A stretch of DNA of 64,000 bases. It comes from Callorhinchus milii (lineage: Eukaryota). Under the pieces are notes generated by a model that was given only the letters and a program-made list of their open reading frames with translations, ran no database searches and was not told where the DNA came from. The stretch's first letter is position 1. Each line of letters begins with the position of its first letter. Both the position numbers and the translations under genes were made by a program. Below, piece by piece: positions 1 to 64,000 of this stretch. The stretch lies in NCBI RefSeq assembly GCF_018977255.1, contig NW_024704743.1, positions 26,352,001 to 26,416,000 on the forward strand. The letters are read 5' to 3'.

Positions 1-99
1 GTTTGCAGGACGTGCTAATCACCTTTCATTGGGGATTAAATCTGAGTCCTTCCAGGTCTTGTTAGATACTAAGCAGCTAACTCACCAACTGAATTGGTG

Positions 100-435
100 A
101 AGGCAGTCACAAACTGCTGCACTGTATTGAGGAACATGGTCCGCAAACTTGTTTTTTTTTAATTGAATTGTGTAGTTTTGCTGCCTCCTCTGATTCCACA
201 GTCTCCCAACTTGGTGTCATCTGCAAACTTAAACAATTTACACTGGATCTGAGTATCCAGGTCATGAATGCACACAAGGAACCAGTCCAGACACCCGAGG
301 CAACCCTCATTTTGACCTAGCTCGGCTAATGATTTTGTTTCCTTCCCTTCAGATAATTTTGAATCCATGTCCTTGTGTTGCCCTTGATAACTAGTGACAG
401 TTTGTAAAGGAGTTTTTCCAGTAAAGTCATCAAGA
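100..435 (-). mobile_element. CR1-clade LINE RT fragment (degenerate)
   Basis: Minus ORF 159-368 contains IHDLD...KLFKFADDTKLG, a CR1-type RT motif. Confidence 0.8.
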
Positions 436-819
436 TTATCCTTTCACACAGAGCAAATGACTTTTAGAGTTTAGAGTTTGTGTGTTTCTATGTTTGGTCT
501 GCAGTGATATTACCCATGCACAGAAATAAACCCAGGAGCTGGAGGTCAGAATTCCTCATAGGGTGATCTGTGACGTCAGGCCCTCTATGACAGAATTATT
601 CCATGCTTGAAACTCCTTTGACAGCAATTCAGCACCTTATTCACTTATTTATTAACTTATTTACAAAAATAAGAGTCTAAACCATTTACACTTAAACCAG
701 TAACAAGTTAGGCACCCACTCGATGAGATGTCCTCAAGCAGTTAATCATTTCGCAAGTTGGGTGTTTCCATTGGATAATTAAAGCAAATCCTTGCCTTTG
801 ATCCTGTGACTTATCCTGT

Positions 820-1200
820 CGAAAGGTGTTGCCCTTCACATGAGACATGAAACCAAGATCCCATCTGCTTGTTCAGGTGAAAGATCCTATGTCTGTGACC
901 TGGCTAGGAGTGGAATGTCCCAATAATGTGAGACGTAATTTAGCCTGACATTTCGATGACCTTCGGATAAGATGTTAAACCTAAATCCCATCTACTTCTT
1001 CAGGTAGATGTTAAATATCCCATTGATCCATTCGGAAATAGGAAAGCGTTTCCCCTGGTGTCCTTGCCAACATTCCCCCACGCAATCGGTGGTTCACTTC
1101 ATAGCTATTTGTGGGGCAGTGCTGTGCTTTGCAGAAAAAAAAACTTTGTGAAACTCTTAAAGCTGTTCTGACGTAATAGTGTTGTATCAAGTACAATTAG
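820..1200 (+). mobile_element. DeuSINE-like fragments (two adjacent partial Deu domains plus tail)
   Basis: gatgttaaacc...ccatct...ttcaggtagatgttaaatatcccat...cctggtgtccttgccaacattccc, shared with other copies in the window. Confidence 0.65.
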
Positions 1201-1284
1201 TATTTTTATTTTTCACTTAATGAGTTGCCAAGGAGTGTAGTGAATGCTATCCAAGGGAATCTGCTCTGAATGCTTTAGTTAACT

Positions 1285-1620
1285 GGCGTCAGCCTGGCTC
1301 AGCTGGTAGTACTCATCTCCTGAATCAGAAAATTGGAAGTTCCATGCCTCAGTTTAAGACTTTGAGCTCATTGTCAGGGCTGACAGCTCAGTACAGTGCT
1401 GGGGGAGCTCTGCAATGTCTGAGGTGCTTTCCTGTAGGTCCTGTCTGCCTGTTCATTTGGAAGCTAAAGATCCCATGGCACTGTTCAAAAAGGAAGGGAA
1501 TTTCTCCTACTGTCCTGGTCAACAATCCTCCTGTTAAAATTCATCATTCACTTCATGGCTGTCGGTTGGTCACTGATGTCTAAATTGCCTTCTGTGATAA
1601 CCTACAAAATCATTACAGTA
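1285..1620 (+). mobile_element. DeuSINE-like tRNA-derived SINE
   Basis: tRNA-like head tcagcctggctcagctggtagtactc...gaatcagaa; Deu-like ctgtctgcctgttca...aaagatcccatggcactgttc. Confidence 0.7.
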
Positions 1621-3156
1621 GATCCTGTACAGTATTTACAGTAGACCTTGTGACTTTCTTTGAGCTTGGGTGCAAACCCTCGACTGCCTTAGGACATCCC
1701 CACATGAAGGGCACTATATAAATGCAATTTGTTGTTAAGATGGTTCAACAACAACTTGCATCTATATAGCGCCCTTCAGAGGGGACTGCACATCTGAGCG
1801 CTTAGTTTATCAATAAGGTGGTATGGTGCTATACCAAATGCCAGGATTACTATGATCATTATGTCCTATAGCTGATCAGTTGTCTAGTTTCTAGAATTCT
1901 GTTGCATCTCCACGTTAGTTGAAGAAATATTAATTGATCCACTATTCATTAGAGAAAGTTAATTGCTCTCTTATTTCATGCGACCATTGCAGTGGTACCA
2001 GGCCAGTATTGAATTTAATTTTTTTTAATATAAATATAAAGTGGAGTTACTCAAAAGTAGAATTACACTACTCCTTGTAGGACAGTCAAGGAAGCATTGA
2101 GTTACACAGTGTAGGAAACTGATGGAAACAGACCTGTCTTGCAGGATTCTCATGAGAGATGATGCATGGTTAGAAACCTCAAGTTCATTCTTATCACCAC
2201 CATTCAAGGGCTCAATGTTGGAAAATGAATGCATTGATATTCTGAGTGGATTTTTGGCTCCTCAAAGCTGTAAAGACCGCAACCTTTACAAAGCCTTAAA
2301 CTTTGGGTAATTTGTGTTAGATGTATAAAGTGTAAGCTAGAGCATTGTCCTGAAAATCCATTATCCGAGCTCCACCAACAGACCAGGGTTCCTGTTGATT
2401 CTTCAAATGCTCTTTCTGGCGATTGATGCTTCTTAGCCTGACCCAAATTACTGTGGCTGAGTCTGAATGTTCTGAATTAATTTATTGTAGCAGCCAAGGG
2501 GGGGATGGAGGAGACTCTGCTGTAGGGACTAAGAGACAGCAGGAAAGTATTTTTTTCTCATTCCCTCTTGTTGAAGAATTTTGATCCGCACTTATCCCTA
2601 CATTTCAAGTGAGGTACTGTCTTACAATGTCATTCTCTTCTTTGCAATCCGTTTGTATTGCAGTTCGTTCTAATGTCACATTACTCTGTACTCCGATGAA
2701 GGGTAACAATTTTCTTACCGAGTTATACCAGGAGATACTGTAGCGGTTTATATTGGCATGTGTAATATACATTATTACATATTCACAATGTGTTATAAGT
2801 ACTCTTAAGTGCATATCAGTATAAAGACTTGAGTCTGTCAAAAGGCCACAGAACTCCCAAGTATCTCAACACTTCACAAACAAATTCTTTTTAATGAATG
2901 CAGTGTGTTTGAGTACCTTTCTCGTGAGTTATAAGGGGACCTGTGATGTGTTGCATTTTTCACCCCATGGTATGTTTTTTGCTGATAAATAAAGTACATT
3001 CATTTTCTTATATACTTGTGCCAAAGCATGCACTGATCCATTTTAGCGTGTTACTACGTCGGGCTAATTTTAAACGTCTAATTGGGTTGTCAGACAATCC
3101 CACGCAGTAAGAGGTCCATGTCAATGATGCATTGTTTTATTATTCTCTTTCCTCAG

Positions 3157-29829
<26,673 letters not shown>

Positions 29830-30579
29830 TTACACCGGCTTGTATTGTACTGATATCTTCCAGCACTACGAACAGGCGTCTTACTGTGTCAGCTCTTGTA
29901 TTATCAATTGCTTTCCTCAACATCATCTACCAGCTCTGCAAACAGCCTTTTATTCTTAATACTGCCTAATGTAATTTCACCATCTTGTCCAATTGTACTG
30001 ATATATTCAGGCTCTATGAATACGTTTTTACTCTACCTCTTAGATTCACCAATGACTAATATTTCCTATCGACTGCTGATTTTTTAAAAAAATTCTGGTA
30101 CCTTTAAGGTTTGAGTGCTGTTTGCTCATGAGACAGACAGACAGTTTGCTTCGAAAACATTCTGATCTTTCCTTGTATCTTTCCTCCGTCAGTAAATTCA
30201 GTCAAACCAATGACTAAGACACACTAGAAACAGCAGATTTGATACATTATGTGCTAAATTAGCTGGAAAGCACAGTAAGGGCTCTGATTGATAATGGGTT
30301 GGGAAAGGAAAACATGGGAATTTTGTTTACCTCTTAATCTGTATTTCCATCTGGAAAATAATGCATGATCCTAGGGGTGAGAGAATCAAAAGTCTGCTGA
30401 TACTCATTGTCTGGGTTTGCAAAAACTAATCCATGCCTTTAAGAGGAAGAAAGAAGGAAAAACACCCCAATCTCGGGATTAATTGACTTTTGGTCCTGTA
30501 AGTAAACAGTATGCCAATCTTAAATAACTTTTTTTTAAGAAATGGTTTCACTAAAAGGAATAATATTAATTGATAGTTC

Positions 30580-30679
30580 AATAGTCAGGCTTTATCCAAC
30601 TCTAAGATGAACTAACTTTGCAGTTCATTTCCCTACACTGACTCTCGTTTCAATTGTGCAGGTAACTTAAAACTGATCC
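30580..30679 (+). repeat. Proximal copy of a duplicated 100-bp 3' splice-acceptor cassette (candidate alternative last exon from 30662)
   Basis: 96/100 identical to 32176-32275 by manual comparison; branch-like ACTAAC/CTGAC, pyrimidine tract, tgcag|GTAAC; AATAAA at 30857-30862. Confidence 0.88.
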
Positions 30680-32175
30680 ATCCCTATGTTGTCCACGTCT
30701 CTAATCTGTCAGATTTTCTTAACAGATTCTCTAAAGTAGCCAGTCTTGCACTTTACATTCTACTTAATATTTTTCTTTCCTCTAACTGTTTGATTTCTAC
30801 AATTCTTTCAGCTCTTCTGTCTACAGTTCAATTTGATTCTTAAGTGTGTTTTTTTTAATAAATTGTAGCCAGTGAAGCATTGCATTCATTTTAGAATACA
30901 TAATACCTCTTATAGCTTATTGTAATGTTCTCTGTTCTGTAATGTTGGACATTTTTTCTCTTTGCTGGGGGTAGAGGCACAAAGGAAGAGGCTAACACAG
31001 AGTCACTTAAACTATGCTTTTTGGTGCAATTACTTGCAGCATTAAGACCTGATTTTGAATTCAGTCCAGGCTGAATGAATGAAGCACTTTTCTGGGATTA
31101 AAATACATTGCTGGAGCAGAATACAATATTTAAGGCATGCCAGATATACGCTGTGAGTTCTCAATGTTAACACAAAGTGCTCAGAAGTGCTCAGAATTGA
31201 ACGGAACTGTCAAATTCCCCAGAATTGGCATTCTCAAAATGATGTATACAATCACATTTTTACACCGCTCCTAAAACATGTGCTACCCCCAGCTTTACAG
31301 GAATGAAAATGAACTATCATTAGACTATTCTAATCTGGTTGACTTTTATATTGACCCAACCTTTTCCACATCACTACAGCAACATTCTTTAATTATTAGT
31401 TTTTATTGCTCTACAACCTTTGATCTTTGAGCTGTTTTGCAGATTCTGTTGCATATTAATTGCCTCTTGGTTTCATTCACTGAACGTCTCTTACTAACTG
31501 ATGAACTTCTCGTATCCTGTAGCCAGTTTAGCAGAGATTCTGTGCATTCTCTTATTCTCTATTTAATAATGAAAAGGGAACTAATGATCTTTTGGAAGAA
31601 TCTACTGCACTTATCTGTCCTCTGATCGAGTCATCTCTACCATTAAATCTTTGTCAACTCCTAATTCCAATTTCCACCTTTTCTCTGTATGCCTTTATTA
31701 TCCTTAGTTGTCAAGTCTCTCTCCCTCTTTACTCTAGTTGCATTTTAATAGATTGGAGTTGTCTGTTGGATAGTTTAAGTTCTAAAGTTTTTCTTTGTCA
31801 TTTACTGCTATTCATAGCACAGTTTAGCTATTGAACATGGGACCTCGCCACTCTACATAGTTCAATAACGCACTCAATAACATGCAGCGGGTTTCCTCAC
31901 TAAGCCATTGGGGGAAGGGACCATTCTTAAGATAATCAAATTAGCCAAGTGTTCGAAACTGTTAACAAAAAACTTTCTTGGGATCACCCATTTAAAAGTT
32001 GATGTGAGAGGACCATGTGATGTAACATGAGATATTCTTATATCTGTATTGCAGAAAAACTTACAAATGGTTTTTTTTTGCAACCAATGAAACTGTTTCC
32101 TGGTTAAACATGGTATCACACTGTCTATGACAGTTGTAACGCATAGGAAAGCTATGTTGCAGAACCATAGTGTCG

Positions 32176-32275
32176 AATAGTCAGGCTTTATCCAACTCTA
32201 AGATGAGCTAACTTTGCAGTTCATTTCCCTACACTGACTCTTGTTTCAATTGTGCAGGTAACCTAAAACCGATCC
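32176..32275 (+). repeat. Distal copy of the duplicated acceptor cassette (acceptor of terminal exon, exon starts 32258)
   Basis: Direct repeat of 30580-30679 at offset 1596; 4 transition differences. Confidence 0.88.
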
Positions 32276-32820
32276 CAAGCCCCCCTCCATTGCCTTGCCC
32301 CTCCAAGCTAGAAGAACAACGTCCCCCAAGAAAAGCTGAACATCCCAATGAAGATAGCTTTAACACCGAGGGTCCCTTCAAGATCTTCCCAAAGTATCTC
32401 CAGACGTCCTGGGTGCCAAATTATTCTTCACCAAAAAGCAAGGAGCCCCAATTGCCTACGGTTTCGGAACAGGTGGCAGTTCAAGAAAAGAGACCTGCTG
32501 AGTTTGTTCAGAAGATTCCCACGGATAATAAAAAGAACCTTTCAGTTCAACCAAGTAATAAAGGGTTCAGCATGGGGAAACGACACGCCGACAGGCTGAA
32601 TGAAGAGTTGGAGGACGCCAGCTCAAAGGCACAGGAGCAGAAACCGTTGCTCAATCAGGACGCCAAGATACTCTCAGCAGCAGCCAGGCGTGTTCAAAAC
32701 CGCCGTTCCTTTAACCGGCCTAGACCTCTGCGTTACCCAAAGCTCCAAAAACTTGGGTCTCTCCCAGTCTCTTGCCACATTCCTCCTCATTCTCTGGAGC
32801 AAGAGGAAACACAGTTTTGA
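32258..32820 (+). CDS. slc9a3: Candidate alternative C-terminal coding exon of NHE3 (187 codons if spliced from exon 15, ending EQEETQF*)
   Basis: Acceptor ttcaattgtgcag|GT AAC CTA AAA CCG; phase 1 matches the end of exon 15; frame open to TGA 32818-32820 and closed by TAA at 32209 upstream of the acceptor; not repeat-like; ends in T-x-hydrophobic. Confidence 0.6.
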
Positions 32821-35524
32821 ACCTTGATTTGCACAGATGCTAATTTTGGTGAAGCCTTCAAAGAAGCCAAATGAGCATATTTTGGTTGTACGGAGCAACT
32901 CTAGAATATCTTTTTTTTTGCAGAATGTCAGTTACTGAAATGGAGTTCTGTCGTGTGTGAATTAAGAGATGTAAAAGACAAATAATGGAGCAGTTGATTG
33001 AAGATTTAGAGGGTGTGGAATTAGTAACCATGTTTTTCCTTAAAACCAACTTCTGGTGTATTGTACAGAAAAGAAATCTGACCGTAGAAAGGCAGAAATA
33101 TTTTATAAATGTGATATAGACTGGAAATTTCCAGTTTATTCCTACTGATCTATTTCTTCATTATCCTGAGCATTTTTTTGTTTTAAATGTTTAATGCTGC
33201 ACATTTCATCATATTGGACATTAGTCACGTGTTTATTTTTTAAGAAAGTTTTGCCATAAATCATTGGTGCCGTAATACTCTAAAACCTACAAGGTGATGT
33301 TAAGCCACTGGTATAGCTCCTGAAAACAACACTGCCACATTACAGTATAGTGTAACGTAAACTGCAAGTAAAAATTACAATCTGGTCCTGGCACTGCCAT
33401 ACAATACCAGCAGATCTGATCTTGCAGGTCATCTCCCTGTACTGAGAAGAGTGTTATTGTAGGCACTGCCGTACTTGAGGAATGAGCAGGGTGCTGTGGT
33501 GAAATAGCTTTTTGTGCTTTTAGCATAAGGTTTTAGCAGATGTGTTTACCAGATTTTGTTTCAAGAAATGATGCATTTTGTTGGGTGAAATGGCATTGCC
33601 TTGCACAAGCTGCTTCACAAGTTGGAATTAGTGCAATATGTTTAAAGCTCTCGCCTGAAGATGGTCGGAGCTCAATCGCTTCCTCCTGCAAAAAGAAATC
33701 TGCCAGAACAATGGTCGAGCGATCTGTTGATCTGAGGATTGTGCGGAAATAGCATGTTGGGCGGAGATCTGGTACCATCCTTAGAATATCGTACGTACCC
33801 ATTACTGGCCCCCTGGAAAGCAAACACGATCAACAGTGACTGAGATATTCTGTGTATCTTTACACCTATTTTGCACAACAGTTATTGCTGTTTTTTACAG
33901 CTTTTAAAAAACTGAAGTTTGTCCCTTTGTTGCCATGAGTGGAGCCTCTAACAAAGGACAAGACATTTAGAATTTAAGTAGCTGTGTTTTCTGGGTTAGT
34001 AAACACAGACCCTGTTTAATGTGAGTGTAATTCAACTGTAAAATCTTTCTTTGCACGTCTTTTTTCTCTGTTTTATTTTCCTTCAGCTTGCAACTGAGAA
34101 GGGTGTCCCCACATTGATCTACTCCGAGGTCTTAGCCAAAGCAGGCAGCACTTGAAGATGTGCAGCTGTACCACACCATCTTTAAGTGCTCGTAAAGACA
34201 TCTGCCTGCAGAGAGCGGGTGATCCACCCTGTCTCCCAGGCCTCTGCTCAGTTGCCTTCCTATTGTAGCACAGCTCAGGTCCATTCAGATTCTTGCCCTT
34301 TGGGGAAATAACAGATTTGGGGAAATAATAAATTTCTTTGTTTCTAGAAACAAACACCGTGATTTTTCGCATACGAATTGCACCGAGGATTTTGCATGTA
34401 AAATAGTGCAAGTCGTATGCAAAAATTCATGGCTTGCTTTTGTAAATATTATTGTACATCACCTGCACTGGCATATAATGGACACTTGAATTTCAAGGCC
34501 ATCTTTTAGTGTAAAAGGTTATCCATTATAGTAGATGAACGTGATAATGTCTTCATATCCCTGCACCTTTAATTGCTTGTCATTGTAACTTTCAAATGTC
34601 ATTGTTTAAGGCATGTTTGCCATGAGCCTCTGGTGCCAAGAAGAGTGGTGGAAAATTAGAGAATACACTTGGATAATGGACTTTTCCTTATCACCCTTCC
34701 TCAGTGTCCTCTCCCCCCCACCCCGCCGCCCACCAAACCACTCTGTGTTATTGTTTATCTCTGTCCATTCTTCTTCCCCCTTGATCACTCCGATGTTTAT
34801 GCACACGTCGAGTGATGTTCAACATTCCTTATTGGCTGAGTCACGTGTGCAAAGGTGTGGGTTCCAACTACCCAATGCACGGCCCATTCTGGTAATCAGC
34901 ACAGGCGGAGTCCAGAGAGAAGTGCCCGATCGTTGCGTGACTAGACTTTTTTTTGGAGGATATGGCTGGCTTGAGGCAGCTATACACCTGGTGATGACAT
35001 GCACGATGGCGTTGCCAGGTGCAAGTGTGCATTTTCCGTGCATGTTCCAATTGGTGGGGTGGGGGGTGGGGAATGGGGGTGCCAATGCGAGCACCAGAGG
35101 CAGGTTCACTACCACCTTTACTTCTCAGCAACCTCGCTGTCACTTGCCTGTGACTGCTGAACAGGCTAAATGCAGTAATAGCTTCAGAGGTTGTACAGTA
35201 TTTTGTACTCCTGATCCTTTTGGTTTAAACAATGGTGTAACCAGATCGGTGACACATAGAACACACCATGATGCTTCTGGGACATTTTAGATGTTGATGA
35301 TTTATGGTGTCCTGCAAATTGTGACATTTTGCTGTGCAGAGGAATCCATGGGAATGCAATGTCCTTTGTTATATGGACAATTGGATATATAAGTTGCCCA
35401 TCTAATGTTATTGAGTTCTACTTCTACAGGGTGGTAATCTGACCAGTCAGTCTGCTTTCTGTCTTCTACATACTTATGGGTTAATATTACATTACTGTAT
35501 GTCTTACTTTTGCAAGCCCAGAAC

Positions 35525-35530
35525 AATAAA
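35525..35530 (+). terminator. Candidate polyadenylation signal (proximal)
   Basis: AATAAA followed by T-rich and GTGTGT sequence. Confidence 0.4.
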
Positions 35531-35755
35531 TATATTTTTTAAAGTCAGCGTTTTAAAAAAGTGTGTCTATATATTGAAATTAGGAAAAGGCTGATCTTTT
35601 TATTAATATAAGTCTGTAGGCAATACATAATTGCTCAGGAAAGTATCATGTAAAGTAACCTCAGGTGTATACCAAGCATCGTGCTACCATATCACTATGT
35701 CCGGTCTGATTTTATACAGAGTACAAGAGTGTAAAGGTTGTCTATCATTTTTGTA

Positions 35756-35761
35756 AATAAA
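35756..35761 (+). terminator. Candidate polyadenylation signal (distal)
   Basis: TGTA upstream, AATAAA, GT-rich element ttgacttgtgtcgtctctt ~37 nt downstream. Confidence 0.5.
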
Positions 35762-36944
35762 GAGAAACCAAATCTTTAAAATTATTTTATAATACATTTG
35801 ACTTGTGTCGTCTCTTAAAATGCTGGAATTTGAAGTGAGCTTTTCCATGCTGAAGCTAATGAATCACTTGTTTCTGTGATTCCTGACCCTCATATGTTCT
35901 AATCTCACCCTGGGGATCCTAAGGTTTAAGCAAAGTAGGCTATCAAATAATGGGATTTTCATACACTACTATAAAGTTAAGTGTCACCATACATACACAT
36001 TTGAAATGTAAATATTTTTACTATTTTCTATCTTTCTATGCATCTCCCTCCTGCACGTGTGTGTGTGTGTGTCTCTTGCTTTCTCTTTTTCTCTGGGGGT
36101 GGTGCGGGTTTGGGGAGGGGGTTTCCTTTGGCATAGAATACATCAATACAATTCCAGCTAAGAAATTTCCAATTGGCACCAGTTTTGTAGATTACATTTT
36201 CACCATGCTTCTTACAACATGCCTAGTGAGGGAAGGGAGGTGTCTTTCAGTGATCCTACACTTCAATTGGAATCCAATTTCCACTATGTCTTGCAAAACT
36301 CCAATTGAGCTCCTCAGCAATGCGGTGTTGAGTCACTTGACTTTAGGCACACGTGGCCTCACATACCAGCCTCTTGAGTTGACTGGCTGTGCTTTTGAGT
36401 TAATTATTGGTCCTTTGAATACTTTTATTTTTGCTTAGGCAGCAAATCATTCAACCACCTCAACTGTGAGTAAACTTTGACTCACCGGCAATGGGAAATC
36501 TCACCTTGGTTGTGTGGAACAGGCCAGATTCCATTCTTGTGAGGAATGTGTGAGACAGGTTGTAGCTTTGCATCAGATCACAGAATATTGTAGGGCTCAG
36601 GGGAAATTTACCGAGTTACGTCCATCAATTTCTGCAAGAACTTTGACCTTGTGCCTTGTGAAGCCCTCCTGATGAAACTAGAAGCCTTGGGAATATATGG
36701 CCAAAACTTTATTTTATTTGGAATGTTTATTCCAGCTCCAAGATCTGACTCACTGGGATTATCCCTCTTGAGAGAGTAAAACAAGGTTGTCTGTTGCCCA
36801 TCTTTTTCATGTATTCATCAATGATGTGTTGGATGGCATTGAGGGGGACGGACTTGGTGTATCTGTTCCAAGTCTGATAGGATTGTGTTACTTCAGTTTG
36901 CAGATATATAGGGCTGATTTCAGCCCATCCAGACAGATCCACCT

Positions 36945-37350
36945 GTCAACTTGGCTCAGTTGGAATAATGTGTTTCTGAGTCAAGATTGTGGGTTCAAGC
37001 CCAAATTGGTACTTGGAACTTGTATTCTAGGCTGATGTTCCAATGTCGTGCTGGGGTGTCCTGCATTATTGGAGGTGCCGACCTTCGAATGAGACATTAA
37101 ATTGAGGCCCCAACAGCTTTTCAAGTGGATGCTAAGGATCCCATGGTACTATTTGAAAAGAAAAGGGCTTTCTGGCCAACAATCTCTTAATAAAATTGGT
37201 CATTCGCCAGGTATTTGCTGGTTGTGGGACATTATTGTGTACAAATTGGCTGCTGCATTTGCCTACAAATAGGCAATCACTATACTTCATAGTAGCATCT
37301 TGTGAAGTGCTAGGAGACACTTCAACAACGTGATAAGGAGCTATGTAATA
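36945..37350 (+). mobile_element. DeuSINE-like full-length copy
   Basis: tRNA-like head, cttcgaatgagacattaaattgaggcccc...gatcccatggtactatttgaa, shared tail. Confidence 0.8.
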
Positions 37351-39024
37351 ATAATAATAATCCTTGATTTGTATCAGATCACAGAATCTGAACCAAGCAT
37401 TTACATAGCACCTTATCACATCTTCTAGACATCTCAAAACACTTCACAGAATATACTGTAAAGTGAATCGACTGTATATTTTGAGAGCGAAATGCAGCAA
37501 CCAATTGCGAACACAAATACAAGGGTTATTATTTTATTTTCAACCCTGGCAGAACATATTAAACCTGAACCAGAGCCCAACATAAGACCTAATGTTCACA
37601 AAATGAAATTGCTATTATTTCAAAGTCATAACATTACAGCCCGGAGAGTGAACAAATCAGTTATCTGGAGCGGCACACCATCTATTGGTGTTCCATAAAT
37701 TTTTTCTTAAATTTGTACTAAATGAAGGAATACAACAAATTTTAATCCATAGGAATGATAGTCTGTCACTCCACTATTAAATCTGGCACCTTTTTTCTCA
37801 GCCGAGATATTTATTCAGTTAATTTTTTAAGATGTTGATTGATAGTATATTAATTGCTTCTGGTTCCAGTCTATTCCATGTTTCTACCTCTGTGTATTCC
37901 ATGTATTAAATCTGTCTTCTACCATTCCAGAATATTAAATCATGTGGTCATGTCCCCTTTGAATCTGTTATTAAAATAAGCTCCGTTCTGTGAGTCTCAC
38001 TTCACCTCAGTGGGAAATAGTTATCAGTTAGGAGCATTATGGTGAGACTAGTAACATGAGGTGTTACATGAGCTCAGCTTCAAAAGAACCTTAGTAAAAG
38101 GTGAGACATGAATCAGAAGCCAACAGAAGAATGAAGAGAAGATGCTCCAGTTTCGCGTGAATGTGATGGCTCTATTCTTGGTCTACTTCCTGGTAATGTT
38201 CTAGTTTTAATAGAAACAAAAAACCTGGTTTTGTCTTTTCAGAGAGAAGTTCATTTCTGAGAGTAAAGCCTGATCAGTAAACTTAAAGATAGTGTTTTAT
38301 TCTTTATCATTTGTCTTAAAAGAAACTTACTGTATTATCTTGTAACACAATAGCCTTAGGTATCACTTTGAGATGACATGAAAAGGGACTAAGAAAACTA
38401 AAAGCACTGTAAGTAAGAGGTAATTTATTGGAGGTTCTGAAGAAATAGGAGCAATTCCCTTAGTTACAAACGTAAATCACTTTAATGAAGAAAATTGGTT
38501 CAATCATAGCATTCCTCTTATTAGAAAGAAGACCTTTCTCTTTGACTGTGCCTTTGGTCACCTTCCTCCCCCTCCTCCTGGCTCGGTGCCCGGGATCCAT
38601 TACTGTAAAGCGCTCTGAGACACCGTCCGGCGTGGAGGGCGCTATATAAATCCAAGTTGTTGTTGTTGTAGTTGGCTGCTCTCCCTCTAATCACCGTGGC
38701 CAGTCTATCTCTTCCAGCTGTCTCAATCTCTTGTTGTTGCTTGTAACTTCCACAGGAGGCCAGCAAAGCCTAGCAATTCCTGGCTGTCTGAGAGGGTTGT
38801 GAATTCCTTCACTGCACAGTACTTAAGAGCAGTGGTGGCCAACCTTTAAGGTCGGCCATCCAAATATATTTTCTTGATTGAATATTTCTTGATTAATGGC
38901 CACACCATAAACATCGTCACTCAGTAGCTACTGGAAACAAAGCATCGATTTAAAACAGACTCATTTAGACTAGTGTGAATGTTCGGCGGGACACTTCCTG
39001 CCTGTGGGTCAAGCATTTCTTCAG

Positions 39025-39300
39025 CAACAACAAAATTACATTGTAAAGTGCCTTGCATGTCGGGAGGACGTCCCAAGGCGCTGAACAAACAGAGCTTTGA
39101 ACCCGAGCTGGGGGTCGGGGAGGGTGGAGGGCAGGGGGGGGGAAGCAGGGAGATCGAAAGCACGGTCCAAGAGTAGGGTCTTGAGATGAGTCTTGAAGGT
39201 GGCGAGGGAGGGGACAAGGTGGGGGGTTATAGAATGGAGTTCCAGAGGGTGGGGGCAGAGTGGCAGAAGGCCTGCCTGCCAATAGTGGGGCGAGCGAGGC
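39025..39300 (-). mobile_element. L2-clade LINE 3' end
   Basis: Closely similar to 11082-11360. Confidence 0.88.
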
Positions 39301-39819
39301 AGATACTCACGAGTGTACAAAACAGGCTAGAGTGAATGACCAACATGAGTGGCAGTCACAGATAGATGCCTGTTTGCATTGCTGTGGATCACAAATGCAG
39401 GGAATGTTGATCATTCTGAGAATGTCTGTAAACAAGTGGATTGATTAGTTTTTTTTCAATTGATAGAAATTGAATACAGGTCCAACAGTTGGTCTGATTT
39501 GAAGAAAAAGTTTCTCTATTTCTAAAAATTGTTTTAAAAGTTTAACATGAGTTTTATTTCTTGCTTTCCTATTGTAAAGACATTGACTCTTGCTGAGTTC
39601 CACTTCCACAGGCACCAGCTACCTTGCTCAGTGGCTACAGAGCCCAGATAGTAACTGTCAACAGGTGAATTCAACCAACCTGATCCTGTCCTCTCACTGA
39701 AATCTGTACACTAGACTAAAAGTAACAGATGCTAATGGGGATACAAAACAGCCAAGAGTGAATGACCAATATTGTCTACAGGATTGATATCTGGGACACT
39801 GGGAGAAACTCCATTCTCT

Positions 39820-40410
39820 TTAATAATAATCCTTGCTTTTGGTATCACGCCTTATCACGTTCGAAAGGACGTCTCAAAGCACTTCACAGGCTTTGCTGTA
39901 AAGTGGTGTGCATTCTGTGGGTGAAGTGCGGTAGCACAATTGCGTACAGCAATGTCCCACAAGTGACAATGAAACAAACAACCAATTTTATTAGGAGGGA
40001 TTGTTGGCCATGACACCAGGAGAAATTCTCTTCTATTTTCGTGTAATGTCATGGGATCTTTAACATCCACCTGAACAGGCAGATGGGACCATGTTTTAAC
40101 ATCTCATCCAAAGGATGGCACCTCTAACAGTACAGCACTCCCCCAGAACTGCATTGGAGTGTCAACTTAGACCATGCAAGTTCAAGTCCTGATGAACCTA
40201 TAACCTTCTGACTCAGAATTGAGACAAGTGCTATGGTATCTTTAACATTCACCTGAACAGGCTTGAAGGATGTCACCTCTGCTAACATGATACTCTCCAG
40301 CAATGTATTGGAGTGCGTCTAACCTCGGAGCTTAAATTCCTCAGGAGAAGGGGAGGGCTTGAACCCACAACTGTGTGACTCAGAGGCAAGAGTACTACCA
40401 ACTGAGCCAG
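39820..40410 (-). mobile_element. DeuSINE-like copy with duplicated head/Deu segment
   Basis: atctttaacat.cacctgaacaggc occurs at ~40056 and ~40237, each followed by head sequence. Confidence 0.75.
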
Positions 40411-41059
40411 CTTGCAATGCCTTCCTGCAGGAGATACAGCATTGGGATAAGAGTCACATTTAGGTAGGTTTTCATAGCTGTTGAGAGAGTGAATTTAATG
40501 GACTCAATGTTTTTTTTCTTACGCTATGCTTTTCTTCACCCTCTTTAACCCAGTCATCAGACTATACAGTAAAATCCTGTGAAACACTTTGAGACTCTCA
40601 AGAACACCATAAGGTGCTATTTCAAATGCAGAGATTATTATATGAAAACATTTGTAGAATAACAATGCTCTTTATTGCATACATTACTGCTTTGATAATG
40701 ATAATAATAATCCTTGCATTTGATGTAGCACCTTATCATGTCTTCAAGACTCCACAAAGCATTTCACAGAATATACTGTAAAGTGAATTGACTATATATT
40801 TTGTGGGTAAAACGCGGCAGCCAATTGCGCACAGCAGTATTTTGATATTTTAAAAGAAAATAGGAAAGATTTAGTTTAAATCCATTCTAGTTGGTTTTAT
40901 AATTAGAAGTCTCATGTAGTTACCTAGAAGATTACCCCTTTCCCCCATCAATTTGGAGGGGAGCAAATTGATGGGAGAAAGGAGTAATCTCCTGAAGACA
41001 TTTTTTCCCTTCTACTGGGGTGGAGCTCCACAGTCAGCATCCAATAACTTGCCCAAATA

Positions 41060-41445
41060 ATACTAATCCTTGCATTTGATATAGCACCTTATCACATCTT
41101 TGAGGTGTCTCAAGACACTTCACAGAATGTAAAGTGAATTAATTTGTATATGTTGTGGGTGAAACGCAGCAGCTGATTGTGAACAGCAGTGTCCCCCAAA
41201 CAGTCGTGAATTGAGTGACCAAATTATTATTATTTTTATTTATTTATACATATATATTTTTTGAAGGGATTATTTCCCCTAGAAAAGCAATCCATCAATC
41301 GATTAAGAACCGGGTTCCTATTTACTTCGGTGTAAACAGAGGCATGTGGAAACTTGCCTAATGTTTTGCCGTACCAGGGAATCAAACCCAGGTCCTCTCG
41401 ATTGTGAGACAAGTGCTCTCACCAATATGTTACAAGACTTCCATG
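41060..41445 (-). mobile_element. tRNA-derived SINE family A, long subfamily
   Basis: Includes the aaccgggttcctatttact...gtaaacagaggcatgtgga segment and head. Confidence 0.82.
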
Positions 41446-41669
41446 GCCTTCATTAACACTAAGCCTTGACAGCGATAAAAATTGAACTTGGGATCTTCCT
41501 GGTCTGTATGGCTCGATGTATACCATCAACAACTCTCTGAAGAACGGTGTTCTCCTCATCTACAAAGTCAAGGTCTGTCTGGAATATGAGAAACGATTGT
41601 TATGGAAAGAGCCTTGAGGCTTATCCACAATTTACCATTATAATTATAGTGGCAGTAACCTTCAATATC

Positions 41670-41890
41670 AAATGCAAAATTACAAAGTCATGGGTTTGGA
41701 CTCGTTCAAGGTGGAGGGAGGAGGTTGGTAACAGAGAGGGTTGGAGGGTGGCCGAAGGCGTGGTCGAAGACAAGGGTCTTGAGACATGCCTTGAAGGAGG
41801 CAAAGGAGGGAGTGAGACAAAGGGAATGTGGGATGGAGTTCCAAAGAATGGGGGCCAAAGAGGCTGAATACCCAACCGCTGATGGAACTA
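41670..41890 (-). mobile_element. L2-clade LINE 3' fragment
   Basis: gggtcttgagacatgccttgaagg...gatggagttccaaag, similar to other L2 ends. Confidence 0.7.
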
Positions 41891-44800
41891 TAATTCAACT
41901 GCTCATGTAAAATTGCCCTCAACTCAAGTAGGGAATATATAGTTAAAAAAATGGTCACTCAATCCACTATTCAAAAAGAGAAGGCAATTTCCTGGCCAAC
42001 AATCCCCCAAAATAAACATCATTCACTTCATGGCTGTTTATGGGACACTGCTGTGCGCAATTGGCTGCTGTGTTGAACCGACAAAATACACAATCAATCC
42101 ACTTTACAATATATCAAATGCAAGGATTATTATCAGTTTGCTTTCACTTCCATGGCCCGTGTTTATAATACCAATATAATTTTAACGTTATGTATTACTA
42201 GAAGGAAATATAAATTGAAACCTTCACTTTAATCATTTGCCAAACATTATTTGAGGAGAACTGAAAGAAGGAAAACTGAAAAGCTCTGTAAGACAGTAAT
42301 TACAAGTTACTAATTGTTTTTAAATACATCCTTGGTCTTTGGTAAGTTTTGATTATAGTTGAAGCTCAGGTATTAATCTACCAAGGCCAAGGACTTGAAA
42401 ATCAATCAATAACTTGTACTTCCTGTCAAAACCTTAATAACTAAATAGGTTTGTAGATATATGTCATAGTCCAGTCCACTTAGATAACTTGCTGACAGGG
42501 CAAATATATTTGAAGGTAAACACAGCAGCCAATTTGTGCACAGCAATGTACCACAAATAGTCATGAAACGAGTAAGCAATTTTATCTAGGGATGGTTTAT
42601 TACAAGTACCATTTTCGTTAAATCACTTCCCACCTCAATAAGAACATCGTTTACATTCAGAATAATTAAGTTAATTACTTTTAATTTTTGAAATCTGTTA
42701 TTATTTTTCCTGCATGGCTGTACAATTATAGATATGTTAAAACCACAGAGAGGAATTCCTCAAACAGAAATGACTTGCTGTGGGAAAAGATGCAGGGGAT
42801 TGAAAAGGTGTTTCTCAGGAGAGGAAATCTAGGTCTCAGCTGGGAACCCCCTGTGTACGTCATGCTGACTTGTGAGACCTCGGTTCTATGGTAATCTTGG
42901 ATCTTGTGAGTTGGCATGAGGTACCCGTGGGCTATTATACTGCAGTGATAAGCAGCAGCTAGTTTTAACATTGGTGCTAGGAAGCAACTCAGAATGCTAC
43001 GCACAGTGTTGCCCATGTCTGGCATGTTCACAAGTTGATTTGCCCTCTAGCTATTCATTGTAATGAGTCTGAATCTTTAATGTGCTGGATTTTAAAATTA
43101 TTTTTGTCAGTTGATCTTGCAATTTTNAAAAAAAGTCTAAATCACACAACTTTATTCTGTATCATAATATTAGTACATTTAATAATAATACTACTACTTG
43201 CATTTGATATAAGGCTTTATCATGTTTGCGAGACATCTTAAAGCGCTTCACAGAATATACTGTGAAGCAAAATGACTATTTTGTGGATGATATTTATTTA
43301 AAAGAAATATTTTCAATTCCTATCTTTAACTGCAGGAGACAATTTATTTCACAAAGGGCTTCCTAAAGAGTGCTTTCTCGACCCCACGATAGTCACTGTG
43401 TCTGAGTGCAGACTCTTCTAATAAATCTGCTTGGGTGAAACACTCAAGCTGATGCCTGTTGCAAGGTTTGCTACAGTTCTTCCCATATCTTCCTAATGCA
43501 ATGGGTACATCAACCTCTATTAGCAGAGTTGGCTTCAGGGTTGCTAGAGGCAGAGTTTACCTATGCTCCTTTAGTGAGTGAAATGCTTCTAAAACAACAA
43601 TAATTTGTAGAGTGTTTTCTTTCTCACTGATTAGTGCGGGAAAGCTGAGGCTTTGTTAACACCCACAACGTATAGTTGATGCAAAAAAAGACTCATTTGA
43701 GAGGAAAGTAAACCCACAAAGTGAAAAAGAGTCAACATGAAACAAAGAACTGAAAGTATATTGCATGCCAATTCAGATGAGCATCTGAAGAGGTTAAAGG
43801 AAGTGAGAAGAGGGTTAATACAATAGTCAATGTAAAGGTTATACTGTAATACCACAGTAATTCACCAGATGGTGCCCCAGGCAGCTAGTGCAGAGCTTAG
43901 ACAGTTATTTTATTCCACTTGTTTGCTCAATAAAGTTTAGTATAGGTTGAGTTATACTACTACCACCACCACTACTATTTATAATAATCCCTGCATTTGA
44001 TATAGCACCTAAACAAGACGTCTCAAAGCGCTTCACAGAATATACTGTAAAGTGAATCGACTATATTTTGTGGGCTAATCTACCTACTGGATCCTCACAA
44101 GAAGAGGTTTGGTTGAAGAAAATGCTCTTTGGTTTATTTGACCCTCATTCCTTCCAATATATCAACATCTTCCCCTTGCTATCCAAATCTATTATTATTG
44201 TTGTTGTTGAATTGAGAGCATCGGTTTGCTGACTGACGCCACCCTTCACTTTCTTGGATGATCCAGAGATGAGAGAAAAAATTGTTTTAAAGACTTGAGA
44301 AGATTAAAAAAAAGTTTTACATTTATTTTTAATTCCCCTTTTCCCTTGAGCCTCGAGGTTATGTGCTGGCAGCTTATGCGACTGTGAGGATTATTATAGT
44401 CAAGTCCAATCCTGCGGTCACACAATGTCAACACATGCACTTTCCACCAGTGCCTCTGGATGGCAGTTAAAGACAGGAACCCTCATTGATATTTCCATAT
44501 CCTAATCCATGAAGAGGCCAATTGCAGCTCCTGGTTGAGATCAAATAATTAAGCACAGATCAGGTTTAAACATGGGACTTCCTTCTCCACAGCTGTTTCA
44601 CACAAGCAGTTGCTTTAATTGGATAAGACTGTTTGGAAATTATTTATTCGCTGTTCATTGTGACAAATTTCCTGCTAACTGAAAACATGTTCTACTCATT
44701 CATCGCTTGAGTAAAGAAGGGAAATATACAGTATTTGCTACAGGCTGTCATTAGCCGAATCACTTGTTCAGGTCCTGTGACTGCTCAGGTCCTGTGAGTG

Positions 44801-46064
44801 AGGCATTCTTTGCTGCAAAAGTGAATATCATTGCTAACAGTATCCCGTCATATTGCTCAGCTCTGACTGTACGTCACACTCAACAGAGCCGAAGCTCTCG
44901 TCCACGCCTTCGTCAACTCCCGTCTTGACTATTCGACTGCCCTCATTGCCGGTCTTTGCAACTCTCTCACTCAGTCCCCTGGCTTGCCTTCTTCTTCCCC
45001 ATTTTCAGATCATGCCTGAAGACCTTCCTCTTCCACCATACTTAAGGTCACATTCCCCCTCCTTCCAGCTCGATGTTAGGTTCCGCACTGTTAAGGCACT
45101 TTGAGAAAGTACCCCGTGTGAAGGACAGTATATGAATTCATGTTGTTGTTGTTCCAGCCAGCCTGTCCAATGCATTGGTAATCTACTGATATCTGTCAGT
45201 CTTCCAAAATTGTTTCAAGTGTGTGATGTAGTGATTGATAGAGTTGCCGGCGTGCTTTGCATAATATCTGAATGCAGAAATCTATTCAAATTCCATTCCC
45301 CCTTTCGTAATGCTTCTGATGTTAATAGTTTTGAAGCCATTTTAAATTGCTGGTGCTTCTTTTCCTATCCTTGCAAACTTCAATTTAGTTGAAATTGAAA
45401 GCAATGGGAATGAGACCTGCTGTTTTACATTGCATGATGAGTTTACAGTCTAGGGTGATTACTTTTAGGCATGTCCCCATCAATTTGATGGCACTTTCAT
45501 CTCCTCAGAGGAGACTGCAGTATTGATCTTGCTTGTTTGAGTCACTGGTGCATTGGAAGCACACAAGACTGCTTGATGTGAACGGTCTCATAAAAAGTAT
45601 TAGATAGATGTTTTGAAAACGAGAAATATTAAAGGATATGTGGAGCGATCAGGAGAATGGGATTGATGGGCTAAATGGCCAGTTTCTGTAGTCATTTTTC
45701 TTTCAATGTTCCTTCTCTGAAGGCATATGGTTCAAAGTCACCATTGGTCATAGTAAGCACTTTGGAATTTGCTCCAAATGAATGCTCTTATCCAGCTTGG
45801 ATAAGTTTGAATGCTCTTATCAGTGGATACTGATGTGGATTCCAGTCTTCTGTGTTCAGGGAAATGGGAAATCCTAATGAACTAGTTTGAGATTAAGGAT
45901 CACTTAATTAGCTGGATGAGACATGAAACTTTTATACTCATCAATGTATCACTCTATTGCAAATAGAGGAGGGAATGCTTACAGAACCAATTCCCTTAAA
46001 GCAGTTTTCGGCAACCTTTATGGTCAGAGAATTAATACATTTTTCTTTATTGATTTTTTCTTTT

Positions 46065-46448
46065 ATAATAATGATCTTTGCATTTGACATAGTGCCTTAT
46101 TGCATCATTGAGACATCTCAAAGTGCTTCTCAGACTATACTGTGAAGTGAATTGACTGTGGATTTTGGTGGGCAAAGTGCAGCTGAGAATTGCGCATAGC
46201 AGTGTCCCGCAAACAGTCGCAGATTGATTGACAAAATTACCAAATTATTTTATTTATCTATTCTTTTGAAGGGATTATTACTCTCAAAAGTGATCTGCCA
46301 ATCGAATAACAACCGGTTCCTATTTACTGCTAGGTAAACAGAGATTTGGAGTAAGGAAGTTTGCCTAAGATTTCGCCCTGATCAGAAATCAAACTCGGGT
46401 CCTCTCACTTGTGAGGTGAGTGCTCTAGCCAATACGTTATAGGACTAC
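46065..46448 (-). mobile_element. tRNA-derived SINE family A, long subfamily
   Basis: Tail, central block and head all recognisable. Confidence 0.82.
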
Positions 46449-46799
46449 TTTTATGGCTGTGCCAAGGGTATCATAGCTCTGTAGCTACTGGAACTTTGGC
46501 TGTACTTGCCTGGACTGGTGCAGGTGTTTGGCGAACCACTTCTTGACTCTCTAAGATCATGATTGACCAGTTGAGATCCCTGTCTTAAAGGAAGAACATG
46601 GAAACTTTTGTTCCTAATTCCATTATAGACAACACAGGGACTACATCAGGAGTAATCTCATCACAGCTATCCCATGAAAGACAAGCAATTGCCAAGTTAA
46701 ACACCATCCACTTGTGCCTTGAACATCAACAATTATTGTAATGCAATAATAGGGAAACATACAACAGAGTAGATAGGGAACTTACTCTGGGTCAGATGG

Positions 46800-47205
46800 C
46801 AACACTCACACTTCTGGTTCAGAAAGTTATTGGGTTCCAGCACTATGTTTGGAAACTGATGTTAAAGTGGAGGCTAACATTCCAGTGCGATTCTGGGGAA
46901 ATCATTGTTGCATGTGCTTTCCTTTGGATGCAACACGAAATTGAGGTCCCACCTGCCTGTTTTTCAGATGGATATTAAAAATCCTATGGTCATTCAGAAA
47001 GAGAAGGGTCCTTTTGTATCCTAGTCAACAATCCTCCAGATAAAATGATCATATACCTCAATACAATACGTGGAACCTTGCTAGCACAATTGGCTGCCTG
47101 ATTTGCCTATGATAAAAACTATCACTTCACATGACAGTGAATACTTGCAAAGCACTTTGAGATGTTTCAATGTGACATCGTGCCATGAAAATGCTAGTTG
47201 TTTCT
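46800..47205 (+). mobile_element. DeuSINE-like copy (old)
   Basis: tcagaaagttattgggttc...gaggtcccacctgcctg...cagatggatattaaaaatcctatgg, then shared tail. Confidence 0.65.
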
Positions 47206-49813
47206 TCAAACATAGAAATAAAAGTAATAGATTTCAAGCATGGTGAAATGATTGCATTTACGTATTGTGTTCCGATCTAGGCATCCAACCTTAGAAGATT
47301 TGTTGTAGATACATTGCACACTGTACCGTGATTTGGGATTTGGTTAGTATGGAAAGATTTTCCTGTGATTTGGCCAAACCTAGATTCTACTCCAAGTCCA
47401 GAAACACTGTTCAATAAATAGCCTATTTTATGGACCTGATGCAAAAGAATATAAGTAAACCTAAACTGAGAAAAGCCCATCAAGTCTGTTTCCTATACAC
47501 CTCATGTGTGACCACCTTGTTATTGCATTCTATCACTTCGCACTCCCCCACATTGTTCTTCTATCTTGAAAGTTCCTTTACTCTCCTCCTAACCTACATA
47601 ATAATTGAGCAAAGCTATCACTATCCCAGCAACTCAGTTCCCTTTAAAACAGATATTGATCCATCCTTTAAAGGCTTTGCTTGACTCAGAATTAATTTGC
47701 TGATCTGTACTGAAGTGAACGGAATAAGAACAGACTGAACAGAAACTTTCACAGCTTAAAACAAGGATCACACACTTTAAGTATCAAGAGTATTTTGATC
47801 TCAAGAGTCTGGTTCCTGAGCCAGGCAGGTCCACAGTACTCAAAGGCACTGCTGATGACAGTCAGCCAGTGAGCCTGCACATTGGTAGCACTTAGAGGCG
47901 TAGTCTGGTCACTGCGGGTTGGTATCTTTCTCACTCCGCTCCTGTTAACTACAAGTCAAAGCAATAGAGGTTAGGGGGTGATGCTTGCCAAACAGTGCTT
48001 TCAATGGCATGCTATGCGTTTTTAGTTGGCTTGTTTCTTGCCAACCTATGCCTAAATCTCTCCAGAACTAGGTAAAAGGTAACTTTTCTCATGGGGAGAG
48101 AGTATCTATTCTATTCCAGAAACAGAGAAATTTCCATGCGTACGTGGCTTACGTATGTGAAATTCTGGTTTGGGTATTCTTAAGCACGGTGACGGTTTTC
48201 CCCGTTTGTCAGACCCCCACTGACCAAAAATATATTTTTTAACAGGACTGGAAATAGAAAATTGAATAAGTTGACATAGCCATGTGAGGTATCAAACAAC
48301 ATCCTTCTATAACTACATTTATTGTTTTTCTCATAAATAAATCTTTAATTTAAAACTCACTCATTAAATTCATAATTTTTCACTGTGATGCTCTGCTGGA
48401 GTTTTTTAATGTAAATAAATGCTCAGAGAACTGGATAGCATGGAATAAACTTATTAGCATCCTTGGCAAAACAAATGCAAAAGAGTGTGATAATGACATG
48501 CTGGAATCACATGGGTCCTTAACATGTCTGATTGACTCGACTCTTCCAGTAAATTCATAAATTCTTAATTTACAGTGGAACGGATTGCTTGTTCTTCAAG
48601 CCAAGATTCACTAACTACCAACTGAACCCTTTGAGGATTGATAAATCTAGCCAAATATCTTTGGGCAGAATATTATTCCATCTTAAAAGTTTGACAGAAA
48701 TGAGTATTTGTAGCTGGGGAGGGGGTGTTCTGAAGAATGAGCTGTTATGCCCAAGTATTCTTTTCCAAATGTATTGATGTTTCAGAATTGTTAAATGAAA
48801 GTTGAATTGATCAGTAAGAGAGATGGTGGTGCTTGTGCCCATGAACAAACCAGTTAAAGTTAGCTTTCAAACTAAAATAAACATTTTATTCATGCATATA
48901 TCGAAACAAACCATCACCAAATGAATAATAGCCTAAGTCAAAGACCACACTGTACTTGTGTGGTCAGAGAACGATGGTACTGGGGAAACTGGAAAGTTGG
49001 CAAGTAATCAAAAGTGATAAATATCATTGAATTGAATGTAGCTGTAAGTAAACCTGCCCATGGCTGGAACTCAGCAGATACAGGCTTTATCATCTTATGA
49101 ATCATCCAGCAATTTTGGAGTCAATTGGAGTTAAAGTTTTGGCTCCAAAATATTTTCCAAGGGTTCCCCAGTGGCTTGAGCTCAAAACTTGACTGATCGC
49201 CCAATGCATTACGTGACTGCTTTTCACAGCATCAGCCATTAATTCGCTTGTCAATTCTTGTTTGACTCAAAAGAAAAGCGAGAGTTGTCAGAGAGATCAA
49301 CACTTCATCATTAACTGCAGAGGAGCTCAGCTCCTGCAATTTCATTTCAGGGATTTGGAACTGATCCAATAATTCTCGGTTCGGTTCTTGCTCCCAGAAT
49401 GATCTCTGTGGTTCTCTTTGGCCACCGTAGAAAATGTTGGAGCTAATACAGTAGTTAGGCAAAAGCTATTCAGAGAGAGAGAAAGAGTGAGACGTTTCAG
49501 CAGTTTTTGAATTAGTGATTTGTGATATAAAGGAACAGTTACTCAATGCTTTTTGAGATTGGATAAAGACAGCAATATGACCCATATAAAACAGTCAACT
49601 ATCCGCAAGACAATGAACGTTAAACTACAGATGTAAACATGCGTGATTTTCCATTCTATTTACATACATTTCAGACTATTGAAGAAGCTCTATATTAATC
49701 ATGCATTACCAACCCACTCTTGACAATAAATCTCTTAAACTTTTGCCCTTTCAGTATGTTTTCACTATCTTCTAAATATTCCAAGAACACGTGCATTTAA
49801 ACAATCCATCTTT

Positions 49814-49985
49814 TAATAATAATAATAATAATAATAATCCTTGCATTTGATATAGCGCTTTTCACGTCGGGAGGACGTCCCAAAGCGCTTCACAGAACAC
49901 ACTGTAAAGTGAATTGACTGTATATTTGTGGGCGAACGCGGCAGCCAATTGCGCACAGCAATGTCCCACAAACAGTCGTAGATTT
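49814..49985 (-). mobile_element. SINE family A 3' fragment, recent, with (TAA)n tail
   Basis: Nearly identical to 7936-8095. Confidence 0.88.
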
Positions 49986-50424
49986 ATTTGTTAATATTAT
50001 CTGAATTCACAATTATTTTGAATTTGTATTCAAGTCATAATCATTGTTAAATTTTGCCATTGGGCTATACAAGTATGCACTAAAAATCTTATTTTATCAT
50101 ATCCTGGTAACATACAATGACTGGCAAACACTATTTTATTCAGCAGGAGACCGACTTGCTTCCTCTCCAGTTATCATTAGTATTCGGATGGCATAATGTC
50201 TTCTTTTATGTTTCACTGGGTACAGCAGGGAATGCGGTCCAAGTAAATGAAATCCAAATGAAATCTGTGAGAGAGCACCAGCCACACTGAGGTGTAAAAA
50301 CATATAGGGCTCCTCACCATAGATCAAATGGAATGACTGTTTTGTACTTGTTGCTAAAATCTCGGATATCTGGATTTAGGGTAATCGTATGGGGAGCCAA
50401 CTTGAGATGGGAGAAGCTATTGTG

Positions 50425-50805
50425 ACATCCTGTAGGGTATTGGTTAGAGCGCTTGGCTCGCAAGCGAGAGGATTGCGTGAGTTCAATTGCCAGGCAGGGC
50501 AAAACTTTAGGAAAATTTTCCGTACTCCACATGCCTCTGTTTACCAAGCAGTAACTAGGAACCTGGTTGTAAGTCGATTGGCGCATCACTTTCTGGAGAC
50601 TCTGGGAAGCCCTTCAAAATTTGTTTTAAAAAATGTGGTCACTCAATCCATGACTGTTTCTGGGACACTGCTGTGTGCGATTGGCTGCCTTGTTTCACCC
50701 AGAAAATAAACAGTCAATTCATTTTGCAGTATATTCTGTGAAGCGCTTTGAGATGTCTCGACGACGTGATAAGGGAGCAAATCAAATGCGAGGATTATTA
50801 TTATT
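50425..50805 (+). mobile_element. tRNA-derived SINE family A, long subfamily
   Basis: tcctgtag...tggttagagcgc...gagttcaattgccaggcaggg head; tail ends atcaaatgcgaggattattatta. Confidence 0.82.
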
Positions 50806-50879
50806 GAATGGAGTGACATGACTGGGTACCTTTGTTCCATGTTCCTACCACATGACAACGACCAGAATTTGCACACTCA

Positions 50880-51245
50880 GTACAGAGTAGTTAAATTTAC
50901 AGATTACACCAAGCTTGGGGAGGGGAGAGAAGGGAAATTGTAATAAAGGTAGTCAACCAAGATGATACAAAGAGAACTTAATAAAGTGTGCATATGGGCT
51001 ACTCACTCCAAATGAAGGTCAATATAGACAAAATAGATAGAACTATGATTAGACAAGCTAGGATTCTTCAGTCTTTATAGAAGATGACTCAGAGGGATAC
51101 TCATTTGACTTGCACAAGATTTTACTTTGAAATGAGAAAATAAACCCAGAACAATACTTTAAGATGTCTCAACGCTAGAACAAGAGGACATAGGTTTTGA
51201 GTTCTAAAGGGCAATTTCAGGGCAGAGACCAGAAAGTCTTTCCTT
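50880..51245 (+). mobile_element. CR1-clade LINE fragments
   Basis: aaatttacagattacaccaagcttggg (KFADDTKLG relic); agaagatgactcagaggg; aagggcaatttcagg as in 18215-18720. Confidence 0.7.
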
Positions 51246-51974
51246 TAGTTTTGGTAAAACACAGCTTGATGTAGTCATGGGGGATCGTGGGTTGGTGATT
51301 AAGTGCTCCGAGACACTACTCCGAGTGAAGGATGCCATATAAATGTAAGTTGTTGTTGTTGGTCTCGGGGGGTTGCGATTGGATGAGCCAAAGGGCTTTC
51401 TTCATCCAGATCAATTCTGTGAAGTATATTGGTAGCAAAAATAAGAGACACACGTACTCCATGAATGAATGGAACCTGCCAAGGGGAAAGCTGAAAGAAA
51501 GCAAAGGGTCTTAGTTGACTCATCGCTCACCATGTCCAAATATTATGAAGTTGCACAAAACAAATTGAACGAGATGTTGGACTTCAATACCAAATCCTTG
51601 ATGTGTTTGTCATTGATTCACAAAATTGTATCGGGAGAGTTGGCACAGCACAGAGCAGGATAACTTCCTGTTACAAATGCAATTTTGTTGTTGTTATCTT
51701 TAAAGTTTCTATAAAGAACAAGGAATATTAATATATTTCAATCCATAGTGTTTATCAATATTAATATTAATAAGAAAATATTATCCTACCCCTCCCCATT
51801 AAGTGAAGATATAGATACAACCTACAAATCAGTGTTCAATATTTAGTAGCATATATTATGAACAACTTGAGCCTTTTCCTCACTGACAGAATCCAGCATG
51901 TCTGTGTCTTCAGCGAATGATGATAAGTGTACTGAAAGATTAATGGATAACCATTATGCCTTTATTAAGAAAAA

Positions 51975-52445
51975 AATTTGCATTATATAGCACTTCATCA
52001 TGTCAAAACACCCCAAAGTGCTTTACAGACAGTAATTACCATCAAATGTAGGCAAACACGGCAGCCATTTGCACACAATGAAACAAACAACCATGAGGTG
52101 AATGAACAATTTTTCTGGAGGACTGTTGACCTGGAGATGAAAGAAACTCCCCTCTCTTTCTGAATATTGTTAAAGGATCTTTAATGCCATCTGAAGAACA
52201 GGCTGATAAGTGGATCTTTAATTTGAAGTCTCACCCAAAGATTAGGAACAACAACAATTTGCATTTATATGCGCCCCTCATGCAGGGTAGCGTCCCAGAG
52301 CGTATGGCACCTCTGACAATGCAGAACTCCCTGTGTACTGCATTGAAGTGTCGGGCACAAATGTGAGCTCACAGTCCAAATGAGGGACTTGAACCCACAA
52401 AGATGTGACCCAGAGTCAAGAGTGGTATCAACTGAGCCAGGCTGA
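51975..52445 (-). mobile_element. DeuSINE-like copy
   Basis: tggcacctctgacaatgcag...gggacttgaacccacaa...agagtggtatcaactgagccaggctga. Confidence 0.72.
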
Positions 52446-53499
52446 AACCAAACGATAATGTGTAGTCAATTACTATGCAATACCAGAGGAAGTATATCTT
52501 GTAATAAATTTTTATATGACATTTAATCATTGAATGCATCTTTAGGATCAAGTGTAGAAAAATATCTCTGGAACTGGATCAAAGTTCCTGAACACTGTAC
52601 AGAGTAATCATATCTTTCAAAGAACAACTCGCATTGATCTTGTCTATTTTTAATAGGAACAGGATGTTTTCTTTCATGTTTGATAATAATTAACAACACT
52701 TTGACAACTGCAGCAGGGAACCTAGCTGCTGTTATCTTCTCTCCCACTGAAAGAAGTAGGAGAGCCAATCCACACATAGACCTCATACTGCCGAAAACAC
52801 AGTGCAGATTCCCAGATAAGGTGCCTTCTCATCTTCACTTTGTTTTTCGCTCATGGGAAAGTGCTGAAGAATAATAATAATCTTTGCTTTTGATATAGCG
52901 CCTTATCATGTCTTGAGACGTCTCAAAGCACTTCACAGATTGTACTGTAAAGTGAGTTGACTATATATTTTGTGGATGAAACGCAGCACCCAATTACGCT
53001 CAACAGCATCCCACAACCAGTCGTGGATTGAATGACCAAATTATTGTGTAATGTGTGGTGATTCAAAAGGATCACAAGAGTTAAGCCAGCTAAACACTCC
53101 ACACTTTTATTTTTGGTCAGCTGGAAGGCTGGCACCTGCAGGAACCCCAGCCAAACTAGAAAATCTCCAATCGCATTTGCTGAGAACTTGTTAAAGCACA
53201 GTTTGAACCTGCTGTAACCACAAAGTTGTCTATATGACACAATGGCAAACTTCCTGCTGCTTGTCCAGGTGCAAACTCCTGGATTGATCAGACCCTAAAC
53301 CAACACCATTATGGATAGATACATAGAAAAAAAAGCACAGATAAAAGTCCAAATGCCCATCAAGTCTACTTTTGGTTTGCAGTTGTCAGGAGATGAGAGG
53401 GAAGAATCTATTGGCGAGTTCACTCTTTCAAGAACATTGACTCAGTTCCACTGCTCTATAGGCACATCACAATGGAATTAACTTTATCCCAAAGAGAGT

Positions 53500-53715
53500 C
53501 CATTTATGATTAGAGAAGCTAGGGCTTTTCAGTCTTGAGAGAAGATTACTCAGAGAGGATCTTGTTGAGATGATAACATTTTAAATGGGATTGAAAAAGT
53601 AACCCCTGATCAATAGTTCAGGATGGAACATGATAGCAGAACAAGAAGAAATAGGTTTAGAGTTGTAGATAGTAATTTTAGGATAGATACCAAGAAGTTT
53701 TTCTTTACTCAGAAA
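53500..53715 (+). mobile_element. CR1-clade LINE 3' fragment
   Basis: LEKLGLFSLERRLLREDLVE on + strand. Confidence 0.72.
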
Positions 53716-55741
53716 CAGAAACTCTTTTAAAAACAGCTTAATGGTGTGTTGAGGGGATGGTAAGCTGGGTGTTCTGGTAAGAAACCTAACCAAGATCTTG
53801 TGACCTTGTGACTTCCTTCAAGAAGTCACATTCAGCCTTCTATAACTTCCCCATTCACCTCTAAGGTGACTAATACCATAGATTTTACGTATTGTGTTAG
53901 TGACTGTTTTTCATTGATTGTTCCAGAAGCCATGAGAATTGCACAAACAATTACAGTTGGCACAGGTGTTCAATGTTTTGAGCAATCTCTGTTACAATCA
54001 ATTCATTATTTTGTCCCTTATTCTACCAGCATGCTATTTTTTGAACTCAGCCATGAACTCATTCAGGAAGCCGCTAATTGTCTCCTGAACCATAATAACA
54101 CGGGGCTATAATTAGTTGGAACATTGTGTGTTGCAATGGGTAACTAAGAAGATTCTGCCAGAATATTTTTTCCTAAACTGAAATAAACAATGCCTCCATG
54201 GTCCATATTCCATTATACCGTTATAAAACTCAGAGCTGTTATAAAACATAATATAACCATTATAATGGAATAAAACTTAGTAAGTTAATTTAAGGCAATG
54301 CTGTCATAACTTAAAATATTGATAACTTTTTATCTTATGTTGGTCTTGCAATTCACAATGGTGAGTTCATAGTTGGTTGCAGACACCACAGATGTGCCTG
54401 AGATACTAAGATCTCTTCTACCTTAAGAACAAATTCTTGTTCAACAATCAGTCTGGGGGGATATCTCCTCATTTCCTTTCTAATTTTCTTTCACTGCTGT
54501 GCTCACCTACAAAATACACAGTCACTATACTTCGCATCATATCATGTGAAATGCTTTGAAATGTCTTCCTGGTGTGAAAGGCTCAATATCAAATGCAAAC
54601 ATTATTATTCTATCCCTTATTCTACCAGCATGATATGTTTTGCTTCCCGCACCATCCATTCAGTGAAACACCTATCTGAAAGAGATTGCCAATTACGGTT
54701 GAATTAAGGACAATTTTGTGGTACAAGTCACATGCCCCATAGGGACTGAGTTCACAGCATCCAAGCTTGTGTCTTCATACGAGTCATAAACCTCCTGCTG
54801 TGGTGGATCTTGCCTGTGGTCAGGTCTTCTCACCTGCTTGACATTCCTTTCAGATGCCTCAACGGAGATCCCAAATTATCATCATACGATAAATCCTAGA
54901 ACCAAACTAGTGCCCTCTCATTCTCTACTGCAGTATTGTACTTTAGTACAACACTGGGTCTAATTTGTGATAGTTCATAACCGGATACCTTAATAATTGC
55001 AAAAATGTGGACTCCTTTCAATAACTGCATAGACAGGGACGCTGGTTCAACATGATCTACTTCTGGAGCAGAGTTCCCAGGAGTTGATGGAAATTCTGTT
55101 GGGATTCTCTAATAAGGAATCTAATTAATAAATACCTTAAATTAAACCATTATAACATGCAGTAGCAATAGATAATCTTTGCTTCGCATTGTTACCTGGT
55201 CAAATATTTCTCAATAAAGTGAGCAAATAAAAAGATGCAGACCAATGATGAGTCATGGTGTACAGCTACAGTTTGATGGAATGAGTCTCAGACAGCACTT
55301 ACACTAATAATTATTTAATCAAAGTACTGAAAGTACAGAATGACAAGATAAGAACATTGAGCAAACAATCACAAATTGAGTGATCTGACCATTTAATTTT
55401 ATTCCCTTGTGCAAGGCCCTTTTCTGTATTGCAGGGCCGTGAGGAAGCTCATGGGACATCCTTCTGACATGAAAGGATGTATGTAAATGTACATTTGTAT
55501 TGTATAACTGATTCTCTTGAAATATGTATCCTTTTTAATGCTGTAGTCTTAGCTTCAGTAGTCACCATCACAGGATCAAGCTGTTTTTTCTTCTCAATAA
55601 ATAGAGATTTCTGGCCAAAAATCACCCTTGCTGGTCACCTTCCAGTTAATAATTACCCGATGAGTAAAAAAAATACTTCCTGATGTCCTGATGTTGCCCT
55701 TTAAAACTGTACACCTGTGTCCTCTTGTTCTGCTGTCTTTG

Positions 55742-56115
55742 TGGAGTCTTGTAGATCAGTCGTTAGAGCACTCGCCTCACAAATGAGAGACCTGGATTCA
55801 ATTCCCGGCAGGGTGAAATGTTGGGCAAGTCTCCTTACTCCACATGCCTCTGTTTACCTAGCAGTAAGTAGGAACCCGGTTGTTAATTGATTGTCGTATC
55901 GCTTTTCCGGAGGTAATAATTCCTTCAAAAAAAAAAAAAAAATCGGTCACTTCAATCCATGACTGTTGTGGGGCACTGCTGTGCACAATTGGCTGCCACG
56001 TTTCGCCCACAAAATATACAGTCAATTCACTTTACGGTATATTCTGTGAAGTGTTTTGAGCTGTCTCAAAGACATGATAAAGCACTATATCAAATACAGG
56101 TATTATTATTATTGT
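55742..56115 (+). mobile_element. tRNA-derived SINE family A, long subfamily, full length
   Basis: ggagtcttgtagatcagtcgttagagcactcgcctcacaa head, ttgggcaagt...tgcctctgttt central block, internal poly-A, tail, (TTA)n. Confidence 0.88.
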
Positions 56116-57794
56116 TGCATCTAAAAGTAATGTTCTGGGTTTACTTATTTCCAATTCCTTATTTCCAGTTTAAAATCTTGTACACATCTGTAACATCACC
56201 AATTACAACTTACATTTATATAGTGCACTTCAAGTGGGGTGGTGCCTACACTTCCTCTAAGGCATCTCCTTTCAAAGACTGAAGAACCCGAGCTTTTTTA
56301 ATCAATGCTCATTGTTCGAATGCAGAGGATAATCCTCATTACTCTACTCTGCACTACCCCATTTCTCCTTATTTTGGGGCAATTAGAATTGTAGCAGTAC
56401 TTTAGGTGGGTCCGACTTCGGGAGATTTGAACTCAACTGATTTGGCAATACAGCCAAGCATCCTGTTTGCCCTGCAAATTAAGGTATAACTTTGCTATAC
56501 TTAATATTGAAGCTTAAACAGACTCAGATGGCACCAACATTTAAATTCTCCAGTAATGGTATTCTCCACAGGAAATTCACCAATACGCTATTACTACCTC
56601 CCAAATAACATTTTAAAATGGCAAAACCATGAAAGGTTTATGGAAATCTCCGAATCACGTATTAAGGAACTAAAACATTGCATTCAATCCAGAATATTGT
56701 TATGCAATTTATAAAGGGGGTGGAGGTGGGATAAGCTAAATTATATTTGTCTTTTTGATCTCAAATAAAATAATTTAAGTACATTGAAAAAAGACAGTGG
56801 GTGAAATGTTCATTAAATATTCAGAAATGACAAAGTGAGCTCATTTAGAATCTTATCGGGTGACACTAGCAGTAATCCGGCTGATATTAGTTATACATTT
56901 AAATGCTAATCCGAACATAATCCATCTTTAATAGAGCCATAGACCTTCTTTCATAAGTTGAATTTACATTCATTGTCACACTGAGCATAAAAACATCATT
57001 AGCAAGTCCCTCTCATAATAACTGATTGATGACGATGATGGGATAATACGTGGTGGAAATTATATGTTCTTATTGGCGTTCATTTTTAGCACTCATTTTT
57101 GAAGTAGTTGTAGTTTGGGTGTCCCAATGTAGTGCGCTGTATTCAACCATTACACAGGAGCAGATCCATAATAGTGGCTCTAACGCAAAGGCATCTGTAA
57201 CAATTGGACAGGTTTGTAGAAGGACTGTCTGTGTTGGGACCGATTAGAGGTTTGTTTCCCTTCTTTTCTGAATGAGTCTGAACCCCATTACATTTCATTA
57301 CAAGTTGAGAAGATCAGCAGCAAAACCAATTAAATCAAGAGACATGCTTAGGTTTTGAAAGCTTTTAGATTGCTGGAGCTGGGGGAATACTGAGAGATGT
57401 AACCAAGTTATTTAGAAACAGGTTTAAGGAAGCATCAGGTTTTCTCTGAATGTCAGTGTAAATTCCCTGTGAAATTTCAAAATTTAGGATTTTTTTATTC
57501 GAGTTTTACTATAGCTGGTAGTGGACCAAGATAAAGTATTTGCTAGACTGTTCAGAAGGAATTGCAGTTTAGTGTCAAACAATAAAAGTTTAGATCATGA
57601 AGCTTTAGCAGATGAGGTATACTTTGTGCCACATAATAATATTAATGAATATTATGCACCACCCTCCCAGTGGCCGAGCCTTAAACTACCATGCTCCTAA
57701 TCTCTGGAAATCTTTCTGTCTTCTGTCGCATCCGCTCTCCATCTGTCTTTAAAATCTGCCTAAATATTTACTTTTTTGACTATGCCTACGATCA

Positions 57795-58070
57795 GTCTGT
57801 CTGTCCAGGTGGAGGTTAAAGGAGCCATGGCAGTGTTCAAAAAGAGAAGGTACACTTTGTGCCACATAGTTTCCTGGCCAATAATCCCCCTAAGTAAAAG
57901 AAAAGTCATTCACTCCATGGCTGTTTGTGGGACATTGCAGTGTGCAAATTGGCTGTTGTGTTGGCTTATAAATATAGTTATTACACTTCATAGCAAATTC
58001 CTGTGAAGTGCTTTGAGACTTTTCAACAAAGTGACAAGGTAGTATATCAAATGCAAGGATTATTATTGTT
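57795..58070 (+). mobile_element. DeuSINE-like 3' portion
   Basis: ctgtctgtccaggtggaggttaaaggagccatggcagtgttc, then shared tail. Confidence 0.7.
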
Positions 58071-58309
58071 GTATGGCTACCAACACTTCCATTTCCTCCT
58101 TTGATTATCCGATGTGAAGGAATCTATTATAAATCCAAGTTGATGTTGTTGTAGTGTAATGAAATCTATGGGGATGTATCAAATGTTAAAGCTCAGAAGG
58201 ATTCTGAGGTTGGTGTGCGTGTTTTTCTCCAGAGTTGTACTGGTTGTCCTTATCACTAAGTTGATGGAGCAGCTTCCAAGTGTGTGTGAAGAATCAAAAT
58301 GGTGAAGTG

Positions 58310-58650
58310 GCAGGAAATCCTGTAGTGTAATAGTTAGTGTTCTTGCCTTGCAAACGACAGGAGCCAGGTGGGATGAAATCTTAGGCAAATTTCCTTACTC
58401 CATACACCTCTGTTTGTCAGCAGTAAGTAAGAGCTCGGTTGTTAGTCGATTGGCAGATTTCCTGGAGTAACAAAATAAAAAAAATGTGGTCATTCAATCT
58501 ACAACTGTTTGTGGGATGGTGCTGTGCGCAATTGGCTGTCATGTTTTACCCATAAAATGCACAGTCAATTCACTTTGCAGATATTCTGTGAAGTGCTTTG
58601 AGACGTCTCAATGAAGTGATAAGGTGCTATGTCAAATGGAAGGATTATTA
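58310..58650 (+). mobile_element. tRNA-derived SINE family A, long subfamily
   Basis: Head, ggcaaatttccttactccatacacctctgttt block, tail. Confidence 0.8.
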
Positions 58651-58877
58651 TAGAAGGATTTTCCTTTAAGAGTTTGGGTAAACTGCGTTGATTCTGAGCG
58701 CTCCAAACTTAGAATTGAGTTGTTACATATCAGCTCTGCCAGAGGTAAAGGATTTGGTTCATTACTGGTGGATCTGATACGGATGTTTGCAACCGTAGCT
58801 CGAGTGCTTCGGCTGCAGGCATCTCCTGGAATACCCAGCATTATGCTTGACCAGTGGGGAAACACACTTGCAGCACT

Positions 58878-60170
58878 TCTCTGGTCAAGGTCGCAAACGA
58901 CAAACTGTCCATCTGTGACCAGGATTTCCTCTGCCTCCTCGTCCTCCTTAACCTCTCTGCTGCCTTCGATACCGTGGACCACTCCATCCTTCTCCACCGC
59001 CTCTCACCTCAACCTTCAAGGTTCTTTCCTTGAATGGTTCAGGTCTTTTCTCTCACACCATCTCCAATTTGTCTACACCAACAAGTTCTCTTCCAGCCCC
59101 CACAGAGTCTCATGGGGTGTTCCTCAGGGCTCTGTCCTCGGTTCCCTCCTCTTCAACCTCTACATGCTCCCCCTTGGTGACATCATTGGCAGATATGGGG
59201 TCAAATTCCACATGTAGATGGATGACACCAAATTCTACCTCTCTGCCTCCACTTTCAATTCCAGGACAACTGATGTTCTGACAGACTCTCTGTCAGACAT
59301 CAATCCTGGGTGAGAGCTAACTTTCTACAGCTGAATGTCAGCGAGACTGAGGCCCTCCTGATTAGCTTGTGCCAGCGCCTCCGCACCTCAGGCACTGGCA
59401 GCACCAGCATCCATGGATGCGCACTCCACCTCACCAAGCCAGTCAGGAACCTAGGCATTTTGTTCAACCCTCAACTGTCCTTTCTTCCCCAAATCCTTGT
59501 CATGACCTGCTCTGCCTTTCCCCATCCCCACATTGGCAACATTGCCCGACTCCGTCACTACCTCACCCTTAGTGCGCCAATTCCTTCATACACACATTCG
59601 TCACCTCAAGGCTCGACTATGGAAACTCCCAACTTGTCGGCCTCCCCAACTCTTCCCTCCACCAGCTGCAGCTCGGGTCCTCTCCCGCACCAGGCTCCGT
59701 GACCCCATCACCCCCATCCTCGCCTGGCTCCACTGGCTCCCCATCCCTCAGAGGATAGAGTTCAAAATCCTCGTCCTCTCTTTCAAGGGCCTCCACGGTC
59801 TTAATGCCTCCTACCTCTCTCACTTGCTGACCCCCTATCAACCTGTCCACTCCATCCATTCAGCAGGCTCCGGCCTGCTTCAGGCCTCCCGTCAGACCCA
59901 TCCTACCATCGGTAACTGGGCTTTCAGCCTCTCTGCCCCCACTCTTTGCAACTTCATCCCACAATTCCTTCACCTTGCTCTCTCCCTTGCCTCCTTCAAG
60001 GAACAACTCAAGACCCTCCTTTTCAACTATGCCTCTTTGCCCTCCCTCATCCCAAACCTACTCCCCACCCCCATCACACATGGGTCCTGGGTCCCCGGCT
60101 GTTCAGGACCTTGGGACGTCGTCCTCCCGACGTGAAAGGCACTTTAGAAATGTAATTTTTTTGTTGTTGT
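58878..60170 (+). mobile_element. L2-clade LINE, 5'-truncated, RT to 3' tail, with frameshifts and stops
   Basis: LVKVAND, LLNLSAAFDTVDHSILLHRL, GVPQGSVLGSLLF, HM*MDDTKFY (broken YADD), WLPIPQRIEFK, tail cttgggacgtc...cccgacgtgaaaggc...(ttg)n. Confidence 0.93.
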
Positions 60171-61209
60171 AAATCAACTGAATATAGCCCCCAGACAATG
60201 GAACATCGCATCAATTGTAAAGGGTACCATTTGTGGCCTTGTGGAGGAAGTTTATCGGTGACAGATATTTAAGTGATTGGCCACCTGGGACAGTGGATGC
60301 CATTTCCAGGCCATGTGAGTTAAGCTACCTTGCCAGGTCTAACAGTGCAGCCAATTGACCCGAGTTAGGGTTAGGGTTGTGTTTCAAACAAATGAAGCAC
60401 AGTTTCATTTGTTTTCATTTCAAAACAAATGAAAGCCAAGGTGCATGACTTGGTTTTGTTTTCATTCACAAACAGTTCTAATCGCACGTAGGTCAGTCAC
60501 AGTGCACTATGTAAAAAATATCTGCAGTTCAACAACAAAAGGCTTTCCTACTATGTAGTTTAACTAGTCCGTTACTTGAGAGGCAGGAAGCATTTTATAA
60601 GCACGAAAACAGGTGGAGCTAGCCGACTGCTTTTGAGTCTGTCGTGACCTTTGTTCTATTTAATCCATCCCTCACACAGTTTAATTCCTTCTCTTCCTGC
60701 AAATGAAATGCCTGCCTGGTGTATTGGAATAGATCTCCCATTCATCTCCTTTGTAGCCGGCTTTTGTCTCCTCTCCCTTTGCGGCAGTCTGGCATTGTGG
60801 AAAGATTAGCAATTTGTGTTGCTCGGCAATTGTACATTTATGGTACAGCTAAAGTTAATAAATTATACCACCGTAAACATGTCCCCCTTTAGGGCCATCC
60901 ATCTCAGTCTTGAAACTCAACGTGCCTGGAAGAGGGAATAAAATTACTTTAGATTTCAAGCATATTGTGCCTTGTGCTAAATCACCGTGCCTGGATTACT
61001 GTCTCCATATAAAATCCAGGGTCCAATATTTTGGGGGGAAATTTTGTTCTAAATGAGCAAACCAAAGTGATCTTTTCGACTGAGTTCTGTGTCTGAGTTG
61101 TAAGTGTGATGGCATGCATGGTTCTGTAGGAGCAGATCAGAGTTTGCTACTGGTTTAAAATTCTGATGACTGATTGATTCAAGGTATCACCAGTTTTAGG
61201 GCACCCGTG

Positions 61210-61410
61210 CAGACCAGAATGTGGCAGGTTCTAATCCTGGTCCATGCTGAATTAACTGATTTCTAGACAGAAGTTGGAGGTGTTATGTTATGGCTAAGTG
61301 CTTCCAGGGCTAGGGAAGAGAAAAAAACAGCCACGATTCCTGAGAATGGGCTTGGTCTTAATTGGCTTAATAGCTCCCATGGTTGAATAACCTCCTGATA
61401 CCAATACTCA
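61210..61410 (+). mobile_element. Third old SINE-like family (weaker relatives ~30200-30470 +, ~44240-44620 -, ~26560-26760 -)
   Basis: caggttctaatcctggtccatgctgaattaactgat...gggctagggaagagaaaaaaacagcc; B-box-like head; cross-similarity judged by eye. Confidence 0.45.
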
Positions 61411-61479
61411 ATATCTTACTTAACACTGAGAGTGGCCTAACAGTTGGTGAGATAACCGTAGAAATGCACTGGTTTCGAA

Positions 61480-62010
61480 GGCAGAGAGGGAGGGGACAAG
61501 GCAAAGGGACTTCACGATGGCGTTCTGAGGGGTGAGGACAGAGTGGTTGGTTGGGTGGATTGGGCAGAGGACATGAAGGAAGCCAGTGTTCAATGAGAGG
61601 AGGGAATGGCTGGGTTGATAGGGTTGCAGGAGGTTACAGAGGTGTGTGGTGGGAGGGTGTTGAGGTATTTGAATGTGACGACAATGGTCTTGATCCATTA
61701 GGGGATGAGAATCCAGCGGAGCTGAATGAGGATGGTAATGATAGACTCACGGAGCCAGGTGCAGAAGAGGTTATGGGTTGCAGAGTTCTGGATGGTTTGC
61801 ATCTGGTGTAAGGGGGAATTGGAGAGTCCGATGAGCTGCGCATTAGAGTAGATGGGACTGGAAGTAATGAAGCTATGGGTGAGGGGCTCAGCAGCTTGGT
61901 GGGGTGGAGGGGGGAGAGCAGCTGTCAGAGTCAGGCAATGTTGCAAGGGTGAGGGAAATCAGATGTAAGGTTTGAAAGATAGTTAGAGGTTGAACAAGAC
62001 ACGAAGGTTC
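61480..62010 (-). mobile_element. L2-clade LINE fragment
   Basis: AAEPLTHSFITS..IYSNAQLIGL...MQTIQNSA...ITILIQLRWI on minus strand. Confidence 0.85.
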
Positions 62011-62084
62011 AAATATCATCTAGGTTTCACAAGGCTAAATGTCAGTTAGGATACATTCATTACATTTGCCAAATATTGTACAAT

Positions 62085-62410
62085 TAAATCAGAAGGTTGT
62101 GGGTTCAAGCCTCACTCTGGGACTTTGTGCTCAAAGTGAGAGCCTGGTTGACACTCCAATGCATTGTTGGAGCTGTGGTCATTCGGATGAGATGCTAAGC
62201 CGAAGTCCCGTCTGCCTGCTCAGGTGGACAATAAAGATCTCAGCCATTATATAATGCAGGAAGGTTGTTTCCCCTGATACTCTGGTTAACAATCACTTCA
62301 CTTCAGTTGTGGGACATAATTGTGTACATATTGACATCTGTGGGCTATAAATTACACAGTCCTATCGAAGCACTTTATGGATTGATAAGGTACTATATTA
62401 GATTATTACT
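62085..62410 (+). mobile_element. DeuSINE-like copy
   Basis: aatcagaaggttgtgggttcaag...ttcggatgagatgctaagccgaagtcccgtctgcctgctcaggtggac. Confidence 0.78.
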
Positions 62411-64000
62411 ATGTGCTAAATTTCCTTTATGAGAAAGCATGGTCATAAAAGCATGTTAAAAACAGGATGCATGATAGACTTTGCCTGTTATATAAAAAAA
62501 AGTCTATTAAACACTTACTAACAAAGGGCTGCTTGTCTCTGGAGTGTATCAGGAGGTAAATTCACCTCAGCCCATATGAAAACCTCAAAATGACCAACTG
62601 CTCCATTGGCAAAATATGAGCTGCTCCATGCCACATTATACTTGAAGTGCTCACAGTTTGTAGCCCAGTGCAAATCATTTGACAGGTCGAAGAGATTTAC
62701 ACAGGGCAAATAAAGAAACCAGGCTTTGAGCACACAATGCCAACCAGCACAGGGAGGGTTGTAGCTGATGCAAATGAGAGTTACTGTGTGTGTGTATAGG
62801 GTGGTGGTGGGAGGCAGCTTTACATCAGTCTCTGACAGTTGGCAAATACATTCCTTATTTCCTGCTCAGTATTCATCAGGTCACCGTGGTTCAATAACAG
62901 CGGAGAGGCACACAGTGCTGTGAGGATGCTGGAATGAATGTCACTTCTTCAGTTCCAGGGGCACTAACACCATTTGAAGGAGTCATTTTTCAGTGAAATT
63001 TAATTTGCCTTTGGCATTTGGGATGGAATCAGTGAAGTAAGATGGAATGCAAGGTAAGATACTGGAGAAGTTTATGAAAGATGTAAAAGTAAACTGACTT
63101 ATTGTTTTGGAGAAATGTCTGGGAGGCTGTTCACTTACTGCTAGCTTTGGTGAGCTTGGTAGCTGAAGCATCAAGAATAGGCTTTTACTAAAAAAAACAG
63201 GGCAATTCTAGCAATGAAAACAGTGAGACAGATTGCAAAGTTGTATTGTGTGGAGCTGGCTCAGTTTTCAGAGTGCGAAACGCATTGAAAATGGGAAATG
63301 ACATTTTCTGAATTGAGTTATTTTTTGCAATGGAACAGTAAAGTTTTACATATAGTCATGACAAAGCAAACATTAAGTGCTCGTCTCAGAGTCTCAGAAC
63401 TTGCTGAATAAATCTGTGATAACATTGAAAATGCAACGATTGTTTCCCCCAATTGACTCGTTTCTCTGCCTGTTGCTTTCTCACGTTACAACAGTGACAA
63501 GTGAATCAGTTAACCAGAATCTAACAAGATTAGCTGGCAATGCAGAGTCGAACAACTTAGTGAACATATCCCTTGTTGCTGGATCCCGGACTGATTTGTG
63601 CTGAATTTCTTCTGTTCTCTATGTGTTGTGCAACATGCGGGCTTTTAATCCAAATACAAGGTTTTTAGGCCGTGAGATTTATACAATGCCCCCCTTAAAA
63701 CGTAAAGGAATTTGAGCTGGGCATCTAACAAAGTTCTGTCAGAATGCGTTATGAAAAGCACAGTGGGAGTTGCTGTCCTAAGCATTTGTCTGCTCATAGA
63801 AATTCATCTGAAGAACCAGATTCCAAAAAGAACTCCTGGCTTGTAGTGCCAAGCATCATTTAAAATGAAGAGAGAAGGTTGGGGGGGGGGGGGGGGGGGA
63901 TGGGGACCTGTTGGAAATACAGGAAGAACAATGAAGTGCAAAGCTGCAACTTGCCAGAAAGAAATCTTTTTTGAAAAAAAAAGTTTGAAATGTTGTCGCT

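Follow-up and report, generated by a model that had tools for sequence, protein, structure and literature searches.

A two-frame terminal exon of chimaera NHE3 and a probable alternative C-terminus conserved among vertebrates

Within the window analysed here, a 64,000-nucleotide stretch of the genome of the chimaera Callorhinchus milii, the last coding exon of the NHE3 gene (SLC9A3) can be read in two frames, and comparison with other vertebrate proteins makes it very probable that the longer reading is the tail of a real, translated alternative NHE3 isoform. In the mechanism that we propose, exon 17 would supply only the last base of a Met codon and a stop when exon 16 is included or read through, giving canonical NHE3 with its S-T-x-M end. 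Skipping of exon 16, aided by its weak donor, would let exon 17 be read in the other frame, producing a mostly disordered tail; its conserved last ~48 residues would combine the basic stretch RR..RRSF, the site L-x-K-x-x-S-L-P and, as a class I PDZ end, E-E-T-x-L/F. Because both forms would terminate in the last exon, neither is expected to trigger nonsense-mediated decay. It is on the tail that the regulation of NHE3, the sodium/proton exchanger of gut and kidney, acts. The exchanger performs most electroneutral sodium absorption in the intestine, and its loss leads to congenital sodium diarrhoea (PMC10182130).

The window gene was assigned to NHE3 by its 81% identity over ~620 residues to both the human and the pigeon protein. 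Its exons match P0001 at 85-100%, the tail query matches P0001 at 98% over the matched part, and PF00999, the Na/H exchanger transmembrane domain, was found on full-length homologues. One Carcharodon model, P0005, has LLNNG where related sharks have LLNDG at a conserved transport motif, which is either an error or a real change. Exons 2-17 lie inside the window and exon 1 about 27 kb upstream, just as the initial annotation had numbered them. Two candidate first exons were seen upstream of the window (G000:C2:26300402-26300542, 49% to P0053, and 26325183-26325371, 81%), and these may correspond to the gill form and the kidney/intestine form that shark NHE3 reportedly makes from separate promoters. 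Degenerate reverse-transcriptase fragments, LINE-like by their translations, lie in introns and downstream (11083-11691 and 25580-25921 on the minus strand, 58635-60169 on the plus strand). Exon 14 (26014-26152, plus strand, phase 0 to 1) and exon 15 (27755-27856, plus strand, phase 1 in and 1 out, ending in G|) are common to both predicted forms; exon 14 holds a 12-nt tandem repeat (26036-26102) of G-K-x-N/H units that expands a PNGK motif found singly in other species.

The phase-1 end of exon 15 (27856) is the donor for both forms. Exon 16 (29579-29825, plus strand), the cassette that encodes the canonical tail to ...ESTL(M), enters in phase 1 and leaves in phase 2; its length of 247 nt is not a multiple of 3, and its GT/AG sites and phases are compatible with skipping. 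Its donor, AAT|gtaatt, is the sole one among the 15 in the window that lacks both a G at -1 and a G at +5. Intron 16 opens with G TAA (29826-29829, plus strand), and a transcript that reads through would end, like the spliced one, in Met-stop: exon 16 left unspliced runs on as ATG TAA (29824-29829), a point missed by the initial annotation. At the exon-17 acceptor (32258, tgcag|GTAACC), bases 32258-32261 (plus strand) read G TAA after exon 16 and (G)GT AA(C), Gly-Asn, after exon 15. The 16-to-17 join yields AT|G TAA and the end ESTLM*, and the 15-to-17 join yields G|GT AAC and 186 further codons to SLEQEETQF*, with TGA at 32818-32820. This long-tail frame (32258-32820, plus strand; 186 residues past the junction Gly), assigned as coding from homologues and prediction, is closed upstream by an in-frame TAA at 32209-32211 (plus strand), 47 nt before the acceptor. 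The two-way reading of the acceptor (Met-stop after exon 16, a long open frame after exon 15) and the upstream closure had both been described in the initial annotation and were reproduced here; the exchange, put there at ~83 residues for a 187-aa tail, comes to 82 residues out and 186 in (+104). A candidate polyadenylation signal for exon 17, AATAAA, was recognised by its sequence at 34327-34332 (plus strand), and 3' of it runs a stop-to-stop frame of 226 codons (34610-35287, plus strand). The genome contains one copy of the tail (1 match). Its open length was dropped as proof of coding, since 6 of the 4140 AG sites in the window, 32258 included, do equally well in opening a phase-1 frame of at least 186 codons; the tail is more than chance because it is conserved, not because it is long.

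Searched alone, the tail recovered 51 of 794 candidate proteins, which come from chimaera, sharks, birds, tortoise, gecko, marsupial and echidna; a six-sequence profile recovered 68 among 7999 and added placentals, human included, and a profile of the last 62 residues recovered 120 among 8000. Among 1.84 billion representatives an HMM search picked out 20 matches, 18 of which are tail homologues and two leucine-rich repeat proteins that were treated as chance. EQEET-x-L/F is present in 154 of the 186 proteins collected, and 127 are complete for the tail from the junction on, which is 91-196 residues long and comes in 98 distinct versions, though the models are unreviewed and the searches select in-frame similarity, so that lineages with a lost frame are under-counted. 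In full-length models from sharks, birds, lizards, marsupials, echidna and placentals the tail normally follows directly on the Gly that ends exon 15, so that the exon-16 skip predicted earlier reappears as the same 15-to-17 join in database models from sharks to placentals. The homologue search that the initial annotation proposed for the tail peptide gave a matching result, with the frame kept from acceptor to stop across the 127 proteins, chondrichthyans included. The human long model has 889 aa (UniProt A0A2R8Y780, GenBank KAI2536880.1/KAI4020692.1; P0099), and both forms are modelled in one species in Stegostoma, Sarcophilus, Anas, Bubo and Otus. A few models depart from the pattern: P0120 and P0186 shift frame, P0127 exits the tail ahead of the conserved end, P0123 and P0158 overrun the end, P0113 is without the RRSF block and P0156 begins with Pro. 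No teleost or amphibian was named among the matches of the three protein searches (51, 68 and 120), nor among the 10 of the 20 HMM matches that were looked up, which is weak evidence of absence. Three mammalian models (P0102, P0108 and P0183) join part of exon 16 in frame to the long tail, a pattern that suggests an internal exon-16 donor or modelling errors. Elasmobranch short forms (P0054, P0058 and P0124) end in ESSV, ETSV or probably ESSM; they have one residue fewer than ESTHM but remain of class I PDZ type.

Conservation is concentrated in the last 48 residues (SAAARRVQNRRSF...LQKLGSLP...EQEETQF; 32674-32817, plus strand). Over eight chosen species (shark, bird, gecko, marsupial, echidna, human and rodent among them) identity to the window is 69-92% in this segment and 14-46% in the rest of the tail, and exon 16 is 52-64% identical in four proteins, so that the end of the tail is better conserved than the canonical exon it would replace. 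That this holds in chimaera, birds and mammals points to a function, seemingly an unstudied one. The region is 3'UTR in the short form and the protein models are automatic, and one could therefore suppose that what is conserved is an RNA-level 3'UTR element and that the models are propagated annotation artefacts. We regard this as extremely unlikely: the frame is kept from acceptor to stop at tail lengths from 91 to 196 residues, residue changes are conservative, the PDZ-type end is fixed at the stop, and the residues stay though composition varies widely by lineage. The start of the tail also bears the mark of two frames. Its first residue is D in 74, N in 15, E in 8 and P in 1 of the 98 distinct tails, and is thus stop-compatible in 97 of them against a 39% background, the tails being related and so not independent; D, N and E codons start with GA or AA, which after a GGT Gly codon gives TGA or TAA in the other frame, the GGT codon being known from the window alone and the other species being represented by protein models.

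The tail is listed as a stand-alone gene in some databases (P0063, P0064, P0088 and P0159), as would be expected of a separate small protein that is translated from a start within the NHE3 3'UTR or made from an internal promoter. These stand-alone models start variously, however; the tails share no common start Met, the chimaera tail has a single Met, a stop closes the frame 47 nt before the acceptor and conservation starts at the acceptor, all of which make a separate protein very unlikely and favour an alternative NHE3 terminus.

For the chimaera itself, the route to each form deserves attention. The 100 nt around the exon-17 acceptor recur with 96% identity at 30580-30679 (plus strand), with AG|GTAA at 30662 and AATAAA at 30857, 195 nt 3' of the duplicated acceptor; the initial annotation had missed this copy. 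Joined to exon 16 it yields the same Met-stop, and joined to exon 15 a 59-aa frame of unrelated sequence. A recent duplication or an assembly artefact may account for the copy, or it may provide the canonical form with an alternative short last exon. By sequence, then, the short protein could be reached in three ways (splicing to 32258, read-through, splicing to 30662) and the long protein in one. The exact 15-to-17 join is absent from all three Callorhinchus models in the cluster, two of which hold the distal tail via other joins. The isoform might be real elsewhere, with the long form rare in the chimaera or made there by another route and the short form ending at 30662 or by read-through. 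The duplicated acceptor with its nearby AATAAA, the other joins in the Callorhinchus models and the divergence of the first part of the tail from shark tails (41-46% identity) all lend themselves to this account, but 32258 is a canonical acceptor in the right phase, the 186 codons are intact and elasmobranch tails share 90-92% identity with the last 48 residues, and we consider it very unlikely. The 15-to-17 splice and its translation probably occur in the chimaera as well.

Support for the two joins comes from different kinds of data. The starts of Logan ORFs were compared with 22 canonical ends, and two of them fit well: P0154, of bird type, begins with a fit to a canonical end and its stop read one base off (0/17 mismatches, 0/1000 shuffles), and P0139, of mammal type, begins likewise in the shifted frame (0/10 mismatches, 0/1000 shuffles). 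Both continue from the shifted canonical end straight into the tail and thus look like spliced 16-to-17 transcripts, which suggests that the same acceptor serves the short form. Weaker fits were given by P0124 (6/13 mismatches, 27/1000 shuffles) and P0136 (5/17 mismatches). The 16-to-17 join thus has indirect support from these ORFs of other species, and the 15-to-17 join is found in database models only.

The conserved end contains three recognisable elements, which by general motif rules would be a basic segment, a site of basophilic-kinase and 14-3-3 type, and a class I PDZ ligand. The basic segment, [RK]RV[QH]xRRSF, occurs in 97 of the 98 distinct tails. L-x-K-x-x-S-L-P (32743-32766, plus strand), a candidate basophilic-kinase site and 14-3-3-type docking motif, is represented by L-x-K-x-x-S in 98/98, with P at +2 in 82/98. 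The window's tail ends in ETQF (32806-32817, plus strand), and EQEET-x-L/F closes every one of the 98. A class I PDZ ligand has S or T at -2 and terminates in a free hydrophobic residue; T at -2 and L or F at 0 are found in all 98. The last four residues differ by lineage (ETQF, ETQL, ETHL, ETPL), placentals having Pro at -1. The exchange of one PDZ-type end for another, as initially annotated, is therefore upheld in that every tail recovered has a class I PDZ-type end, but ETQF itself is not universal and its last two letters vary. The Pro-rich character stressed there fares similarly: three PxxP motifs are present in the window's tail, but the conserved part is the last ~48 residues and not the Pro-rich start. 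The starting IPSPPPLP is confined to cartilaginous fishes, and PxxP was dropped as a key feature since it is not conserved in birds.

Structure prediction by AlphaFold on a 6-sequence alignment gave a disordered, low-confidence tail (mean pLDDT 54.5, pTM 0.13) in which residues 140-146 form the sole predicted helix, with the reserve that the alignment is shallow. The tail matched no family in Pfam (0 families) and no structure in the PDB (best E 0.54), and ESM Atlas returned no usable match. As modelled, it does not qualify as a folded protein domain.

What the tail would do is most readily framed by trafficking. SNX27 binds canonical NHE3 via its final STHM (PMC4472014), so that the end exchanged here is a functional trafficking signal. 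In high-affinity SNX27 cargo the motif has acidic residues at -3 and -5 (PMC7352468); the long end has Glu at -3, -4 and -6 and Gln at -5, and thus fails this rule, carrying one half of it. Since the skip alters neither the transport domain nor the tail as far as exon 15, the long form would most likely perform normal Na+/H+ exchange and be differently anchored, recycled and phospho-regulated, by different partners. We lean slightly towards changed scaffolding or trafficking as the main effect of the long tail. If the isoform is real, its tail might act mainly through the RR..RRSF and S-L-P segment (on membrane, calmodulin or 14-3-3) rather than by a change of PDZ partner. This segment equals the end in conservation (97/98 and 98/98), the only predicted helix lies at residues 140-146, and in placentals -1 is Pro; E-E-T and the final L/F, by comparison, are invariant at the terminus, the usual sign of a PDZ ligand, and we hold this alternative to be possible but rather doubtful.

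The nearest paralogue in the genome lies on contig C14 (G000:C14:12.89-12.93 Mb, minus strand) and shares 61-63% identity with chimaera, pigeon and human NHE3, whereas the NHE3s are 81% identical to one another (two pairs tested). TPPP-family genes lie within 200 kb of each of these two loci and near no others, and Sec6-family genes are found on both contigs and on C9. From these data we inferred that the paralogue is NHE5. Like NHE3 it has a phase-1 exon-15 donor, an exon-16-like segment and a two-frame last exon, the first ~60 residues of which are homologous to those of the NHE3 tail. The exon-16-like segment (L002, G000:C14:12890871-12890673, minus strand) is 199 nt long, ends CA|gtaaat and aligns to NHE3 exon 16 at z 3.8-8.9 for four sequences and 1.9 for a fifth. 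The last exon starts GTAATTTTG, giving Gln-stop or a 184-aa tail. Against the NHE3 tail profile this tail scores an hhalign probability of 91 (E 1e-6, 48 columns); against nine single tails, six give z 5.0-5.7 and gecko 2.5, the window's own (1.0) and the human tail (0.1) show no significant match, and ESM Atlas returned for it leads below 0.9 only. The predicted C14 short form ends HTDQQ, without a PDZ-type end; the donor of its exon-16-like segment is weak, and an in-frame stop follows both on splicing and on read-through. Unlike NHE3, the paralogue is without the conserved 48-residue end and finishes in PQTDL; on these comparisons that end is NHE3-specific. The shared layout and the partly homologous tail suggest that the two-frame arrangement probably predates the NHE3/NHE5 duplication. 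In mammals the skip-type tail is said to be the standard form of NHE5.

The long form shares with canonical NHE3 (SLC9A3, ending STHM) the gene and exons 2-15, and differs in the last 82 residues, including the SNX27-binding end, which give way to an unrelated tail. The long NHE3 models in databases (A0A2R8Y780, KAI2536880.1, RefSeq 'isoform X1'), which are unreviewed, have the same 15-to-17 join and the same conserved end; placental ones differ from the chimaera tail in being shorter (91-146 aa) and ending ETPL. Splice variants that switch a C-terminal PDZ ligand are familiar from the a and b forms of PMCA. A frame-shifting 3'-end splice that swaps tail and PDZ ligand, as in NHE3, also produces NBCe1-C and NBCn2 variants in the SLC4 family, a different family; variants of SLC4A10 are described (PMC3567025). 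In NHE3, unlike those SLC4 and PMCA variants, both forms end in class I motifs. Mosquito NHE3 likewise has long and short splice variants that differ in the C-terminal tail (PMC11148202); the mosquito gene is an insect one, and no insect protein matched in the tail searches. The same 2024 paper describes vertebrate NHE3 splice variants as yet to be characterised (PMC11148202). No description of a long NHE3 isoform was found in the literature searched, which was mostly open-access. Three candidate descriptions were set aside: PMC9922982 is about SLC9A3R1, PMC11203723 gives only a transcript name in a table, and the 'novel isoform' of PMC9105869 is NHE1. The initial annotation knew of no described NHE3 isoform like this one, which agrees with the papers found but not with the databases, which contain it (RefSeq 'isoform X1', human A0A2R8Y780). 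Judged by its sequence record, the long tail would be an ancient alternative C-terminus, annotated in databases and apparently unstudied.

These results have practical consequences. An anti-NHE3 antibody has been raised to rabbit residues 809-831 (PMC4472014), an epitope that falls wholly within the replaced part, so that it would be blind to the long form; if the isoform is real, it would escape antibodies to the canonical end in general. Human variants falling within the first ~400 nt of the 3'UTR would then lie in coding sequence of the long form, and those in the long-tail frame would be filed as 3'UTR. There are patients in whom only one SLC9A3 mutation was found (review, PMC10182130), and one may speculate that a defect of the long form lies behind such cases. 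A broader proposal, for and against which we see the case as evenly balanced, is that cartilaginous fishes and amniotes, human too, make a second NHE3 whose tail is the ancestral NHE3/NHE5 terminal exon, and that, once duplicated, NHE3 turned mainly to including exon 16 and NHE5 mainly to skipping it; the long form would then be NHE3 with an NHE5-like, differently trafficked tail, and chimaera NHE5 would likewise have a hidden short form. A well-studied transporter would thus probably have a little-studied second form, with models from sharks to human.
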